Origin: Acidobacteriota bacterium
Lineage (GTDB): Bacteria > Acidobacteriota > Terriglobia > Terriglobales > Acidobacteriaceae
DNA: 64,000 bases
NCBI GenBank assembly: GCA_046566985.1
Contig: JBKICT010000006.1
Location: forward strand, 238,353-302,352
Reading direction: 5' to 3'
The notes beneath the pieces are model-generated. The model made no database searches and had not been told where the DNA came from. It saw nothing but the letters and a program-made list of their open reading frames with translations. Of this stretch, positions 1 to 64,000 are shown piece after piece. Both the position numbers and the translations under genes were made by a program. Positions within the stretch are counted from its first letter, which is position 1; each line of letters begins with the position of its first letter.

Positions 1-353
1 ATCACCAGCGAGCCTTGAATGCAGGCGACGGTGGCGCCGCCGAGGGTGCGGCCGATCATGATCTGGATGCGCGAGACGGGAGCAACGAGCGTCTCCTTGA
101 GGAAGCCGAACTGGCGATCCCAGAGAAGACCGAGGCCGGAAAAAATCGACGAGAAGAGCACCGACATGCCGATGACGCCCGGTGCGATGAATTGCAGGTA
201 GCTGCCTGCGCCTGCGCGCTTGAAGATGGGGCCCAATCCGAAGCCGAGCGCGAGCAGGTAGAGCAGCGGCTGGCCGAGCGAGGCGATGATCTGCGCGCGG
301 GAGCGGGTGTAGCGCTTGAGTTCGCGAAGCCACAAAATGTAAATGGCGCTCAT
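1..353 (-). CDS. ABC-2 type transporter permease (5' part; runs off the window start)
   Basis: Manual translation from ATG at 353: MSAIYILWLRELKRYTRSRAQIIASLGQPLLYLLALGFGL...FIAPGVIGMSVLFSSIFSG...DRQFGFLKETLVAPVSR, typical of DrrB/NodJ-like permeases. Starts 3 nt after the ATPase stop. Not in the ORF track because it is truncated. Confidence 0.9.
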   Translation of the reverse strand, partial: MSAIYILWLRELKRYTRSRAQIIASLGQPLLYLLALGFGLGPIFKRAGAGSYLQFIAPGVIGMSVLFSSIFSGLGLLWDRQFGFLKETLVAPVSRIQIMIGRTLGGATVACIQGSLV

Positions 354-356
354 TGC

Positions 357-1151
357 TTATCTCCTGTTCTGCTGCCACATCTTGGCGAACTGGCGCATCT
401 GGTCGGCGGAGCTTGCGCTCTCGTCGCGAATGGTTGAGCCGGTGAGCTTGAGGAAGGCATCTTCCAGCGTCTGCGCGCCGGTCTGCTGCTTGATCTCGGC
501 GGGCGTGCCCTGCGTAACCAGCTTGCCGTGGTCGATGATGCCAATGCGATGTGCCACGCGATCGGCCTCATCCATGTAGTGCGTGGTGAGCATTACCGTG
601 ACTTTTTCGGTTTCGTTCACGCGCTTCACATGCGACCAGAGCTGGTTGCGGCTCTGCGGATCGAGACCGAGCGTCGGCTCGTCGAGAAAGAGGATGCGCG
701 GCGTGTGCAGGAACCCGCGCGCGATCTCAAGCCGGCGCTTCATGCCGCCGGAGAACTTCTTCACCTGATCGCCGCGGCGCTCCCATAGCTCGAAGAGTTT
801 GAGCAGCTCTTCGGCGCGGTGCTTCCATACCTTGTGAGGAACGTGGTAGAGGACGGAGTGGATCTGCATGTTCTCCCAGGCCGTGAGGTCGCCGTCCAGG
901 CTGGGGTCCTGGAAGACGATGCCGAAGCGGCGGCGCGCTTCATTCTGGCTGCGCTGCGGGTTCAGGCCGTCGAGCTCGATGCTGCCGCTGGTGGGCTTGA
1001 GCAGCGTGGTGAGCATCTTGATGGTGGTGGTCTTCCCTGCCCCGTTGGGGCCGAGGAACGCGAAGATTTCGCCCTCTTCCACGTCGAAGGAGACGTCGTT
1101 GACAGCGGTGAATGAGCCGAAGGTCTTCACCAGATTGCGCACACGGATCAT
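357..1151 (-). CDS. ABC transporter ATP-binding protein (DrrA/NodI-like)
   Basis: Walker A GPNGAGKTT, signature FSGGMKRR, Walker B ILFLDEPT, H-loop TTHY. Start moved to MIRVRNL (GGAG upstream). Confidence 0.95.
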   Translation of the reverse strand: MIRVRNLVKTFGSFTAVNDVSFDVEEGEIFAFLGPNGAGKTTTIKMLTTLLKPTSGSIELDGLNPQRSQNEARRRFGIVFQDPSLDGDLTAWENMQIHSVLYHVPHKVWKHRAEELLKLFELWERRGDQVKKFSGGMKRRLEIARGFLHTPRILFLDEPTLGLDPQSRNQLWSHVKRVNETEKVTVMLTTHYMDEADRVAHRIGIIDHGKLVTQGTPAEIKQQTGAQTLEDAFLKLTGSTIRDESASSADQMRQFAKMWQQNRR

Positions 1152-1250
1152 GGGCTCTCCATGCTGCGGGGAATTTGGGGTGCACTCTTTTATATCAGGA
1201 TTTGGGACGTGGAAAACGCGAAGTCCCTGGCGGCACCAAGCGCAGTGCTG

Positions 1251-1282
1251 CCCACCCATTGCTTGGCAATGGATGGGGCACC
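1251..1282 (-). repeat. REP-like palindrome (GGTGCCCCATCCATTGC-loop-GCAATGGGTGGG)
   Basis: Minus strand reads GGTGCCCCATCCATTGC-CAA-GCAATGGGTGGG, with the same arms as the element at 14137-14178. Lies 15 nt after the GH13 stop. Confidence 0.75.
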
Positions 1283-1297
1283 GGGGTTGGTGGAGAG

Positions 1298-4200
1298 TTA
1301 GTAGGTTTCCGGCGGACCGTCGGGATTGACGGGGCCGACGGGCTTGGCTGCGACGGGCTCCTGCGGCTCCAGTTCTTCCGGATCGGGGCCTGTTTGTGGG
1401 CCGGTCTTCGGCACGGTTTGGAGCGCGTCCTTATCGAGCGCTGGCGCGGGTTCTTCTTCGGGCAGGAAGAAGGTGTCGAGGCGATAGCCGCCGGATTCGA
1501 GCTGAGAGAGCGCTTCGTCGACAGCGGATTGAATGCCGCCGAGTTGCGCTGCGTTCCGGCCAGGCTCGGCGGCAGCGCGCATGAGCGCGGGCAGTTGCAG
1601 CCACCACAGCAGCTCTTCGAAGGACTCACGCACCACGTAGGTGTGCCCCTCCGCTTCATGCGCACCGGTGAGCCACACGATGTCGGGATCGCTCCACAGG
1701 CGCTGCGGAACGACGAGTTTGTACTCCGTCTCTGCAACGGTTGCAGAGACCGCCTGCGGTGCGATCGGTTCGGCGGTTTGACTTTGCGCGGGGTGTGCAT
1801 CGACGAGCAGCAACGCCTTGACACGGGCGGCGGCGCGCCAACTGTCTTCGCCCTGCAGGCCGAGCGCGTGGAAGGCGTGTGCCAGCGGCTCGCGCAGGCG
1901 CAGGCGATCGAAGAGGTCGAGCGCCGCCTTCTTTTCATTCGCAGAATCGATGGTTGCGCCGAGGACCTGCAGAACACACCACGCTACGATGGGTCCCCAG
2001 AGCGCGGTGGATGAGAGCTGGGGATGCGCGGAAGGCAACACGCGCCGCGCCTCCGCCGGCCACTGGCGCGAGAAGCCGGACTCGAGTGCGGGAAGGCTCA
2101 TGGCCTGGCGAATGCATCTGCGGAAGGTCGACGACATCGTCTCGGGATGGACGGCGATGTCGGAGAGCGGAGTACCGGTCATGCGCGCGTAGGCGGGCAG
2201 CGCGGCGGCGATGAGACCGGCGCAGGCAGCCCACGCGGAATCGAGGAATTCATTTTGCGGGCGGCCGCTCTTTTTCTGCGGCAGTTCACCAGGCTGCGGC
2301 GGGAATTCGGCGACGTCGGAGAGCACGCGAATGGTGCCGGGATCGAGCACGGAGCGCAACGCATCGTGCACCGGCTTGAGTTCGAGTGCGATGAGGGCGT
2401 CGTCGAGGCTGGGCACGCCGCGGCCGCCGAGATAGTCGCAGAGGCGGTCCCACGGCTTTTCGGCGGTGGCGTGGAGTTCCTGCCAATCGAGGAATACGTG
2501 GCACTGGTAGGCGTGCAGGTGGACGCGCAGGCCGCCGTCGGCGATCTCGTGGGCGCGGCGCAGATAGTGCAGGCCGGTGAGCGAATCGCGGAAGGTGAGG
2601 ATGGAGCCGGCATCCTGCAGGCCGAGCCCCTCCCACAACGAACGCTGGCGCAACTGGCCGGAGCCTTTGTCGGCGTAGGCGGCGGAGATGCGAATGGAGC
2701 CGGCTGTCTCACCGAATTTGTTGTGGTAGACGACGAGGGCGCGCTCGATGCCGGCACGGTTGGAATAGGCGAAGACGTTCTCGTCCACCCAGCCGGAGTC
2801 ATGGAAGAAGTCGTAGAGCAGGAAGTTGTAACTCTCGGCAAAGAGCCAGCGGCGCTTGAGCAGCGGCGCGATCTCGCGCTCGTGGCGCTCCACCATCCAG
2901 CGATCGGGCGTCTCGTCGTAGCGCGGGCGCTGGTACTCCATGCCGTACTTTTCGGTGTAGCCCTCGATTTGCCCGTGACCAAACATGGGCAGCCCAGGCA
3001 GCGTGGACATCATCACGGCCACGCCGAAGGCCTTGTCGCCCTTGCCGTACTGATCGATGGCGGTGCGCTCGTCGGGGTTCGACATGAAGTTGACGTAGCG
3101 CTTCATGATGTCGGGATCGAACTCCAGGGTGTTCTTAATGACAGAGCGGTACTTCGCGTTGTCCTCGTCGCGCGTCATCACCATGAAGGCGCTGTTGTAA
3201 ACGCGATGCATGCCCAGTGTGCGGACGAAGTAGCCTTCCATGAGCCAGAAGGCCTCCGCCAGCAGCAGCGTTCCGGGAACTTCCTGCGCGACGCGATCGA
3301 CGACTTCGCGCCAGAACTCCTGCGGCATGTGCTGATCGAACTGCGCCTGGCTCATGCTGTATTCGGCGCGCGAAGGGATGGCGCCGCTGGAGCCGGGGCC
3401 CGGAAACCACAGGCGATGGAAGTGGCGCTTGGCCAGCGTCATGGCTGCGTCAAAACGAATAACCGGGAAGAGCCGCGCGACGTGGAGGATGGTCTGGATG
3501 ACGTGCTCGCGGACGGCGGGATTGAGGTAATCGAGCTGCGCGGTGTCGTTCCAGGGGAAGCTCGTTCCGTCGTTGCCGTGATAGATGTAGCGGACTTCGC
3601 CGGATTGCTTGTCGCGGCGCTGGAAGACGACGGCGGCATCGGTCTGCGTAAAGTAATGATCGTCGATCTTGATCTCAACGCGGCCATCGGCGGAGAGATC
3701 GGGGCCATTGAAGCTGTACGACGGGTAGGGCGACTCCCAGCGCGACATGAACCACTCGGGGTGCTCGACGACCCAGGGCGAGTCGATGCCCATGTGGTTC
3801 GGCACCATGTCGCTGGCGAGGCGAATGCCGTGGTGAAATGCGCGGTCGCGGAGATTGATGTAGGCGGATTCGCCGCCGAGATCGTCGGCGATGCGGTAAT
3901 CGAAGAGCGAGTAAGCGGAGGCGACGGCGTCCTGATTGCCGCAGAGATATTTGATGGTCTTCGACGCGCGGCTGCGCTCCCAGACGCCGATGAGCCACAG
4001 GGTGTCGATGCCGCGGCGGACGAGCGTGGCTAACTCTTCATCGGGGATGTCGCTGAGGATACGAATAGAGCGGCCGTACTGCTTGCTGAGCTGCGCCAAC
4101 CACACGTAGGTGCTCTTGGCCATCATCACGGCGGTGGGCATCCACGCGGTGTCGGGCGAGAACTTTTCGTACTCGTGCATGGGATCGCCGAAGGTGGGCA

Positions 4201-5083
4201 CCTCGGCGGTGCTGGGCATGAAGGGCCACTGCTGGCTGCCCTGCTCGCGGCGGCGGCGCGCGGCTTCTTCGGCGGCGGCGCGGGCGTCGGCGGCCTGCGG
4301 GTGGTACATCATCCAGATGGCGAGTTCTTCTTCCTGCAGGATTTCGCCGGCGGTGGTGAGCAGGTGATCGAGTGCATCGCCGAGCAGCGGACGCCACAGA
4401 CGGCGCAGCAGTTCGAGCTGCTCCTTCAGCGATTTGGGCGCGCCCTTCGCTGGTGCGGACAGCATTTCGAGGACGGTCACGGAGCCTTCGCCGGGGAGCG
4501 GCACCAGGGGACGCGTGGCGAAGTACTCGGGCAACTGTTTGGTGACGGCGCGGTAGACGGTCTTTTCAGCGAGCGGCTTGTCTTCAAACAGCTCCGCGAA
4601 TGGCTGGAATGCCGGATTGCGATTCGACATCCAGAGCATGACCAGCTCTTCCAGAGCGAGTTCGCGGTTGGAAACGCCGGAGGTGGATTTGGCGAGCCAC
4701 TCCTGCGCCGTGTCTTCGCCCTGAATGATGGTGGATCCGGGGAAATGCTCGACGAAGGTGAGCAGCAGCTTATCGAACTCATGGGTGCCGACCTGGTCGC
4801 CGAAAAAATTCAAAGCGTCGGCAATCACCTGCGGATCATAGTGTTGGCGGTACCGCGCCATCAGGATATGGCTGGCCTCGTCGATGAGGCCCATGGCGAA
4901 GAGTGCGCCGGCGTGGATCGCCTGATCGGGGTTGTGCTCGGCATCGCGCACCTGGTTCATGCGGTGCGCAAAGGCACGGCAGGCGGCCATGTTGGCAAAG
5001 ACGACGTTGCCGGTGGTGGAAAAAAGCGTGTCGGGGAACTTGTAACGGTCTCGTGCAGCGCGCGCAATATGGAATTCCATCAT
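1298..5083 (-). CDS. Large alpha-amylase family (GH13) glycoside hydrolase
   Basis: GH13 regions: DMVPNH (I), RFDAAMTL (II, nucleophile Asp), LAEAFW (III, acid/base Glu), FMSNPDE (IV). Long N- and C-terminal extensions and no signal peptide. Start set at MMEFHI (GGGAG upstream). Confidence 0.85.
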   Translation of the reverse strand: MMEFHIARAARDRYKFPDTLFSTTGNVVFANMAACRAFAHRMNQVRDAEHNPDQAIHAGALFAMGLIDEASHILMARYRQHYDPQVIADALNFFGDQVGTHEFDKLLLTFVEHFPGSTIIQGEDTAQEWLAKSTSGVSNRELALEELVMLWMSNRNPAFQPFAELFEDKPLAEKTVYRAVTKQLPEYFATRPLVPLPGEGSVTVLEMLSAPAKGAPKSLKEQLELLRRLWRPLLGDALDHLLTTAGEILQEEELAIWMMYHPQAADARAAAEEAARRRREQGSQQWPFMPSTAEVPTFGDPMHEYEKFSPDTAWMPTAVMMAKSTYVWLAQLSKQYGRSIRILSDIPDEELATLVRRGIDTLWLIGVWERSRASKTIKYLCGNQDAVASAYSLFDYRIADDLGGESAYINLRDRAFHHGIRLASDMVPNHMGIDSPWVVEHPEWFMSRWESPYPSYSFNGPDLSADGRVEIKIDDHYFTQTDAAVVFQRRDKQSGEVRYIYHGNDGTSFPWNDTAQLDYLNPAVREHVIQTILHVARLFPVIRFDAAMTLAKRHFHRLWFPGPGSSGAIPSRAEYSMSQAQFDQHMPQEFWREVVDRVAQEVPGTLLLAEAFWLMEGYFVRTLGMHRVYNSAFMVMTRDEDNAKYRSVIKNTLEFDPDIMKRYVNFMSNPDERTAIDQYGKGDKAFGVAVMMSTLPGLPMFGHGQIEGYTEKYGMEYQRPRYDETPDRWMVERHEREIAPLLKRRWLFAESYNFLLYDFFHDSGWVDENVFAYSNRAGIERALVVYHNKFGETAGSIRISAAYADKGSGQLRQRSLWEGLGLQDAGSILTFRDSLTGLHYLRRAHEIADGGLRVHLHAYQCHVFLDWQELHATAEKPWDRLCDYLGGRGVPSLDDALIALELKPVHDALRSVLDPGTIRVLSDVAEFPPQPGELPQKKSGRPQNEFLDSAWAACAGLIAAALPAYARMTGTPLSDIAVHPETMSSTFRRCIRQAMSLPALESGFSRQWPAEARRVLPSAHPQLSSTALWGPIVAWCVLQVLGATIDSANEKKAALDLFDRLRLREPLAHAFHALGLQGEDSWRAAARVKALLLVDAHPAQSQTAEPIAPQAVSATVAETEYKLVVPQRLWSDPDIVWLTGAHEAEGHTYVVRESFEELLWWLQLPALMRAAAEPGRNAAQLGGIQSAVDEALSQLESGGYRLDTFFLPEEEPAPALDKDALQTVPKTGPQTGPDPEELEPQEPVAAKPVGPVNPDGPPETY

Positions 5084-5262
5084 GAGTGCTGGTGCTCCCA
5101 ATGCCGGCCACTTTCTTCTGCGAGAAACGTGGCCGCCGCACGTCGCGGCGCGGTCGGGTTTTTGTTCATACCTATCGTAGCCCGTGCCGCTCGGGGTTGA
5201 CGAATACGACCGAACGCGCAGAGGTTGCTCGCCGCGCACCGCAGCGTGGGAGCGCTGGCCAT
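5080..5262 (-). CDS. Possible 60-aa upstream ORF overlapping the GH13 start
   Basis: AAGGAG 5 nt before the ATG at 5262; its TGA overlaps the GH13 ATG (ATGA). No recognisable domain. Confidence 0.3.
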   Translation of the reverse strand: MASAPTLRCAASNLCAFGRIRQPRAARATIGMNKNPTAPRRAAATFLAEESGRHWEHQHS

Positions 5263-5338
5263 CCCATCTCCTTCAGAGATCATTGGAGCCTCGCGACCCG
5301 CGCAGGGTTTTCTGTGCGGCTAATCTCGAGTGCCCAGG

Positions 5339-6448
5339 TCAGAGGGGCTTGCCGCGAAAGACGTAGTACAGCTCGACGAGCAGGATGACGATGACCATCA
5401 CCTCCAGAAAGAAGGCGCGGTTCTCGTTGAACTGGTCCACCATGTGGCGATAGAGGTCTTCGGCGGTGCGCAGCTTCTCCGCCACCAGGTTCTTGTAATC
5501 CGGCACCCCGACCTTGGCCGCGGCCAGGCGGTAGAGCCGCGCCGCGAACATGTCGCTGAGGAACTTGATGGCGTTGTCGGCGTGCTCGGTGAGCTCGGCA
5601 ATATCGAGCAGGACACGGTGCAGATCGCGTGCTCGCGGGGCCATGCGCCAGCGGGTAAACCGGCCGCGCCGTTCGCCCAGCAGGTCGTACACGTTATCGA
5701 GAACCCCGGTGAGCAGTTCGTCGTAGTGGCGGAATTCGAGGAGCTGGGAGTTGGCGTACTCCAGGAGCTGGATCGCGGTCTGTGCGCCGAGCGGGGTGTC
5801 GTAGACGAAAGCCGCGTTCCAGCCGATGACGGTGAGGTCGTTGGCGTAGTAGGAGACCTGCGAGTGGAGGACCTCGCCGCACTCGCCTTCGGAGAGGCTG
5901 GCGCGCTCGCCGCGGACGACCTGGGCGATCTTGACCCCGTGGTTCCGGGCGAGGTCAGCCGCGCTGGGAGCGCCGGCGATTTCCCTCACGTGAAAGATGA
6001 AGTAGTCTTCGCTAAGCCAGGCACTATAAGGCTTTATAAGCGCAGACTTTGACCGCTCCAGCATCCGTCGAACAATGGGCTCGACGCGCGAGGCGAAGTC
6101 GACGTCCCAGACCCAGCGGGCCGAAAGCTGCACCAGGCTGTCCCAGTCGCCCGCGAACGGAATCTGGTACAGAACGCTGACGACGCCGTAGTCGTAGTAC
6201 TTGATCTCGCCCTCGAGGCGCTCGCCGGATTCGAGGATGAGCGGGTCGATGGCTTCGACCACCGGCGGACGCTCGTAGCGGACGTAAGCCGGGGCGGCCT
6301 GCTTGGTGCTGGGTTGCTTTACCGTTCGGGCAGCCGCCGCAGTCTGGATGCGGTCAAGGCGGATCTCCTCGCACACGTCGAACTGGATGAGCACCAGGAC
6401 GGAACCGCTGAGCGAGGGTGCAGCAACGGGCTGGGCGTCGGTTCCCAT
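5339..6448 (-). CDS. Conserved hypothetical protein with one C-terminal TM helix (RMD1/DUF155-like)
   Basis: Soluble N-terminal part, helical region, then LEVMVIVILLVELYY, resembling the LEWxIIxLIxxE tail of RMD1/DUF155 and CorA-like proteins. Confidence 0.55.
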   Translation of the reverse strand: MGTDAQPVAAPSLSGSVLVLIQFDVCEEIRLDRIQTAAAARTVKQPSTKQAAPAYVRYERPPVVEAIDPLILESGERLEGEIKYYDYGVVSVLYQIPFAGDWDSLVQLSARWVWDVDFASRVEPIVRRMLERSKSALIKPYSAWLSEDYFIFHVREIAGAPSAADLARNHGVKIAQVVRGERASLSEGECGEVLHSQVSYYANDLTVIGWNAAFVYDTPLGAQTAIQLLEYANSQLLEFRHYDELLTGVLDNVYDLLGERRGRFTRWRMAPRARDLHRVLLDIAELTEHADNAIKFLSDMFAARLYRLAAAKVGVPDYKNLVAEKLRTAEDLYRHMVDQFNENRAFFLEVMVIVILLVELYYVFRGKPL

Positions 6449-6487
6449 GCTGATGGCATGGTAGCCGATTGCGGCCGCGCCGCGGGC

Positions 6488-8347
6488 TCAGGGATGGGCT
6501 ATCTGAGAGGAAGCTTCGATGGGCTTGACCGCCGCCAGTGGGACCTCCAGGGTGCCCACCTTGCGCGAATTCTGGTCATAGATGCCGGTGCGGAGCCAGT
6601 AATTCCCTTTCGGCGTGGCGATCTCGTCGTGCAGTTGCAGTCCGGTGTTCTGGAACGCGGCGTAAACATCGGGCTTGAGAACGAGCGAGGCCACCCGCTC
6701 CTGATTGCTGATGATCTTGCCGTAATGGTCGTAGACCAGCAGCGTGAAGTTCACAACACCGCGATGGGTGCCGTCGGGCTCGAGTTTGAGATCGAGGTCC
6801 TTGAGGTCGACGGCAAAATCGATGCTGTAGCGCAGCTTGCCCGCGTCCGGGCCGGACGGGCTGGGCGGGAGCGGCGTGATCTTCGCCTCATAAAGAAGCT
6901 GGTTGCTCATGGGCATGCCAAGGTCCATGAACGGCAGCAGCGGATCCACGTTGCCGCCCTGTTGCTGCTTGTAGGCCTGCAGCCCCCGCTGGCGCGCCTG
7001 CAGAGCCGCCCCGGGAATTCCCTGGTCCAGAGCGTAATAGCCGCGGCGGTAGATGAGCTTGTAGTCTTTCCCGGGCAGATTGATGTCGATGGTGCGAAGC
7101 GCCCCATCCATGCGCTGATCGGTGGGCGTATACGACAGGGTGTAGAAGTCGGTGGTGGATTTGCCGATCTTGTCCATCACCTGTTCCAGGCCATTGGTAT
7201 TGAAGAAGGCCTGGCCTCCGGTCTGCTCGGCCAACATGGTCATGGCTGCCTGGTTGGCATTGCGATTCTCGTCTTCGGTGCTCAGCGAATTTGAAAACGC
7301 GCCGCCGGGCGTTCCTCCATACGCTGCCGAGCCGGGAGGGCCGACGAGCTGCGACGCATCGCTGGCGGTGGGCAGCACGGTCTGGGCTTCATAGAGCGCG
7401 TTGCCCGCCAATCCCTGCGCATCCACCGGATAGAGCGCTACGCGCGCGGCGGCCAGCATGTTCATCGTCCGCTGGAGCTCCGCTTCCATGCTGGGGTTCA
7501 CCTGCGGGCCTGCCTTGCCCGGCGCGATCATGAAGATGGCGGGAACGCTCTCCGAAAACCAGATGACGTTCTTGCGGCCGGGAAAGCTGTTGAGGAAGGT
7601 GGCCAGTCGCTGCAGATTTTCAAGGGTGAGAAAGAAGCGGTCGAAGCCCTGCGAAGTCTGATTCTCCGCAATGAAGTTGGCCAGCGCCGAGGCGGCTTCC
7701 GGCGATGCGGCGGTTCCCGGTCCGCCGCCGGGCACGGATCCGCTCATCATGCCGATGAGGTTGGTGTCGGCGTTGGATTCCGTCTGGCCGATCAGAAGCG
7801 GCGACTGTTCCACGCTATTGTTCTTCTTGTTCTTGAGCGCGGCCATCAGCGCGCTGGGATCGCTGGTGAACCCCTGAATGAAGTGGAAGCCCAGCCCCAT
7901 GGCGAAGATGGCAGTCTGCGTTCCAGGCTTCGTCTTCTTCAGGAACTTCACTGCCTGGTCATGGACCCAGCTTTGGCTGGCCATCCCCGTGTTGAGCGAG
8001 TCCAGCAGGACCACGTTGACAGCGGGCGGCAGCGGATACGGCGAGAAGTTGCTGAAGACGTCGGGAGGGAGCTTGGGAGCGGCCACCGGCGCGATGGGCC
8101 CGGCGTGATGCTCCTCAAAAAACGTGATGGTCTGCGGCTTGCCTTGCTCCGTAACCGTGAAATCGCTTTGCTTGAGCCCCTTCACCGGCTTCCCGTGGCG
8201 ATCCGTGACAATCACGTCTTCAACCACTGCACGGGTGGTGACCTTGATGGTCGGACCGCGATCCGCGGATTGAGGACTGGCAGTCTCTGCGCACAACGGA
8301 AGAATCGAAACGGCAAGCAGCAGTGAGCAGCGAACGACTTTTTTCAT
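6488..8347 (-). CDS. Secreted VWA domain protein, acidobacterial type (paralog 1)
   Basis: Signal peptide; IKVTTRAVVEDVIVTDRHGKPVKGL..DFTVTEQGKPQ N-terminus; VLLDSLNT; PGRKNVIWFS; LAEQTGGQAF; RRGYYA. Confidence 0.85.
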   Translation of the reverse strand: MKKVVRCSLLLAVSILPLCAETASPQSADRGPTIKVTTRAVVEDVIVTDRHGKPVKGLKQSDFTVTEQGKPQTITFFEEHHAGPIAPVAAPKLPPDVFSNFSPYPLPPAVNVVLLDSLNTGMASQSWVHDQAVKFLKKTKPGTQTAIFAMGLGFHFIQGFTSDPSALMAALKNKKNNSVEQSPLLIGQTESNADTNLIGMMSGSVPGGGPGTAASPEAASALANFIAENQTSQGFDRFFLTLENLQRLATFLNSFPGRKNVIWFSESVPAIFMIAPGKAGPQVNPSMEAELQRTMNMLAAARVALYPVDAQGLAGNALYEAQTVLPTASDASQLVGPPGSAAYGGTPGGAFSNSLSTEDENRNANQAAMTMLAEQTGGQAFFNTNGLEQVMDKIGKSTTDFYTLSYTPTDQRMDGALRTIDINLPGKDYKLIYRRGYYALDQGIPGAALQARQRGLQAYKQQQGGNVDPLLPFMDLGMPMSNQLLYEAKITPLPPSPSGPDAGKLRYSIDFAVDLKDLDLKLEPDGTHRGVVNFTLLVYDHYGKIISNQERVASLVLKPDVYAAFQNTGLQLHDEIATPKGNYWLRTGIYDQNSRKVGTLEVPLAAVKPIEASSQIAHP

Positions 8348-8444
8348 TCCGCACCCTTAGAAACTCAGGTTCAACGTCCGATTGGATTCTGACCTCGCCG
8401 AGGAACATTCCGGCGGTCTGCTATCGTCCGGCCGGACGCGAGCT

Positions 8445-10241
8445 CTAATGCCCTCCCTGCGCCGCCAGTTGCACCGGCTGGACGGCAGCGAGGGGAATCT
8501 CCAGCGTGCCGACTTTGCGCGAGTGCTGGTCGTAGACGCCGGTCCGAAGCCAGTAATTGCCTTTCGGCGTGGCGATCTGGGCGTGCAGTTGGACGCCGCG
8601 CGTCTGGAACACGGGATAGACATCCGGTTTGATGTCGAGGCCTATAAGGTGCTCCTCGTGGCTGATGATCTTCCCATAGCGGTCGTAGACCAGAAGGGTT
8701 ATGTTCAGAACGCCGTGATGCACACCGGTGGAATCCAGGCTCAACTTGAGATCCTTGAGGTCGATGGCGAAATCAACGTTGTAGCGCTGATTGGCTTTGT
8801 CCGCTGCGGATGGGCTGGGCGGGAGCGGCGTGATCTTGGCTTCGTAGAGAATCTGGTCGCTCACCGGCATGCCCAGGTCCATGTATGGCAGGAGCGGATC
8901 GACCGCGGCATGGCTCTGCGAGTAAGCCTGCAAGCCCTTTTCGCGTGCCTGGAGCGCGGTGCCGGGCAAGGCGTCGTCAACGGCGTAGTAGCCCTGGCGG
9001 TATGACAATTGGTATTTGCCGCCCGCGACCTTGACGCCGATTTTGCGGTACGCGCCGTTCATGTTGTTATCGCTGGGCGTGTAGGAGATGGTGTAGAAGT
9101 CAGAGGTTTCTTCCTGAATCTTCTTCATCACATCACCCAGGCCGTTGGTGTTCATGAAAGCCTGGCCGCCGGTTTGGTCTGCCAGCACTTTCATGCTCTC
9201 CTGGTCGCCATTGCGCACAGCGTCGTCGGTGGTCAGGATCTGGTTGACCACGGGGCCGGAGGGAGCCATCTCGTTGGGCATCACCGTCGCGGCGTCATAC
9301 AGACTGTTGGTTTGGAGACCGCGCGCATCCACGGGATAAATGGCCACGCGGGCGGCGGAGAGCTTGTCCATGGTCTGGCGGACCGCGGCATCCACGCTGG
9401 GATTCTCCTGCCCGGCGGCTGCGCCGGGCGAGGTGAGGAAGCCGGCTGGCACGCTTTCCGCAAACCAGATGACGTTTTTGCGGCCCGGGAATCCGTTGAG
9501 AAATGCGGCCAGGCGGTCGAGATTCGCAAGGGTGCGGAAGTAGCGGTCGAATCCGCGCGAGCTGGTGTTTTCAGCCAGAAATTGCTGCAGGGCCGCAACC
9601 ATGTCTCCTGAGGCCGCCGTGCCTCCGTTGGATCCCGGGACGCTCTGGTTCATCATGCCGACAAGATTCGCCTCGTTGTTGGATTCGGCCTGCCCTTTGA
9701 GCATCACCGACTCCTGCACGCTGTTGTTCTTCTTGTTTTTGATCGCGGCGACGAGGACCGCCGGGTCGCTGGTGAACCCCTGGATGAAGTGCAGTCCCAG
9801 ATCCATGGTGAAGATGGCGGTCTGCGTGCCGGGCTTGGCGTTCTCCAGAAACTTGACGGCCTGCGAGTGGACCCAGCTCTGCTTGTCCATGGTGGTGTTG
9901 AGGGAGTCGAGCAGGACGATATTGACGGCTGGCGGCAGAGGGTAGGCCGAAAAGTTGGAAAAGACGTTCTGCGGCAATTTGGGAGTGGCCACGGGGCCGA
10001 CAGGCTCCACGCCGTGATGCTCCTCAAAGTACGTGAGGGGCTGGGGCTTTCCCTGTTCGGTGACGCTGAAGGCGCTCTGGGGCAGGTCCTTCACGGGCTT
10101 CCCGTCCTTGGTGACGATCACGTCCAGGACGACGGCGCGGCTGGTGACGCGAAGGGTTGGTTCCTGGGTCGTGGCGTTTTGGGCGGAGGCCGAGGCGGCG
10201 CAACCTGCGATCAGAAGCAAAGTCCAGAGACGAGTTTTCAT
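8445..10241 (-). CDS. Secreted VWA domain protein, acidobacterial type (paralog 2)
   Basis: Same motif series as 6488-8347 (RAVVLDVIVT, VLLDSLNT, PGRKNVIWFA, LADQTGGQAF, RQGYYA); signal peptide. Confidence 0.85.
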   Translation of the reverse strand: MKTRLWTLLLIAGCAASASAQNATTQEPTLRVTSRAVVLDVIVTKDGKPVKDLPQSAFSVTEQGKPQPLTYFEEHHGVEPVGPVATPKLPQNVFSNFSAYPLPPAVNIVLLDSLNTTMDKQSWVHSQAVKFLENAKPGTQTAIFTMDLGLHFIQGFTSDPAVLVAAIKNKKNNSVQESVMLKGQAESNNEANLVGMMNQSVPGSNGGTAASGDMVAALQQFLAENTSSRGFDRYFRTLANLDRLAAFLNGFPGRKNVIWFAESVPAGFLTSPGAAAGQENPSVDAAVRQTMDKLSAARVAIYPVDARGLQTNSLYDAATVMPNEMAPSGPVVNQILTTDDAVRNGDQESMKVLADQTGGQAFMNTNGLGDVMKKIQEETSDFYTISYTPSDNNMNGAYRKIGVKVAGGKYQLSYRQGYYAVDDALPGTALQAREKGLQAYSQSHAAVDPLLPYMDLGMPVSDQILYEAKITPLPPSPSAADKANQRYNVDFAIDLKDLKLSLDSTGVHHGVLNITLLVYDRYGKIISHEEHLIGLDIKPDVYPVFQTRGVQLHAQIATPKGNYWLRTGVYDQHSRKVGTLEIPLAAVQPVQLAAQGGH

Positions 10242-10462
10242 TGACCCTCTTTTTGGAGTCCCAGCAAGGCTAAAGGATCGGCGCTGGCGGAGTAGTCCCT
10301 CTTCATTCGACCCGGAGCAGTGGGAGAAAGTTTCGCTGAAGAGGGATCGGGGCTGAAATTTTCGGACAAGGGGAAGCTGAATCTCCTGGATCGCCGCGGC
10401 GAGCCTTGCCAGGCTGGGCGATGTGCTTTAGATCGCGCGGGTAGGGGCTTCGGGCAAACGCC

Positions 10463-10478
10463 TGTGATAGCGCTCACA
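10463..10478. promoter_or_regulatory. Perfect CRP/FNR-family box TGTGA-N6-TCACA upstream of the hydrogenase operon
   Basis: TGTGA-TAGCGC-TCACA (10/10). A TACCGT -10-like hexamer at 10501-10506 puts the box centre near -42 (class II geometry). A weaker copy TGTGC-TTTAGA-TCGCG is at 10422-10437. Confidence 0.75.
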
Positions 10479-10593
10479 GCCGGTCGTATTGAAAACGTCC
10501 TACCGTCGCAAGCGTCATCCGGCAAGAACGCGGGCTGCGGGTCGCGCGAGCATCCTGCTGCAGCCAATGCCGGGCAGCAAGCGAGGGGCAAGC

Positions 10594-11679
10594 ATGGCAA
10601 CCGTTTGGCAATCGATGCAGCAGAAGGGCTACAGCCGCAGGGAATTCATGCAGTTCTGCGGTGTTGCGGCGGCCGCCGCCGGGTTGGGCAAATCCGGCGT
10701 GGCGCAGGTCGTCTCCGCCTTTGAGAAAAAGGAGAAGCCGCCGGTGGTGTGGCTTCACTTCCAGGAGTGCACGGGGTGCAGCGAGTCGTTCATCCGCGCT
10801 TCGCACCCCATCGTGGCCGACGCGCTGCTGGACACGATTTCGCTGAACTATACCGAGACGCTGATGGCGCCTAGCGGCACCCATGCCGAGAAGAGCCTGA
10901 CCGACACAGTCCGCGACCACAAAGGCAAGTACATTTTGCTGGTGGAAGGCGCGGTGCCGACCAAGGACAAGGGCGTCTACTGCATGATCGGCGGCCGGAC
11001 CGCGGAGCAGCGGCTGAAGGAAGTGGCGGCCGATGCGGCCGCCGTGGTGGCATGGGGCAGTTGCGCGTCGAATGGCGGCGTGCAGGCAGCCAAGCCCAAT
11101 CCTACCGGCGCGGTCGCGGTGCACGAGATCGTCGACAAGCCGGTGGTCAACGTGCCCGGCTGCCCGCCGATCGCGGACGTGATGATGGGCGTGGTGACGC
11201 ACCTGCTGGTGCTCGGGCAGATTCCGGCGCTGGATTCGCTGGGACGTCCGAAGGAGTTCTACGGGCGGCGGGTGCACGATACCTGCTATCGCCGGCCCAA
11301 TTACGACGCCGGCCTGTTCGTCGAATCCTGGGACGACGAGAACGCGCGCAAGGGATATTGCCTGTACAAGATGGGCTGCCGCGGACCGGTGACCTACAAT
11401 GCCTGCTCGGTAACGGGCTGGAACGAGGGCGTGAGCTCTCCCATCCGCTCGGGACATGGCTGCATCGGCTGCAGCGAAGCCGGCTTCTGGGACAACGGCC
11501 CCTTCTATCAGCACCTGGCCTCGTTCCCGGGCTTTGGCATCGAGAGCACGGCGGACACGGTGGGGACAGCGGTAGCGCTGACCACCATCGCCGGCGTCGC
11601 CGCGCATGCCGTGGTTACCAATATCCGCAAGCACAAAGTGATTGCAGAAGTTCACGCCGAAGAGCAGAAGGAATCGTGA
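10594..11679 (+). CDS. hyaA: [NiFe]-hydrogenase small subunit, Tat-exported, membrane-anchored
   Basis: Tat motif SRREFMQF; proximal ligands ECTGCS, GSCA, GCPP; distal H..CYRR, CLYKMGC; medial NAC..SPIRSGHGCIGC; C-terminal TM helix. Start moved to MATVW. Confidence 0.95.
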   Translation: MATVWQSMQQKGYSRREFMQFCGVAAAAAGLGKSGVAQVVSAFEKKEKPPVVWLHFQECTGCSESFIRASHPIVADALLDTISLNYTETLMAPSGTHAEKSLTDTVRDHKGKYILLVEGAVPTKDKGVYCMIGGRTAEQRLKEVAADAAAVVAWGSCASNGGVQAAKPNPTGAVAVHEIVDKPVVNVPGCPPIADVMMGVVTHLLVLGQIPALDSLGRPKEFYGRRVHDTCYRRPNYDAGLFVESWDDENARKGYCLYKMGCRGPVTYNACSVTGWNEGVSSPIRSGHGCIGCSEAGFWDNGPFYQHLASFPGFGIESTADTVGTAVALTTIAGVAAHAVVTNIRKHKVIAEVHAEEQKES

Positions 11680-11685
11680 GGAGCC

Positions 11686-13401
11686 ATGGCGACACGAATC
11701 GTTGTTGATCCCGTTACCCGAATTGAAGGCCATCTGCGCATTGAGGCGGTGGTCGAGAATGGCGTCATCACCGACGCGTACAGCGCCGGCACCATGGTGC
11801 GCGGCCTGGAGAAGATCCTCATCGGCCGCGACCCGCGCGACGCCTGGGCGATCACCGAACGCGTGTGCGGCGTGTGCACCACGGTGCATGCGCTGGCCAG
11901 CGTGCGCGCCGTGGAAGATGCGCTGGGCATCAGCGTTCCCCCGACGGCGGAGCTGGTGCGCAACATCATGTCGACCACGCAGTTCGTGCAGGATCACGTG
12001 ATCCACTTCTACCATCTGCACGCGCTGGACTGGGTGGACGTGGTGAACGCGCTGAAGGCCGATCCCAAGAAGGCCGCGGAGATCGCGCAATCCTACTCCA
12101 AGTGGGACAAGAACACTCCGGCGTACTTCAGCGCGGTGCAGGACAAGATCAAGGTGTTTGCAAACAGCGGGCTGGGCATCTTTGCCAACGGCTACTGGGG
12201 CCATCCGCAGTACAAGCTGCCGCCGGAAGTCAACCTGATCGGCGTGGCGCATTATCTGGACGCGCTGGAGTGGCAGAAGGAGATCGTCAAGATCCACGCG
12301 GTGTTCGGCGGCAAGAATCCGCACCCGAACTACCTGGTGGGCGGCGTTCCCTGCTCCATCGACGTGGACGAGGTGGCGGCGATCAACAGCGACCGGCTGA
12401 ACCTGGTTTCAAGGCTGGTTTCGCAGGCCGATGAGTTCGTGAACAACGTGTACGTTCCCGATTTGCTGGCCGTGGCCTCGTTCTACAAGGACTGGGCGGG
12501 ATACGGCGGCGGCCTGAAGAATTATCTGAGCTACGGCGACTTCCCGACCAAGGGCTACAACAATCCGGGATCGTTCAAATACGTGCGCGGCGCCGTGCTG
12601 GGCCGCGATCTCAGCCACGTCTATCCGGTGAATGCCAAGGATACGCAGGAGATCAAGGAGTACATCGCGCACTCCTGGTACAGCTACGAAGAGGGTGATT
12701 CCACGGGCGTGCATCCCTGGGCGGGCGAGACGAAGATCAACTACACCGGGCCGCAGCCGCCGTTCGAAACGCTCGCTGGGTACGACAAGTACTCGTTCCT
12801 GAAGACGCCGCGGTGGAAGGATAACGCAATGGAAGTGGGCCCGCTGGCGCGGCTGGTGGTGAGCTACGCAGCCGGGCAGCAGGACGTGAAGGAGCTGGTC
12901 AACACGGTGCTCGGACGCCTGAAGGTGCCGGTGGATGCGCTCTTCTCCACGCTGGGCCGCACGGCGGCACGCGGCATCGATGCGGCGCTGACCATGCAGT
13001 GGCTGAAGGAGTTCAACAGCGAGTTGCTGGAGCGCGTGAAGACCCGCGAAGTGGCTACTTTCAACAATGAGAGATGGGATCCGAAGACCTGGCCGAAGGA
13101 GTGCGAAGGCGTGGGCCTGGTGGAGGCGCCGCGCGGCTCGCTGGCGCACTTCATAAAGATCAAGAACGGCGCCATCGCCAACTACCAGCTCGTGGTGCCG
13201 ACCACCTGGAACGGCTCGCCGCGGGATGCAAAGGCGCAGCGCTCGGCCTTCGAGGAATCGCTGATCGGCACACCGGTGGCGAAGCTCGATGAGCCCGTGG
13301 AGATTCTGCGCACCATCCACTCCTTTGACCCGTGCATCGCCTGCGCCGTGCATCTGTACGATCCGCAGGGACGGCACCTCAACAAAGTTTCCTTCGAGTG
13401 A
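11686..13401 (+). CDS. hyaB: [NiFe]-hydrogenase large subunit (group 1)
   Basis: L1 motif ERVCGVCTTVH; L2 motif SFDPCIACAVH followed by a 15-aa cleavable tail; GGKNPHPN present. Confidence 0.97.
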   Translation: MATRIVVDPVTRIEGHLRIEAVVENGVITDAYSAGTMVRGLEKILIGRDPRDAWAITERVCGVCTTVHALASVRAVEDALGISVPPTAELVRNIMSTTQFVQDHVIHFYHLHALDWVDVVNALKADPKKAAEIAQSYSKWDKNTPAYFSAVQDKIKVFANSGLGIFANGYWGHPQYKLPPEVNLIGVAHYLDALEWQKEIVKIHAVFGGKNPHPNYLVGGVPCSIDVDEVAAINSDRLNLVSRLVSQADEFVNNVYVPDLLAVASFYKDWAGYGGGLKNYLSYGDFPTKGYNNPGSFKYVRGAVLGRDLSHVYPVNAKDTQEIKEYIAHSWYSYEEGDSTGVHPWAGETKINYTGPQPPFETLAGYDKYSFLKTPRWKDNAMEVGPLARLVVSYAAGQQDVKELVNTVLGRLKVPVDALFSTLGRTAARGIDAALTMQWLKEFNSELLERVKTREVATFNNERWDPKTWPKECEGVGLVEAPRGSLAHFIKIKNGAIANYQLVVPTTWNGSPRDAKAQRSAFEESLIGTPVAKLDEPVEILRTIHSFDPCIACAVHLYDPQGRHLNKVSFE

Positions 13402-13406
13402 GCGCC

Positions 13407-14126
13407 ATGAGCACGTCATCCTCATCGATTCCCGGCAACCCTGCGGTTCCACACGCGGTGGAGTACTGCCGCGTCTATGTATGGGAACTGCCCGTACGGC
13501 TCTATCACTGGATCAACGCGCTCGCCCTCGTGGTGCTGATCGTCACCGGGTACTTGATCGGGGCGCCGCAGCGCATCTTTTACGCAAGCGAGGCGTACCA
13601 GCAGTACTGGTTCGGCTGGGTGCGGTTCCTGCACTTCGTGGCCGCGTACATCTACGTGTTCAACTTCGCATTCCGCATCTACTGGGGATTCGTGGGGAAC
13701 AAGTACGCGCGCTGGAACAACTTCTTCCCGGTGACGAAGAAGCAGCGAGGGGAGATTGCCGACGTCATCAAGACCGATGTGCTGCAGGTCAAGATGCACG
13801 GCGAGATCTCGACCGGGCACAACTCGCTGGCGGCGTTCATCTACTTCCTGACGTTCCTTGCGTTCTGCGCTCAGGCCATTACCGGATTCGCGCTCTACTC
13901 CAGCATGAGCAACTCGTGGATTCCACGCATGTTCACCTGGATCGTTCCGCTGATGGGCGGCGAGATGAGCGTCCGCTACTGGCACCACACACTGATGTGG
14001 TTCTTCGTGGCTTTCATCGTGGTGCACATTTACCTGTCGTTCTACCATGACTACATCGAAGGGCGCGGGACCATCTCTTCGATCGTCGGCGGGTGGAAGT
14101 TCGACAGGGAAAAGCCAAAAGACTAA
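13407..14126 (+). CDS. hyaC: Ni/Fe-hydrogenase b-type cytochrome subunit
   Basis: VWELPVRLYHW, RFLHF, GHNSL, WHHTLMW...HIY heme-ligand His pattern; four TM helices. Confidence 0.93.
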   Translation: MSTSSSSIPGNPAVPHAVEYCRVYVWELPVRLYHWINALALVVLIVTGYLIGAPQRIFYASEAYQQYWFGWVRFLHFVAAYIYVFNFAFRIYWGFVGNKYARWNNFFPVTKKQRGEIADVIKTDVLQVKMHGEISTGHNSLAAFIYFLTFLAFCAQAITGFALYSSMSNSWIPRMFTWIVPLMGGEMSVRYWHHTLMWFFVAFIVVHIYLSFYHDYIEGRGTISSIVGGWKFDREKPKD

Positions 14127-14136
14127 GCAAGACCGG

Positions 14137-14178
14137 GGTGCCCCATCCATTGCGCGACCGTATGGCGCAATGGGTGGG
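14137..14178 (+). repeat. REP-like palindrome between hyaC and the protease gene
   Basis: GGTGCCCCATCCATTGCGC-GACCGTATG-GCGCAATGGGTGGG; same arms as 1251-1282; 10 nt after the hyaC stop. Confidence 0.75.
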
Positions 14179-14243
14179 ATACCTCCGCATTGAACTCTCG
14201 CAAGATATCAGCGGCAACTCCCCGCCGCCTTGGAGGTCGCATC

Positions 14244-14702
14244 ATTTCCAACCAACCGCAGAAGACTCTTGTCCTGGGCCTGGGCAACGTGATCATGGGC
14301 GACGAGGGCGTCGGCGTTCATGTGGTGCGTGCGCTCGCGCAGCGTACTTTGCCGGCCGGAGTGGAGTGCCTCGACGGCGGCACCGGCGGATTCATCCTAT
14401 TGGAGCCGCTGCAGCAGGCCGGGCGCATCATCCTCATCGACGCTACGGCCGACGACCAGCCCTACGGCACCGTGACGCGCACCACGCCGAGGTTCTCCAC
14501 GGATTACCCGCCGACGCTCACCGCGCACGACATCGGCGTCAAGGACCTGCTCGACGCCTTTTACATGCAGGGCGGCTCGCGCGATGTGGTTCTGTATGCC
14601 ATCACCATCGATCCGCGGCAACCGATCTCGATGGAGTTGAGCGAGGCTTGCATAGCGGCGCGGGATGAGGCGGTGCGACGGATCGTGGCAGAGCTAGGCT
14701 GA
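14244..14702 (+). CDS. hyaD: Hydrogenase maturation protease (HyaD/HybD family); start uncertain (ATT 14244 or TTG 14190)
   Basis: LVLGLGNVIMGDEGVGVHV, LDGGT, IILIDA, TAHDIG motifs. No in-frame ATG upstream of the conserved core; GGAGG lies 7 nt before an in-frame ATT. Confidence 0.88.
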   Translation: MSNQPQKTLVLGLGNVIMGDEGVGVHVVRALAQRTLPAGVECLDGGTGGFILLEPLQQAGRIILIDATADDQPYGTVTRTTPRFSTDYPPTLTAHDIGVKDLLDAFYMQGGSRDVVLYAITIDPRQPISMELSEACIAARDEAVRRIVAELG

Positions 14703-16070
14703 TTTCGACTTTGCCGGAGGATTGACCGGCTGTACGCGAACCTTGCTGATCCGCCTGCCATCCATCTCAACGATCGTGAGGCGGCGGTCTTCAAACTCCA
14801 CCGATTCGCCGGCAACCGGGATGTGCCCGAGGCGATAGAGCAAGAACCCGGCCAGAGTTTCCACTCCGCCATCGCGCGGCAGGTTCCATTTCATCTGCGT
14901 CTCCAGGTCCCGCAGGTTCACGCTGCCATCGAGCAGCAGCACTCCCTTGGCGTCGACGATCAGCGGCCGCGTGGGATCGTCGAACTCGTCTTCGATCTCG
15001 CCGGTCAGTTGCTCGATGGCGTCTTCCGCCGTGACCAGCCCGACCGTGGAGCCGTACTCGTCCACGACGATGGCAAGATGCCGGTGGCGTTGCTGGAACT
15101 CGCGCAGCAGATCGAGCACGGATTTTGTCTCCGGGACAACCAGCACGTCGCGCATGATCTGGCTGACGCGCAGTTCCGCAAAGGGCGTGGCGGGCGCGCG
15201 CGGCGAGCGGCGGAAGAACATGAGCCGCGAAAGGTCTTTGGAATAGACGACGCCAACGATGTGCTCGGGCCCGCGCGTTTCGTCATAGACGGGCACGCGG
15301 GAGTGGAGCATCTCAATGACCTTGGCGCTGGCCTCCTCGATGCGCATGCTGGACGGCAGAGAAACAATGCGCTGGCGCGGCGTCATAATCTCGCGCACCG
15401 GCACATCGTCGAGTTCCAAGGCGCGGTGCACCAGCGACTCCTGAAATGGAAACAACACGCCCATGCGCCGCGCGGCGGTGGCGAGCATCTTGAGTTCCTC
15501 GGGCGAATGAACCGACGCCTGCTCGGTGACGGGGATATCGAAGCCGCGCAACACCACCGCAGCGGAGCGGCTGAGCAGGCGCACGGCGGGACGCGCCAGC
15601 TTCATAAAGAGCAGCATGGGCGGCGCCACTGCGACGGCGAGAGCTTCCTTGCGGCGAAGGGCCAGCGTCTTGGGGACCAGCTCGCCCAGAACCACTTCGA
15701 AATAGGTGATGGCGCAGAACCCCAGCACCAGCGAGGCGATGGCAACGGCGTGGGCGTAGAGCCGGGGATGAGCAAGATCGTGTGGGAAGAGCTCGATGCC
15801 CGACAGAAAGATGCGCGCCACCAGCGGCTCGCCGATCCAGCCGAGGGCCAGCGAGCACAGGGTTACGCCAAGCTGAACGGCAGGCAGGAAATCGGCGAGC
15901 TGGTAGTGCAGGCGGCGCACGGCGCGCGCGCCGGGCACGTTGGCGGCCAGCATCTGCTCGATCCGGGTGTCGCGAATGGAGACAAGTGCGAACTCCGCCG
16001 CCACAAAAAAGCCGTTGGCCAGAATCAGCATGGCGACGGCGATAACCTGCAACAGCACCAGCCCTTGCAT
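14694..16070 (-). CDS. Hemolysin-like HlyC/CorC (CNNM) family transporter: DUF21 + CBS pair + CorC domain
   Basis: NGFFVAAEFALVS, VQLGVT, GELVPK, VREIMTPR, HSRVPVY, AIVVDEYG..GLVTAED, ETLAG. Confidence 0.92.
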   Translation of the reverse strand: MQGLVLLQVIAVAMLILANGFFVAAEFALVSIRDTRIEQMLAANVPGARAVRRLHYQLADFLPAVQLGVTLCSLALGWIGEPLVARIFLSGIELFPHDLAHPRLYAHAVAIASLVLGFCAITYFEVVLGELVPKTLALRRKEALAVAVAPPMLLFMKLARPAVRLLSRSAAVVLRGFDIPVTEQASVHSPEELKMLATAARRMGVLFPFQESLVHRALELDDVPVREIMTPRQRIVSLPSSMRIEEASAKVIEMLHSRVPVYDETRGPEHIVGVVYSKDLSRLMFFRRSPRAPATPFAELRVSQIMRDVLVVPETKSVLDLLREFQQRHRHLAIVVDEYGSTVGLVTAEDAIEQLTGEIEDEFDDPTRPLIVDAKGVLLLDGSVNLRDLETQMKWNLPRDGGVETLAGFLLYRLGHIPVAGESVEFEDRRLTIVEMDGRRISKVRVQPVNPPAKSKSA

Positions 16071-16243
16071 CTCGCTGTGAGCATAGCATTCGGGCCGCCG
16101 CATTTGCGCCTGCCATGCGGGAACCGAGGGCCGATCTTCTGCGTATGGGTGAGCAGACACAAGGTTGACGCGGGTGAGTACCTGCCGTCTAGACGCAGGG
16201 CCTTTCTGGATTGACTGCGGCCTGGGGCCGCGGGAGGTAGGCA

Positions 16244-17446
16244 GTGGCGGCGCGTAAAAGAAGAAGATTATGGATATGGCTACTGGTGGCTGGCGTGCTG
16301 GTGATTGGCGCGGTGGGCGTGGCCCTGGCGCGGATGGCGTCTGGCGGCCGCATCGACCCGAACCGGATCGCGAAGGTCGCCTATGGAGACGTGGCGCGCT
16401 CGGTGGTCGCCACGGGCAAGATTCAGCCGATCACCAAGGTCGAAGTCAAGTCGAAGGCCTCGGGCATTGTGGAGAAGCTGTTCGTGGATATCAACGACCG
16501 CGTGCACAAGGGGCAGGAACTCGCTCAGCTCGATCAGCAGGAGATTCAGGCGCAGGTTGAAGCGCAGCGCGCGGAACTCGCCGCGGCCCAGGCCAACGTG
16601 GGTACCTACCAGGCCAACATCGATCAGGACAAGGTGAATGCGGCGGCGCCCGATCTGCCCATGTATAAACAAACGCTGGACCGCAACCAGCAGATGGCGC
16701 ACGACGGAATCGTAAGCCAGCAGGCGCTGGATAATGCCAACCGCGATTATCTGGCGGCGCTGAACAAACGCGACGCGGCCAAGGCGCAGATTGGCGTGGA
16801 CACGGCGAAGCTGAAGCAGGCACGCGCCCAGGTGCTGCAGGCCCAGGCCAGCCTGAAGCAGCTTGAAGAGCAGCTCAGTTACACAACGATCGTGGCCCCC
16901 ATGGACGGCGTAATCCTGTCGCGCGACGTGGAGAAGGGCGACGCGGTGAGCTCCATTCTGGTGCTGGGCTCGACGGCCACGCTCATCATGACTGAGGGCG
17001 ATATCAACCAGGTTTATGTGCAGGGCAAGGTGGACGAGGCCGACATTGCCCACGTGTACATGCATCAACCGGCGCGCATCAAGGTGGAGAGCTTCCGCGA
17101 TCGCGTCTTCAACGGCAGGGTGACGAAGATTGCGCCCCTCGGCGTGGAGAAGGACAACGTGACCACGTTTGAGGTGCGCGTCTCGATCGATAACCCAGGC
17201 GGCGAACTGAAAGCGAACATGACCGCCAACGCGGAGATCCTGCTGAATGAGCACAAGCACGTGCTCACGATTCCTGAGAATGCCGTGATCTACGACGGCC
17301 AGAAGCATGCTTCGGTTGAGATTCCCGACAAGAGCCAGAAAGACGGCAAGCGCAAGATTCCCGTCACCGTTGGATTGTCCAACGGCAACGTGACGGAGGT
17401 TCTGAGCGGATTGAAGGAAGGCGAGCAGGTGGTGCTGCAGCAGTAA
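16244..17446 (+). CDS. Efflux periplasmic adaptor subunit (MacA-like membrane fusion protein)
   Basis: N-terminal TM; VATGKI.P...VEVKSKASG; coiled-coil hairpin; TIVAPMDGVI; VDEADI; LKANMTA; VGLSNG. Confidence 0.9.
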   Translation: MAARKRRRLWIWLLVAGVLVIGAVGVALARMASGGRIDPNRIAKVAYGDVARSVVATGKIQPITKVEVKSKASGIVEKLFVDINDRVHKGQELAQLDQQEIQAQVEAQRAELAAAQANVGTYQANIDQDKVNAAAPDLPMYKQTLDRNQQMAHDGIVSQQALDNANRDYLAALNKRDAAKAQIGVDTAKLKQARAQVLQAQASLKQLEEQLSYTTIVAPMDGVILSRDVEKGDAVSSILVLGSTATLIMTEGDINQVYVQGKVDEADIAHVYMHQPARIKVESFRDRVFNGRVTKIAPLGVEKDNVTTFEVRVSIDNPGGELKANMTANAEILLNEHKHVLTIPENAVIYDGQKHASVEIPDKSQKDGKRKIPVTVGLSNGNVTEVLSGLKEGEQVVLQQ

Positions 17447-17453
17447 CCAGCGT

Positions 17454-17672
17454 TCAGGTGTCAGGTGTCAGGTTTCAGGGGCGCCTGTTCGGCCTTGTAC
17501 ATGGGTGTTCGGAAGCGGACACTCCAGTGCGACGGCCACCGTGCCAAGATGCGAGGACGACTGGAGTTAAGGCCCTGGAGCATTGGCGCTATGCTTGCAC
17601 CGTTACAGCCCGGACATCTGGCACGCCTCTCGAGTGATCTCTGAAACCTGTCATCCGAAACCTGCCACCTGG
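17454..17672. repeat. Inverted heptamer-repeat arms (TCAGGTG x4 and complementary x5) bracketing the putative 6S RNA
   Basis: TCAGGTG TCAGGTG TCAGGTT TCAGGGG at 17454-17481; TCTCTGA AACCTGT CATCCGA AACCTGC CACCTGG at 17638-17672. Confidence 0.7.
17477..17630 (+). ncRNA. ssrS: Probable 6S RNA
   Basis: The ends pair into a long closing stem (AGGGGCG/CGCCTCT; TGTTCGG.CTTGTAC/GTTACAG.CCGGACA). Internal ACTCCAGT/ACTGGAGT stem followed by an open TTAAGG stretch. The 3' segment GTTACAGCC..GGACATCT and 5' GTGTTCG recall the E. coli 6S termini (from memory). Shorter than a typical 6S; not covariance-tested. Confidence 0.55.
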
Positions 17673-17690
17673 AATTTCGAGGTAAGACTG

Positions 17691-18533
17691 ATGAAACGTG
17701 CAATCGCAGCAGTTGCTACTGTACTTATGATGGCGGCGCTTCCGGCGCTGGCCGCGGAGGCAACATTCGAGCGGACACTGTCCGTGAACGGCCGCGTGGA
17801 TCTTACCGTCTCCACGGGTTCCGGCAACGTGCACATCACCCGGGGCTCCGACAGCCAGGTGCACATCTTCGGGCGCGTGAAGGCCGGCGGCTGGAGCGTG
17901 GCCAATGCCGACCAGCGCGTACGCGACATCGCAGCGCATCCGCCCATCGATCAGACGGGCAACATCATCCGCATCGGTGGACAGAGCTGGAACCTGCACA
18001 ACGTCAGCATCGACTACGATATCCAGGCGCCGGCGAATTCGTTCCTGCGGGCTGGCTCGGGTTCCGGCGATTTGACCATCGACGGCGTGGGCGAGAATGC
18101 GAAGCTCAACACCGGATCGGGGAGTATTCACGCCAGTTCGCTGCACGGCGGCTTTGAGGCGCACACCGGCTCCGGAAACATCTTTGCCGAGCAGACCGGC
18201 ACCGGCGACGTGCGCGCAGAGACCGGTTCAGGCAATGTGGAGCTCCAGGATATTCACGGCGGGCTGCGAGCGACCACCGGCTCCGGAGACATCAAAGTGC
18301 GCGGAACGGCAAGCAGCGACTGGTTCATGCAGACCGGCTCGGGAAACGTGGAGTTCTGGCCGGGCGGGGGCGGATTAGTCCTCGATGCGTCCACCGGCTC
18401 GGGCGACGTTAAGGCGGATCATGAAATGGCGATGCAAGGCTCGTTCAATCGCCATCACGTGCGCGGCAAGATCAACGGCGGCGGCCCCACGGTGCGGATT
18501 CAGACCGGCTCCGGAGATATCCGGGTTCACTAA
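17691..18533 (+). CDS. DUF4097 family beta-strand repeat protein (secreted)
   Basis: Signal peptide MKRAIAAV...ALA; many xTGSGx(I/V) repeats; C-terminal INGGGPTVRIQTGSGDIRV. Confidence 0.85.
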   Translation: MKRAIAAVATVLMMAALPALAAEATFERTLSVNGRVDLTVSTGSGNVHITRGSDSQVHIFGRVKAGGWSVANADQRVRDIAAHPPIDQTGNIIRIGGQSWNLHNVSIDYDIQAPANSFLRAGSGSGDLTIDGVGENAKLNTGSGSIHASSLHGGFEAHTGSGNIFAEQTGTGDVRAETGSGNVELQDIHGGLRATTGSGDIKVRGTASSDWFMQTGSGNVEFWPGGGGLVLDASTGSGDVKADHEMAMQGSFNRHHVRGKINGGGPTVRIQTGSGDIRVH

Positions 18534-18556
18534 GAACCTTTGGCGGAGTTCCCAAT

Positions 18557-18591
18557 AAAAAAGCGGCGGAGCCTGCATGCTCCGCCGCTTT
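18557..18591. terminator. Bidirectional intrinsic terminator
   Basis: AAAAAAGCGGCGGAGC-CTGCAT-GCTCCGCCGCTTT between convergent genes. Confidence 0.85.
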
Positions 18592-18604
18592 GCGTTCGAT
18601 CCAA

Positions 18605-20212
18605 TTATTTCGCGATCGGCGTGCGGAGATCACCGCCTGTCATTTCCTTCGGCAGTCCCAGGTTCAGCAGGTTCAGCAGCGTGGGCGCGATGTCGCGCAG
18701 CGCGCCGTCATTGCGCAGACGGAAATGCTCCGCCTCCTCGCCGATGTAGATGAACGGCACCGGATTGGTTGTGTGTGCGGTATGCGGGCCGCCGGTGACA
18801 GGGTCCACCATCAGCTCGGCGTTGCCGTGATCGGCGGTGATCAGCCAGCTTCCATTGCGGCGGCGAACGCTTTCATAAATGCGCCCGAGCTGCGCGTCGA
18901 CGGCCTCAATGGCCTTGATGGTCGGCTCCAGCCTGCCGGAGTGTCCCACCATGTCGGCGTTGGCGAAGTTCGCGACGATCAGATCGAAGGCGGTGTCTTC
19001 CACAGCCTTCACAATCGTGTCGCCGATGGCCTCGGCCTTCATCTCGGGTGCAAGATCGTAGGTTGCCACCTTGAGCGACGGAATGAGCTGGCGGTCTTCG
19101 CCGGGAAACGGCGTCTCGATGCCGCCGTTGAAGAAGTAGGTGACGTGCGCAAACTTCTCTGTCTCTGCCACGCGCAGGTTGCGCAGGTTGTGCGCCGAGA
19201 GAATGTTGGCCAGAATGTTGTCCATCGATTCCGGCAGAATCACCAGCGGCAGCTCGTAGAGCTTGTCGTACTGCGTCATGCACGTGTAGTGCAGGTTTTT
19301 CGGAATCTCATTCCGCGGAATCGTCTCGTCGAGCGACTCCCACGCATCCAGGTCGCGCCCGCCCTTTTTGTTCAAACCGCTCTCGCGGGCCAGCACGCGC
19401 GTGATCTGCCGGGCGCGGTCAGCGCGGAAGTTGAAGTTGATGCAGACATCCTCATCGCGAATCTGCGCCACCGGCTTGCCGGCTCCGTCCACCACAACAA
19501 ACGGAATCAGAAATTCATCCGTCACGCCGTTGTTGTAGCTCTCCTTGATGCGCGCCACCGGGTCGGGGTACGCGCCGCCCTCGGCCTGGCCCGTGACCAT
19601 CGCGTCAAAGGCCTTGCGCTCGCGTTCCCAGCGCTTGTCGCGGTCCATCGCATAGTAGCGGCCGCTCACGCTGGCGATCTTGCCCACGCCGTACTCGCGC
19701 ATCTTCTGCTCGAGAGCAGCGATGTAGCCCGCGCCGGAGGTCGGCCCGGTGTCGCGGCCGTCCATGAATGCGTGGACAAAGACGCGCTCCAGCTTGAACT
19801 CGCGCGCCGTGCGCAGCAGCGCATACAGATGGTTCAGGTGCGAGTGCACGCCGCCATCCGAGCACAGGCCGAAGAGATGGAGTTGACGGCCGTTCTCGCG
19901 GGCGCGCTGCATGGCCTGCACAATGGCCGGATTCTTCTGGAACTCACCCGTGGCGATCAGCTCATCGATGCGTGTGATGTCCATGTGAACGATGCGGCCG
20001 GCGCCGATGTTCAGGTGGCCGACTTCGCTGTTGCCCATCTGTCCGTCGGGCAGACCCACAAAGTGCTCCGATGCCCGGATCAACGTGTTGGGAAATTCGC
20101 GCAGCAGCTTGTCGTAGCTGGGCTTGCGGGCGAGGGCGATGGCGTTATTGGCGGTTTCGGCGCGGTAGCCCCATCCATCCAGGATGGTCAGAACAAGAGG
20201 ACGCTTGGGCAC
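18605..20212 (-). CDS. gpmI: 2,3-bisphosphoglycerate-independent phosphoglycerate mutase
   Basis: [69 protein letters not shown] start with GAGG SD. Confidence 0.97.
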
Positions 20213-20311
20213 GAGAAAGATTACCTCTGTTTCAAAGTGTTCTCTTCCAGAATAAATGGTTGTGCGCAAGCATCCGATGTGCGCGCCGCCACAGCATGGG
20301 GCGCTGCCGCA

Positions 20312-21697
20312 TCAGTGCGCCACGGAAACGTTGGGCGCCGTGTGCCGCACCGGGTGCTTGCGGCGGCGCTTGACAGCACCATGCGAGCGGGTGCGATGCG
20401 ACGTCGCGGCATGATGCGAGGCGGCGACATGATGGGCTGCGGCAACATGATGGGCTGCGGCAGCGGGATGCGCGGCGGCAGCGCGGCGCGCGCTGCGAAC
20501 GCGATGCGCCGATGTGCGCAGCAGCCGAGGGGCCGTGTGCCTCAACTGATATTCGTGCGGCAGCGGCGGCAGGCCGGCAAGTTCCAGCAGCGCATTGTTC
20601 GACGCTTTGAAGAGGTTGAATCCGCCTGTTCCCGCACCGGGGCGGCTGTCCGTGACCGCAACAAAGAGCGCGGTATGGCTGGCCGGATGAATCGCAACAT
20701 ACGTCAGGAACCCGGCGCCGCCACCGGTCTTCTCGATGATGTGCTCGGGATCGTCCGTGGGCCGCAGGTGCAGCCACGCCAGGCCGATCCCGCTCGGCCG
20801 TCCCGCGTGGCTCAGGCCGCTCTCACTGATAAGCTGCGCGGGCAGCAGATACACGGCCTTTGCCGCCTCAGCCTGCGCCGGCTCCGCGGGTCCGCCCGTG
20901 CCCAGCAGGTACTTTAACCACTTTGCAATGTCTTCGGGGGTCGAGTACAGGCCGCTGCTGCCCATCGTATTCACCGTGGTAGTGCACGGACCCTCGTTCG
21001 CGTAGCCGCGCATCAGGCGTGCACACTGCGCATCGGTCGGGAAAAATGTGGTCTGCCACATGTGCAGCGGCTTCAGCGTGCGTGTCTCCAGCAGGGTGGG
21101 ATACGGCTCATGCGCGGCATCCGCAAGTGCATCGCTAAGCAGATCGAATCCGATGTTCGAATAGAACGCAACGGTCCCCGGCGTGTAGTTCAGCGTCTGC
21201 TTCGGCAGCCAGTCCCAGCGCGTGGCGTAGTCGGGATAGGTAAAGTGCGGAGTGCGCCGCGGCGCGGTGCCAATCTCGCGCGGCAGGCCCGCCGTGTGGG
21301 TGGCCAGATCGAGCAGCGTAATGGGCTTGCCTCGCTCCGGAACCACCACGCCTTTGGGCGCATAGCGCTGCAGCGGATCGCCCAGGTTCACCTTGTGGTC
21401 CGCAACGAGCTTCGCCAGCATGTCTGTCGTGAAGGTCTTGGTCAGCGAGCACAGACGGATCTCGGAGTCGAGTGTGGGAGCCTGATGCGAGTTGGGAGCC
21501 GTTTCGCCGTATCCGTGGAAGAACACGTGATTACCGCGCACTACTACCAGAACCAGCCCGGTCGCGCCCGTGTTGTTGTAGAGGTCGGCGCCGAGGGTTT
21601 CCGCTTCTTTGAGATCGTGCAGGGACAGGGAGGGCGGGGTCTGAGCCGAGGCAGGCAGAAGACACAGCAACAACAGGGAAGCAATCAGGCAACGCAT
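20312..21697 (-). CDS. Serine hydrolase, beta-lactamase / D-Ala-D-Ala peptidase family (AmpH-like) with His/Ala-rich tail
   Basis: SLTK (SxxK), YSN, KTG motifs; LATHTAGLP; signal peptide. Confidence 0.85.
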   Translation of the reverse strand: MRCLIASLLLLCLLPASAQTPPSLSLHDLKEAETLGADLYNNTGATGLVLVVVRGNHVFFHGYGETAPNSHQAPTLDSEIRLCSLTKTFTTDMLAKLVADHKVNLGDPLQRYAPKGVVVPERGKPITLLDLATHTAGLPREIGTAPRRTPHFTYPDYATRWDWLPKQTLNYTPGTVAFYSNIGFDLLSDALADAAHEPYPTLLETRTLKPLHMWQTTFFPTDAQCARLMRGYANEGPCTTTVNTMGSSGLYSTPEDIAKWLKYLLGTGGPAEPAQAEAAKAVYLLPAQLISESGLSHAGRPSGIGLAWLHLRPTDDPEHIIEKTGGGAGFLTYVAIHPASHTALFVAVTDSRPGAGTGGFNLFKASNNALLELAGLPPLPHEYQLRHTAPRLLRTSAHRVRSARRAAAAHPAAAAHHVAAAHHVAASHHAATSHRTRSHGAVKRRRKHPVRHTAPNVSVAH

Positions 21698-21819
21698 CTG
21701 GCTTTTAGTGTAGGCGATTTTCAGGTGCGGCATCGCAGGTTTGTCCCACCTGCCGCACCATACTCTCTACGTGCCGCGCCCGCAGCCGGCCCTTTGGCCG
21801 ATTGGCTGCGATGTTCGCA

Positions 21820-22560
21820 TCAGCTCTTCTTCACACTTACGCTCGAGCCCCAGCTTCCGTCGGGGACGCCGAAATCGAAATCGATCTGGTTGCCGGTGAT
21901 TTTGCCTTTGAAGTTGAGCACGTAAGTCTGGCCCTGATAGTCGGTGTTCAGCCAAAAGCTGACGGCATCGCCCTCGACCTTGCCGTCGTGAATCTCCACG
22001 GGTGCGGCACCCATGCCCTGCACATCTCCCGTAACCGTCGCGCCGTCGCTCTTCAGGTCGAGGGTGAGCGGCATCTCTGTGCCCTGGAAATCGAAGGACC
22101 CTTTCCACGCGCCTGTCAGGTTCTCGGCCGGTTTCGCCGCGGCAGCGGGCGCAGCGGCGCTTCCCGCTGCGGAACCTGCGGCAGCCGTCCCGGCGCGGGT
22201 CGCTGTCACAGTGGAGCCCCAGCTTCCGTCCTCCGTGCCGAACGAGAAGTCGATGTGATCGGCAGCGATCTTACCCGTGTACACCAGCTTGTAGGTCTGC
22301 CCCTGGTAGTCGGTGTTGACCCAAAAGCTCACCGCATCGCCATCAATCTTTCCATCATGAATATCGGCGGGCGTGGTGGGCAGGCCTTCTACAGTGCCGG
22401 ACAGCGCATTTCCATCCGCCTTGAGGTTGAAGACCAGGGGAACGCTATTGCCCTCAAAGTCGAACGAGCCCTTCCAGGTGCCCGACAGATCGGCAGCGTG
22501 CAGCATCGGCATCAGCGTCAAAACCGTGGCGAACGCCATGGCGCGAAGAACAATCCTCAT
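21820..22560 (-). CDS. Secreted protein with two tandem ~95-aa beta-rich repeats
   Basis: Signal peptide; LSGTWKGSFDF...DGK(I/V)xGDAVSFWxNTDYQGQTY..GKI occurs twice, joined by an Ala-rich linker. Confidence 0.75.
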   Translation of the reverse strand: MRIVLRAMAFATVLTLMPMLHAADLSGTWKGSFDFEGNSVPLVFNLKADGNALSGTVEGLPTTPADIHDGKIDGDAVSFWVNTDYQGQTYKLVYTGKIAADHIDFSFGTEDGSWGSTVTATRAGTAAAGSAAGSAAAPAAAAKPAENLTGAWKGSFDFQGTEMPLTLDLKSDGATVTGDVQGMGAAPVEIHDGKVEGDAVSFWLNTDYQGQTYVLNFKGKITGNQIDFDFGVPDGSWGSSVSVKKS

Positions 22561-22672
22561 GCAGGAATCTCCCTCCGTAAGTGGCGAGTCTAGCACACGA
22601 GCAGGGGCCGCTTCCCTCCCCGGCTCCGCGGCTTGGCGCCGGCCCGGGCGGGCATTCGGTACCATGGAAATC

Positions 22673-23377
22673 ATGCCCCAGTACCCTACCGGACAAACGC
22701 TGCTCATTGATGCTGATGACACCTTGTGGGAGAACAACGTCTACTTCGAGCGGGCAATCGCCTCGTTCATCGGCTTCCTGAATCACCGTAGCTATACGCC
22801 TGCCCAGGTACGGGCGGCGCTCAATGCGGTGGAACGGGAGACAATCCTCTCGCATGGGTACGGGCTGTCGAGTTTTTCGCGCTCCCTGGTGGTGTGCTAC
22901 GAGCGGCTAAGCGACGGGCCTGTGACCGAGGAACACCGCGAGCAGATCCGAAGTTTTGCGCAGACCATTGCCGAGGCGGAGATCGAGTTGCTCCCCGAGG
23001 TGGATGAAACGCTGGCGGAACTATGCGCGCGACATCACCTCATTCTGATGACCAAGGGGAATCACGCCGAGCAGGCCGACAAGCTAGCGCGATCCGGGCT
23101 GGCGCCGTTCTTTGCCGCGGTGGAGATCGTGCAGGAAAAGGATCCGCCGACCTACCGCGAAGTCATTGCGCGACACGAGTTGAAACCGCACACGAGCTGG
23201 ATGATCGGCAACAGCCCGAAGAGCGACATCAATCCCGCGCTGGCCGCGGGGCTGCACGCCGTCCACCTCCATCACAAGGACACGTGGGTGCTGGAGCACG
23301 CGGAGCTGGCGCAGCCTTCCGAGGGCCAGCAGTTGATTGAGCTCGACGCCTTCGCAAAGCTGCGCGACATCTTCTAA
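22673..23377 (+). CDS. HAD family hydrolase
   Basis: LIDADDTLW (motif I), MTKG, MIGNSPKSDINPA. Confidence 0.85.
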   Translation: MPQYPTGQTLLIDADDTLWENNVYFERAIASFIGFLNHRSYTPAQVRAALNAVERETILSHGYGLSSFSRSLVVCYERLSDGPVTEEHREQIRSFAQTIAEAEIELLPEVDETLAELCARHHLILMTKGNHAEQADKLARSGLAPFFAAVEIVQEKDPPTYREVIARHELKPHTSWMIGNSPKSDINPALAAGLHAVHLHHKDTWVLEHAELAQPSEGQQLIELDAFAKLRDIF

Positions 23378-23386
23378 ATCAGAGAC

Positions 23387-24682
23387 TCAGCTCTCGAAGC
23401 GAAGGGCATGGCCGATGAGCGCGTCGGCCGGGCCGAGACCGCTGCGGCTGTTCAGCATCGCCGTGGTGAGCCTGCGGCTGTGCTGCAGGTCGTCGAAGAA
23501 ATCGGTTTCGATGACCGCGGCGAGGTCGCGATCGAGCACCGCCAGGTTTACTTCGTCATTCAGCGCAAACGATCGATGATCGAAGTTCGTGGAGCCGACG
23601 ACGCACCACTGTTCGTCGATCGTCATGAGCTTGGCATGGATCATGCTGGGCAGGTAATCGTAAACCTCGGCTCCGGCTTCAATCAGCAAGCGCGTGCTCT
23701 TGCGGCCCAGAACGTGCACAATGGGGTGATCGATGTGAGGCCCCGCCGTGAGGATTTGCACCTGCACATTCTTTTTGCGCGCCGCTTCCACCAGCGCCTG
23801 CCGCGCCGCGCGGTCGGGCAGAAAGTAAGGGGAGGTGATGCGGATCGACTTGCGCGCGCTCTGGATCAGACTCTGAAACAGAATGCGGGCCTGCGTTCCG
23901 CCGCCGCGCGGCGTGCTGGTGACCACGAAGCTCTCCGCCCCCTCCGGCATGCTGCGAAATCCAAACTCCTTCGCGCCGGAGAGAATCCCGCCTGAAGCTT
24001 CCAGCCAGTTCTCGGCAAACGTGGAGATGAGCCCGGCGACGGCTTCGCCTTCCACGCAGAAGACCGTGTCGCGCCATTGCGGGCCGCTCCTGGTTGCGCA
24101 CAGCCAGTGATCGGCAATCCCCGCGCCGCCGATGAATCCCGTCTCGCCGTCGATCACCAGCAGCTTGCGGTGCGTGCGCTGATTCAGTTCCGGCCAGGTG
24201 TTCCAGCGCAGCGGGTGATACCAGCACATCTGTCCGCCGGCGGCGCGCAGGGGGTCGAAGGAGCGATCGCTCGTCTGCACGCTTCCGGCTGCGTCCACAA
24301 TCAGCCGCACCTCCACACCGGCGCGCGCACGTTCGCAGAGCGCATCAAGAAACCGCGCGCTCACCTCGCCCGGCGCGAACTCGTAGTACTCCATATTGAC
24401 GGCGTGGCGCGCCTTGCGAATCGCCTCCAACTGCTCGGTGTAGAACTCCTGCCCGTTCTTCAGCCGCCGCAGCCGCGAGCGCCGCCGCGCGCCGCCGCAC
24501 ACGAGCGAGAGAAACTGAACGAACTCCTCGGAGTCGAGCGGCGCATCCATCGGCTCCATGGCAAAGCTCGGCTGCGGACCGAAGATGTTGATGAGCACCT
24601 TGGCTCCGTAAAGCGCCAACGCACCCGCGCCCAGCGCTCCCATCCATGCGTTCACTCGCTTTCCCATTTCCAATCGCTCCAT
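23387..24682 (-). CDS. cls: Cardiolipin synthase / phospholipase D family
   Basis: Two HKD motifs: THRKLLVIDG and IHAKLMTID; GSTNFD.RSF.LNDE. Confidence 0.9.
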   Translation of the reverse strand: MERLEMGKRVNAWMGALGAGALALYGAKVLINIFGPQPSFAMEPMDAPLDSEEFVQFLSLVCGGARRRSRLRRLKNGQEFYTEQLEAIRKARHAVNMEYYEFAPGEVSARFLDALCERARAGVEVRLIVDAAGSVQTSDRSFDPLRAAGGQMCWYHPLRWNTWPELNQRTHRKLLVIDGETGFIGGAGIADHWLCATRSGPQWRDTVFCVEGEAVAGLISTFAENWLEASGGILSGAKEFGFRSMPEGAESFVVTSTPRGGGTQARILFQSLIQSARKSIRITSPYFLPDRAARQALVEAARKKNVQVQILTAGPHIDHPIVHVLGRKSTRLLIEAGAEVYDYLPSMIHAKLMTIDEQWCVVGSTNFDHRSFALNDEVNLAVLDRDLAAVIETDFFDDLQHSRRLTTAMLNSRSGLGPADALIGHALRFES

Positions 24683-24967
24683 GCATCGCGAAATTCACCA
24701 CTGGTGCCTGGGAATTTGGATGCATCCGCGCCGCGTCGCGCCTTGACTCTGCGCCGGAACTCTGATCTACTCTGTGCAAGTCATGTTCAGCCACAGCGCC
24801 AATTCGGCCACAGTTCACGCCGCTGGAGTTGTGTCGATTCCCGCGATTCGAATTAGCGGCTACAACGAGCGCGCGGGAAACGAAGCCTGACAGATTCAAG
24901 AAGACGCAATGCACAGGCCATCACCCGCAAGCGCGGCTGATGGCTTTTCTGTTTCTACGCGATAACT

Positions 24968-25630
24968 ATGTACACGCCAGGGTTCAACAGGATCGACGAT
25001 CGCGACCCGCTCATCGAAGCGATGCGGACGTATTCGTTTGCCATCCTCTTCGGCCCCACCGATGCCGGCACGGCGCCCGCTGCCACGCATCTGCCGCTGA
25101 TCGTCCGCGACGAAGCCGAACACGGCGTGCTGCTGGGCCACTTTGCCAAGGCCAATCCCCACTGGCAACACCTCGCCGGCCGCGAAGCGCTCGTCGTCTT
25201 CCCCGGCCCGCACAGCTACGTCTCGCCTTCGCTCTACACAGAGCCGCTCTCCGTGCCGACGTGGAACTACATCGCGATTCGTGCTTACGGAACGCTCGAA
25301 ATGATCGAAGAAGATGCCGCGAAGAACGCGCTGGTGGAAGAACTGATCGGCATCCACGAGCCTGCGTATCTGGAGCGGTGGGGCGCCATGCCCGAGGGCT
25401 ATCGCCGCACCATGCTCGCCGGCATCGTCGGCTTCCGTATTCCCATCGCCCGCATTGAAGGCAAGTTCAAGCTGAGCCAGAACCGCGCCGCCGAAGAACG
25501 CCGCAACGTCTATGCCGCACACGCCGCCGGCAGCGACGATCAACGCGAGCTGGCGCGCTGGATGCAGCGCCTGATCCCCGGCCTCGAACCACAACCCGGC
25601 GAACTGCAACACGAAAGCGAGCCCGCATGA
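24968..25630 (+). CDS. FMN-binding PaiB-like protein
   Basis: ATHLP, LLGHFAKANP, FPGPHSYVSP, VPTWNY, EGKFKLSQNR. Confidence 0.9.
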   Translation: MYTPGFNRIDDRDPLIEAMRTYSFAILFGPTDAGTAPAATHLPLIVRDEAEHGVLLGHFAKANPHWQHLAGREALVVFPGPHSYVSPSLYTEPLSVPTWNYIAIRAYGTLEMIEEDAAKNALVEELIGIHEPAYLERWGAMPEGYRRTMLAGIVGFRIPIARIEGKFKLSQNRAAEERRNVYAAHAAGSDDQRELARWMQRLIPGLEPQPGELQHESEPA

Positions 25631-27297
25631 GCACCGATACCACCCGGCGAGTAGAACTCTTTGACACCAGCCTGCGCGACGGCCTGCAGCAGCCGAACCT
25701 GGAGATCTCCGTGCCAAACGCCGTCACGCTGCTGCAGCGGATGTCCGCGTTCGGCGTGCACTATGCGGAGATCGGCTTTGCCGGCGCAAATCAGTTCGTC
25801 ACCGATCTCACCCACGCCCTCGCCGCCGCCGACACCGGCGCAATGAAGCTCGCCCTCTTCGGCCGGTCGCGCGGTCGCGGCGCAACAGTCGCCGACTGGC
25901 CCGACGCTGCGTTCATGGTCGAGCACAAGCAGCGGATTCCCGTCGCCGTCGTCGTCGTCAAGTCCCGCCTGCTCGACGTGGAGCGCTCGCTTGAAACCAC
26001 GCCCGAAGAAAACCTGCGCATGGCCTACGACACCATCGCGTACCTTCAGGACCACGGCCTCGAAGTCATCGTCGACCTCGAGCACGCTATGGATGCCTTT
26101 TGCGGCCGCCGCGAGATGGGCCTGCCCTGCGACGCCGACTTCGCCGCACGCAGCCGCGACCACCTCCGCCAGATGATCGCGCAGTGCGCGGAGCAGCACG
26201 CCAGCCGCATCGTCGTATGCGACACCAACGGCGGCTCCAGCCCCGAAGAGGTTGCGCAACTGTTCGGCGAATTCACGCGCGACTTCCCTGCCGCGCGCTT
26301 CGGCTTCCACGGTCACACCGACCGCGGACTAGGCGTGGCCAACGCGCGCGCCGCCATCTTCGCCGGAGCCATCCACGTGCAGGGCACCCTCCTCGGCACC
26401 GGCGAGCGCTGCGGCAACGTCAACCTCACCACGCTCGTCGGCAGCATGCAGCTGCGCGGCGAAGCTGAATTCGTACCCGCGCAATCGCTCCCCGGCCTCA
26501 CCAGCCTCGCCCACCACGCCTACGATCTCTTCTCGCTCGATGTTGCGCACGGCGCGCCCATCGTCGGCACCGGCGCCTTCGGCACGTGGGCCGGCATGCA
26601 CGGCTCCAGCGAGCGCAAGAATCCCGGCGCCTACCTGTGGTGCGATCCCGCCAGCGTGGGCGCAACCCCGGTCATCGGCGTCAACGGCCACTCGGGCCGC
26701 GCAAACATTCAGCTACTCTCCGAGATGCTGGGTGTGCCCCTGAACGGCGCCCAGGCCCAGGAGCTGATGGACGCCAACCAGCCTATGATCGAGGGTGGCG
26801 GCTTTACCGCGAGTGAAGTCTCCTTCCGCCTGGCCTGCCGCCGCGTCCTCGGCGATGTGCCGGAGCTCTTCAAGGTCCGCACCTGGCGCGTTCAGGACGA
26901 GCTCGACGAAACCGGTGCGCATTTTGTGCTGGCATTTCTCTCGCTCGGCATCGGCAACCACCGCGTCGTCACCAGCCGCGCGGAAGGCGCCGGCCCGGTC
27001 GACGCCATGACTCGTGCCCTGCGCCGCGAGCTCGAGCGCTGGTATCCCGCGCTCAAGCGCATGCACCTCGGCCGCTTCAGTGTCACCGCTCTCGACGTCT
27101 CCGCCAACGACTCCGCCGCCTACGTCCGCGTCACCGTCAGCTTCCAGGCGGAGGGACGCGAGCCGTGGGTCACCGCCGGCGTCAGCAGCGACATGAATCA
27201 GGCGGCGCTGATGGCAATCGTCGACGGCTTCCAGCACTGGCTGCTCGAAAGCCAGACGGAGCCGGCGCACGCCGCCATCGGCGCCGCATCAGCGTGA
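25627..27297 (+). CDS. Citramalate synthase / 2-isopropylmalate synthase family (CimA-like)
   Basis: DTSLRDGLQ, CDTNGG, HGHTDRG, GERCGN, C-terminal allosteric domain with GAGPVDA. ATGA overlap with the PaiB-like gene. Confidence 0.85.
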   Translation: MSTDTTRRVELFDTSLRDGLQQPNLEISVPNAVTLLQRMSAFGVHYAEIGFAGANQFVTDLTHALAAADTGAMKLALFGRSRGRGATVADWPDAAFMVEHKQRIPVAVVVVKSRLLDVERSLETTPEENLRMAYDTIAYLQDHGLEVIVDLEHAMDAFCGRREMGLPCDADFAARSRDHLRQMIAQCAEQHASRIVVCDTNGGSSPEEVAQLFGEFTRDFPAARFGFHGHTDRGLGVANARAAIFAGAIHVQGTLLGTGERCGNVNLTTLVGSMQLRGEAEFVPAQSLPGLTSLAHHAYDLFSLDVAHGAPIVGTGAFGTWAGMHGSSERKNPGAYLWCDPASVGATPVIGVNGHSGRANIQLLSEMLGVPLNGAQAQELMDANQPMIEGGGFTASEVSFRLACRRVLGDVPELFKVRTWRVQDELDETGAHFVLAFLSLGIGNHRVVTSRAEGAGPVDAMTRALRRELERWYPALKRMHLGRFSVTALDVSANDSAAYVRVTVSFQAEGREPWVTAGVSSDMNQAALMAIVDGFQHWLLESQTEPAHAAIGAASA

Positions 27298-27501
27298 TTC
27301 GCGCAAAAACCGATCGGTGCCGGAGTTCAGAATCGCCTGATTGGTTTGAGCTACGATCAGCCGCGATTCATCGATCGCCAGCGCCGTTTTCTCAAGACAT
27401 CTGCGGTCACGGTTTGAGCTCTGCCGCCATTCCTGAACCAGCTCGCGCGAGGCCTGGATCAACCTCACGCTGTGCATCAGGAGCTCCTCATGGGTCGCCA
27501 T
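27289..27501 (-). CDS. Possible small helical protein (70 aa)
   Basis: Fills an otherwise empty gap; amphipathic heptad-like sequence; no clear SD. Confidence 0.35.
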   Translation of the reverse strand: MATHEELLMHSVRLIQASRELVQEWRQSSNRDRRCLEKTALAIDESRLIVAQTNQAILNSGTDRFLRESR

Positions 27502-27569
27502 GCGGCGTTGGATGCGGCAAGATCTGTGGAAATTTCGAAAAGGCGCATGGCGTTGGGGTTTCCGCTATT

Positions 27570-27597
27570 TTGCTGGTCTCTTCGCCTTTGTTATACT
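27570..27597 (+). promoter_or_regulatory. Sigma70-type promoter for tRNA-Leu/secG
   Basis: TTGCTG-16 nt-TATACT with an extended TG, 17 nt upstream of the tRNA. Confidence 0.65.
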
Positions 27598-27614
27598 CAT
27601 TAGGTTCACCCCAA

Positions 27615-27699
27615 GCGGAGGTGGCGAAATTGGCAGACGCACAAGCTTGAGGTGCTTGCGCCGCAAGGCATAGGGGTTCAAGTCCCCTCCTCCGCACCA
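27615..27699 (+). tRNA. tRNA-Leu (anticodon GAG)
   Basis: Acceptor stem GCGGAGG/CCTCCGC, anticodon arm CAAGC-TTGAGGT-GCTTG, long variable arm, GGTTCAAGTCC T-arm, encoded CCA; 85 nt. Confidence 0.97.
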
Positions 27700-27738
27700 A
27701 GATTCCCGGGCAAGGCGCCCGCCGAAAGCAGCTTTCGA

Positions 27739-28038
27739 ATGCAGATTCTCTTCTACGTTGTCGTCGTGATTCACGTAATCGTCTGTCTCTTCCTTATCGG
27801 AGTCGTCCTGCTCCAGCAGGGCAGCTCGGCCGACCTGGCCGGCGCCTTCGGCGGACAGGGTTCGCAGACCGCCTTCGGCCCGCGCGCAGCGGCCAACGTG
27901 CTCACCCGGGTCACCACCTGGTGCGCCATCATCTTCATGATCACCTCGCTGAGCTTGACGATCCTCTATATGCGCGGCCAGCACCCCAAGTCGGTGCTGT
28001 CGGACTCGCCCACGTCGGCTCCTGCAAAGACCAAATAA
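27739..28038 (+). CDS. secG: Preprotein translocase subunit SecG
   Basis: VLLQQG..ADLAGAFGG.GSQT.FG..AAN.LTR.T; two TM helices. Confidence 0.95.
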   Translation: MQILFYVVVVIHVIVCLFLIGVVLLQQGSSADLAGAFGGQGSQTAFGPRAAANVLTRVTTWCAIIFMITSLSLTILYMRGQHPKSVLSDSPTSAPAKTK

Positions 28039-28058
28039 GCGAGCCTCATGCTCTCAGC

Positions 28059-28084
28059 AAAGGCAGGCTTCGGCCTGCCTTTTT
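28059..28084 (+). terminator. Intrinsic terminator after secG
   Basis: AAAGGCAGGC-TTCG-GCCTGCCTTTTT. Confidence 0.9.
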
Positions 28085-28141
28085 CATTGCCCACAGGACC
28101 TTACCGCGTCTGCCGCCCGCCGCTCTCCCTACAATGGAACC

Positions 28142-28786
28142 ATGATTCTTGAGACCTTTCCCGTCGGCCCGCTGCAATGCAACTGCACCATCCTCGGCGA
28201 CGAGGAAGCCGGTGAAGCCATCGTCATCGACCCCGGCGATGAGATTGGGCGAATCCAGAAGCGGCTGGCGGAGCTGGGGCTGAAGCTGAAACAGATTCTG
28301 ATTACGCACGGGCACATCGACCATGTGGGCGGGGCGCTGAAGCTGAAGCGGCTGACGGGGGCGCCGATTCTGCTCAACGAGAACGACCTGGCGCTGCTGA
28401 AGATGATGGACATGCAGGCGCGGTGGCTCGGGATTGAGACGCCGGAGGTAGCCGCGCCGGATGCGAGCCTGGACGAGGGAATGACCGTGGGGCTGGAGCG
28501 CTATCCCGCCCAGGTGCTGCACACGCCGGGGCATACGCAGGGGTCGGTGTGCCTGCACTTTGCGCCACTCAAGATGGTGGTGGCCGGCGACACGCTCTTC
28601 GCCGGCAGCATCGGCCGCACCGACCTGCCGGGCGGCAACGGGCGGCAGATCATCGACTCCATCCACAGCCGCCTGCTGACCATGGCGGACGAGACGCGGG
28701 TGATTGCCGGGCACGGGCCAGCGACGACCATTGGGGCGGAGAGGGTTGGCAATCCCTTTCTGGGGGCGAAAGGTCGTTGGGATTGA
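28142..28786 (+). CDS. MBL-fold metallo-hydrolase (glyoxalase II-like)
   Basis: THGHIDH, HTPGHT, GDTLF.GSIGRTDLPGG, GHG. Confidence 0.93.
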   Translation: MILETFPVGPLQCNCTILGDEEAGEAIVIDPGDEIGRIQKRLAELGLKLKQILITHGHIDHVGGALKLKRLTGAPILLNENDLALLKMMDMQARWLGIETPEVAAPDASLDEGMTVGLERYPAQVLHTPGHTQGSVCLHFAPLKMVVAGDTLFAGSIGRTDLPGGNGRQIIDSIHSRLLTMADETRVIAGHGPATTIGAERVGNPFLGAKGRWD

Positions 28787-28928
28787 TGGGCCGAAGCAGG
28801 GATATGTGATGCGGTTCAGTCATCAGACGCTGGCGCATCTATTTCGTTTGCCTGCAACGATATTCCCGCAAATACCTAAAGCTTTGGTTGATCTGCAGCG
28901 CGGATTTTATTACTTCCGTGATTCATTC

Positions 28929-30095
28929 CTAAAGGTGCAGTATCTGGGTTACTCCGGTACTGAATTCCGGCTCGGGCGTGAGGAGGCTTGCGACCAGCCA
29001 GCCGGATTTTGGCATGCCGAAGAAGTATCCGGGGTGGACCCAGACGCCGCGGTCGAGGAGGTCGAGGACGGTCTGCTCGTCGGGCTGAAGCGCGGGGATG
29101 CGCAGCACCGCGTACCAGCCGCCTTCGACTTGGAGGCGGCGGATCATGGACTGCGCGGTGAGCTGCCGGTCGAGCTCGGCCAGGTTGGCTTGGGCGCGGG
29201 CGCGAATCTGGCCCTGAAGGCCGGCGCGGCCAGCGAGCCACTGGGGCAGCGCCCACTGGACGGGCGCGTTCATGGAGAGGAAGGTGTCGGCGATGACCTC
29301 GAGGCGGTCGAGGGCGGCATCGCGGTGCGGACCGGTTGCAATCACCCAGGCGGCTTTCATCTGGGGCAGGCCGGCGATCTTGCTCATGCCGCTGACGACG
29401 TAGACGGGGATGTCTTCCAGACCGGCGGCGAAGGTGAACGGAAGGGAGGCGGGAGCTGGGAGTAGGGAGTAGGGGCCGTAGTCGAGGAAGACCTCGTCGA
29501 CGATGAGGGCGAGGTTGTGCTGGCGGCAGAGGTCGGCCAGTTCCGTTGCCTCCCACGGCTTGGTGAAGTGGCCGGTGGGGTTGTTGGGGTGGACGAGGAC
29601 GATGGCGCGGGTGTGGGGGGTGATGGCGCGGCGGAATCCTTCGGGGTCGATCTGCCAGAGGTGGTCGTAGACGAGGGGAGCGGGCTTGAGGCGGACGTCG
29701 TCGAGGGTGGCGAGGAAGTCGAAGAGCGGATAGCTGGGCTGGGGGATGAGGATCTCGGCGCCGGGATCGCAGAGGAGGCGGAAGAGGAAGCTGTAGGCCT
29801 CGCTGGTGCTGGTGGTCAGGATGACCTGGTCGGGCGTGAGCTGGGCTCCGTGCTCGGCGTAGTAGGCGCAGACGGCCTGGCGGGCTGCGAGAAGGCCGCG
29901 CGGCTGGGGATCGTAATCGAGGGCGCGGGGATCGCTCAGCGCGGCGAGCAGGTTGGCGTCGTAGTGGAAGCCGCAGCGGGTGGGATTGGAGGCGGTGAGG
30001 TCGGCGATGGGCAGGCCGGCAGCGAGGCGCCGGCGATGGGCGCCGGCGAGCTCGGATTCCTCGGTGTTCCAGTTGGTTCGTTGGGAAAAGCGCAT
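28929..30095 (-). CDS. PLP-dependent aminotransferase class I/II
   Basis: PSYPLF, VHPNNPTG, VDEVF, SGMSKIAGLPQMK (PLP Lys). Confidence 0.9.
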   Translation of the reverse strand: MRFSQRTNWNTEESELAGAHRRRLAAGLPIADLTASNPTRCGFHYDANLLAALSDPRALDYDPQPRGLLAARQAVCAYYAEHGAQLTPDQVILTTSTSEAYSFLFRLLCDPGAEILIPQPSYPLFDFLATLDDVRLKPAPLVYDHLWQIDPEGFRRAITPHTRAIVLVHPNNPTGHFTKPWEATELADLCRQHNLALIVDEVFLDYGPYSLLPAPASLPFTFAAGLEDIPVYVVSGMSKIAGLPQMKAAWVIATGPHRDAALDRLEVIADTFLSMNAPVQWALPQWLAGRAGLQGQIRARAQANLAELDRQLTAQSMIRRLQVEGGWYAVLRIPALQPDEQTVLDLLDRGVWVHPGYFFGMPKSGWLVASLLTPEPEFSTGVTQILHL

Positions 30096-30172
30096 CGGTG
30101 TACACGGGGCCTGCGATCCGCAGCGGGATGCCAGAATGGAGCAGGCGTCCCCTTCACGATACACGGGCGTCC

Positions 30173-30814
30173 ATGGAGGAGCGTTTGGGGCTGCGCGCGG
30201 TGATCTTCGATTACGGAATGGTGTTGACGGGCAAGCCGGATGCGGATGCGCACGATGCGATGGTGCGGATTACGGGGCTTGCGCCGGAGCACTTTGAGCG
30301 GCTCTACTGGGCCGACCGGCACGCGTACGACGAAGGCAAGCTGACCGGCGTGACATTTTGGCAGAAGCTGGCGCGGGATGGGCTACTCGATCTGCCGCAG
30401 GACGCGCTGGACGATCTGAATGCGCTGGACGCGCGCATGTGGACGACGTGCGACGCGCGGATGGTGGAGTGGCAGGCAACGCTGAAGAAGCGCGGGATGC
30501 GGACGGCGATCCTGTCGAACATGGGGGACGCGGTGCTGGCAAACATCGAGCGGACGTTCGCGTGGATCCAGAATTTCGATGTGCTGGTGTGGAGTTATCA
30601 GTTAGGGATGGCCAAGCCTGATCCGGCGATCTACCGGCACACGCTGGAGCGTCTGCAGACCGCGCCAGAAGAGACGCTGTTCATCGACGACAAGCGCGAG
30701 AACATCGAGGTAGCGCTGGCGCTGGGGATGCGTGGAATCGTGTTCACGACGCCGGAGAACCTTTGCGCGCAGATTCGCGAAGCGGGGCTGGAGAAGGAGC
30801 TGCCGCTGCCTTGA
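30173..30814 (+). CDS. HAD family phosphatase
   Basis: VIFDYGMV, ILSN, KPDP.IY, FIDD. Confidence 0.9.
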   Translation: MEERLGLRAVIFDYGMVLTGKPDADAHDAMVRITGLAPEHFERLYWADRHAYDEGKLTGVTFWQKLARDGLLDLPQDALDDLNALDARMWTTCDARMVEWQATLKKRGMRTAILSNMGDAVLANIERTFAWIQNFDVLVWSYQLGMAKPDPAIYRHTLERLQTAPEETLFIDDKRENIEVALALGMRGIVFTTPENLCAQIREAGLEKELPLP

Positions 30815-30968
30815 GCAGTGCGGCGCGACTTCAGTAACAAATCTTCAGGTTGCATCCCGAGCCGGTGCAGTAGACTGGTGTGCCGCCAGAAATGCGCTCA
30901 CGGGTGCTCTCTGCGGCGAGGGGCCCGGGCTTTATTCAAGTCGATCAGAGTTTTCGGAGGCAGGACGA

Positions 30969-33662
30969 ATGTTTGCGAACACAGGAAAAGCGCAGTTTGC
31001 GATGGCGCTGTGCGGATTTGCACTGGCGGCCGCAGCGGCAGCGCAATCGGTTCCGGTTGTGACTGGCGACGCGCGTGTGGACAAGCTGCTGAGCGAGATG
31101 ACGCTCAATGAGAAGCTCACGCTGATTCATGGCACCCAGGAAGACCCGAAGGTCTACCAGGGACAGGCCGGATATCTGGCGGGGATTCCGCGGCTGGGGA
31201 TTCCGGGGCTGCGCTTTGCCGACGGGCCTCCGGGCGTGCTGACCCGAGTGCCGTCGCAGGGCGAGACGGCGACGATGGGTGTGGCGGCGACGTTCAGCGC
31301 GAAGGATGCGTACGACAACGGACTGGTGATCGGGCGGGAAGACCGCGCCGCGGGGATCGACGTTTCGCTTCAGCCGTTCGTGAATATCGATCGCGATCTG
31401 GAGTTCGGACGCGGGTACAACACGTTTGGTGAAGATCCTTACCTTACCTCGGTGATGGGCGTGGGAGAGATCAAGGGCATCCAGTCGCAGCACGTAATGG
31501 CGCAAGTGAAGCACTACGTGGGGTACGATTCGGACGGCACCAGTACATGGATCGACGACCAGACGCTGCACGAGGTGTACGTGGCGCCGTTCGATGCGGC
31601 GGTGAAGGCGGGCGTCTCGTCGATCATGTGCTCGTACAACCGGCTAAACGGCACGTTTGCCTGTGGCAACAAAGATACGCTGACGACGATTCTGCGCGAC
31701 CAGATTCATTTCAAGGGGTTCGTTACATCGGATTGGGGCGCAGTGCACGCGGTTAACTTTATCAACGCGGGACTCGACATGGAGATGCCGGGCGGCGCAC
31801 CGGGATTGGGCTCGTTCATTCCGTCGTTCTTCGATTCGAACCCGCCCGCGCCGCCGCCGAACCTGAAGGCGATGGGTGGGGTGATGGCGATGTTTGGCGG
31901 TCACATTCCGGAGGAGCCCCCGCCTGCGCCCGCAGGCCACAGCGATTGGGGCGTGAAGCTGAGCCCCGAGAAGATGCCGCAGGCTTTGAAGGATGGCACG
32001 GTGTCGGAAGCGACGGTTACGCGCGCGGCCGGACGGGTGCTCTATGAGATCGTCCACTTCGGCTACATGGACGGAATGCAGCAGCACAACGTGACGCCGC
32101 AACCGATTGAAGAGAACGCCAAGATTATTGAGAAGACCGGCGAGGACGCGGCCGTGCTGCTGAAGAACGAAGGCCACGCGCTGCCGCTGAAGGCGGACGA
32201 TCTCGATGGCGTAGTGCTGATCGGTCCCACAGCCGGACAGGTGGACTCGATCGGCATCAACGGCGAGCGGTCGGTGGGATTGCCGCAGCGGCAGGTGGGT
32301 CCGTACGCCGCGATGAAGAAGATCTCGGGCAACGACAAGATTCAGCTTGCGGTCGCGGACGATATGAACGGCGTTACCATCCCGGCCAGCGACCTGAGCG
32401 GCGGCGCAGAGTGCAAAACTGCGGATGCAAAGCCTGCCGCGGACGGCAAGACGAGCTGGCACACTCCGCAGCTCGACTTCACGTTGAAGGCCGGCGATCC
32501 GCTGCCTCCGAACTCGACACTCACCTGCACGGCCACCGTGAATGTTCCGCACGCGGGCGACTACTGGATCTATCTGCAGGCGATGGGCACCAATGCCAAC
32601 ATCAAAGTCGACGGCAAGCCGCTGGCGCGCACCGGAGCGTTCCAGGGCGGCGTGCACGGGGACATTCTGCAGGCCAACCAGGACAATGTGGTGCCGACGC
32701 CCGACGGCCTGGACAACGTGCGCCGGGCGATGAACCTGACGGCGGGGCCACACAAGGTGGAGATCAGCACAAGCCCTGATAGCTCGGGCTCGCCGGTGCA
32801 GGTGCGGCTGAACTGGTACACGCCGGAGAAGCGCCAGGCCGATCACGACGCGGCGATTGAAGCCGCCAAGAAGGCCAAGGTCGCGGTGGTGTTTGTGTGG
32901 ACCCGTCTCACGCCCGTGTTCGGGCTTCCGGGCGATCAGGACAAGCTGGTCGAGGAAGTTGCTGCAGCGAATCCGAACACGATCGTGGTGCTCAACACCA
33001 GCCAGCCGGTGGCGCTGCCGTGGGTGGACAAGGTGAAGGCGGTGCTGGAGATGTGGTGGCCCGGCGACGAAGGCGGGTGGGCGACGGCGAATCTTCTGCT
33101 GGGCAAAGTGAGCCCCGCGGGCCGGCTGCCGGTGACCTGGGGCAAGAAGCTGACCGATTACGCTGCTACGGATCCGGCACACCCGGAACGCAGCGCCAAG
33201 GGCGTAGACGGCAAGACCACCTACAGCGAAGGCGTGAACGTGGGCTATCGCTGGTTCGACAAAGAGAACATCGAGCCGTTATTCGCGTTCGGGCACGGGC
33301 TGAGCTACACGACGTTTGCCTACTCCGAAATGAAGGTGAACAAGGCTGCGGATGGAGGCCTCGATGTTTCGGTGAAGATCAAGAACACGGGCCCCATGGC
33401 GTCCGATGAAGTGCCGCAGGTATATCTGGGTGCGCCAAGTGAGATTCCTGCCGGCGTTCAGTTCCCTGTTCGGGCGCTGGCGGCATTCGATCGCATTCAC
33501 CTGAGTGCGGGCGCGTCGCAGGACGTGACGCTGCATGTGGCTCCGCGCCAGCTCCAGTACTGGTCGACGAGGGACCAGAAATGGGAGATGGCAAGCGGCA
33601 AGCGGACGGTGAGCGTAGGCGCATCTTCGCGCGATCTGCGGCTGCACCAGGAGATCGAATAG
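30969..33662 (+). CDS. Secreted GH3 beta-glucosidase with PA14-like insert and FnIII tail
   Basis: Signal peptide; ADGPPG, GRGYNTFGEDP, VKHY, MCSYN, FVTSDW (nucleophile Asp), YSEG..VGYRWF, FGHGLSYT. Confidence 0.92.
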   Translation: MFANTGKAQFAMALCGFALAAAAAAQSVPVVTGDARVDKLLSEMTLNEKLTLIHGTQEDPKVYQGQAGYLAGIPRLGIPGLRFADGPPGVLTRVPSQGETATMGVAATFSAKDAYDNGLVIGREDRAAGIDVSLQPFVNIDRDLEFGRGYNTFGEDPYLTSVMGVGEIKGIQSQHVMAQVKHYVGYDSDGTSTWIDDQTLHEVYVAPFDAAVKAGVSSIMCSYNRLNGTFACGNKDTLTTILRDQIHFKGFVTSDWGAVHAVNFINAGLDMEMPGGAPGLGSFIPSFFDSNPPAPPPNLKAMGGVMAMFGGHIPEEPPPAPAGHSDWGVKLSPEKMPQALKDGTVSEATVTRAAGRVLYEIVHFGYMDGMQQHNVTPQPIEENAKIIEKTGEDAAVLLKNEGHALPLKADDLDGVVLIGPTAGQVDSIGINGERSVGLPQRQVGPYAAMKKISGNDKIQLAVADDMNGVTIPASDLSGGAECKTADAKPAADGKTSWHTPQLDFTLKAGDPLPPNSTLTCTATVNVPHAGDYWIYLQAMGTNANIKVDGKPLARTGAFQGGVHGDILQANQDNVVPTPDGLDNVRRAMNLTAGPHKVEISTSPDSSGSPVQVRLNWYTPEKRQADHDAAIEAAKKAKVAVVFVWTRLTPVFGLPGDQDKLVEEVAAANPNTIVVLNTSQPVALPWVDKVKAVLEMWWPGDEGGWATANLLLGKVSPAGRLPVTWGKKLTDYAATDPAHPERSAKGVDGKTTYSEGVNVGYRWFDKENIEPLFAFGHGLSYTTFAYSEMKVNKAADGGLDVSVKIKNTGPMASDEVPQVYLGAPSEIPAGVQFPVRALAAFDRIHLSAGASQDVTLHVAPRQLQYWSTRDQKWEMASGKRTVSVGASSRDLRLHQEIE

Positions 33663-33665
33663 CGG

Positions 33666-33692
33666 ATGTCCTCCGGCCCTGCCGGAGGACAT
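33666..33692. terminator. Terminator hairpin between convergent genes
   Basis: ATGTCCTCCGG-CCCTG-CCGGAGGACAT followed by AGGCTTTT. Confidence 0.7.
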
Positions 33693-33727
33693 AGGCTTTT
33701 CTGAACTCTGCTCCGGATCTTCATACC

Positions 33728-34882
33728 CTAAGCGGCAGTTCCGACGCTGGGCACAGGCCCCAAATCAGACGCGGTCACCCTGTGCTTGTGCGCGGTCGTA
33801 AAGCCGCGCTCGAGCACTGATTGCAGTTGGACAAGGTCATGGTGCATAAGGTTGCGCGGATCGAGACCCAGCAGCGTGGCGAACCCATGGCCTAAAAGCC
33901 CGGCCGGCGGCGCATATTCCATTTGCACGTGCACCCGCGTATAACCATCCGCCTCTTCATCGAGACGGATGACGCCGTGATTCTCAACGATGGAACCGGG
34001 CAGGCTGCGCCACTCCACGCGCTGGTTTGGAACAAGCTTTGTAATCTTTCCGACCCAGCTGAGCGGAACGCCCGCAGGCCCGGAGAGGTGCCACCGATAG
34101 ACGTCCGCTCCTTCCGCGTGAATCTCTTTCACATGCGAAAACACCTTCGCGTAATTTTCAGGATTTGACCAGAAGGTGAAGAGGGTTTCGCGGCCGGCAT
34201 GTACATGCAACGTCTTCTCCACGTGAATGCCCGAGCGTGGAATTCGGCGCAGCGGCATGTTCAGCACGGAACGCGCCAGCATAAGTGAACCGGCAAGCGC
34301 GGCCTTCGAAGCCGCGGAGTGATGCCGGCGGAATCCGTCGACCATGAGCGCGAGACCGGCTCCCCCGACCGCGACGCGAGCGGTGGGCGACCACTTGTCG
34401 CCAAAGAATCCCGCGATCTCCGCAGGAGCCTTTCTGCGGCCCTGGGATTCAGGACCCTCCACGGTCTCGAGAAACACGGAAATGTCTCTGACGCCGCGCA
34501 CACATGCCACTGCGCGCCGGATACGCCCCACATCGCGCGCCAGGACTTTGCCCATCAACTCGACGTGGCCCTGCTTCACCTTTACCTCGATGGCGTCCGG
34601 GTTAGGAACCTTGCGGCCCAGAATGCTTCTGATCCGCTCGTGCAAGGTTCCATCGCTCACCTCGTCCCTGCGCAACAGGGTTTTGGCTTCCGCGATGGCG
34701 CCCTCAGCGCGGTGTTGAAGGTCGCGGCGGAATCGGTTGGCGAACTTGCGCGATTCCTTTCCGCAGTGATTGGCCTGATCGGTCAGGGCGACTCGTCGCC
34801 GCTTTCCGCGATCGGGATCGAGGTAGTACATCGACAGGGCGCCAACGCCCAACATCAAACTGCTCCACCCTAGCTTATTCAT
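33728..34882 (-). CDS. YtxH-like / BON / SRPBCC (cyclase-dehydrase) fusion protein
   Basis: N-terminal TM + YYLDPDRGKRRR; BON-like VSDGTLHERIRS.LG...IEVKV.QGHVELMG; SRPBCC VEKT..V...FWSN.EN....F, W.S..G...N.G.IR, HDL..L...LE.G. Confidence 0.8.
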   Translation of the reverse strand: MNKLGWSSLMLGVGALSMYYLDPDRGKRRRVALTDQANHCGKESRKFANRFRRDLQHRAEGAIAEAKTLLRRDEVSDGTLHERIRSILGRKVPNPDAIEVKVKQGHVELMGKVLARDVGRIRRAVACVRGVRDISVFLETVEGPESQGRRKAPAEIAGFFGDKWSPTARVAVGGAGLALMVDGFRRHHSAASKAALAGSLMLARSVLNMPLRRIPRSGIHVEKTLHVHAGRETLFTFWSNPENYAKVFSHVKEIHAEGADVYRWHLSGPAGVPLSWVGKITKLVPNQRVEWRSLPGSIVENHGVIRLDEEADGYTRVHVQMEYAPPAGLLGHGFATLLGLDPRNLMHHDLVQLQSVLERGFTTAHKHRVTASDLGPVPSVGTAA

Positions 34883-35101
34883 AAAAACCTCCGTCTTGCG
34901 GTTCGCTCTATCGAGGCGATGCTACGACGCCTCCGGTGCATCTTTGACGAAGCCCGTGGCAATGCGCTGCCGAGCGACTCGCTGCTCAAGCAGCTGCCGG
35001 TATTGTGCAGCCTGGATCGTGGAGGCGAACCCGTGCGGGGACCGCTGCACAGCGACACCGCAAGCCCCGGATGCCGCGTCCCTAACGTACTCCAAAGAGC
35101 A

Positions 35102-35117
35102 TGTGACGGCACTCACG
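35102..35117. promoter_or_regulatory. CRP/FNR-family box between divergent BON-SRPBCC and baeRF1 genes
   Basis: TGTGA-CGGCAC-TCACG (9/10). An FNR-spaced palindrome CTGAT-TCAG-ATCAG is at 35164-35177. Confidence 0.6.
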
Positions 35118-35336
35118 CAGCTCTGAGTGCTGTTGATTCCATGAAATGTGGAAGTGAAGAATTCTGATTCAGATCAGCTGGCCGGAGCGTCTTGTATGCA
35201 GAGGTAGTGAATGCCGCTTCTCGGTGCATTCTCCGTTTGTCCTCATCCCCTCAAAAAACGTGACTTGGAGTTATGCCGCATTCACGGCGTTCCTCTATTC
35301 CCTGCTCTGCCCTGATGAAAGCGAAGGAGGCAATGT

Positions 35337-36551
35337 ATGTCTCAGCTCTTTCCGTCCGCGTCGCTGGCCTCGATGCCAGAACCGGTACTCAGCGTTTACC
35401 TGGCCACCAATCCCCTTCGGCACCTGAACCGCAACTGCGATCACGGCTGTTCGCGCTGGTTCGATATCCACGCGAGGCAGCTACTGGCTGCGAGCGACAG
35501 CGCCGCACAGGACCCCCTTTTGCGCCAAATTAAACGCGTGCAGCACTTTCTAAAAGAGAGCATTCCGGAGGCGCCGGGCATCGCGCTCTTCGCGGGGTCG
35601 GATACCTGGCATGTGATTCCTTTGCCGAGCGAACCAGAGAACGAGATTGACTGGGGCAAGCCGAGGCTGTGGCAGTTGGTAACGATGGCTCAAAGCCACC
35701 GGCCGTGGTGCATTGCAAAGATGGACCGGTCGGGCGCGCGATTGTTCTCATTCCAGAATGGAGACCTGATACCGCTGGCCGCGTTGGAGTTCCATGTTGA
35801 CCCAAGCCACTGGAAGCAGATGCAGGCGTTCCACAGCGCCGAGAGGAATGCCGGCATGGCGCACGGTGCGCAACGCGATCTGTTCGAGCGGCGCTACGAC
35901 GCGCAACATGATCACTTCCTGTGCGATGTGGCGCAGCGGTTGAATCGTATATGCGCGAGCAGTGGTGTGAACCACGTTGTGCTGATCGGACCGAGCCGCT
36001 CCATCGGGATCCTCGAGCACAAGCTCACTCCGTTGCTGCGGAAACAGACGATCCAGATTCCGCATCTCCGGTCCGGAGGGGATTCCTCCCTATCGCTCAG
36101 CAGCGTTGTTGAGGATGCGCTGCGGCGCTTCGAAGCGGATCAGAAGGCGCAGAAGATCGGCGAACTGGGCGAGCGCGGCCGCGGCGTCGTGACCGGCGCG
36201 GAAGAGACGCTGGCGATGCTCCAGCGGGGACGGCTGAGCCTGCTGATGATCGAGGAAGACTTCAATCCGGTTCTTGGCTACTGCACCACCTGCGACCACG
36301 CGAGTGCGTCGCCTGTGCAGGAGTGCCCGCGGTGCCAGGAGCCCATGGTGGAACGCACGCTGCACGAAGTTCTGCCGCAGTTGCTGATGCGCCACCGCTG
36401 CGAGAGCGAGCTTGTGAGCGGGCAATCCGCGGAACGGCTTCACAAGATGGGCGGCATGGGAGGGTGGCTCCGCCAGAAGCACATTCTCAGAGCATCAAGG
36501 CCGTGGGCGTGGAGAGAGACGACCATACCGATGCCTGCAGCCGTTGCTTAG
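35337..36551 (+). CDS. Bacterial archaeo-eukaryotic release factor (baeRF1)-like protein with Zn ribbon, no GGQ
   Basis: AGGAGG SD. eRF1-like layout: VLSVYL N-domain with GIALFA; RNase H-like middle domain (IAKMDRSGARLF, VVLIGP); L7Ae-like C-domain (VTGAEETLAMLQRGRLSLLMI...GGMGGWLR) with a CTTC-x11-CPRC insert. Confidence 0.75.
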   Translation: MSQLFPSASLASMPEPVLSVYLATNPLRHLNRNCDHGCSRWFDIHARQLLAASDSAAQDPLLRQIKRVQHFLKESIPEAPGIALFAGSDTWHVIPLPSEPENEIDWGKPRLWQLVTMAQSHRPWCIAKMDRSGARLFSFQNGDLIPLAALEFHVDPSHWKQMQAFHSAERNAGMAHGAQRDLFERRYDAQHDHFLCDVAQRLNRICASSGVNHVVLIGPSRSIGILEHKLTPLLRKQTIQIPHLRSGGDSSLSLSSVVEDALRRFEADQKAQKIGELGERGRGVVTGAEETLAMLQRGRLSLLMIEEDFNPVLGYCTTCDHASASPVQECPRCQEPMVERTLHEVLPQLLMRHRCESELVSGQSAERLHKMGGMGGWLRQKHILRASRPWAWRETTIPMPAAVA

Positions 36552-36563
36552 CGCTGCGGCAAG

Positions 36564-37784
36564 CTATCGCACGCGGAAGGCCTTGATCGCAATCGCATTC
36601 GGTTCGCGGCCGGCGGGCAGCATGGTGAACAGCGAGTGGGTGGACGTGCGCACGGCTGCGACGTCGCCGGATCGCGAGTCCACGACAAAGAGCAAGTGGC
36701 CTTCCACCGCGAATGCCATGTCGCAGGGGCCGTCGCCGCCGTAGATGGAGCCGGTGCGCTTGCCGTCGTCGATGGAGTAGATGGTGACCTCCTGCGAGTG
36801 GAGGTTGGCAACGTACAGGAGCGAGTTATCGCTCGAGACGATTCCGTGCACCGGATAGTTGCCCATCAGGTAGGCTCCGCCCACGTCGTTGAAGGTGGTC
36901 ACAACTTCGCTGATGGTGTTCGAAAGCGAGTTCATGACGAAGAGTTCGCCGCCGTCCGGCTTCAGCGCGAGTTGCACAGGACCGCGGCCCACGTCCATCA
37001 GCGACTCGACGCGATCCGGGCCGCCGGGATTGAACTTTGAATCGGCCAGGGTAATGGCCATCACCTGGTGGCCCGCGGAACAGGCGACGAAGGCCTTGGA
37101 TGAATCAGGAAGAATCACGGCGTCCGCAGCCCCTGGGCAGCCGCTGAAGAACGCCCGCACGCGCCGGTTTTTTGCGTCGATCAGGCTGACGGAGTTGCTG
37201 CGCCGGTTCGGCACGACGATCGTCTTCGCGTCGGGCGCGACGCGCGCTTCCACGGGTTCCTCGCCAACGCCAATCTGCGCAATTTCACGGCGCGTCTCGA
37301 GATCGATGACGGAGACGGTGTTGGAACCGGAGTTGGGCACGTAGGCTAGCTGGTGTTCCGCATCGAGGCCGATCGAGAGTGGCTGGCGATGCAGCGGGAT
37401 GGTAGCGGCAATCGCGTTCTTCTCGGCGTCGAGCACGGAAAGCGAGCCGTTGCCGTTCGCCGGGCCAGCGTTCACCACGTAGACCTGGTTGCGCGTGGGG
37501 TTCGCGGCTACGGCCACCGGGTGCTGGCCGACCTGAATCTCGCGGTCAAGACGCAAGTTGACTACGTCAAGGACGGTTACGGTGTTGCTGGCTCCGTTGG
37601 TTACGTACGCATACTCGCGGTAGTTGGCCGCGAATTTGGGGAAGTCATGGGGACGACAGGCGGTGAGGAGGAGCGGCAGGACAAAGGCAATGAATATCCC
37701 AGGTCTCAGCATCAAGACCTGGGACACCCACGACCGGGAACGCGACGGGGCGGATTCACTGTGCCTTTCTTGCTCGGGAGTCAT
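36564..37784 (-). CDS. YVTN/YncE-type beta-propeller lipoprotein
   Basis: Lipobox LLLTAC; repeated [12 protein letters not shown] units; ATGA overlap with the aroF stop. Confidence 0.85.
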
Positions 37785-38839
37785 TGGCTGCCGGCAACGG
37801 ACTCCACGTGAATGCCGCGGGGCAGGATGCGGTGCACAACGGGAGCGATGCGCTCGATCTCGTCCATCATGGTGACAAACTGCTCCGGGTAGATGGACTG
37901 GGGACCGTCGGAGAGCGCCTTGTCCGGCTGGTGATGCACTTCAACCAGCACGCCGTCCGCGCCGACGGCGACGGCGGCACGGGCCATGGGCAGCACCTTG
38001 TTGCGTTTGCCGGTGCCGTGGCTGGGGTCGACGAGGATGGGCAAATGGCTCAGGCGCTGCACGGCGGGCACGATGGAGAGGTCGAGTGTGTTGCGGGTGT
38101 GATCGGCGAAGGTGCGCACGCCGCGCTCGCAGAGGATGACCTCGTAGTTGCCCTCGCTCATGATGTATTCGGCGGCCATCAGGAATTCATCGAGGGTGGC
38201 GCTCATGCCGCGCTTGAGCAGCACCGGCTTGCGCAGGCGGCCGGCGTGCTTCAACAGGGAAAAATTCTGCATGTTGCGCGCGCCGATCTGGATGACGTCG
38301 GCCCATTCGGCGACCAGTTCGAGGGTTTCGTTATCGATGGCTTCCGTGATGATGCGCAGTCCAAAGCGATCCCGGATTTCGGCCATGATTTTGAGTGCGT
38401 CCAGGCCAAGCCCCTGAAATGCATAGGGCGAAGTGCGGGGCTTGTAGGCGCCCCCGCGGAAAAACTGGGCGCCGGCCGCAGCAACTTGTTCGGCGATGGC
38501 GAAGGCCTGTTCGCGGCTCTCGATGGAACAGGGGCCGGCGACAATTGCCAGGTCGCCGCCGCCGATGGTGGCATCCGTGCCGGGGAAGCGAATGACGGTG
38601 TTCTCTTCCTTCACGTCCCGGCTGGCAAGTTTGTAGGGCTTGGTAACGCGGATGACATCGGCAACGCCGGGAAGTTCTTCGAGATTCCCGCGCTCGACCT
38701 CACCGCTGTTGCCGGTGATGCCGATGGCGGTGCGCTGGGCCCCGGGGAGAGGATGAGCGCGGAAGCCCAACTGTTCGATATAGTCGCAGACGGCCTGGAC
38801 TTGGTCCGGCGTGGCCTGCGCCTTCATGACAACTAACAT
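37781..38839 (-). CDS. aroF: 3-deoxy-7-phosphoheptulonate (DAHP) synthase, class I-beta with N-terminal regulatory domain
   Basis: [54 protein letters not shown]. Confidence 0.96.
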
Positions 38840-38996
38840 GACTGGCCCTCAAAGGCTGAGTTTACCGGTTGAGGGGTATAAGAGCAATGGAAAGGGACAG
38901 AGGAACCAAGGCGGGTTCGGCGTCCGCAGCGACTGGGGCTCAAGTCCAACAGCGCAGATCTGGGTAAGAAACGCTGTTGGCCAATGACCGCCGCGC

Positions 38997-39101
38997 CTAC
39001 TCGGAGTCTTCCGTGGGCTCGCTACCGCCGCTCTTTGCGGCGACGACGGCGGGTGCAACCACCATTCCGATGAAAGCAAGGGCAATCAAAAGATCGTGCA
39101 T
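38997..39101 (-). CDS. 34-aa single-pass small membrane protein
   Basis: AAGGAG SD before the ATG; MHDLLIALAFIGMVVAPAVVAAKSGGSEPTEDSE (hydrophobic helix + acidic tail). Confidence 0.7.
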   Translation of the reverse strand: MHDLLIALAFIGMVVAPAVVAAKSGGSEPTEDSE

Positions 39102-39296
39102 CGTTCTTCTCCTTACGGGCTCCGGAGAGCCTGGGGGCAGGCTTGGGCCCGACCACACTTGCATCATGGCGGGAAAGCGGCGCGGAAAAAATCCCACAAA
39201 GACAGAACCTCGGCAACAGGGGTGGGAGCGTTCATAGCACGAAGGTGGTAGGGGGCACAGGGATTGCTGTGTCCGGTACTATATCCTCAACCCTGA

Positions 39297-40136
39297 ATGA
39301 AACGTGTTATTACCGCGCTCGTGCTGCTTCCCATCGTCCTGGTGCTGGTGTTTTTGCCGCCGGGGTGGCAGGCGCTTTTTACCGCCGCCGCAGCGATTGT
39401 TGCGGCCATGGCGGGGTGGGAGTACATGGGCTTGGCCCAGCAGACCGGCGCCCGTCCGCCGCGCGCTGCCGTCTTTCTCGCCATCCTGCTGCTGTTTGCG
39501 GCATGGTTTAAGTGGCAGGACCCGGAGCAGTTTCTGCCCGCCTACGGGATTCTGTGCCTGGCCCTGCTGCTCTACTGCACGTTCGCCAGCCCGGTGGAGC
39601 GCGTCCTGGCCGACGCGACCAATTCGATCTTCTGCCTCTTTTATTGCGGGGTTACGCTGATCGCGCTGCCGGCGCTGCGCCTGCAGCCCAACGGGCCAGC
39701 GCTGGTGCTGTTCCTGCTTTGTACGGTTTGGGCGGGAGACATCGCCGCCATGTATGCCGGGAAGGCATTCGGACGCCACAAGCTGGCTCCCTCCATCAGC
39801 CCGAACAAATCTTGGGAGGGCTCCATTGCGTCACTGGCTGGAAGCGTGATCGTCGCTGCCGGCCTGCTAGAGTTGGCAGATCTATTTGCGCATTGGAACT
39901 ACGCCGCGCTGTCGTACTCAGAAGACCCCTGGGGTTATTGGCTGGCGATGGCGGTGCTGATCAATGTGGCGGCGCAAGTGGGCGACCTGGCGGAGTCGGC
40001 GCTGAAGCGGTCGGCGGGGGTGAAGGACTCGGGAACGATTCTTCCCGGACACGGCGGTCTGCTCGACCGCATTGATGCGCTTCTGCTGGCCGCGCCGGCG
40101 CTATGGTACGCGCAGTTGATCCATCACCGGTTCTGA
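39297..40136 (+). CDS. cdsA: Phosphatidate cytidylyltransferase
   Basis: WAGDIAAMYAGKAFG.HKLAP.ISPNKSWEG; GDL.ES.LKR..GVKDSG..LPGHGG.LDRID. Confidence 0.96.
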   Translation: MKRVITALVLLPIVLVLVFLPPGWQALFTAAAAIVAAMAGWEYMGLAQQTGARPPRAAVFLAILLLFAAWFKWQDPEQFLPAYGILCLALLLYCTFASPVERVLADATNSIFCLFYCGVTLIALPALRLQPNGPALVLFLLCTVWAGDIAAMYAGKAFGRHKLAPSISPNKSWEGSIASLAGSVIVAAGLLELADLFAHWNYAALSYSEDPWGYWLAMAVLINVAAQVGDLAESALKRSAGVKDSGTILPGHGGLLDRIDALLLAAPALWYAQLIHHRF

Positions 40137-41878
40137 TCTAAGGGTGGAGCATCCGTTGACGGAGCATCCGCAAGCCCCTGCGGCCTGATTGCATCGTTCT
40201 GGCGTTCGGCCGCGGCAAACGGCAAGAAGATGGAAAATGCAGTTCCGCGGTGCGCGGGCGATCGGCTGGAGCGCAGGCGGATTGTGCCGCGATGGCGGGC
40301 AATGATCTCCTTGCTCACCCACAGACCGAGACCCGTGCCCGTTGTGCCCTTGGTGGTGAAGAAGGGCTGGAAGAGTCGCCTGATCGCGTCATTGTCAATT
40401 CCGTCGCCCGTGTCCGCAATGGTGAAGACCACTCCCGTTTCGCCGGTACTCCAGTTCGTCCCTTCGCGGGTCCGGACGAAAAGGGTTCCGGGGCTCGAAC
40501 TCATTGCATCTAAAGCGTTTGCTATGAGATTCGCAAGCACCTGCCGGACTTCCCCATCGAAGCAGCGGAGGGGACGATTCGCGCGTAGCCGTGTGGCGAC
40601 CTGGGCACCCGAGTTATGCAGCCGGCCGAGGTAGATGTTGAGAATCTCTTTTACCAGCGCGGCTGTATCAACTTCCTGCGGACTGCTGGACTGCCGATGG
40701 AACCGGAGCGTTTGAGCGGTAATCGCCGAGGCCCGGCGAAGTTCGACTTCCGCGGTGTCCAGAAGCGGACGGACCTGTTCTAGCGTGCTGCTGCACTGAG
40801 CCAGATACAGCAGGTTGGTGACGGCTTCAAGCGGGTTGTTGATCTCGTGCGCGATGGAAGCGGCGAGACGCCCCACTGCGGCGAGCTTTTCGCTCTGGAT
40901 CAGCGCATGTTCAGCCTTTTTCTGCTGCGTGATCTCCTGGGATGCGGCCGTGATGCCCTGGATTGTGCCGTCCGGTCCATAGACGGGGAAGTAGCTGACG
41001 CTCCAGTAGCGATATTCAGTCGGATCGGTGACGAGCGTGCCTTCGAGCGGGTAGTTGATGACCGGCTCCCCGCGCGCGACCTGGTCGAATAATTCCCGCA
41101 GTCCGGGGATGGGTGCCATCTCCGTGAGTGTTCGCCCTACGATCTGCTCGGGCTTGAGGCCGAAGAATGCAGCCTGGCGATCATTCAGGCGGAGGTAGTG
41201 GTAGTCATCGAGATCGAAGTACGCGAGCCCGATCGGCGCGGTGTCGTAGATGGTCTTAAGCTCAGCGTGGCGGCGCTCGCTCTCTTCTAACTGCTGGCGA
41301 AACTCTTCGCGATCGTTTTCCAGCGCGCGCAGAACCCTTCCGCGCTCGATGGACTCCCAACAACGTGCGGTGACGGAGGCGACGAGTGCGACTTCATGAG
41401 GCTGCCAGGCGCGCGGCTGCATGGAGTGAACCACGAAGATCGCAGTCAGCCGGTTTTCCTTCATCAGCGGATAGGCGATAGCCGCGCGGATGGCGGCGGC
41501 GTGGAAATATCCGATCCCCTCGGCGCACCGCGGATCGCTCTCCACATCCTCAATGATGAAGGGATGACCGGCAATGAGCGAATCGTATGCCGCGTGGGAA
41601 AACTGACGCAGCGCATAGCTGCCCACCATCGCCGGAGGTCCGTTTACAAAATCTCCGATGATGAGCACGCTGTCCTGATCGGAATCCACTTCAGCGTAGG
41701 CGCAGCGATTCACGCCCAGATAAGCAGCAAGGAGACGCGCGGCGTTGTAGGTGATCTCAGCCGGATCGGTGGCGGTGCGGGTACCCGCGTCGATCTGCAT
41801 CAACAGGTTCTCGCGCTCCCGGAGCAACTCGAGTTCGCGGAGCAATGCTGTGATCTGGTCCTGCTGATCTGTCGGCAT
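40124..41878 (-). CDS. GAF-PAS sensor histidine kinase (cytoplasmic, orphan)
   Basis: H-box IAHEINNPL, N-box QVLANLIANA, G1 IADTG.GI, F-box FQPFFTTK, G2 GTGLGL; GAF then PAS; no TM helix. Confidence 0.92.
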   Translation of the reverse strand: MPTDQQDQITALLRELELLRERENLLMQIDAGTRTATDPAEITYNAARLLAAYLGVNRCAYAEVDSDQDSVLIIGDFVNGPPAMVGSYALRQFSHAAYDSLIAGHPFIIEDVESDPRCAEGIGYFHAAAIRAAIAYPLMKENRLTAIFVVHSMQPRAWQPHEVALVASVTARCWESIERGRVLRALENDREEFRQQLEESERRHAELKTIYDTAPIGLAYFDLDDYHYLRLNDRQAAFFGLKPEQIVGRTLTEMAPIPGLRELFDQVARGEPVINYPLEGTLVTDPTEYRYWSVSYFPVYGPDGTIQGITAASQEITQQKKAEHALIQSEKLAAVGRLAASIAHEINNPLEAVTNLLYLAQCSSTLEQVRPLLDTAEVELRRASAITAQTLRFHRQSSSPQEVDTAALVKEILNIYLGRLHNSGAQVATRLRANRPLRCFDGEVRQVLANLIANALDAMSSSPGTLFVRTREGTNWSTGETGVVFTIADTGDGIDNDAIRRLFQPFFTTKGTTGTGLGLWVSKEIIARHRGTIRLRSSRSPAHRGTAFSIFLPFAAAERQNDAIRPQGLADAPSTDAPPLDQNR

Positions 41879-42120
41879 GCGGTGAAGGAGCGGATATGGG
41901 AGTCGGGAAGCGAATCACCAACCGCGGTCCAATTGTGTATCAATCTTATTCCACAAGCGCTTCTTCTGGGGCGCGATTCGACTTGAAGAAGAACGTCACC
42001 GTGCCGACTGCCGGAAATAGCAGGCCTCTTTTGTTCACTGCACGACAAACCAGATTGCAGGTCCGGCAACTCGCCCGGTTTGGCCTGCGGGCCCCGCTGC
42101 CGCTGCACCGAACCGTTATC

Positions 42121-43320
42121 ATGAATCAGGCATCCATCCTGACGGCGCACCACGAAGAACACACCTTGAAACGACTCGCAATCCTCGGTTCCACCGGCTC
42201 CATCGGGCAGAGCACGCTCTCCATCGTCGAGCAGTTTCCTGACCGCTACTCCGTAGCCACGCTCGCCGCCGGGCACAACGTTGATGAAGCTTTTGCGCAG
42301 ACCATGCGCTGGCGGCCCAGGGTCGTCTCCCTGGCAACCGCGGAACTTGCCGGGCGGCTCAAGCAGAGGCTGGGCGAAAACGCCGTCTCCGGAATCGAAG
42401 TGGTTCACGGAAGCGAAGGAACGGTCGCCTGCTCCACGCATCCTGACGCCGATTTCGTGGTTTCGGCCATCGTCGGCGTCGCGGGCCTGGAAGCCACGCA
42501 TGCGGCCATCCTTGCCGGCAAGCCTGTGGGCTTGGCCAACAAGGAGTGCATGGTGGCGGCAGGCGAGATCCTGACGGCGGCGGCGCGCGAACGCACTGTG
42601 CCCATCCTGCCCATCGACAGCGAGCACAACGCGGTGCACCAGTGCATGCGGGTGGGCGCGCACAGCGAAGTCAAATTCATTTGGCTAACAGCCTCAGGCG
42701 GCCCGTTCCGGCAGACGCCGCTCGACCGCTTCCCCGGCATCACCCCGGAGCAGGCGCTCAAGCACCCCACCTGGGTCATGGGCCGGCGCATCACCATCGA
42801 CTCGGCAACCATGCTCAACAAAGGGCTGGAGGTGATCGAGGCCTGCCGGCTATTCGACGTGCCGCCGAGCAAGGTCCGGGTTACCGTGCATCCGCAGTCC
42901 ACGGTGCACTCGCTGGTGGAGTACGTGGACGGCTCCATTCTGGCGCAGATCTCTGTCACGGACATGCGGCTGCCGATTCTGTATGCGCTGGCCTACCCGG
43001 AACGTCCGGCGTCGAATCTGACGTTCGATCTGGCGGCCTTGCGGCATCTCGATTTTGAGGAGCCGGATTTCCAGCGGTTCCCGTGTTTGCGGCTGGCTTT
43101 TGAGGCTGCCGAAAAAGGCGGGGCGCACTGTATTGCGCTCAATGCCGCCGACGAGGTTGCCGTGGAGGCCTTCCTCGACCGGCGCATACCATTCACCGGG
43201 ATAGCGGATACAATTGAAAAGGTGCTCGCTTCCACTCCGGAGTCGCATCCAGCGACCATTGCCGAAGTGCTCGCCGCGGACCGCCATGCGCGTGAAAGCG
43301 CTCGCGCGCTCGTGAGTTAG
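42121..43320 (+). CDS. dxr: 1-deoxy-D-xylulose-5-phosphate reductoisomerase
   Basis: ILGSTGSIG, LANKE, PIDSEH, TASGGPF, HPTW.MG.RITIDSATMLNKGLE. Start may be the TTG ~45 nt downstream. Confidence 0.97.
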   Translation: MNQASILTAHHEEHTLKRLAILGSTGSIGQSTLSIVEQFPDRYSVATLAAGHNVDEAFAQTMRWRPRVVSLATAELAGRLKQRLGENAVSGIEVVHGSEGTVACSTHPDADFVVSAIVGVAGLEATHAAILAGKPVGLANKECMVAAGEILTAAARERTVPILPIDSEHNAVHQCMRVGAHSEVKFIWLTASGGPFRQTPLDRFPGITPEQALKHPTWVMGRRITIDSATMLNKGLEVIEACRLFDVPPSKVRVTVHPQSTVHSLVEYVDGSILAQISVTDMRLPILYALAYPERPASNLTFDLAALRHLDFEEPDFQRFPCLRLAFEAAEKGGAHCIALNAADEVAVEAFLDRRIPFTGIADTIEKVLASTPESHPATIAEVLAADRHARESARALVS

Positions 43321-43360
43321 CCGGGGCGGCTGCGGCGCCCAAGGATTATTCGAATCATCT

Positions 43361-44785
43361 ATGCAAAGTCTTCATGATGTCGTGGTCGCGATTGTCGCCT
43401 TTGTCATCCTCATTGGCGTCATGGTGGTGGTCCACGAACTCGGCCATTTCATCGTGGCCAAACTGTGCGGTGTGCGCGTCGAAGCGTTTTCAGTCGGTTT
43501 TGGGCCCCGGCTGTTCGGCCTCAAATACGGCGAAACCGACTACAAGGTCTGTGCCCTCCCCCTGGGCGGCTACGTAAAGATGACCGGCGAGACGCCGGAT
43601 CAGCTCCAGGAAGGCGATGACGCGGAAGCGGCGGCCCAGCGAGCCGCCGATGATCCGGGATCGTTCCTGAACCATCCGCGATGGCAGCGCATGCTGATCG
43701 GCGTGGCGGGACCAGTGGCCAACTTCATCCTGGCCTTCGTCTTGATGCTCGTCTACTACCAGTTCATCAACGAAGTTCCGAAAGCAGTGGTGAAGTCCAC
43801 GACCGTGGAATGGGTCATTCCCGGCTCGGACGCGGCGAAGGCCGGCATGGAGCCCGGCGACGTGATCAAGAGTTTTGATGGCGTGCAGAATCCCGACTGG
43901 ATGCAAGTGGGCAACCGCGCGCAGATGAACCTGAACCAGAACGTTTCGGTCACCGTGGAGCGCGGCGGACGGGACGTGCGGCTTTCCCTGCACATTCCCA
44001 AGCTTACGAAGGGCGACGACGAGGTCGACTTCAGCGACGCCGGCATCCTGCCGCAGTACACGCCCAACCCGATCGGTGTTCACGACGTGCAGGCGGGCAC
44101 GCCTGCGGCGAAGGCGGGGCTGCAGGCGGGCGACCAGATCGAGACCGTCGACGGCCATGCCTTCCACTTCGTTTCCACGCTGCTCGCCTACATGCAGGCG
44201 TACCCCGGCAAGGAGCTTACGCTGGGCATTCTGCGCAACGGCCAGCATCTGACCCTGCGCGCCACGCCGATCAAGATGATCTCCGGGCGCGGAAAAGGCC
44301 AGTCGGGCGTCTCCGGCTGGAAGCTGGGATTTGAGGCCGAAGGCACGCCGCTGCGCAACGATCCCCTGCCCTTCTCCAAGGCAGCCGCCCAGGCGAATGA
44401 ATTCTGTGTCGATAATTCGACGCTGATCGTGGAAGTGCTTGGCCGTCTCTTCGAACGCAAGGTCGCCGTTTCGCAACTATCGGGCCCCGTAGGTATCGCG
44501 CGCATGGCCGGAGAGGCGGCGCAGATGAACGGCTGGCTGCCCAAGTTCGGCTTGGCGGCGGCCATCAGCATCAACCTGGGCATCCTGAACCTGATGCCCT
44601 TCCCCATCCTCGACGGCGGCCTCATCCTGCTGCTCATCATTGAAAGCATCCTGCGCCACGACATCAGCATTGTGGTCAAGGAACGCATCTATCAGGCGGC
44701 ATTTGTGGTGCTGGTGGTGTTCTTCGCCTTCATCATCTTCAACGACGTGACCAAGCTGCCGATCTTCAACCACGTCAAGCCGTAG
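43361..44785 (+). CDS. rseP: RIP metalloprotease RseP
   Basis: HELGH, PLGGYVKM, AGPVANF, two PDZ domains, NLMPFPILDGG. Confidence 0.96.
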   Translation: MQSLHDVVVAIVAFVILIGVMVVVHELGHFIVAKLCGVRVEAFSVGFGPRLFGLKYGETDYKVCALPLGGYVKMTGETPDQLQEGDDAEAAAQRAADDPGSFLNHPRWQRMLIGVAGPVANFILAFVLMLVYYQFINEVPKAVVKSTTVEWVIPGSDAAKAGMEPGDVIKSFDGVQNPDWMQVGNRAQMNLNQNVSVTVERGGRDVRLSLHIPKLTKGDDEVDFSDAGILPQYTPNPIGVHDVQAGTPAAKAGLQAGDQIETVDGHAFHFVSTLLAYMQAYPGKELTLGILRNGQHLTLRATPIKMISGRGKGQSGVSGWKLGFEAEGTPLRNDPLPFSKAAAQANEFCVDNSTLIVEVLGRLFERKVAVSQLSGPVGIARMAGEAAQMNGWLPKFGLAAAISINLGILNLMPFPILDGGLILLLIIESILRHDISIVVKERIYQAAFVVLVVFFAFIIFNDVTKLPIFNHVKP

Positions 44786-44848
44786 TGGCGGATCAGGGAT
44801 TGGCCGACGGCCAACCCGGATGGGCTAAGGAGACTAGGAAAGAACGCA

Positions 44849-45268
44849 ATGGCCGTGACTACCTCTGTGCGCGTGCGCTACGCCGAAACCGACCAGATGG
44901 GGGTGGTGTACTACGCTAACTACCTGGTGTGGTTCGAGCTTGGCCGCGTGGAACTGCTCCGCTCCCTGGGCCTCGCCTACAGCAATATGGAGAAGGACCA
45001 CGGCCTGGTGCTGCCGGTGATCGAGTCCAATTGCCGCTACCGGGCGCCGGCAAAATACGACGACGAGATCCTGATTGAGACGCAGCCGTCGCTGGTTCGC
45101 GGCTCAGTAATCAAATTCTCCTACCGCATCCTGCGCAAGAACATCGGAGCCGATCCGCACCTTCTGGCCGAAGGCGAGACCGTCCACGTGGTCTGTGACG
45201 AGCACTTCAAGCGCACTCACCTGCCGGAACAGTACGCCGTTGCCCTGCGATCACTGATGCCTGCCTGA
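44849..45268 (+). CDS. Acyl-CoA thioesterase (YbgC/FadM hot-dog fold)
   Basis: VRYAETDQMGVVYYANYLVWFELGR. Confidence 0.9.
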   Translation: MAVTTSVRVRYAETDQMGVVYYANYLVWFELGRVELLRSLGLAYSNMEKDHGLVLPVIESNCRYRAPAKYDDEILIETQPSLVRGSVIKFSYRILRKNIGADPHLLAEGETVHVVCDEHFKRTHLPEQYAVALRSLMPA

Positions 45269-45343
45269 AGCGCCGATCCGGGCCACCCAAACCCGCGTGA
45301 CGCCCGTCGCATCCTGTATCCGCCGCCCCGGTAGAATAGGGGT

Positions 45344-46012
45344 ATGGCGTTCGAAAGCGTAACCAAAGTCGCCGAGGCCGATTTTCCCACGCGCTGGGGC
45401 CGATTCCGCATCTTCGGCTTCCAGGGCGTGCTCCCGTCGCTCAAACCCGGATGCGATCCCGCTGAAACCGGGGGCAAACGCGTCGAGGATCTGGTTGCAC
45501 TGGTCATGGGCGACATTCACTCCGCCCCGCCGCTGGTCCGTATCCACTCCCAATGCCTTACCGGGGATGTGTTTCACTCGCTGCGCTGCGATTGCCGCCT
45601 GCAACTGGAACTGGCGCTGAGCAAGATCGTCGAGGGCGGCGCAGGGATCCTGCTCTACGAGCAGCAGGAGGGCCGCGGCATTGGCCTGATGGCTAAGCTC
45701 AAGGCATACGAACTGCAGGACCACGGCCGGGATACTGTGGAAGCGAACGTGGAGCTTGGGTTTGCACCGGACTGCCGGGGTTACGAGCTTCCAGCGGAGG
45801 TGCTCAAGCTTCTGGGCGTTCGTGCCGTGCGTTTGATGACGAACAATCCGGAGAAGGTGGCCGCGCTCCAGGCCGCCGGCATCACCGTCACCGAACGCGT
45901 CTCCGCCGAAGTAGAGCCACACGACACCTTCGAGCGCTACCTGCGCACCAAGCACGAGAAGATGGGGCACATCCTGGACACGCTGGTGAGCGAGCAGAGC
46001 GTCAGCGATTAA
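45344..46012 (+). CDS. ribA: GTP cyclohydrolase II
   Basis: RIHSQCLTGDVF.SLRCDC..QL, QEGRGIGL..K..AY, MTNNP.K, YL.TK..KMGH. Confidence 0.96.
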   Translation: MAFESVTKVAEADFPTRWGRFRIFGFQGVLPSLKPGCDPAETGGKRVEDLVALVMGDIHSAPPLVRIHSQCLTGDVFHSLRCDCRLQLELALSKIVEGGAGILLYEQQEGRGIGLMAKLKAYELQDHGRDTVEANVELGFAPDCRGYELPAEVLKLLGVRAVRLMTNNPEKVAALQAAGITVTERVSAEVEPHDTFERYLRTKHEKMGHILDTLVSEQSVSD

Positions 46013-46025
46013 TGTGCAGCGGAAC

Positions 46026-46334
46026 TCAGGCGACGTGCCGTATCGGCGCTGGTCGGCGCTCCGGCCAGTAGTCCGTATCGTCTGACTTCAATCCGAGTTC
46101 AGCGAGTACCTTGGGATCGACACCCTGCCCCTGGCAGGGTAGTTTCTCCGCGGCGGCCGCGTCGCGCTCTCGTTCCGGAAAGATGTCATCGTTGAATGCC
46201 GCCGGCCGGGGGACTGCCTGTTCCGCCTGTGCCATGGTTTGCAGCATGCAAATCGCAACCGCCAGATGATCGGGGTTAATGCGGTCGACTAGATCGTGGG
46301 CCTGCTGCCGTGGGGGGAGAGAGGACTGCAGCAT
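46026..46334 (-). CDS. Hypothetical protein, antitoxin-like
   Basis: RQQAHDLVDR..PDHL....ML....NDD...E.E.....V.AELG pattern recalls small acidic antitoxin-like proteins; no toxin adjacent. Confidence 0.45.
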   Translation of the reverse strand: MLQSSLPPRQQAHDLVDRINPDHLAVAICMLQTMAQAEQAVPRPAAFNDDIFPERERDAAAAEKLPCQGQGVDPKVLAELGLKSDDTDYWPERRPAPIRHVA

Positions 46335-46396
46335 ATATATACCCTCAGACGCATGGTGCGCTCAACGCTCCGTGACGTCAAGAGGAGAGGGCAATC

Positions 46397-46930
46397 CTAT
46401 TTCCTCTGAGCTAACAGCCCGAGTACCGGCAGCGCAATGCACAGGACGTAAGGCACGCCGAGAGCCCAGTTCATCCACCGTTTAGCGGGATTCCGCGCCC
46501 AGGAAAAAAGCAGAATTGAGAGCAGCAGGGCCTGTGGGACGATTTCCAAATACCCGCGCAATTGCATGCGTACCGGAACGGTGGTGTAGATGAAGCCCTC
46601 CAGCGAGCCCGGCGGCGCGGCGAAGGTGCCAAGGATGCCGACGCCGATCAGGATCCATGCAATCAGCAGCCATCCGTGTTTGCGCGCGAACAGGATCTCG
46701 CGAAAGGGATAGAGCACCGACGCAAAGAGAACGCCGCGGAAGACCTGCAGCGCCGGGCCGAACAGGACCCAGGCGCTGGTGGTCGGGCGCATGCCTGAGT
46801 TCGGATTGTTGAGGATGTCGGCGTAATGCAAAAAGTGATAGGCCAGCGCTCCCATCACGAAATAGGTGATGGTGTGGCAGACAACTGTCTTCCCCGCCAA
46901 AGAAGGAAAGCGGGGCTGCGCTTCTTGCAT
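46397..46930 (-). CDS. Hypothetical multi-pass membrane protein
   Basis: About five hydrophobic helices; no family recognised. Confidence 0.7.
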   Translation of the reverse strand: MQEAQPRFPSLAGKTVVCHTITYFVMGALAYHFLHYADILNNPNSGMRPTTSAWVLFGPALQVFRGVLFASVLYPFREILFARKHGWLLIAWILIGVGILGTFAAPPGSLEGFIYTTVPVRMQLRGYLEIVPQALLLSILLFSWARNPAKRWMNWALGVPYVLCIALPVLGLLAQRK

Positions 46931-47015
46931 GGCAATCCCTCACAGCTAGAAGTGGCCTAAAGCTGGCGGAATTGTAACGCGGTTCCGGCGACGAAGGCTG
47001 TGATGGACATGGGGC

Positions 47016-47540
47016 TCACCCCCGCAGCGCCTTGATCACCTTGGCTGTAGTCACGACCTGGCCTACGTGGCGCTGGGTGTGATCGGCCACGTGAATCAGC
47101 GCACCGCCCAGGCTGGTGGGTAACTGCTTGCGGCCCACGCTGCGCGGAACGCTAAGGTCCGCCGTCGCCAGAGCTCGTACTCGCCTTGCCGCGCGCGCCA
47201 GCGATTCCCTCACCCTGACGAGGAGTTCGACTGAGGTCTCCGCGCCGGCGCCTTCGGCCTTCATTGCCGCAAGCTGATCGGCGCTCAACTGGTTCCCTTC
47301 GGCGTAGGTAAGAATGCGATCAATCGATCCGGCGATGTGGCGAAACTGCTGGGCGATGGACGTAAGCCCCAATGGCTGTGCGTGCATCTCCCCATCGCTT
47401 AGGCCTTCGGTCCACTTCTCCAGATCGTCCTGCGCAAGCTCAAGCGCGTGCAAAACGGCGCGGCCCGCGGCAGGAACGTCGTCGTGTGTTCCGCGGAGCC
47501 AGGGTTCGGTGTGGGGCGTTTGAGAAGCAGGGATGCTCAT
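47016..47540 (-). CDS. DinB family protein
   Basis: EPWLRG N-terminus; metal-ligand pattern FRHIAG...LIHVADHTQRH.GQ. Confidence 0.85.
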   Translation of the reverse strand: MSIPASQTPHTEPWLRGTHDDVPAAGRAVLHALELAQDDLEKWTEGLSDGEMHAQPLGLTSIAQQFRHIAGSIDRILTYAEGNQLSADQLAAMKAEGAGAETSVELLVRVRESLARAARRVRALATADLSVPRSVGRKQLPTSLGGALIHVADHTQRHVGQVVTTAKVIKALRG

Positions 47541-47552
47541 CCAGGACATCTC

Positions 47553-47801
47553 CTATTCGCCGCGCGCGACGAATCGCAGGTCTTCGTAATCGTTCAACTT
47601 GTCCACGGGGACGAACGTGGGGCCGTCTGCGCCGTCCTCGTGCACCATGACGCCGCCTCCGTACTCGCGCACGAACCAGCAGTGCTCGGCATCGCTTGTC
47701 TCGGCGGCGCAGAACTCGATGCGCGCCGGGCGTCCATGGAAACGAACGCGGTCGCCGTTGCGCATCTCTTCACCGGAAACATATCGCAAGGGTTCAGGCA
47801 T
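47553..47801 (-). CDS. Small hypothetical protein (82 aa)
   Basis: GGAGG upstream; SH3/KOW-like GDRVRFHG..ARIEF; tight spacing within the operon. Confidence 0.6.
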   Translation of the reverse strand: MPEPLRYVSGEEMRNGDRVRFHGRPARIEFCAAETSDAEHCWFVREYGGGVMVHEDGADGPTFVPVDKLNDYEDLRFVARGE

Positions 47802-47821
47802 AGCACCCTCCCTGCGCTCTT

Positions 47822-48616
47822 CTAGCTGGCGCTTTTCACGCGGACGACGGTGATCTTCGAGAAGCCTTCTTCGAAGACCGGCGGTTTCAACCGTTCGGCC
47901 ATCTTGCGCATCACCTCTTCGCTCACCATGCGGTCGCGAGAGCGGTTGCGGTCAAGGCAAACCTCAAGTGGTACATCGAAGAAGACAGCCTGCACCTCAT
48001 AGCCAAAGCTCTTGGCCATCTTGATCCACTGGCGGCGCTCGTGGGGCGACAGGTTGGTGGCGTCCACGTAGTTCCACGGCATCCTGGCGATCAGGCGCGC
48101 GCGCAGCAGCGAACGCAGCGTGGAGAAGACCAGGCCCTGGTAGCGCTGCTCCTCCACGTCGTCGAACAAGATGTTGCGCAATAGGTCGCTGGAGAGCGGG
48201 GTGACGCCGCGTCGACGGAACCACGTGGTCTTACCCGAGCCGGGCAGTCCGATGGCCAGCACCACGTACCCTTTGGGGGCCTGCGCGGAGCGATCCGCAG
48301 CCTGGGGCTCGGGGGGCGGAACGGACGGCATCTCGGGCTGGGTTTCCATCTCCAGGCGGCCGCTGCCTTCGGGCGCACTCCAGGTAGGCTTGGGGGTGCG
48401 GCGCTCGGGGCGCGGCTCCCGGGGAGCGGCGACGTGCTGAGGCTGGGGCGTCTCATCCCGATGGGGACGTGCCGGCTGCGCCTCTTCCCGGCGCGGCTCC
48501 GACGGGTTGTCAAGATAGCTGGGCACCAGCGGAGCCGGCTGGTTTTGGGGGATCTGCTGCCCGATTTTGCCTGTGGATTCCGAAAGATTCGGTGCGCGTC
48601 TGGAGCGTCTTCTCAT
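47822..48616 (-). CDS. P-loop kinase (AAA_33 / polynucleotide-kinase-like) with disordered N-terminus
   Basis: IGLPGSGKT, SSD.LR, VDATN....R, RN..R.R.V. Confidence 0.85.
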   Translation of the reverse strand: MRRRSRRAPNLSESTGKIGQQIPQNQPAPLVPSYLDNPSEPRREEAQPARPHRDETPQPQHVAAPREPRPERRTPKPTWSAPEGSGRLEMETQPEMPSVPPPEPQAADRSAQAPKGYVVLAIGLPGSGKTTWFRRRGVTPLSSDLLRNILFDDVEEQRYQGLVFSTLRSLLRARLIARMPWNYVDATNLSPHERRQWIKMAKSFGYEVQAVFFDVPLEVCLDRNRSRDRMVSEEVMRKMAERLKPPVFEEGFSKITVVRVKSAS

Positions 48617-48678
48617 GCCCGCCTTCAACACCTAAATTACTACCGGGATAACACAACGGCCACTGGTGCTGCAAATCG

Positions 48679-48694
48679 TGTGCACTCCGTCACA
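48679..48694. promoter_or_regulatory. CRP/FNR-family box between divergent kinase gene and gap
   Basis: TGTGC-ACTCCG-TCACA (9/10). Confidence 0.55.
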
Positions 48695-48922
48695 TACCGT
48701 CGCGACGCCGGACCTTCACACTGGCGTGGAGCGCTGTTCGACACAGCACGGAAGATAGGCGGGCGTTTGGTTTTTGGTTGACAACAGTGTTACGATCATG
48801 AGTTTGGTGGAACTGCCTTTTGGCCCCGTTTTCAGCGCGGATTCTATTTCTGTCCGAACCCGCCGAGGCCGCCGAACGCCTCAATTCAATCCTTTTAACG
48901 CGCACTGAAGGAGAACACATTC

Positions 48923-49927
48923 ATGGCAGTAAAGGTTGGCATCAACGGCTTTGGCCGCATTGGCCGGAACGTATTTCGCGCAGCGCTGGGCAACAAGGAC
49001 ATCGAGTTCGTTGCAGTGAACGATCTGACGAGCCCCGCGACTCTCGCGCATCTGCTCAAGTACGACTCGATTCTGGGCAACCTGCCCAACGAGATCAGCG
49101 CCACCGAGGACTCGATTGTTGTCGATGGCAAGAAGATCAAGGTCTTCGCCGAGAAGGACCCGGCCAAGCTGCCCTGGGCGGACGTGGGCGCGCAGATCGT
49201 GGTGGAGTCGACCGGCCGTTTCACCGATGCGACGGTCGCCAAGGCGCACCTGGGCTCGACCGTGAAGAAGGTCATCATCTCCGCTCCGGCGACGAACGAA
49301 GACATCACCATCGTGCTGGGCGTGAACCAGGACAAGTACGATCCGGCCAAGCACAATATCCTCTCCAATGCGAGCTGCACCACCAACTGCCTGGCGCCCG
49401 TGGTCAAGGTGATGATCGAGCAGTTCGGGATCGTCAGCGGCATCATGACGACCATCCACTCGTACACCAACGACCAGGTCATCCTGGACTTCCCGCACAA
49501 GGACCTGCGCCGCGCCCGCGCTGCCGCACTGAACATGATTCCCAGCTCGACCGGCGCCGCCAAGGCCCTGAAGCTGGTGATCCCCGAAGTTGCCGGCAAG
49601 CTGGACGGCTTCGCCATCCGCGTCCCAACGCCGAACGTCTCGATCGTGGACCTGACCTTCATCAGCGAGAAGGCGACCGACGCCAAGGCCGTGAACGCCG
49701 CGCTGAAGGCCGCCAGCGAAGGCGCGCTGAAGGGCATTCTGGGCTACGACACCAACGAACTGGTCAGCTCCGACTTCAAGGGCGACCGGCGTTCGTCGAT
49801 TGTGGACGCGCCCCTGACCAAGGTTGTGGGCAACAGCGTGAAGGTGCTGAGCTGGTACGACAACGAGTGGGGCTACTCGAACCGCGTTGTGGACCTGATC
49901 GGCTTTTTGACCAAGAAGGGACTGTAA
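48923..49927 (+). CDS. gap: Type I glyceraldehyde-3-phosphate dehydrogenase
   Basis: [32 protein letters not shown]. Confidence 0.99.
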
Positions 49928-49929
49928 CG

Positions 49930-49997
49930 GCAGGTGTCAGGGTGCGGGTGTCAGGTGTCAGGCTTAATGCCGCCCTGGCACCTGCAATCTGAAGCCT
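49930..49997. repeat. Inverted heptamer-repeat hairpin between gap and pgk
   Basis: GCAGGTG TCAGGGT GCGGGTG TCAGGTG TCAGGCT, then GCCCTGG CACCTGC AATCTGA AGCCT. Confidence 0.7.
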
Positions 49998-50098
49998 CCT
50001 TCCTAAGCCGAAACTTCATCGCCGCATCTCTCCATATGGCCGCCGCCGGTTCCATAGTGCCTCAGTCCCAAGTCCCTAGCCCCTGAGAAAGGCATCCC

Positions 50099-51313
50099 AT
50101 GTCCAAGCTTTCTATTCGCGACATCGATCTGACCAACAAACGCGTGTTCATCCGCGTGGATTTCAACGTGCCGCTCACCGAGGACGGCTCGACCATCACC
50201 GACGACACGCGCATTGTGGCCACGCTGCCCACCATTGAATACGCACTGCGGCACAAGGCGAAGGTGATTCTTGCGTCGCATCTGGGCAGGCCGAAGGGCA
50301 AGCCGAATCCGAAGTACTCGCTGCGCCCGGTAGTGGACCGCCTGCGCGAGCTCCTCGACAAGAAGATCGGCGACAGCGTCAACGTGGCCTTTGCGCCCGA
50401 CTGCGTAGGCGAGGTGGCCGAAGAGATGGCGCGCCAGTTAGAGTCACGCCAGGTGCTATTGCTGGAGAATTTGCGCTTCCACGCAGAGGAAGAAGCCAAT
50501 GATCCGACGTTCAGCCGCAAGCTCGCCAACCTGGCTGAGATTTACGTGAACGATGCGTTTGGCTCCGCGCACCGCGCGCATGCATCCACAGAGGGCATGA
50601 CCCAGTTCATCAAGCCCGCGGTGGCCGGCCTGCTGATGGAAAAGGAAATCACGTATCTGGGCAAGGCGCTGGAGGCGCCCGAGAAGCCGTTCGTGGCGAT
50701 CATCGGCGGATCGAAGATCTCGGGCAAGATTGACGTGATCCAGAACCTGCTGGACAAGGTGGACACGCTCGTGATCGTCGGCGGCATGGCGTACACGTTC
50801 TATCGCGCTAAAGGCGTGACGACGGGCAAGTCCCTGGTGGAAGAGGACAAGATCGACCTGGCCAAGGAGACAATGGCGAAGGCCAAGGCAAAGGGAGTGA
50901 ACCTGTTGCTGCCGGTGGACAATATTCTGGCCGACGGGTTCGCGAACGACGCCAAAACCCAGCCCTGGGACACGTCAAAGGACTTCCCCGCCGACTGGCA
51001 GGGCCTGGATATCGGTCCCAAGTCAGTTGCCGCGATTGAGGAGGTAGTCTCCACCGCGCGCACGATTGTGTGGAACGGGCCGGCCGGCGTCTTCGAGTTC
51101 CCAACCTTCGCGAAGGGCACCAACGCCATTGCGCGCGCCGTTGCGGCCAACAAGGCGGCCACGTCGATCATCGGTGGCGGCGATAGCGTAAGCGCCATCA
51201 ACCAGGCCGGCGTCGCCGAGCAGATCACCCACATCTCCACCGGCGGCGGGGCCAGCCTCGAATTTTTGGAGGGTAAGAAGCTGCCGGGTGTGGAAGCGCT
51301 GACGGAGAAGTAG
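50099..51313 (+). CDS. pgk: Phosphoglycerate kinase
   Basis: RVDFNVP, SHLGRP, LLENLRF, NDAFG.AHR, WNGPAGVFE, GGGDS, STGGGASLE. Confidence 0.99.
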   Translation: MSKLSIRDIDLTNKRVFIRVDFNVPLTEDGSTITDDTRIVATLPTIEYALRHKAKVILASHLGRPKGKPNPKYSLRPVVDRLRELLDKKIGDSVNVAFAPDCVGEVAEEMARQLESRQVLLLENLRFHAEEEANDPTFSRKLANLAEIYVNDAFGSAHRAHASTEGMTQFIKPAVAGLLMEKEITYLGKALEAPEKPFVAIIGGSKISGKIDVIQNLLDKVDTLVIVGGMAYTFYRAKGVTTGKSLVEEDKIDLAKETMAKAKAKGVNLLLPVDNILADGFANDAKTQPWDTSKDFPADWQGLDIGPKSVAAIEEVVSTARTIVWNGPAGVFEFPTFAKGTNAIARAVAANKAATSIIGGGDSVSAINQAGVAEQITHISTGGGASLEFLEGKKLPGVEALTEK

Positions 51314-51338
51314 GGATCAGGGGGCAGGGATCAACAAG

Positions 51339-51372
51339 AAGCCGCATCCGGTCCGAGCCGGATGCGGCTTTG
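51339..51372. terminator. Terminator between pgk and the convergent PIN gene
   Basis: GAAGCCGCATCCGG-TCCGAG-CCGGATGCGGCTTT. Confidence 0.8.
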
Positions 51373-51378
51373 AGTTTT

Positions 51379-51792
51379 TTAACTGCCGTGTCGATGCCAA
51401 AATCCGGCAGGGGTGACGATTGGATACTCGTCCGCCAGCGCTAAAAGATCTTTGTCACCGGTAATTAGATAATCGGCTTTTGCGACGCGCCAGGTTCCCA
51501 GAATCTGCTGGTCTGCGCTGTCCCGCAGACGTCCTTCGGCTTCGCCGCTCGGTTCCACAATATCCGCCATGAACATGAAGCTGTCGGCCAGATCGCGAAC
51601 CTCGTCAGCAGTTAGCCTGATTCGCGTTAGCCTGGGCAGAACCCTGACCATCTCATCCAGAATGTAGCGCGAGAGGACCAGATCGATTCCGCCTTGCCGC
51701 CACAGCGCAAGAATCTGGCCCGGAATGCTCTGGGGATATGCCAACCCGGAAACCAGAACATTTGTGTCGAGCACGACGCGCATCCGGCTCAT
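51379..51792 (-). CDS. PIN-domain toxin (VapC-like)
   Basis: RVVLDTNVLVSG, E, RDSAD, ADYLITGDKDLL acidic tetrad. Confidence 0.92.
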   Translation of the reverse strand: MSRMRVVLDTNVLVSGLAYPQSIPGQILALWRQGGIDLVLSRYILDEMVRVLPRLTRIRLTADEVRDLADSFMFMADIVEPSGEAEGRLRDSADQQILGTWRVAKADYLITGDKDLLALADEYPIVTPAGFWHRHGS

Positions 51793-52061
51793 GAGCGGCG
51801 CCTGCCGCGCTTCACGGCAGCATTAATCTCCTTCATCCCATCGTCCATGGGAACGTCAGTGTAGGCATCTGCGATGCGGCGGCTCAATGCATCGAAACGC
51901 TCCTGCATGCGACGTATGCGGGCAAAGAGTTCCGCGTCAACCAGGGCAGCGACGGGCTTACCGTCTTTGTCGATCACGATGCTGTCGTTCCGGTACTGCA
52001 CCTGGTTCAACATCTCTCCAAGATTCTGGCGAAATTTGACGGCCGTAACTTTCGAAACCAT
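51789..52061 (-). CDS. Phd/YefM-family antitoxin
   Basis: VTAVKFRQNLGEMLNQV...SIVI.KDGKPVAALV; ATGA overlap with the toxin. Confidence 0.9.
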   Translation of the reverse strand: MVSKVTAVKFRQNLGEMLNQVQYRNDSIVIDKDGKPVAALVDAELFARIRRMQERFDALSRRIADAYTDVPMDDGMKEINAAVKRGRRRS

Positions 52062-52083
52062 TTGTGCTTGCCTCTATTACCAT

Positions 52084-52102
52084 TATGATCGCTATGATCA
52101 TA
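52084..52102. promoter_or_regulatory. Palindromic operator upstream of the TA pair
   Basis: TATGATC-GCTAT-GATCATA, 22 nt upstream of the antitoxin ATG. Confidence 0.6.
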
Positions 52103-52253
52103 TATGTCTAACTGGGTTGTCGGGATTGCGCCTAGTGTGTCGACGCCTTCCGGTGCAGCTCTTGTGGCGGCTCGCTCTGTCCTCTCTGTGCCCCGCATCA
52201 CCTTCCGCCATGGCCCCATCCCCTAAAATCAGAGATGAGGAAACCACACAAAA

Positions 52254-53006
<753 letters not shown>

Positions 53007-53010
53007 AGAG

Positions 53011-53152
53011 CAGTGACAAAGGTACAGAGTGACAAAGTGACAGAGTGACAGAGTGAAAAGGTAAAGGAGGCGGGGCAGCCCGCCACCCTTCGGTTTCTCA
53101 CCCTGCAACCTTGTCACTTTGTCACTTTCCCACTTTGCCACTCTGTCAGTTA
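53011..53152. repeat. Inverted octamer-repeat arms (CA(G/A)AGTGA x6-7 and TCACTTTG x5) after tpiA
   Basis: CAAAGGTA CAGAGTGA CAAAGTGA CAGAGTGA CAGAGTGA at 53017-53056; CAACCTTG TCACTTTG TCACTTTC CCACTTTG CCACTCTG at 53106-53145. Confidence 0.85.
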
Positions 53153-53191
53153 TCTCCGAACCGTTCGCCGACGACGCGCGTATCATGTCTC

Positions 53192-54373
53192 ATGCCGGAA
53201 ACGCTTTCCGCATCCGCCGTCTCACTCGCTGAAGCTGCCGCGGCGACGCGTTCCGCGCCAACCCGCGACCTCTACATCGATCGCCTGCGAGTTGTGATGA
53301 CCGCGTTGGTGGTTCTGCACCACTGTGCCATCACCTACGGGGCGCCGGGCAGTTGGTATTACAACGAACTCCATCCCTCCGGGTCTTTATCGAGCTTCCT
53401 GCTCACCATCTTCGTTGCTACCAACCAGGCGTACTTCATGGGATTCTTCTTCCTGCTGGCCGGTTACTTCACGCCACGTTCGCTGGAGCGCAAAGGCTAT
53501 GGATGGTTCATCGGCGACCGGTTTACGCGCCTCGGCCTGCCGCTGCTTTTTTACATCGTAGTGTTGAATCCCATTACGGATTCGGTGGTTGCCGCCGCCG
53601 AGGGAAAACCCTTCTGGGCGGTTATGGCGTGGCATTGGAATCATATGGTCATCGGCACTGGCCCCATGTGGTTCGTGCAGGCACTTCTGATGTTCACATT
53701 GGCCTATTGCGCGTGGCGGGCGGTTGCAGGCCCCGCGCTCCATGCGCCGCAGATAAAGAAGCGTGTTCCATCCGGAGGCTGGTGGCTGCTGAGCGCCCTG
53801 ATCGTGGGCGCTGCAGCCCTGGCGATCCGCCAGGTCGTGCCGGCCGGCGTCAACGTCATTGGCCTGCAGCTCGGCTACTTTGCCAGCTACCTGTTTCTCT
53901 TCGCCATCGGCATCGTGGCTCGCCGGAACGACTGGCTCAATCAACTGCAGTGGCGTCATGCGCGCGCCGCACTGATTGCAGCGTTCATCGCATGGCCCGC
54001 TCTGTTTGTGGCCATTGTTCTCTCCGGCGCCATACAGGGAGCAAAAGTCAACTTCGGCGGTGGCCACACCTGGCCGGCGATTCTCTATGCGTTCTGGGAG
54101 CCGTTTGTGGCCTGGGGTTTGATTGCCGCGTGGCTGCTGCTTTTCCGCAGTTACGTCAACACCCCATCCGCATTCTGGAAATGGCTCAGCCGCCGCGCGT
54201 ATACGGTCTACATCCTTCATCCGCCGGTCCTGGTGGGTGTGGCGGTGCTGTTGCGTCCGTGGGCCGGTCCGGCATTGGTCAAGTTCGGGGTGACCGGTAC
54301 GCTGGCGTGTGCCGCAGCCTGGATGATTGCGGATCCGCTGGTGCGCATGCCGGGGCTGCGGCGCGTCGTCTGA
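53192..54373 (+). CDS. Acyltransferase family 3 (OpgC/MdoC-like membrane acyltransferase)
   Basis: YIDRLR...LVVLHH, MGFFFLLAGYF, RFTRLGLP, GPMWF, AYTVYILH; about 10 TM helices. Confidence 0.9.
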   Translation: MPETLSASAVSLAEAAAATRSAPTRDLYIDRLRVVMTALVVLHHCAITYGAPGSWYYNELHPSGSLSSFLLTIFVATNQAYFMGFFFLLAGYFTPRSLERKGYGWFIGDRFTRLGLPLLFYIVVLNPITDSVVAAAEGKPFWAVMAWHWNHMVIGTGPMWFVQALLMFTLAYCAWRAVAGPALHAPQIKKRVPSGGWWLLSALIVGAAALAIRQVVPAGVNVIGLQLGYFASYLFLFAIGIVARRNDWLNQLQWRHARAALIAAFIAWPALFVAIVLSGAIQGAKVNFGGGHTWPAILYAFWEPFVAWGLIAAWLLLFRSYVNTPSAFWKWLSRRAYTVYILHPPVLVGVAVLLRPWAGPALVKFGVTGTLACAAAWMIADPLVRMPGLRRVV

Positions 54374-54394
54374 TCGACTGCGAATCGCATGGGC

Positions 54395-54615
54395 AAAAAA
54401 TCGCCTTCGAAGGAATCGTCGCTTCGAAGGCGCTTGTATGAATCACAAGATTGCAATGAACGGGGACCAGTAGCCGGCACTGGAGGTCGGTAGCGCGCGG
54501 CTACTGGTGATCCCTGCACATAACGAGGTTAGCTGCGGCTTCCCCTTTCCACGGCTGCCTCGTGTCTCCCGGCTCAAGAGAGGTCTGATGTTTCGGCCTC
54601 TCGAACCATGTCGAC
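54395..54615 (-). ncRNA. Candidate trans-acting structured sRNA with intrinsic terminator
   Basis: Three consecutive hairpins (54571-54607, 54523-54563, 54462-54514) and an 11-bp terminator stem (54402-54432) whose U6 tract is on the minus strand. In hairpins 1 and 3, the C.A mismatches become G.U pairs only on the minus strand. Confidence 0.55.
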
Positions 54616-54648
54616 ATTCGGAGTTTCTCGTATCTTTGCGGTCCGTTC

Positions 54649-54664
54649 GGTGACGGTCGTCACA
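54649..54664. promoter_or_regulatory. CRP/FNR-family box between the candidate sRNA and purC
   Basis: GGTGA-CGGTCG-TCACA (9/10). Confidence 0.55.
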
Positions 54665-54796
54665 ACACATTGTGGAATTCTCGGCGACGGGGTTTGTGCC
54701 ACTTTGAACACAAATTGGTCGTGCCGCGCCGCATTGACGAGACCCGGTGTCGCGCCCGAAAATCGGAACTTCAGTCATCGAATGGAAGGCCCTCCT

Positions 54797-55690
54797 GTGA
54801 CCGCACTCCTCCAAACCAACCTCGGCTCCACTCCGCTGCTCGGGCGGGGTAAAGTACGCGATTTGTACGCGATCGGCGACGACCTGCTGCTGGTCGCCAC
54901 GGACCGCATCTCGGCATTCGATCATGTTCTCGGCACCGGCATTCCCGGCAAGGGCAAGATCCTGACGCAGATCTCGCTCTTCTGGTTCGAAATGATGGCC
55001 GGCATTGTGCCCAATCACCTGATCACGGCCGATGTGAAGCAGTTCCCTGCCTCGCTGCAGCCGTATGCCGATCAGCTCGAAGGCCGCTCGATGCTGGTGC
55101 GCCGCGCGAAGATGTTCCCGGTGGAGTGCGTGGCGCGCGGGTATCTTGCCGGGTCGGGCTGGAAGGAATACAAGGCCGAAGGCACCGTGTGCGGCATTGC
55201 GCTGCCGGCGGGGTTGCAGGATGGCTCGCGGCTGCCGGAGCCGATTTTTACGCCGGCCACGAAGAGCCAGGACGGCTCGCACGATGAGAACATCTCCTTT
55301 GCCCAGGTGGAGAAGATCATCGGCGCACACGAGGCCGCCGAACTGCGGCGCCTGACCATGGCCATCTACGCGCGCGCCGCCGAACACGCCGAATCGCGCG
55401 GCCTGATTCTGGCGGACACGAAGTTCGAATTCGGCGTGATCGATGGACGCATTACGCTGGCCGACGAGGTGCTGACGCCGGACTCTTCGCGCTTCTGGGA
55501 CGGCAAGCTGTGGAATCCGGGAGGCGCGCAGGCATCGTTTGACAAGCAGTTTGTGCGCGACTATCTCGAGTCGATCCACTGGAACAAGCAGGCGCCCGCG
55601 CCGAGCCTTCCGGAAGATGTTGCGCAGCGGACGCAGGCGAAGTATCTTGAAGCCTTCCGGCTTCTCACCGGCCGAACTCTCACTTTGTAA
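54797..55690 (+). CDS. purC: Phosphoribosylaminoimidazole-succinocarboxamide synthase
   Basis: RGKVRDLY, TDRISAFD, ECVARGYL.GSG, FTPATK, DTKFEFG, DEVLTPDSSRFW, FDKQFVRD. GTG start with GGAAGG SD. Confidence 0.97.
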   Translation: MTALLQTNLGSTPLLGRGKVRDLYAIGDDLLLVATDRISAFDHVLGTGIPGKGKILTQISLFWFEMMAGIVPNHLITADVKQFPASLQPYADQLEGRSMLVRRAKMFPVECVARGYLAGSGWKEYKAEGTVCGIALPAGLQDGSRLPEPIFTPATKSQDGSHDENISFAQVEKIIGAHEAAELRRLTMAIYARAAEHAESRGLILADTKFEFGVIDGRITLADEVLTPDSSRFWDGKLWNPGGAQASFDKQFVRDYLESIHWNKQAPAPSLPEDVAQRTQAKYLEAFRLLTGRTLTL

Positions 55691-55707
55691 AGTCATCGGA
55701 GCAGCGC

Positions 55708-56250
55708 GTGACACTCGTCGATTGGATCGTGCTCATTATCCTGGTATGCGCCATCGTCGGAGGGCTCGTGCAGGGTTTCTTCCGCTCCGTGTGTTCGCTG
55801 GGAGGGCTTATCCTCGGGCTGGTGCTGGCGGCGTGGAATTATGCGCGCCTCGCCGCCGTGCTCATTCCGGTGGTGCGCATTGCGGCGGTAGCGGATACAA
55901 TTTCTTTTCTGCTCATCGCACTGCTGGTGATGGCCGTGATCGGCCTGATTGGCAATCTCATTGCCCGGACCCTGCGCCTGCTTGGCCTGGGATGGATCGA
56001 CTCGCTGGCGGGCGGAGTGTTCGGATTCTTTCAAGGCGCACTGCTGATCGTGATCGGCATCTTGGTGGTGGTTGCATTTTTTCCTCAGACGCAGTGGATT
56101 GCGGAGGCGCGGCTTCCGCGCATGTTCTTCGGCGCCTGTCACGTAAGCGCCGATGTTACGCCTGCGGAGCTCTCCCAGCGCATCCGCAGCGGATTGAAGG
56201 AATGGGAATCGGAATCGCCGCGCTGGATGCATCCGGATCGCCCGAGTTGA
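55708..56250 (+). CDS. cvpA: CvpA (colicin V production) family membrane protein
   Basis: DWIVLII....IVGGLVQGF; LGWIDSLAGGVFGFFQG; four TM helices; purine-cluster context. Confidence 0.85.
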   Translation: MTLVDWIVLIILVCAIVGGLVQGFFRSVCSLGGLILGLVLAAWNYARLAAVLIPVVRIAAVADTISFLLIALLVMAVIGLIGNLIARTLRLLGLGWIDSLAGGVFGFFQGALLIVIGILVVVAFFPQTQWIAEARLPRMFFGACHVSADVTPAELSQRIRSGLKEWESESPRWMHPDRPS

Positions 56251-56327
56251 ATCCCTCATTTTGGGCAGAGCAGAGGGGCGGCGAATGTGGCAATCTAGTA
56301 GAAGTCAAAAAAAGCAAGGGGTGCACG

Positions 56328-56615
56328 TTGAAACGAGAGTTGGAGAGCCTGGTAACGCAGATGCATTCCAGCGGAGTACGGTACGAAGATGCCGTCCGCG
56401 AGTTCAAGAGACAATATTTGCGCGAAGTGCTGATTGCGCACCGAGGCAACCAATGCAAGGCGGCCGAAGAATTGGGCATGCACCGCAACACCCTGAGCCG
56501 CGCGATGGCCGAGCTGGGGCTGAGCCTGGCGGAGGTTCGCGCCGGCCTCAAGCGTCCGCCGCGCGCCGAACGTCCTGTCTATAGCGCCGCGCGTCCAGTC
56601 CTTCGCCAGGGCTGA
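56328..56615 (+). CDS. Fis-like helix-turn-helix protein
   Basis: AVREFKRQYL..VL..HRGNQCKAAEELGMHRNTLSR (HTH_8); TTG start. Confidence 0.88.
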   Translation: MKRELESLVTQMHSSGVRYEDAVREFKRQYLREVLIAHRGNQCKAAEELGMHRNTLSRAMAELGLSLAEVRAGLKRPPRAERPVYSAARPVLRQG

Positions 56616-56631
56616 CGCCGCCCTGGAGATC

Positions 56632-57375
56632 ATGCAGAATCCGCTTTACCCTCCATCCTCCGAAGCCCAGGTCGAAATTGCTCCTGGTTTCGTGTGGGAT
56701 GCGCAGGAGGCCTATCTTTTTGACATCGACGGCACGCTGTTGCGCAGCCGCGACCGCATCCATGTAGACTCCTTCGTCTCGAGCGTGCACCGGGTGACCG
56801 GGTTTGAGGTCACGCTGGCGGGAATTGTGCTGCATGGCAGTACGGACACGGCCATCCTGCGCGAGGCCTGCAACCAGGCCGGTATTCCGCCTGAAGTGCT
56901 GGAGAGCCAGGCTGGAGCCATCCTCAATGCCATGTGCGCGCAGGTGGCGGAGAAACGCCACTCCATGGATCTGGTGCGCATGCCGGGGGTGGAAGAGGCC
57001 CTGCGCCATTTGGCAACGCGGGGCGCGCTGCTGGGCGTGGGCACAGGCAACCTGGAGCTGATTGGCTGGATCAAGATTGAGCAAGCGGGGCTGCGCGAGT
57101 GGTTCCGTTTCGGCGGGTTCAGCGATAACTTTCCTGATCGCTCCGAGCTGATTGCGCACGCCGCGGAAAAGGCCCGCGAACTGGCCGGCGCCGGCGCCAG
57201 CATCTGCGTGGTCGGGGATACTCCGCGCGACATTGAAGCCGCGCACGCGAACAATCTGCCGGTGATTGCGGTGGCGACCGGCCGCTACGCCTTTGACGAA
57301 CTGCGCGCGCACTCGCCGGAAGTGTGCACCACCTCGCTCGCCGATCTCCTTGCCGGGACACAACCGCCGAAGTGA
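56632..57375 (+). CDS. HAD family hydrolase
   Basis: LFDIDGTLL, GTGN, VVGDTPRDI.AA. Confidence 0.88.
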   Translation: MQNPLYPPSSEAQVEIAPGFVWDAQEAYLFDIDGTLLRSRDRIHVDSFVSSVHRVTGFEVTLAGIVLHGSTDTAILREACNQAGIPPEVLESQAGAILNAMCAQVAEKRHSMDLVRMPGVEEALRHLATRGALLGVGTGNLELIGWIKIEQAGLREWFRFGGFSDNFPDRSELIAHAAEKARELAGAGASICVVGDTPRDIEAAHANNLPVIAVATGRYAFDELRAHSPEVCTTSLADLLAGTQPPK

Positions 57376-59318
57376 CTTCTTCCACCACCAACTCGCTGCG
57401 CCGTTTCACCTGCCTTTTGATGGCTGCGGTTTTCGCCGCAGCGCAGGCACAGCAGGCTGCCGCGCCTCCAGTCCCCTCCGCAAAGCCCGCGCCAGGCGCG
57501 ACGCAAACCACATCTACAGCTCTGACGCCTCCGCCCAGGGAACCCAGTGCCCGCGACCGGCGGCGCGCCGTAAAGCTGTACCTGGCGGCGGCAAAGCTCT
57601 ACCAGGATGGAAGCTTCGAGAAGGCATGGCAGCAGGATGCCGAAGCCGCCAAGCTTGATCCTACGAATCGCGATTATGCCCTGGCAGCCGAAGTTGCACG
57701 CAACCACGCGGTGATGGCGCTGCTGCAGCAGGCCGCGCACGATCGCGAGCAGGGCAACTCAGCCGCGGCACGTGCCGCCATCGAGCATGCCGCGCAGATC
57801 GATCCGCAAGATCCCACGGTGGTCCAACACCTGAATGAGCTCGGGAACTATGCCGCGGCGCAAGCCCCGCAAAACCGCCTGCAGCTCCCGGTTCCGCAAT
57901 TGGCCGGTCCCATTCAACTGGAGCCTAAGCCTGGCGTGCAAAGCTTTCATGTTCGCATGAGCGAGCGGCAGCTTATCCAAAATGTATTTCGCGCATTCGG
58001 AATTGAAGCGACGCTCGACGACAGCGTGCGCGGCAACCTGGTGCGGTTCAATGTCGACGACGTCAACTACGCCGAGGCGGTGCGGGCGCTGGGGCTGGCC
58101 ACCGATACCTTCTTTGTGCCCATCGATGCGCACCGGGTTCTGGCGGCGCGCGATGACCGTCCCCATCGCGAAGAGTTTGAGCGCAACGCCGTGGAAACGT
58201 TCCCGCTGTCGGGCATGTCTGCCGCGGAGATCACCGAGATGGGCACGATGGCCCGCACGGTGTTCCAGCCCGCGAAGATGGCCATCGACCAGACCGCGGC
58301 GTCGCTGACGTTACGCGCGCCGGTCCAGACGATCGATGCCTTCAACACGACCTATCGCAATCTGATGGAAGGCCGCGCCGAGGTGATGGTCGATGTCAAG
58401 CTCCTGCAACTCGCCCACACCTATAACCTGGGCACAGGCGCTCAGTTGCCGCAGACGATTACGGCATTCAACGTCTACGCCGAGGAGCAGTCGATTCTGA
58501 GTGCCAACCAGGCGCTGGTGCAGCAGATCATCTCGTCCGGCCTGGCCGCGCCCGGCGATACCCTCGCAATCCTCGGCATCCTGCTCGCCTCGGGGCAGGT
58601 TTCCAGTTCGCTTTTCCAGAACGGCATTGCGCTTTTCGGCGGAGGCATGACGCTCTCCGGCCTCTCGCCGGGACCGGCCACGTTCAACCTGAACGTCAAC
58701 TCCTCTGATTCCCGGGAGCTGGACGACTACCGCTTGCGCCTGCTGGATGGAGAAGAAGGTACGCTGAAGGCCGGCTCGCGGTATCCCATCACCACCTCGT
58801 CCTATTCGAGCCTGGGCGCAAATACGCTGAACATCCCCGGCCTGACCGGAGCGGGAGCCTCGGGGAGCCTCAGCTCCATTCTTGCCTCGCTGCAAGGCGG
58901 CTCGATCAACGTCCCCATGGTGCAATACGAGGATCTCGGCGTTGTCTTCAAGACGCGGCCCACCGTGCTGCGCTCCGGCGAGGTAGCTCTCAGCATCGAT
59001 CTGAAGATCAGCTCGCTGGCCGGGCCGTCGCTGAATGGAGTGCCTGTGCTCGCCAACCGGTCGTACTCGGGCTCGGTTCGGCTTGGGGCGGATCAATCGG
59101 TGGTTCTTGCAGGAGAGATCGACAAGAACGAGACGCGCGCCATCAGCGGACTGCCGGGCCTGAGCGAGATTCCCGGACTGAACGACATAACGGCGAAGAC
59201 AAACCAGGAGAACTACGCCACGCTTCTGATCCTGGTGACCCCGCGCGTTGTCCGCATGCCCTGGGGCGTGAACCAGTCGCCGATGGTGCCCGTGAGCGGC
59301 ACTCCCGGCGTGCCATGA
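57372..59318 (+). CDS. Secretin-like (type II/III secretion / PilQ) outer-membrane protein with TPR-like N-terminus
   Basis: Signal peptide; VMVDVKLL; LKAGSRYPI; QYEDLGVVFKTRPTVL; VLANRSY...V.L..DQSVVLAG; GLPGLSEIPGL; LLILVTPRVV. GTGA overlap with the HAD stop. Confidence 0.8.
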   Translation: MTSSTTNSLRRFTCLLMAAVFAAAQAQQAAAPPVPSAKPAPGATQTTSTALTPPPREPSARDRRRAVKLYLAAAKLYQDGSFEKAWQQDAEAAKLDPTNRDYALAAEVARNHAVMALLQQAAHDREQGNSAAARAAIEHAAQIDPQDPTVVQHLNELGNYAAAQAPQNRLQLPVPQLAGPIQLEPKPGVQSFHVRMSERQLIQNVFRAFGIEATLDDSVRGNLVRFNVDDVNYAEAVRALGLATDTFFVPIDAHRVLAARDDRPHREEFERNAVETFPLSGMSAAEITEMGTMARTVFQPAKMAIDQTAASLTLRAPVQTIDAFNTTYRNLMEGRAEVMVDVKLLQLAHTYNLGTGAQLPQTITAFNVYAEEQSILSANQALVQQIISSGLAAPGDTLAILGILLASGQVSSSLFQNGIALFGGGMTLSGLSPGPATFNLNVNSSDSRELDDYRLRLLDGEEGTLKAGSRYPITTSSYSSLGANTLNIPGLTGAGASGSLSSILASLQGGSINVPMVQYEDLGVVFKTRPTVLRSGEVALSIDLKISSLAGPSLNGVPVLANRSYSGSVRLGADQSVVLAGEIDKNETRAISGLPGLSEIPGLNDITAKTNQENYATLLILVTPRVVRMPWGVNQSPMVPVSGTPGVP

Positions 59319-59333
59319 TTCTGCCGATCCGCT

Positions 59334-59375
59334 AAAAAAGAGATGCCCCCGCTTGCGCGGAGGCATTGTCTTTTT
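59334..59375. terminator. Bidirectional terminator
   Basis: AAAAAAGAG-ATGCCCCCGC-TTGC-GCGGAGGCAT-TGTCTTTTT. Confidence 0.75.
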
Positions 59376-59392
59376 ACTGAAGGCAAACGAAG

Positions 59393-60406
59393 CTACGGCT
59401 GAATTCCGTCCAACTGCTCCTGGAACTCGACGATCTTCTTCAGCACGTCGTAGGATACGCCGCCGATGGGAACCAGGCGGCCGTTGATGAACAGCGTGGG
59501 CGTCTGGTTGACGTTCAGGTCCTGCGCCAGCTTGACGGAGTTTTCGACCTCCTGCGAAGTGGCAGGGAGGGCGGCGCACGCCGAGATCTTCGCGGGAGCG
59601 AGCCCAACCTTGGTCACCGCGCTGTTCAGGGTCAAGGTTGCGCCGTCCGCCGTTGCCAGGCCTTCCTGCCCGTCAAACACGGCCTGCGCAAAGCGGAAGA
59701 AGGTATCGCTGCCGCCGGCCTTGGTCACACACACGCCGTATGCAGCAGCCAGCTTTGCCTGGGGATGGATGCGCTCCAGGGGATAGTTCTGGAAGACGAT
59801 GCGTGCCTTGGGGAAGTCCACGGCGAGCTTGTCCATGTTGGCCTGCGCCTCTTTGCAGTGCGGGCACTCAAAGTCGGCGAACTCGACCATCTCCAGATCC
59901 TTGGAGGCGGCGCCGCGATACGGCCCGTCGGCCCGCTGCTGCAGAACGGCGCGATTATCGGCATAAGGATGCGCACCGAAGGGATACACGTCATCGCCGG
60001 CGATGATGTGCTTGCCGTCGGGCAGGACAAAGAACAGGAATGCCGACGGCTTCTGCTTGCCGGTCTTGTCGCCGATGTACACCGCAACCTTGCTCAGGTT
60101 CGGCACAGGGGTCTTCAGGATTGCCGCCACTTCCCAGATGCGGTTGGGATCGTATCCCCAGCTCGCGTGAAGGAAGGCATTGACCTCGTCCTTAGTGGGC
60201 GTGTCCGTGGTGAAGTTCCGGGGATCCTGCTTGGGGAACACAGGGGCCGCCGACGGAGTGGGGGCGGCTGGCGCAACCTGCTGGGGTGCGGGCGCAGCGC
60301 CCTGCGGCGGAGCTGCCGGAACCTGTTGCTGAGAGAATGCGGGGAGTGCGGCGGCAAGGCAGGCCAGCGCCGCAAAGCTGGACAAACGGCCGAAATGATG
60401 ATTCAA
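59393..60406 (-). CDS. DsbA/DsbG-like thioredoxin-fold protein
   Basis: Signal peptide; EFADFECPHC; cis-Pro loop QTPTLFING; TTG start with AAGGAG. Confidence 0.9.
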   Translation of the reverse strand: MNHHFGRLSSFAALACLAAALPAFSQQQVPAAPPQGAAPAPQQVAPAAPTPSAAPVFPKQDPRNFTTDTPTKDEVNAFLHASWGYDPNRIWEVAAILKTPVPNLSKVAVYIGDKTGKQKPSAFLFFVLPDGKHIIAGDDVYPFGAHPYADNRAVLQQRADGPYRGAASKDLEMVEFADFECPHCKEAQANMDKLAVDFPKARIVFQNYPLERIHPQAKLAAAYGVCVTKAGGSDTFFRFAQAVFDGQEGLATADGATLTLNSAVTKVGLAPAKISACAALPATSQEVENSVKLAQDLNVNQTPTLFINGRLVPIGGVSYDVLKKIVEFQEQLDGIQP

Positions 60407-60500
60407 ACGGATTCTCCTTCGTGCGTGTTTGTATTATCTCTTCTCAAAGCGGGGATTCGCCAGCCGAATCGACACCGGCTGCGGGTTCGCGGCAAGTTCC

Positions 60501-62144
60501 CTATACCTGAACCTTGACAGCGATGGGGAATCGCCGCCCCATGCCAAACGATTTCGACGTCACCTTCAGCACCGGAGCAGCCTGTTGCCGCTTGTACTCC
60601 GAACGCTCGATGAGCCGCACAATCTGTTGGACGAGTTCGATGGGAAATCCGCGTTCGCGCGCGATCTGCTCCGGCGTCTCGTAGCGTTCAACGTATGCTT
60701 CCACGATGGGATCGAGCACCTCGTAGGGCGGCAGTGAGTCAGTGTCCTTCTGCCCCGGCCGCAGCTCTGCCGAAGGCGGCTTCTCCAGAATCGCCGCGGG
60801 AATCACCTCGCACTCGCGGTTCAGCCAGTGGCAGATGGCGTAGACGCGCGTCTTGACCAGGTCTCCGATGACTGCCAGCGCGCCGACCATATCGCCATAC
60901 AGCGTGCAATAGCCCACCGCCATCTCGCTCTTGTTGCCGGTGGTGAGCACCAGGGCACCCAGCTTGTTTGACAGGGCCATCAGCAGCGTTCCGCGAATGC
61001 GCGGCTGGATATTCTCTTCGGTAATATCCTGCGCCATGCCGGCGAACATCGGCTCCAGGGCGTGCGTAAAGCCGGTAAAAAGCTCGCTGATCCCGATCAG
61101 CTCGAACCGTATGCCGAGGTTGGCCGCCAGGTGCCGGCTGTCATCGATCGATCCCTGCGACGAGTAGGGACTGGGCATGCCGATGGCGATCACGTTCTCC
61201 GCGCCCAGCGCTTCCGCGGCGATCGCGGCCACCAGGGCGGAATCGATGCCGCCGCTCAACCCTACGATAGCCTTACGGAATCCGCATTTGCGCACATAAT
61301 CCCGCGTGCCCAGCACCAGCGCGTCCCAGGCCGCTTTGGATTCGTCGGGCTCCGGCTCCGCAATCGGCGCGGCCGCGATGGGATCCACGATCACGAGATC
61401 TTCCCGGAACGACGCTGCTTCCGCCACCACTTCGCCGCGCGCGTTGATGGCCAGCGACGATCCATCGAAGACCAGGCTGTCGTTTCCGCCCACCTGATTG
61501 CACAGCAGCACGGGGATCCCGTCGCGCCGCGCAATCGCCTGGAGCATCTCTCGCCGCACTTCCATCTTGCCGTGCCAGAACGGCGACGCCGAGATGTTGA
61601 TGTGGATGGCGGGATGCTGCGCCATCAGCTCTTCCATGGGATCGATGCTGTAGAGGCGGCGAGGCCAGTAGTTTTTATCGTTCCAAGCGTCCTCGCAGAT
61701 GGAGATCGCCATCCGCAGCCCATCCAGTTCGACCACATGCTGCGACCGCGCCGCCGAAAAATAGCGCTGCTCGTCGAAGACGTCGTAAAACGGCAGCAGG
61801 CGTTTGTGCTGCTCCAAGAGCACCTTGCCTTGATCGATGAGCACACCGGCGTTCACCGCCGGCTTGCCCCGCCCTGGTTTAGCCGCAAGCGCCGCCCCTA
61901 CCAGAATCGCCGTGGGCAGGTCGCGAGTGGCTTCGGCAAGCTCGTCGAGAGCCGTGCGACAGCGCGCCAAAAAGCTTGGCTTCTCCAGGAAATCCGCCGG
62001 GGGATACCCGCAGATGGAGAGCTCAGGAAATACTGTGAGCCGGGCGCCCTGCTCTGCGGCACGGCGGCTCACGTCCATGATCTTAGCCAGGTTCCCGGTA
62101 AAATCCCCGATCGTGGGATCGATCTGGGCTATCGCGATCTTCAC
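60501..62144 (-). CDS. nadE: Glutamine-dependent NAD+ synthetase
   Basis: Nitrilase domain (FPEL, KRLLP.Y.VFDE.RYF, ICEDAW) + GLSGGIDS, TGNKSE, PSAEL. Confidence 0.96.
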   Translation of the reverse strand: MKIAIAQIDPTIGDFTGNLAKIMDVSRRAAEQGARLTVFPELSICGYPPADFLEKPSFLARCRTALDELAEATRDLPTAILVGAALAAKPGRGKPAVNAGVLIDQGKVLLEQHKRLLPFYDVFDEQRYFSAARSQHVVELDGLRMAISICEDAWNDKNYWPRRLYSIDPMEELMAQHPAIHINISASPFWHGKMEVRREMLQAIARRDGIPVLLCNQVGGNDSLVFDGSSLAINARGEVVAEAASFREDLVIVDPIAAAPIAEPEPDESKAAWDALVLGTRDYVRKCGFRKAIVGLSGGIDSALVAAIAAEALGAENVIAIGMPSPYSSQGSIDDSRHLAANLGIRFELIGISELFTGFTHALEPMFAGMAQDITEENIQPRIRGTLLMALSNKLGALVLTTGNKSEMAVGYCTLYGDMVGALAVIGDLVKTRVYAICHWLNRECEVIPAAILEKPPSAELRPGQKDTDSLPPYEVLDPIVEAYVERYETPEQIARERGFPIELVQQIVRLIERSEYKRQQAAPVLKVTSKSFGMGRRFPIAVKVQV

Positions 62145-62162
62145 GCCTCTAGTTTATCGAAA

Positions 62163-62966
62163 CTACTTCGGCAGCTCGTATGCATCGAGCGTCAGAAACT
62201 CGCGGATGTTCGGATCGTCTGACGCCATGAACGCCGGGAGCGGCCCAAAAAACTGCGCCCGCCCCTCATGCAGAAAGAGAACCATATCCGCAAGCCGCTC
62301 CGCAAAGCGCATGTCGTGCGTGACCACGATGCTGGTGTAGCCCAGCTGATGCTTCAGCCGCTGGATGATATCCCCAAGTCGTCGCGCGATGATGGGGTCC
62401 ACCATCGTGGTGGGCTCGTCGTAGAGCACCACCTCAGGCTGCGCCGCGAGCGCCCGCGCGATGGCCACCGCGCGCCGCCGGCCCGTTGAAAGGCTCGCCG
62501 GCAACAATTCCTCTACGTCCTGAGCGCCAACCAGGTCGAGCAGGCGCGTCACCACCTGTTGAATCTGGTCTTCTTCCAGGCCGCCGCGTTCGCGCAAGGG
62601 GAATGCGACGTTCTCGCGCACGGAGAGCGAGTCAAAGAGCGCCCCGTTCTGAAACACCATGGTGATGCGCTTGCGGACCTCCTGCATCCCCGCCTCGCTC
62701 ATCTCCGTGAGTTCTTCGCCATTGAAGCGGATGGAGCCGGAATCGGGCTTGAGAAATCCCATGAGCATGCGCAGCGACACCGATTTGCCCACACCGCTGC
62801 GCCCAAGGATGCACAGCGTCTGTCCCCGATCGATCCAGAACGTCACGTCCTTGAGCACGTGATGATCTTCAAATGAGATCGACACGTTGCGAAACCAGAT
62901 CACCGGTTCCGGTGCATCGGGGGCGCGCGGGGGGACGACCATCTGCGGGTTGGCGACGTCTGCCAT
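62163..62966 (-). CDS. ABC transporter ATP-binding protein (MlaF-like)
   Basis: GRSGVGKS, VFQNGALFDSLSV.ENV, LSTG (signature variant), LYDEPT, VTHD. Confidence 0.9.
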   Translation of the reverse strand: MADVANPQMVVPPRAPDAPEPVIWFRNVSISFEDHHVLKDVTFWIDRGQTLCILGRSGVGKSVSLRMLMGFLKPDSGSIRFNGEELTEMSEAGMQEVRKRITMVFQNGALFDSLSVRENVAFPLRERGGLEEDQIQQVVTRLLDLVGAQDVEELLPASLSTGRRRAVAIARALAAQPEVVLYDEPTTMVDPIIARRLGDIIQRLKHQLGYTSIVVTHDMRFAERLADMVLFLHEGRAQFFGPLPAFMASDDPNIREFLTLDAYELPK

Positions 62967-62978
62967 GCTGACTCAAGC

Positions 62979-63632
62979 TTACGCGAACGTCGCCTGGAGC
63001 CATTGCGCGGCCCGGGCCATATCCTGCTGCGTATTGAGGTTGGCGAACCAGCGCACCGGCGGCAGACCGCGATCGTCGCGCACCTGGCCCGCCTGCGCGA
63101 GATATTCCACGGGGAGCGCCCGAAGCCGCTGGGCGCGCTTCCCTGCCGCCTTGTCAAGCGCCGCGAGGCATCCGCGTCGGCCTGCGGCGAGTTCCGCTCT
63201 CAGCACCGGAGCAGCTTCGCGCCGGATGACGGATGGAAAGGTCTGCGCGAATCCGTTCACGGAAAAAACGGTAACTACTTCCGCTGTCATCGCTGCGTGC
63301 TCCACAAGATAGTGGATGGCGGAAACCGGCATCAGCGGCATATCGACGGAGACAAACAACGCGATTTCGGCGTCGCATTGCTCGAGCGCCGAACAGATGC
63401 CGCCCAGTGGTCCGCAATCCGGCTCTGCGTCCGGAATAATCGAAGCGTACGAGTTCACATCGGCATGGGCTCCAGCGATGGCAGCGTTCAATCCGGCTGC
63501 GCGCAATGTGTCCAGGGCATGTGCAATCAGCGGCCTGCCTGCCAGCTCCACGAGCGCCTTGTCCGCGCCCATGCGGCGGGAGTGGCCGCCTGCAAGCACG
63601 AACCCGGCACAGTTGAGCCGGGCTTCGCTCAA
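62979..63632 (-). CDS. mobA: Molybdenum cofactor guanylyltransferase
   Basis: VLAGGHSRRMGADKA, GPLGGI, VSVDMP, NLNT..D. Confidence 0.92.
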   Translation of the reverse strand: MSEARLNCAGFVLAGGHSRRMGADKALVELAGRPLIAHALDTLRAAGLNAAIAGAHADVNSYASIIPDAEPDCGPLGGICSALEQCDAEIALFVSVDMPLMPVSAIHYLVEHAAMTAEVVTVFSVNGFAQTFPSVIRREAAPVLRAELAAGRRGCLAALDKAAGKRAQRLRALPVEYLAQAGQVRDDRGLPPVRWFANLNTQQDMARAAQWLQATFA

Positions 63633-64000
63633 CGCCCCGCCTCTTCCAGGAAGCGGATGATCGACTGAATGCCCAACTCGAAGTTCTTGAGGTTGAACTT
63701 CTCATTGGGGGCGTGGAGGTTGTCGTCGGGCAGGCCGAAACCCATCATCACGCTGGGCAGGCCCAGGTGCTTGTCGAAGTCGCCGACGATGGGAATCGAT
63801 CCTCCCGAGCGGATGAACACCGTGTCCTTGCCCCACACCTCGTGCATGGCGCGCGTAGCGGCCTGGACGTACTGATTGTCTGTGGGGATCAGGCAGGCAT
63901 CGCCCGAGTGGATGAGCCGCACCTGCACATCAACGCCCTTCGGCGCAATCTTTTCCACGTAGCTCTTGTACTGCTCGAAGGCCTTGGCCGGCGTCATGTT
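63629..64000 (-). CDS. M20 family dipeptidase (3' part; starts beyond the window)
   Basis: RSGGSIPIV, GFGLPDDNLHAPNEKF. Confidence 0.9.
   Translation of the reverse strand, partial: NMTPAKAFEQYKSYVEKIAPKGVDVQVRLIHSGDACLIPTDNQYVQAATRAMHEVWGKDTVFIRSGGSIPIVGDFDKHLGLPSVMMGFGLPDDNLHAPNEKFNLKNFELGIQSIIRFLEEAGR

Follow-up and report, generated by a model that had tools for sequence, protein, structure and literature searches.

Results

The window, by which is meant the whole 64,000-nucleotide stretch of DNA analyzed, carries at 35337..36551 on the forward strand an ATG-started, unbroken frame of 404 codons, whose product, P0001, was identified from the open reading frame, Pfam, homologues, and a predicted structure as a 404-aa three-domain bacterial aeRF1-type protein. 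This is a soil acidobacterial gene and its product is a bacterial look-alike of eRF1, in a family that includes the Balon ribosome-parking proteins. A preliminary description of this DNA had claimed a strong Shine-Dalgarno sequence, and AAGGAGG is indeed present at 35324..35330 on the forward strand, 6 nt 5′ of the ATG. The gene and its start are real because 11 homologues (43–79% identity) have the same N-terminus and end positions as P0001, in company with the Shine-Dalgarno sequence and the open frame. One of these 11 close homologues is labelled as coming from an Acidobacteriota MAG. Among 12 orthologues, with identity down to 43%, 48 columns were invariant, and an exhaustive HMMER search returned 857 cluster representatives at E ≤ 1e-3, with 43 at ≤ 1e-30.

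The best Pfam match was baeRF_family10 (PF18854; 56.6 bits against a gathering cut-off of 27.1, E 4.5e-15, residues 109–264), and other baeRF families ranked next. The preliminary description had proposed a three-domain eRF1-like layout, to be checked by HMMER against the Pfam baeRF families and by a structure overlay on aeRF1 and Balon; the layout was confirmed by an AlphaFold2 model, Foldseek, VIA, and profile alignment. The model, built from a 12-sequence alignment with a mean pLDDT of 72.9, aligned with Balon homologues, aRF1/eRF1, and Pelota across all three domains. Its top Foldseek match was Msmeg1130 (8v9l_z; E 8e-19, TM 0.70/0.75), followed in order by aRF1, P. urativorans Balon, Rv2629, eRF1, and Pelota. 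VIA-align gave Z 27.6 for Msmeg1130 (rmsd 3.8 over 346 residues), 19.5 for Rv2629 (8v9k), 19.1 for Balon (8rdv), 15.7 for eRF1, and 14.8 for aRF1, with Pelota at about 9–12 as against 19–28 for the Balon homologues. A single-sequence phmmer search of the PDB produced chance RING-finger matches only, and a family profile was needed for real matches; a profile of 36 members matched Msmeg1130 at E 3.4e-24 (residues 5–379 against 10–375) and aRF1 4af1 at E 5.5e-11. By sequence profile and predicted structure, the nearest solved relative is Msmeg1130. Scores for the NCBIfam models of the studied factors were nonetheless below their cut-offs: 34.2 against 480 bits for NF052288 (MSMEG_1130 family), 25.5 against 330 bits for NF052287 (AOC03_06830 family), and 22.5 against 320 bits for NF052289 (Rv2629 family). 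The class-I release factor model for aRF1/eRF1, TIGR03676, was likewise not reached (14.8 against 234.7 bits), nor was acVLRF1 PF18859 (17.4 against 27.1 bits), and the baeRF families scored far higher. VLRF1 is the name that NCBI gives to one orthologue, P0007.

On the forward strand, the alignments and the model place an N-terminal domain at about residues 1–110 (35337..35666), a middle RNase-H-like domain with the baeRF_family10 match at residues 109–264 (35661..36128), with 2hst, the solved M domain of eRF1, matching model residues 118–265, and, by model and profile, a C-terminal eRF1_3/Pelota-like domain at about residues 266–380 (36132..36476), with a predicted disordered tail of residues 381–404. 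Conserved features of the N domain are TNPxxxxN (24–31), W41, and R67; there is no NIKS in the P0001 sequence and no HP dipeptide in residues 1–110. The only helix hairpin of this domain has a tip (residues 53–54) that varies among homologues and that is probably the counterpart of the NIKS loop of eRF1. Absence of NIKS and a variable hairpin tip would fit codon-independent binding. Inserted in the C domain is a zinc ribbon, C316-x2-C319-x10-C330-x2-C333, at 36282..36335 on the forward strand; a four-Cys insertion in domain 3 had been noticed earlier, but its spacing, given as CxxC-x11-CxxC, was miscounted by one. All four cysteines are invariant in the 12 closest sequences and the ribbon aligns with that of archaeal aRF1 (4af1, 3ir9). 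P0001 has a four-Cys zinc ribbon at the insertion site in place of the Cys-free beta-hairpin that characterizes the Balon C domain, where the hairpin binds EF-Tu(GDP) (PMC10901736).

The site equivalent to GGQ is a loop and helix start reading NAGMAHGAQRDLFERR (residues 171–186; 35847..35894, forward strand), preceded by a family-specific segment with an invariant W159 (residues 152–165; 35790..35831, forward strand) that is absent from Msmeg1130. The loop string and its lack of GGQ were borne out as first described, yet G177-A-Q179 is there, within a conserved G177-x-Q179-R-D-x-F-x-x-R186. In the alignment of 12 orthologues (A1), G177, Q179, and D181-L-F-E-R-R186 are invariant, and in a second alignment (A2) of 36 sequences, picked among Gln-bearing relatives with identities as low as 21%, just four columns are invariant, Q179 among them. 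In the profile alignment to aRF1 4af1, anchored by a Phe and an Arg that both proteins have in the helix after the loop, G177 pairs with the second Gly of GGQ, and Q179 comes one residue past the aRF1 Gln. Over 118 full-length relatives G177 was found in 108 and Q179 in 44. A FastTree of the 70 relatives sharing W159 and G177 required at least 11 changes between Q and non-Q, the substitutes being K, H, G, D, R, E, or N. Within the clade of P0001, Q179 is present in 33 of 39 members and the others have K, H, H, G, D, and R, the K-bearing member (P0021) being 43% identical to P0001. The residue preceding Q is A, P, S, or T, not the second Gly of GGQ, with GPQ in several members, and the loop of Msmeg1130 reads A-G-Q at the aligned site. 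One locus (L032) has neither the Gln nor the zinc ribbon.

The divergent neighbor of the gene, at 33728..34882 on the reverse strand, encodes a 384-aa BON + SRPBCC (polyketide-cyclase-like) protein. This linkage occurs in three of the closest loci: in the window; in L020, an Acidobacteriota MAG with an orthologue 56% identical to P0001, where the BON + SRPBCC gene (68% identical) is again divergent; and in L057, where it lies 1.1 kb upstream of the orthologue on the same strand. In three loci of a clade at about 40% identity (L021, L058, and L059) the divergent neighbor is instead a fusion of phosphoribosyltransferase and dienelactone hydrolase (DLH). A putative phosphoribosyltransferase, Rv0571c, is listed with Rv2629 in the mycobacterial DosR dormancy regulon (PMC5309233). 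In genus g3, the gene comes after RecJ and an aldehyde-dehydrogenase-like gene, with a CBS + DUF2267 gene facing it. A role in a conflict system was considered and dropped, as PADLOC returned no defence-system match for P0001 or its neighbors.

Between the two divergent genes of the window is the CRP/FNR-type palindrome TGTGACGGCACTCACG (35102..35117, no strand assigned), which has 1 mismatch to TGTGA-N6-TCACA, lies 220 bp from each of the two start codons, and agrees with the CRP-type box first reported upstream of the gene. The block around it, including TTGATT at 35133–35138, is also conserved in L020, within the orthologous spacer. Boxes with ≤1 mismatch were found about 330–360 bp upstream in L021 and L058 and weaker sites with 2 mismatches upstream in L020 and L059; no box was found in L057 or in the operonic g3 loci. 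The window holds 4 boxes against 1.05 expected. Of the 136 boxes in the genome, 77 are intergenic, compared with 15% of the sequence being non-coding by the same rule (p 2e-28). From 59 candidate box-adjacent genes, 20 were chosen by hand and annotated; several of these are typical of low oxygen or energy stress, namely the genes for cytochrome bd subunit I, a tandem USP, a NIR_SIR reductase, a NarI/DsrM-like protein, and CcmF. A perfect box lies upstream of a [NiFe]-hydrogenase. Searching the 454-bp spacer with Rfam gave nothing, and a scan upstream for sigma-70 promoters and terminators gave nothing useful. As read from sequence, the boxes and the genes of this candidate regulon speak for, but do not prove, a stress-dependent expression of P0001.

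A profile search of 36 congeneric genomes and a DNA search of 40 did not find an orthologue of P0001, and the BON + SRPBCC neighbor was not found in the 36 congeners either. In one genus of a sister family, 5 of 13 genomes had an orthologue by profile, or 3 of 11 without the two positives (G041 and G047) that are unpublished. A related-locus search with A1 yielded 2 genome and 3 metagenome loci. In the congeners, the flanking GH3 gene lies elsewhere than the propeller/DAHP-synthase genes, which places the pair of P0001 and BON + SRPBCC genes at a synteny break. Recent transfer judged by composition found no support, with a GC of 0.57–0.62 for the gene pair versus 0.62, which is not compositionally foreign. 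The genome has a second, very divergent family-10 paralogue on contig C14 (E 0.007, single sequence) in a context of pyruvate kinase and aconitase, not a hibernation operon. There is no HPF/RaiA gene adjacent to P0001, the only HPF-domain gene of the genome being on contig C8. No member above the cut-off was detected by the NF052288 profile in 301 Acidobacteriota genomes, and a profile search of a 5.8-billion-protein set returned no source-named hibernation factors.

Discussion

The patterns detected are consistent with P0001 being a Balon-type aeRF1 homologue (baeRF-1 family 10, Msmeg1130-like) whose most probable role is that of a non-catalytic A-site ribosome factor when energy or oxygen is limiting, an explanation to which we would give about an even chance. 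It is favored by the fold and the profile match, by the absence of codon motifs, by a Gln that can be replaced, and by a context of stress type. A CRP/FNR-type regulator would activate the divergent promoter region common to P0001 and the BON + SRPBCC stress-protein gene. The protein might then enter the ribosomal A site without codon reading, since its N domain has no NIKS-type motif, and the loop and helix of the middle domain (G-x-Q-R-D-x-F-x-x-R) would dock next to the peptidyl-transferase center, with the C domain and its zinc ribbon turned to the GTPase-factor site; ribosomes could thus be held idle and protected. For both Msmeg1130 and Rv2629, A-site binding and inhibition of translation have been described, and Balon genes are stress-linked, often present in several copies per genome, and located beside OsmY/BON-type genes (PMC10901736). 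The hibernation-factor reading was already that of the preliminary description, and it gains from the fold, the family, the nearest relatives (Msmeg1130, Rv2629, and Balon), and a context that fits stress. Its argument from the missing GGQ is weaker than it was made out to be, and the zinc ribbon, the family-specific segment, and the cut-off scores set P0001 apart from the studied Balons. Counting against this explanation are the missed NCBIfam cut-offs, a true zinc ribbon, the lack of an HP dipeptide, and the lack of an adjacent HPF/RaiA, together with the conservation of Q179 and the proposal that family 10 is catalytic (PMC6514570).

The last points lead to an alternative explanation, which is that P0001 is an active release or rescue factor whose G-x-Q triggers codon-independent peptidyl-tRNA hydrolysis on stalled or stress-arrested ribosomes, possibly being parked there afterwards. 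It had been argued that a protein with no GGQ cannot hydrolyze peptidyl-tRNA, and while there is no literal GGQ this was put more strongly than is warranted: inactivity does not directly follow because G-x-Q is strongly conserved and family 10 has been singled out, among the baeRF families, as possibly catalytic by Burroughs and Aravind in 2019 (PMC6514570). In the published description of that family, the loop connecting strand 3 to the next helix has a well-conserved Gln (PMC6514570), and the Gln of P0001 is invariant both in A1 and in the Gln-bearing A2. The position of this Gln at the GGQ-equivalent junction, one residue past that of aRF1 with the helix F and R as anchors, the retention of G177 in most relatives and of Q179 in most of the clade, a tiny residue before Q in most members as in the GxuQ of VLRF1, and the zinc ribbon as a retained ancestral aRF1 feature are all in keeping with activity. 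Nevertheless, the weight of the Gln is lowered because it is frequently replaced, because A, P, S, or T comes before it, and because Msmeg1130, the nearest tested relative, has A-G-Q yet acts as a hibernation factor. Such changes between Q and non-Q are not known in true class-I release factors. For catalysis by RF1/2 and eRF1, the Gln of GGQ counts for less than its Gly residues, whose mutation, e.g. to GAQ, reportedly cripples eRF1 and RF1/2 (Frolova 1999 and Mora 2003, cited in PMC6514570). Several members of the present family have GPQ. There are also no RNA-repair or rescue genes (RtcB, PrfH-like) nearby. On balance an active factor, which is the main rival to the first explanation, appears unlikely.

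Two further explanations depend more on context than on the loop. Non-catalytic splitting or recycling of stalled ribosomes in the manner of Pelota/Dom34, or some other ribosome-linked role with the BON + SRPBCC membrane protein, could account for the match of the superfamily fold to Pelota/Dom34 and the absence of a codon-reading motif, and it would address the linkage in three loci with a probably membrane-associated BON + SRPBCC protein, which simple parking in the A site does not explain. In structure and profile, however, P0001 resembles Pelota far less than it does Balon homologues, there is no linked gene for a partner ATPase or GTPase, and ABCE1, the splitting partner of Pelota, is not known from bacteria, so that we regard such a role as improbable. 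The other is that P0001 is a recently acquired and dispensable paralogue which has no function of its own and duplicates the role of the second baeRF gene in the genome. Its absence from the congeners searched, the synteny break, and the C14 paralogue could all be read this way, but an intact frame with a strong Shine-Dalgarno sequence, the 48 invariant columns in orthologues as distant as 43% identity, a regulatory box and neighbor conserved in other lineages, and the very great divergence of the C14 paralogue make redundancy highly improbable.

It is also conceivable, though quite unlikely in our judgment, that the Balon-type and the catalytic explanations are combined in a release-competent Balon that is induced by stress, hydrolyzes peptidyl-tRNA through G-x-Q independently of the codon, and then parks in the A site, being made together with the membrane BON + SRPBCC protein under a CRP/FNR-type low-energy regulon. 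If so, it would be an evolutionary intermediate between archaeal aRF1, with zinc ribbon and Gln, and the non-catalytic Balons. Balon-type factors were first recognized in 2024; just three are known to have been studied, none of which has a zinc ribbon. The subgroup of P0001 has retained a zinc ribbon and a conserved Gly-x-Gln, both of them ancestral aRF1 features, and therefore offers a convenient test case for whether bacterial aeRF1 homologues are hydrolases or A-site plugs. Whether such homologues are still peptidyl-tRNA hydrolases was a question posed by Burroughs and Aravind in 2019 (PMC6514570). The link to a candidate CRP/FNR-type regulon with cytochrome bd, USP, and hydrogenase suggests how Acidobacteria of peat and soil may couple ribosome silencing to energy limitation.

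Compared with known systems, P0001 has, as judged from the model, Balon homologues as its closest solved structures. Msmeg1130 (MSMEG_1130 of Mycolicibacterium smegmatis; PDB 8V9J/8V9L; NF052288) has the same fold and the same length, no NIKS or GGQ, and, like P0001, a Gly-Gln loop at the same place with basic residues on the following helix. The two are only 18% identical, and Msmeg1130 lacks both the cysteines at the zinc-ribbon site and the 14-residue W159 segment before the loop, and, with respect to the helix, its Gln comes one residue earlier. Balon of Psychrobacter urativorans (8RD8/8RDV/8RDW; NF052287) and Rv2629 of M. tuberculosis (8V9K; NF052289) belong to the same superfamily and have the same shape (Z 19–19.5) at 11–14% identity, but P0001 has a zinc ribbon at the hairpin site and, unlike them, no RaiA/HPF gene beside it. 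Further features by which Balon-type factors are described are an HP motif in the N domain and, in the M domain, a lasso loop and a bL27 trap. With aRF1/eRF1 (TIGR03676; 4AF1, 1DT9) it shares the three-domain fold, a Gly-x-Gln at the loop-to-helix junction of GGQ, and a helix with conserved F and R, and the zinc ribbon of archaeal aRF1 is homologous to its own; it differs by lacking GGQ and NIKS/YxCxxxF and by having a shorter N domain and, before G-x-Q, a loop about 14 residues longer. VLRF1 has a GGxSQ or GxuQ loop, and that of P0001 is G-u-Q, not GGxSQ. Helena-Bueno et al. use a broad definition that includes every three-domain aeRF1 homologue of bacteria, by which P0001 is already a "Balon homologue", and with its Pfam family described in 2019 it is an ordinary addition to a catalogued family. 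It shares with baeRF-1 family 10 (PF18854) the three-domain architecture and the conserved Gln at the catalytic-loop position, and within that family its subgroup has a signature of its own, D-x-S-x-W-K ... G-x-Q-R-D-x-F-x-x-R with an intact zinc ribbon. What is worth noting is this signature of zinc ribbon, W159 segment, and G-x-Q motif, together with the conserved pattern of regulation and neighbors.

Genomic context of the baeRF gene

The pair formed by the baeRF gene and its BON+SRPBCC neighbor (window 33700-36560) is located exactly at a synteny break, flanked by a GH3 gene (30732-33662) on one side and by propeller and DAHP-synthase genes (36564-38839) on the other; in congeners these two flanks are far apart or on different contigs. 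The product of the propeller gene (36564-37784, minus strand), which lies downstream of the baeRF gene and convergent with it, is a 7-bladed beta-propeller of YVTN type that weakly resembles hydrazine synthase beta and YncE. Because the gene adjoins DAHP synthase in congeners too, it lies outside the acquired pair. Besides its BON domain and, at the C-terminus, its SRPBCC (polyketide-cyclase-like) domain, the 384-aa BON+SRPBCC protein (33728-34882, minus strand) has a hydrophobic stretch and a basic N-terminus; NCBIfam gives it no name. Its gene was not found in 36 congeners, and it accompanies the baeRF gene in two further acidobacterial contigs.

Orthologues of about 40% identity (loci L021, L058 and L059) have as conserved divergent neighbor a phosphoribosyltransferase and dienelactone-hydrolase fusion gene (L021:5147-6655, minus strand), and the shared spacer holds a CRP-type box; the source genome has only separate, partial homologues of this fusion, on contigs C7 and C14. 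In genus g3 (locus L014, genome G038), the orthologue follows a RecJ gene and an aldehyde-dehydrogenase-like gene after a 26-bp gap and is convergent with a CBS-pair and DUF2267 gene (L014:9575-10480, minus strand).

The source genome carries a second, very divergent baeRF family-10 paralogue of 392 aa (C14:27384-28562, i.e. 1309-2487 of locus L002, plus strand), with a CxxC...CxxC zinc ribbon of its own and a loop, RMTGTSKSAHLERKKEE, lacking Gln. Its top NCBIfam match was the Rv2629 family, at 54 bits and under cut-off. It is flanked by pyruvate kinase and aconitase genes, an arrangement shared with congener G023, and G028 also carries this paralogue.

CRP-type boxes across the genome

Allowing at most one mismatch, the source genome holds 136 TGTGA-N6-TCACA boxes, four of them in the window (10463-10478, 35102-35117, 48679-48694 and 54649-54664); of the 136, 57% are intergenic. 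Genes adjoining boxes include those for subunit I of cytochrome bd (C9:223937-225316), a tandem USP (C20:45421-46320), an NIR_SIR reductase and a NarI/DsrM-like protein (C6:122285-126934), CcmF, exopolysaccharide functions and the [NiFe]-hydrogenase. They probably constitute a CRP/FNR-type regulon for energy or oxygen limitation.

What the first reader, a model, noticed from the sequence alone, without database searches (positions are those of the whole stretch)
54395..54664. Candidate CRP-type-activated sRNA with an exposed anti-Shine-Dalgarno loop, divergent from purC
Seen: the gap between the acyltransferase and purC holds a terminator with an 11-bp perfect stem whose U6 tract lies on the minus strand, where no gene ends. 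Upstream on that strand are three stacked hairpins. The last has a 10-bp perfect stem (CCAGTAGCCG/CGGCTACTGG) and the loop UACCGACCUCCA, containing the anti-SD ACCUCC. G.U asymmetry in two hairpins favours the minus strand. A GGTGA-N6-TCACA box is centred about 41 nt upstream of the inferred 5' end (~54615), with a GAAACT -10-like hexamer at 54627-54622. Established: class II CRP promoters have the site near -41.5, and enterobacterial CyaR is a CRP-activated sRNA that uses a C-rich anti-SD loop. Inference: this is an analogous, possibly undescribed acidobacterial riboregulator. The middle hairpin ends in CAGCUAACCUCGU, which resembles the 3' end of c-di-AMP (ydaO) riboswitches, but their other elements are missing.
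Basis: partly seen in the sequence, partly recalled or inferred. Interest (0 to 1): 0.72.

Follow-up and report, generated by a model that had tools for sequence, protein, structure and literature searches.

The report
Conserved Terracidiphilus small RNA beside purC
A ~220-nt non-coding RNA gene is conserved in peat and soil Acidobacteria (Terracidiphilus and close relatives), is absent from Rfam, sits behind a CRP/FNR-type activator site, and occurs as short high-depth contigs in peat and soil metatranscriptomes; its two invariant loops resemble the two partners of the ribosome-mRNA docking step, which points to control of translation initiation.

Summary

**What it is.** Window 54615->54395 (minus strand) encodes a ~221-nt sRNA with five hairpins, the last an intrinsic terminator.
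- **Conservation:** a covariance model finds it in 137/150 genomes of the genus (record titles: Terracidiphilus) and in four neighbouring genera of Acidobacteriaceae. It found none in 140 genomes of other acidobacterial families.
- **Structure and strand:** among 17 divergent copies, 44/60 pairs show two-sided compensatory changes. G-U pairs outnumber A-C 212:15, which fixes the strand.
- **Not coding, not known:** the 38-aa ORF is not conserved, and Rfam 15 has no match.
- **Expression:** peat and soil metatranscriptomes hold short contigs of relatives' copies at depths up to ~2200.

**Promoter.** A TGTGA-N6-TCAC box sits at -41.5 from the inferred start, with a GAnACT -10.
- It is present in 74/74 further species and travels with paralogous copies that are not beside purC.
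- Genome-wide the box is 3-fold enriched outside genes and sits at the class II position at about 55 of 88 intergenic sites.
- Those sites front hydrogenase, cytochrome and central-carbon genes and an FNR-like regulator gene.
- In regulatory logic the nearest analogue is therefore FnrS rather than CyaR.

**Open.** No target was identified. First readers flagged the same purC-linked element in three other genomes of this scan.

The parts
54649..54664 (-). CRP/FNR-type box. On the RNA strand it reads TGTGACGACCGTCACC. Its centre, 54656.5, lies at -41.5 from the inferred start.
   Evidence: The box is present with <=1 mismatch to TGTGA-N6-TCACA in 74/74 further species at fixed spacing. It is kept by paralogous copies away from purC. 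The motif is enriched outside genes genome-wide, 56-65% against 14-34% for 12 control palindromes.
54622..54627 (-). Weak -10 hexamer GAAACT (family consensus GA[C/A]ACT), with no separate -35 element.
   Evidence: The hexamer is conserved at offset 37 from the first base of the box in all aligned promoters. The same offset carries an nAnnnT hexamer at 51-55 of 88 intergenic boxes in this genome, against 14-25 at other offsets.
54395..54615 (-). The sRNA itself, ~221 nt. The start at G 54615 is inferred from the -10. The end is inferred at the U6 tract.
   Evidence: The covariance-model hit covers G000:C6:292746-292971(-), which is window 54394-54619. Conservation stops at both ends. Metatranscriptome contigs of relatives cover 54460-54583.
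54563..54615 (-). 5' domain. GUC(54615-54613)/GAC closes hairpin H1 (arms 54597-54607 and 54571-54583). The H1 loop is variable.
   Evidence: RNAalifold predicts the helix. Among divergent copies 11 of its 13 pairs change on both sides.
54523..54563 (-). Hairpin H2. Its invariant 10-nt loop AAAGGGGAAG (54539-54548) is SD-like.
   Evidence: Loop core GGGGAAG is invariant in all but one degenerate, box-less copy, while the stem covaries, 7 of 14 pairs two-sided. GGAAAGGGG can form 9 pairs, 2 of them G-U, with the 16S tail CCUCCUUUCU read from two congeners.
54462..54514 (-). Hairpin H3. Its invariant loop UACCGACCUCCA (54481-54492) is anti-SD-like and shares ACCUCC with the 16S 3' tail.
   Evidence: Loop core GACCUCC is kept in 15 of 17 divergent copies (CCUCC in all). 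11 of 16 stem pairs change on both sides.
54433..54449 (-). Small hairpin H4 (CUUGU/ACAAG). Its loop and length are variable, and it is absent from the short ~170-nt paralogues.
   Evidence: Alignments. It is not part of the covariance model.
54395..54432 (-). Intrinsic terminator: an 11-bp stem (54422-54432/54402-54412), then A, then U6 (54400-54395).
   Evidence: All 11 pairs change on both sides among divergent copies. A U-G wobble occurs in 19/30 sequences, which would be C-A on the other strand. The A-run 5' of the hairpin on the + strand is conserved.

Best explanation
This is the gene of a stand-alone, trans-acting regulatory RNA of ~221 nt, restricted to Terracidiphilus and a few neighbouring genera of Acidobacteriaceae.

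What is shown:
- a conserved five-hairpin structure on the minus strand, ending in an intrinsic terminator;
- no conserved ORF;
- no Rfam family;
- RNA of close relatives present as short, high-depth contigs in peat and soil metatranscriptomes;
- a promoter made of a TGTGA-N6-TCAC box centred 29.5 nt upstream of a weak GAnACT -10, which belongs to the RNA gene itself;
- the same box at the same class II position in front of dozens of respiratory, hydrogenase, cytochrome-biogenesis and central-carbon genes in this genome, and in front of one FNR-like regulator gene.

What is inferred:
- A CRP/FNR-family activator switches the RNA on together with that regulon when oxygen or respiratory energy is limiting. 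The most likely activator is one of the Cys-cluster, RETVTR-helix paralogues.
- The RNA then acts through its two invariant apical loops.
- The C-rich loop (GACCUCC, identical to the core of the 16S anti-SD) pairs with GGAGG(UC) Shine-Dalgarno regions of target mRNAs and blocks initiation, as FnrS, CyaR and RoxS/RsaE do.
- The G-rich loop (AAAGGGG) is a second seed for C/U-rich sites.
- Hfq is encoded in the genome, and the U-tailed terminator fits Hfq use.
For: Structure and strand:
- 98.3% of cells are paired in 30 congeneric sequences, against 33-48% when partners are slid.
- 44/60 pairs show two-sided changes in 17 divergent copies, with 0/500 shuffles as high.
- G-U to A-C counts are 212:15 and 101:24.

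Distribution:
- 137/150 genomes of the genus, 82/87 of the high-quality ones.
- Genera g11, g42, g48 and g88 also carry it.
- 0/28 in the sister family and 0/140 in other families of the phylum.
- The record titles name Terracidiphilus or Acidobacteriaceae MAGs.

Not coding: the ATG is missing in 8/30 and 9/17 copies, and ORF lengths range from 6 to 69 codons.

Expression:
- Contigs of 73-184 nt at depths of 2239, 403 and 318 in three RNA runs from two studies, 90-95% identical.
- Illumina adapters lie on both sides in one orientation, with read 1 on the + strand. That means a minus-strand RNA if the libraries are dUTP-stranded.

Promoter:
- 74/74 species carry the box at fixed spacing.
- Paralogues away from purC keep it.

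Regulon:
- Box enrichment outside genes has p ~1e-22 to 1e-31.
- A peak at the class II offset.
- Target genes.
- A box at the class II position in front of the FNR-like gene at C7:42870-43703.

Other: Hfq is present and CsrA is absent.
Against: - There is no RNA data from this organism itself. The 5' and 3' ends are inferred, not mapped.
- The strand call from adapters depends on an unrecorded library protocol.
- No target was found. Duplex energies of both loops against 7344 candidate initiation regions are no better than those of shuffled seeds.
- The one enriched complementary word, GGCUUCCCC (12 sense, 0 antisense in 5' regions), failed a conservation test at fusA.
- The regulator is unassigned. 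Five CRP/FNR paralogues exist and none reaches an NCBIfam equivalog cut-off.
- Persistent linkage to purC across five genera is not explained by this model.
Confidence: 0.55

Rival explanations
1. The RNA works as a decoy or ligand for the ribosome or a protein rather than as an mRNA-specific antisense regulator. Its SD-like loop would dock on the 16S anti-SD tail of 30S subunits, or the RNA would sequester an RNA-binding protein, damping translation globally under energy limitation.
For: - The H2 loop can form 9 pairs with the 16S tail read from congeners.
- Both loops are invariant over five genera while all stems drift.
- Contig depth in metatranscriptomes is very high.
- No specific target emerged.
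- A baeRF1-family (Balon-like) gene in the same window has a box upstream.
Against: - Nothing was tested directly.
- Contig depth cannot be ranked against other RNAs.
- CsrA, the classic sequestered protein, is absent.
- The fold is not 6S-like.
- Invariant loops are equally expected for multi-target seed regions.
Confidence: 0.15
2. The regulatory input is a cAMP-CRP-type carbon or starvation signal, not an oxygen or redox signal sensed by an FNR-like protein.
For: - The box matches the CRP consensus.
- PEPCK, malic enzyme, phosphoketolase, GAPDH and glycoside-hydrolase-type genes are in the regulon.
- Mycobacterial cAMP-Crp uses the same box to induce cydAB under respiratory inhibition (PMC7739888).
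Against: - All four RE-x3-R-helix paralogues lack the Arg-Ser/Thr of the cAMP phosphate-binding cassette, and two carry C-x2-C-x8-C N-terminal clusters. This is read and judged against E. coli CRP and FNR from general knowledge.
- Fnr of Bacillus and Paenibacillus also binds TGTGA-N6-TCACA (10.1101/2020.01.03.894683).
- Hydrogenase, HypA, CcmF, multihaem cytochromes, ferredoxins and NuoA dominate the regulon.
Confidence: 0.25
3. The element is chiefly a cis-acting device for purC: a shared divergent operator, transcriptional interference, or an antisense to read-through transcripts entering purC.
For: It lies divergent from purC in all five genera where the primary copy was examined, while the gene on the other side varies.
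Against: - Paralogous copies with an intact box, -10 and loops lie away from purC (L072, L073, L074, L075, L078).
- The distance from the box to the purC start varies by roughly 90 nt between species.
- The sequence between the box and purC is not conserved.
- The RNA has its own terminator and conserved loops, which an operator would not need.
Confidence: 0.07
4. It encodes a small protein (the 38-aa ORF or another), or it is a + strand leader or riboswitch of purC.
For: An ORF of 38 codons runs through it in this genome. The + strand also folds well, z = -5.2.
Against: - The start codon is absent in many copies, and ORF lengths range from 6 to 69 codons with frame-breaking indels.
- 212 G-U pairs would become A-C mismatches on the + strand.
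- The U-tract is on the minus strand only.
- No purine, ZTP or other riboswitch hit appears in Rfam.
Confidence: 0.03

Closest known systems
FnrS (enterobacterial FNR-activated sRNA, Rfam RF01796)
   Same: Both are stand-alone sRNAs with an intrinsic terminator, switched on by a CRP/FNR-family activator together with the anaerobic or respiratory regulon. FnrS represses mRNAs by pairing at their initiation regions (PMC10993149).
   Different: There is no sequence or structure homology (no Rfam hit). This RNA is about twice as long, has five hairpins and two invariant apical loops, and its box is TGTGA-type rather than TTGAT-type. Its targets and its oxygen dependence are untested.
CyaR (enterobacterial CRP-cAMP-activated sRNA, RF00112)
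   Same: Both have a TGTGA-N6-TCACA box at a class II position and a C-rich, anti-SD-like loop used as seed. The CyaR features are from general knowledge.
   Different: There is no homology. The candidate regulators here lack the cAMP-binding Arg, and the regulon is respiratory rather than catabolite-type.
RoxS/RsaE (Firmicutes, RF01820)
   Same: Both are redox- or respiration-linked sRNAs whose conserved C-rich motifs in unpaired regions pair with Shine-Dalgarno sequences of central-metabolism mRNAs. The RoxS/RsaE features are from general knowledge.
   Different: The phylum, fold and promoter logic differ (ResD/Rex against a CRP/FNR box). RoxS/RsaE has several C-rich motifs, whereas this RNA has one C-rich and one G-rich loop.
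6S RNA / Ms1 (abundant RNA-polymerase-binding RNAs)
   Same: All reach high apparent abundance in total-RNA data. No 6S was detected in this genome by Rfam.
   Different: The covariation-supported fold is a row of independent hairpins plus a terminator, not a rod with a central bubble. The 5' and 3' ends do not pair.

Membership tests
Any Rfam 15 family (incl. CyaR, FnrS, RsaE, 6S, ydaO, Acido-1, Acido-Lenti-1) | Match to the family covariance model at or near its gathering score | tested here: not met
   The only gathering-level hit in the window is a tRNA elsewhere. At E<=10 on 54300-54850 there are only three chance-level hits, none overlapping the conserved core in a meaningful way.
Trans-acting bacterial sRNA gene (generic kind) | Own promoter and own intrinsic terminator, in an intergenic region, with no conserved ORF | tested here: met
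   A conserved box and -10, a covarying terminator with a U-tract, and no conserved ORF.
Trans-acting bacterial sRNA gene (generic kind) | Detected as a discrete transcript | tested here: inconclusive
   Short, high-depth contigs of relatives' copies occur in three metatranscriptomes from two studies, with adapter junctions in one orientation. Contigs cannot prove ends, strand or level, and none is from this organism.
Trans-acting bacterial sRNA gene (generic kind) | Base-pairing with identified mRNA targets through a conserved seed | tested here: inconclusive
   The seeds are conserved, but the target scan is no better than shuffled controls, and the fusA candidate is not conserved.
Class II CRP/FNR-dependent promoter | Palindromic TGTGA-N6-TCACA-type site centred near -41.5, overlapping the -35, with a recognisable -10 | tested here: met
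   The centre lies 29.5 nt upstream of the first base of the -10 in the window and in 74/74 other species. The genome-wide peak of nAnnnT falls at the same offset. The transcription start itself is inferred.
Class II CRP/FNR-dependent promoter | Activation by a CRP/FNR-family protein bound to the site | not testable with these tools
   Five family members are encoded, four of them with an R-E-x3-R recognition helix. One has a box at the class II position in front of its own gene. No binding or genetic data exist.
CsrB/RsmZ-type protein sponge | Presence of CsrA/RsmA and multiple GGA hairpin loops | tested here: not met
   There is no CsrA domain in a 98%-complete genome, and only one loop contains GGA.
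6S RNA | Long closing stem of the 5' and 3' ends with a central bubble | tested here: not met
   The consensus fold is five independent hairpins, and the RF00013 search of the genome finds nothing.

The most novel reading that the evidence does not exclude
The RNA is a ribosome-directed riboregulator. Its SD-mimic loop (AAAGGGG) occupies the anti-SD tail of 30S subunits, while its anti-SD-mimic loop (ACCUCC) occupies the SD of mRNAs. One abundant RNA, induced with the low-oxygen/energy regulon and alongside a Balon-like baeRF1 factor, would then throttle or re-programme translation initiation globally. That would be an RNA counterpart of hibernation factors.
Probability: 0.1. Interest if true: 0.85.

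Novelty: new member of a known kind. Interest (0 to 1): 0.6.

Why it matters
Four full-text searches for Acidobacteria/Terracidiphilus sRNAs found none described, although the phylum is among the most abundant in soil. This element comes with unusually complete computational support:
- covariation in every helix;
- a defined promoter architecture;
- a lineage-wide distribution;
- presence in environmental RNA.

It also exposes, as a by-product, a global CRP/FNR-type regulon of roughly 80-90 intergenic sites. These are mostly class II and cover hydrogenase, cytochromes, NADH dehydrogenase and central carbon metabolism in Terracidiphilus, an abundant peatland lineage.

The work gives a covariance model that could be submitted as a new RNA family, and a concrete handle (box, regulator candidates, two seed loops) for studying how these bacteria adjust to anoxic, energy-poor peat.

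Tried and rejected
- **Known RNA family:** rejected. This includes the ydaO resemblance and Acido-1/Acido-Lenti-1.
- **Conserved small ORF:** rejected.
- **+ strand element or purC leader:** rejected on G-U asymmetry and the side of the U-tract. A TTGACA on the + strand has no usable -10 at 16-19 nt; this was checked by eye.
- **6S RNA:** no Rfam 6S hit in the genome, but the fold is not 6S-like.
- **CsrA sponge:** no CsrA.
- **Single-genome target prediction:** RNAduplex of four conserved single-stranded segments against 7344 candidate initiation regions gave nothing above shuffled seeds. A mismatch scan for the complement of the H3 loop found only scattered hits.
- **Word enrichment:** GGCUUCCCC, the complement of the H2 loop core, occurs 12 times in sense and 0 in antisense in 5' regions, one of them being the sRNA locus itself.
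  - The genes behind these sites share no theme.
  - At fusA the word is just one variant of a variable hairpin loop in relatives.
  - It is therefore not accepted as a target motif.
- **Kissing interaction between the two loops:** at most 4 pairs, and untestable because both loops are invariant.
- **Assigning the regulator by family models:** no paralogue reaches an equivalog cut-off.
- **16S 3' tail:** the rRNA operon is not in this assembly, so the tail was read from two congeners instead.
- **Literature:** four full-text searches found no description of this RNA.
Full report
**1. The observation**

Read on the minus strand, it holds the following.
- A box TGTGACGACCGTCACC at 54664-54649.
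- GAAACT at 54627-54622.
- A 5' segment GUCGACAUGG starting at 54615.
- Hairpin H1 (54607-54571).
- Hairpin H2 (54563-54523), loop AAAGGGGAAG.
- Hairpin H3 (54514-54462), loop UACCGACCUCCA.
- A small hairpin H4 (54449-54433).
- An 11-bp terminator hairpin (54432-54402) followed by A and U6 (54400-54395).

The terminator scan missed the hairpin only because its loop has 9 nt. The minus-strand fold has z = -4.2 against dinucleotide shuffles. The + strand folds as well, z = -5.2, so folding energy alone does not give the strand.

**2. Conservation, structure and strand**

- BLASTN of the gap against 60 relatives hit 31/36 genomes of the same genus. Identity was 75-87% over exactly query positions ~18-291, which is window 54391-54664. 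Both flanks were unalignable.
- RNAalifold on 30 sequences gave 60 pairs in H1, H2, H3 and the terminator. 98.3% of cells are paired, against 33-48% when the 3' partners are slid by 1-3 columns. 12 pairs change on both sides, and 0/500 shuffles reach the observed values.
- A covariance model (R1) then recovered more divergent orthologues and paralogues. In 17 of these, 44 of 60 pairs show two-sided changes and 93% of cells are paired, against 33-46% slid. That alignment is fitted to the model, so it leans toward the structure.
- At paired positions there are 212 G-U against 15 A-C in the first set, and 101 against 24 in the second. On the + strand these would be reversed.
- The conserved A-run lies 5' of the terminator hairpin on the + strand, which gives a U-tail on the minus strand. 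Together these fix the RNA strand as minus.
The first ATG is specific to this genome, and the second is missing in 8/30 and 9/17 sequences. Reading frames run 6-69 codons.

**3. Distribution**

- R1 finds the RNA in 137/150 genomes of the genus, 82/87 of the high-quality ones.
- It also finds it in four further genera of the same family: g11, g42 and g48, and g88.
- It was not found in 28 genomes of the sister family, nor in 140 genomes of the other families of the phylum that were sampled. These searches used strict filters, so weak homologues could be missed.
- An exact pattern joining the two loop motifs was scanned over one genome per prokaryotic species. All listed titles are MAGs named Terracidiphilus, Acidobacteriaceae, Terriglobales or Acidobacteriota, many from peat (SPRUCE, Stordalen bog/fen/palsa, Microflora Danica).
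- The genus is therefore Terracidiphilus and the family Acidobacteriaceae.
- This genome has one copy. Some genomes have a second or third.

**4. What is invariant**

Across all five genera, and in nearly all paralogues, the stems drift and covary while three things stay fixed.
- The 5' UGUC, which closes H1 against GAC.
- The H2 loop core GGGGAAG, usually GGAAAGGGGAAGCC (lost only in one degenerate, box-less copy).
- The H3 loop core GACCUCC (15 of 17 divergent copies; CCUCC in all), usually CUACCGACCUCCAG.

The H1 loop, H4 and the spacers vary, and short paralogues of ~170 nt lack H4.

The 16S 3' tail in two congeners reads GGAUCACCUCCUUUCUA. The H3 loop therefore shares ACCUCC with the anti-SD. 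The H2 loop region GGAAAGGGG can form nine pairs, two of them G-U, with CCUCCUUUC. This is direct reading of the sequences.

**5. Expression**

The runs found for this stretch hold only its conserved part. Laying four of them gave the following.
- Contigs of 73-184 nt cover 54460-54583 at 90-95% identity, so they come from relatives.
- Depths were 2239 and 78 in one peat metatranscriptome, 403 and 125 in a second, and up to 318 (47 contigs) in a soil metatranscriptome.
- The loose ends run on into relatives' H4/terminator and H1 sequences, not into flanking genes.
- In the two peat runs the contigs carry Illumina adapters on both sides, always in the same orientation. The read-1 primer end lies before 54460 on the + strand, and AGATCGGAAGAGC lies behind 54577/54583.
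- Read 1 therefore reads the + strand. In dUTP-stranded libraries that means a minus-strand RNA.

This shows that copies of the family exist as short, abundant RNA-derived fragments in nature. It does not map ends, and the strand inference depends on a library protocol that I could not check.

**6. The promoter belongs to the RNA**

- In 74 of 74 further species the RNA is preceded by a box with at most one mismatch to TGTGA-N6-TCACA, typically CTGTGAyrrCCGTCACGG.
- GAGA(C/A)ACT follows at a fixed distance. The hexamer GA(C/A)ACT begins 37 nt after the first T of the box, so the box centre lies 29.5 nt upstream of the -10. With the -10 at -12 to -7 this is the class II position, -41.5.
- The inferred start is the G of GUCAAC, 54615 in the window.
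- There is no separate -35, and the -10 is weak. It matches TATAAT only at positions 2, 4 and 6, as expected for an activator-dependent promoter.
- The primary copy is divergent from purC in every genus examined, while the gene on the other side varies.
- Paralogous copies that are not next to purC (L072, L073, L074, L075, L078) keep the box (degenerate in L072) and an -10-like hexamer.
- The distance from the box to purC varies by roughly 90 nt. The box therefore serves the RNA gene.

**7. The box is a global regulatory motif in this genome**

I used a crude GC3-based gene call of my own (81% of the genome called).
- 79 of 140 matches to TGTGACNNNNGTCACA (at most 2 mismatches) lie outside genes.
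- 88 of 136 matches to TGTGA-N6-TCACA (at most 1 mismatch) lie outside genes.
- Only 19% of the genome is outside called genes, giving p ~1e-22 and ~4e-31. Twelve control palindromes of the same composition give 14-34%.
- Of the 88 intergenic sites, 51-55 have an nAnnnT hexamer at offset 37+-1, against 14-25 at eleven other offsets. Class II is therefore the prevailing architecture.

Oriented by that hexamer, the downstream genes include the following.
- Respiration, hydrogenase and cytochrome biogenesis:
  - the [NiFe]-hydrogenase small subunit (window 10489) and HypA;
  - CcmF and another cytochrome c assembly protein;
  - a multihaem cytochrome c;
  - a 4Fe-4S ferredoxin, a CoxS-type 2Fe-2S subunit and an HdrD-like CCG protein;
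  - NuoA, a NIR_SIR reductase and TauE.
- Central carbon metabolism: GAPDH, malic enzyme, PEPCK and phosphoketolase.
- Other: a PAS-GAF-HD protein and two glycosyltransferases.

Cytochrome bd subunit I lies next to a box, but the class II hexamer there points to the divergent flavin amine-oxidase-family gene.

One class II box fronts a CRP/FNR-family gene, C7:42870-43703. A second box in the same spacer fronts the multihaem cytochrome.

**8. Candidate regulators**

- The genome encodes five HTH_Crp_2 proteins.
- Four have an R-E-x3-R recognition helix like CRP (RETVTR x3, RELISR). None has the Arg-Ser/Thr of the cAMP phosphate-binding cassette.
- Two have N-terminal C-x2-C-x8-C clusters plus a central Cys, reminiscent of the Fe-S ligands of FNR: C20:43954-44820 and the possibly auto-regulated C7 protein. 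I read this and compared it with E. coli CRP and FNR from general knowledge.
- None reaches an NCBIfam equivalog cut-off. The best label for the C20 protein is the Fnr subfamily, at 63 bits against a cut-off of 228.
- The closest solved relatives are mycobacterial and corynebacterial CRP/GlxR-type proteins and Aliivibrio FNR.
- Published precedents exist for both readings. Fnr of Bacillus and Paenibacillus binds TGTGA-N6-TCACA (10.1101/2020.01.03.894683). M. smegmatis cAMP-Crp uses the same box at cydAB under respiratory inhibition (PMC7739888).

I rate an O2/redox-type (FNR-like) input as more likely than cAMP, but this is inference.

**9. Mechanism**

- Hfq is encoded, as one strong and two weaker Hfq-domain ORFs. 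CsrA is not.
- The anatomy is that of a multi-target base-pairing sRNA: a terminator with a U-tail and two invariant apical loops on covarying stems.
- The best-supported model is that the CCUCC loop masks Shine-Dalgarno sequences, with the G-rich loop as a second seed.
- I could not identify targets.
  - Duplex energies against 7344 candidate initiation regions do not exceed shuffled seeds.
  - The one suggestive word, GGCUUCCCC (12 sense, 0 antisense in 5' regions), did not survive. The genes behind it share no theme. At fusA it is a non-conserved variant of a hairpin loop.
- A comparative (CopraRNA-type) search needs several whole genomes, which the tools do not provide.
- The alternative that the SD-like loop addresses the ribosome itself remains open.

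**10. Comparison and novelty**

- Rfam 15 has no family for it. Four full-text literature searches found no description.
- In regulatory logic it works like FnrS, an FNR-family-activated sRNA that reprogrammes metabolism by pairing at initiation regions (PMC10993149).
- In seed chemistry it works like CyaR or RoxS/RsaE. It is a member of none of these.
- I class it as a new member of a known kind: a new sRNA family.
- First readers of this scan independently flagged the same purC-linked structured region in three other genomes. Those notes were unchecked, and the family-level analysis here covers them.

**11. Confidence**

| Claim | Probability |
|---|---|
| Real, structured, minus-strand RNA gene | ~0.95 |
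| Activator-dependent class II promoter of a CRP/FNR-family regulon | ~0.8 |
| O2/redox rather than cAMP input | ~0.55 |
| Acts by base pairing through the loops, chiefly SD masking | ~0.5 |
| Ribosome or protein decoy | ~0.15 |

Noticed in passing
G000 contigs: C8:88055, C8:474081, C8:612733, C8:777652, C10:24374, C11:208196, C14:179171, C23:14440, C24:49482, C2:135568 (outside the window): A second, multi-copy (10 or more) element of ~190 nt carries the same box at the class II position. It reads CACAyCC..TGTGAyCsCCGsCACA..(C/G)A(C/T)AAT, then conserved blocks TGTAGGAmCCATGGGAAAG, AAATGTTAACCAGAAAAATAATA and the hairpin TACCCATAGGGGGTATGGGTA. Sequence diverges after about 200 nt, and mostly no gene is called directly downstream. 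It has no Rfam match. It could be a second box-dependent sRNA or leader family, or the end of a mobile element.
   Followed up: partly
whole genome G000; in the window, boxes near 10463 (hydrogenase small subunit), 35102 (baeRF1-family gene 35337-36551), 45296 (GTP cyclohydrolase II) and 48679 (GAPDH): There is a global TGTGA-N6-TCACA regulon of roughly 80-90 intergenic sites, mostly class II. It covers hydrogenase, cytochrome c biogenesis, NuoA, Fe-S proteins and central carbon enzymes.
   Followed up: partly
G000 C7:42870-43703(-) and C20:43954-44820(-): Two CRP/FNR paralogues carry N-terminal C-x2-C-x8-C clusters and a CRP-like RETVTR helix. The C7 gene has a class II box in front of itself and shares its spacer with a box-driven multihaem cytochrome c gene.
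   Followed up: partly
L216-L235 (rpsG-fusA spacer in the genus); G000 C12:189950-190014: The fusA leader has a conserved hairpin ACCGCGGGC-loop-GCCCGC abutting the AAGGA Shine-Dalgarno, with a freely varying loop. Upstream of it, many species carry short tandem repeats (GCTAGnnGCTAG..., CACTGATCACTGA...).
   Followed up: no
L077 (G314:C90) 505-723 and 1186-1384: There are two copies of the sRNA 460 nt apart. The second has no box, degenerate H1 and H2, and a 3' half nearly identical to the first. It is either a decaying tandem duplicate or an assembly artefact.
   Followed up: no
window 54460-54583 as seen in runs X2 and X3: High-depth metatranscriptome contigs carry adapters at both ends at fixed positions (the H1 3' arm and the H4 5' arm). 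This suggests a dominant ~120-130-nt fragment, either a processed form or preferential cleavage in loops.
   Followed up: no
L248 224-269 (-) = G000 C11:~208403-208448: There is a near-threshold match to Acido-Lenti-1 RNA (RF01687), 32.5 bits against a gathering score of 37, E = 5e-5. It lies downstream of one copy of the multi-copy element, on the opposite strand.
   Followed up: no
G000 whole assembly: No 16S rRNA 3' end is in the assembly and there is no Rfam 6S hit. There are three Hfq-domain ORFs, one of them (C20:40635-40796) about 3 kb from the FNR-like gene on C20.
   Followed up: no
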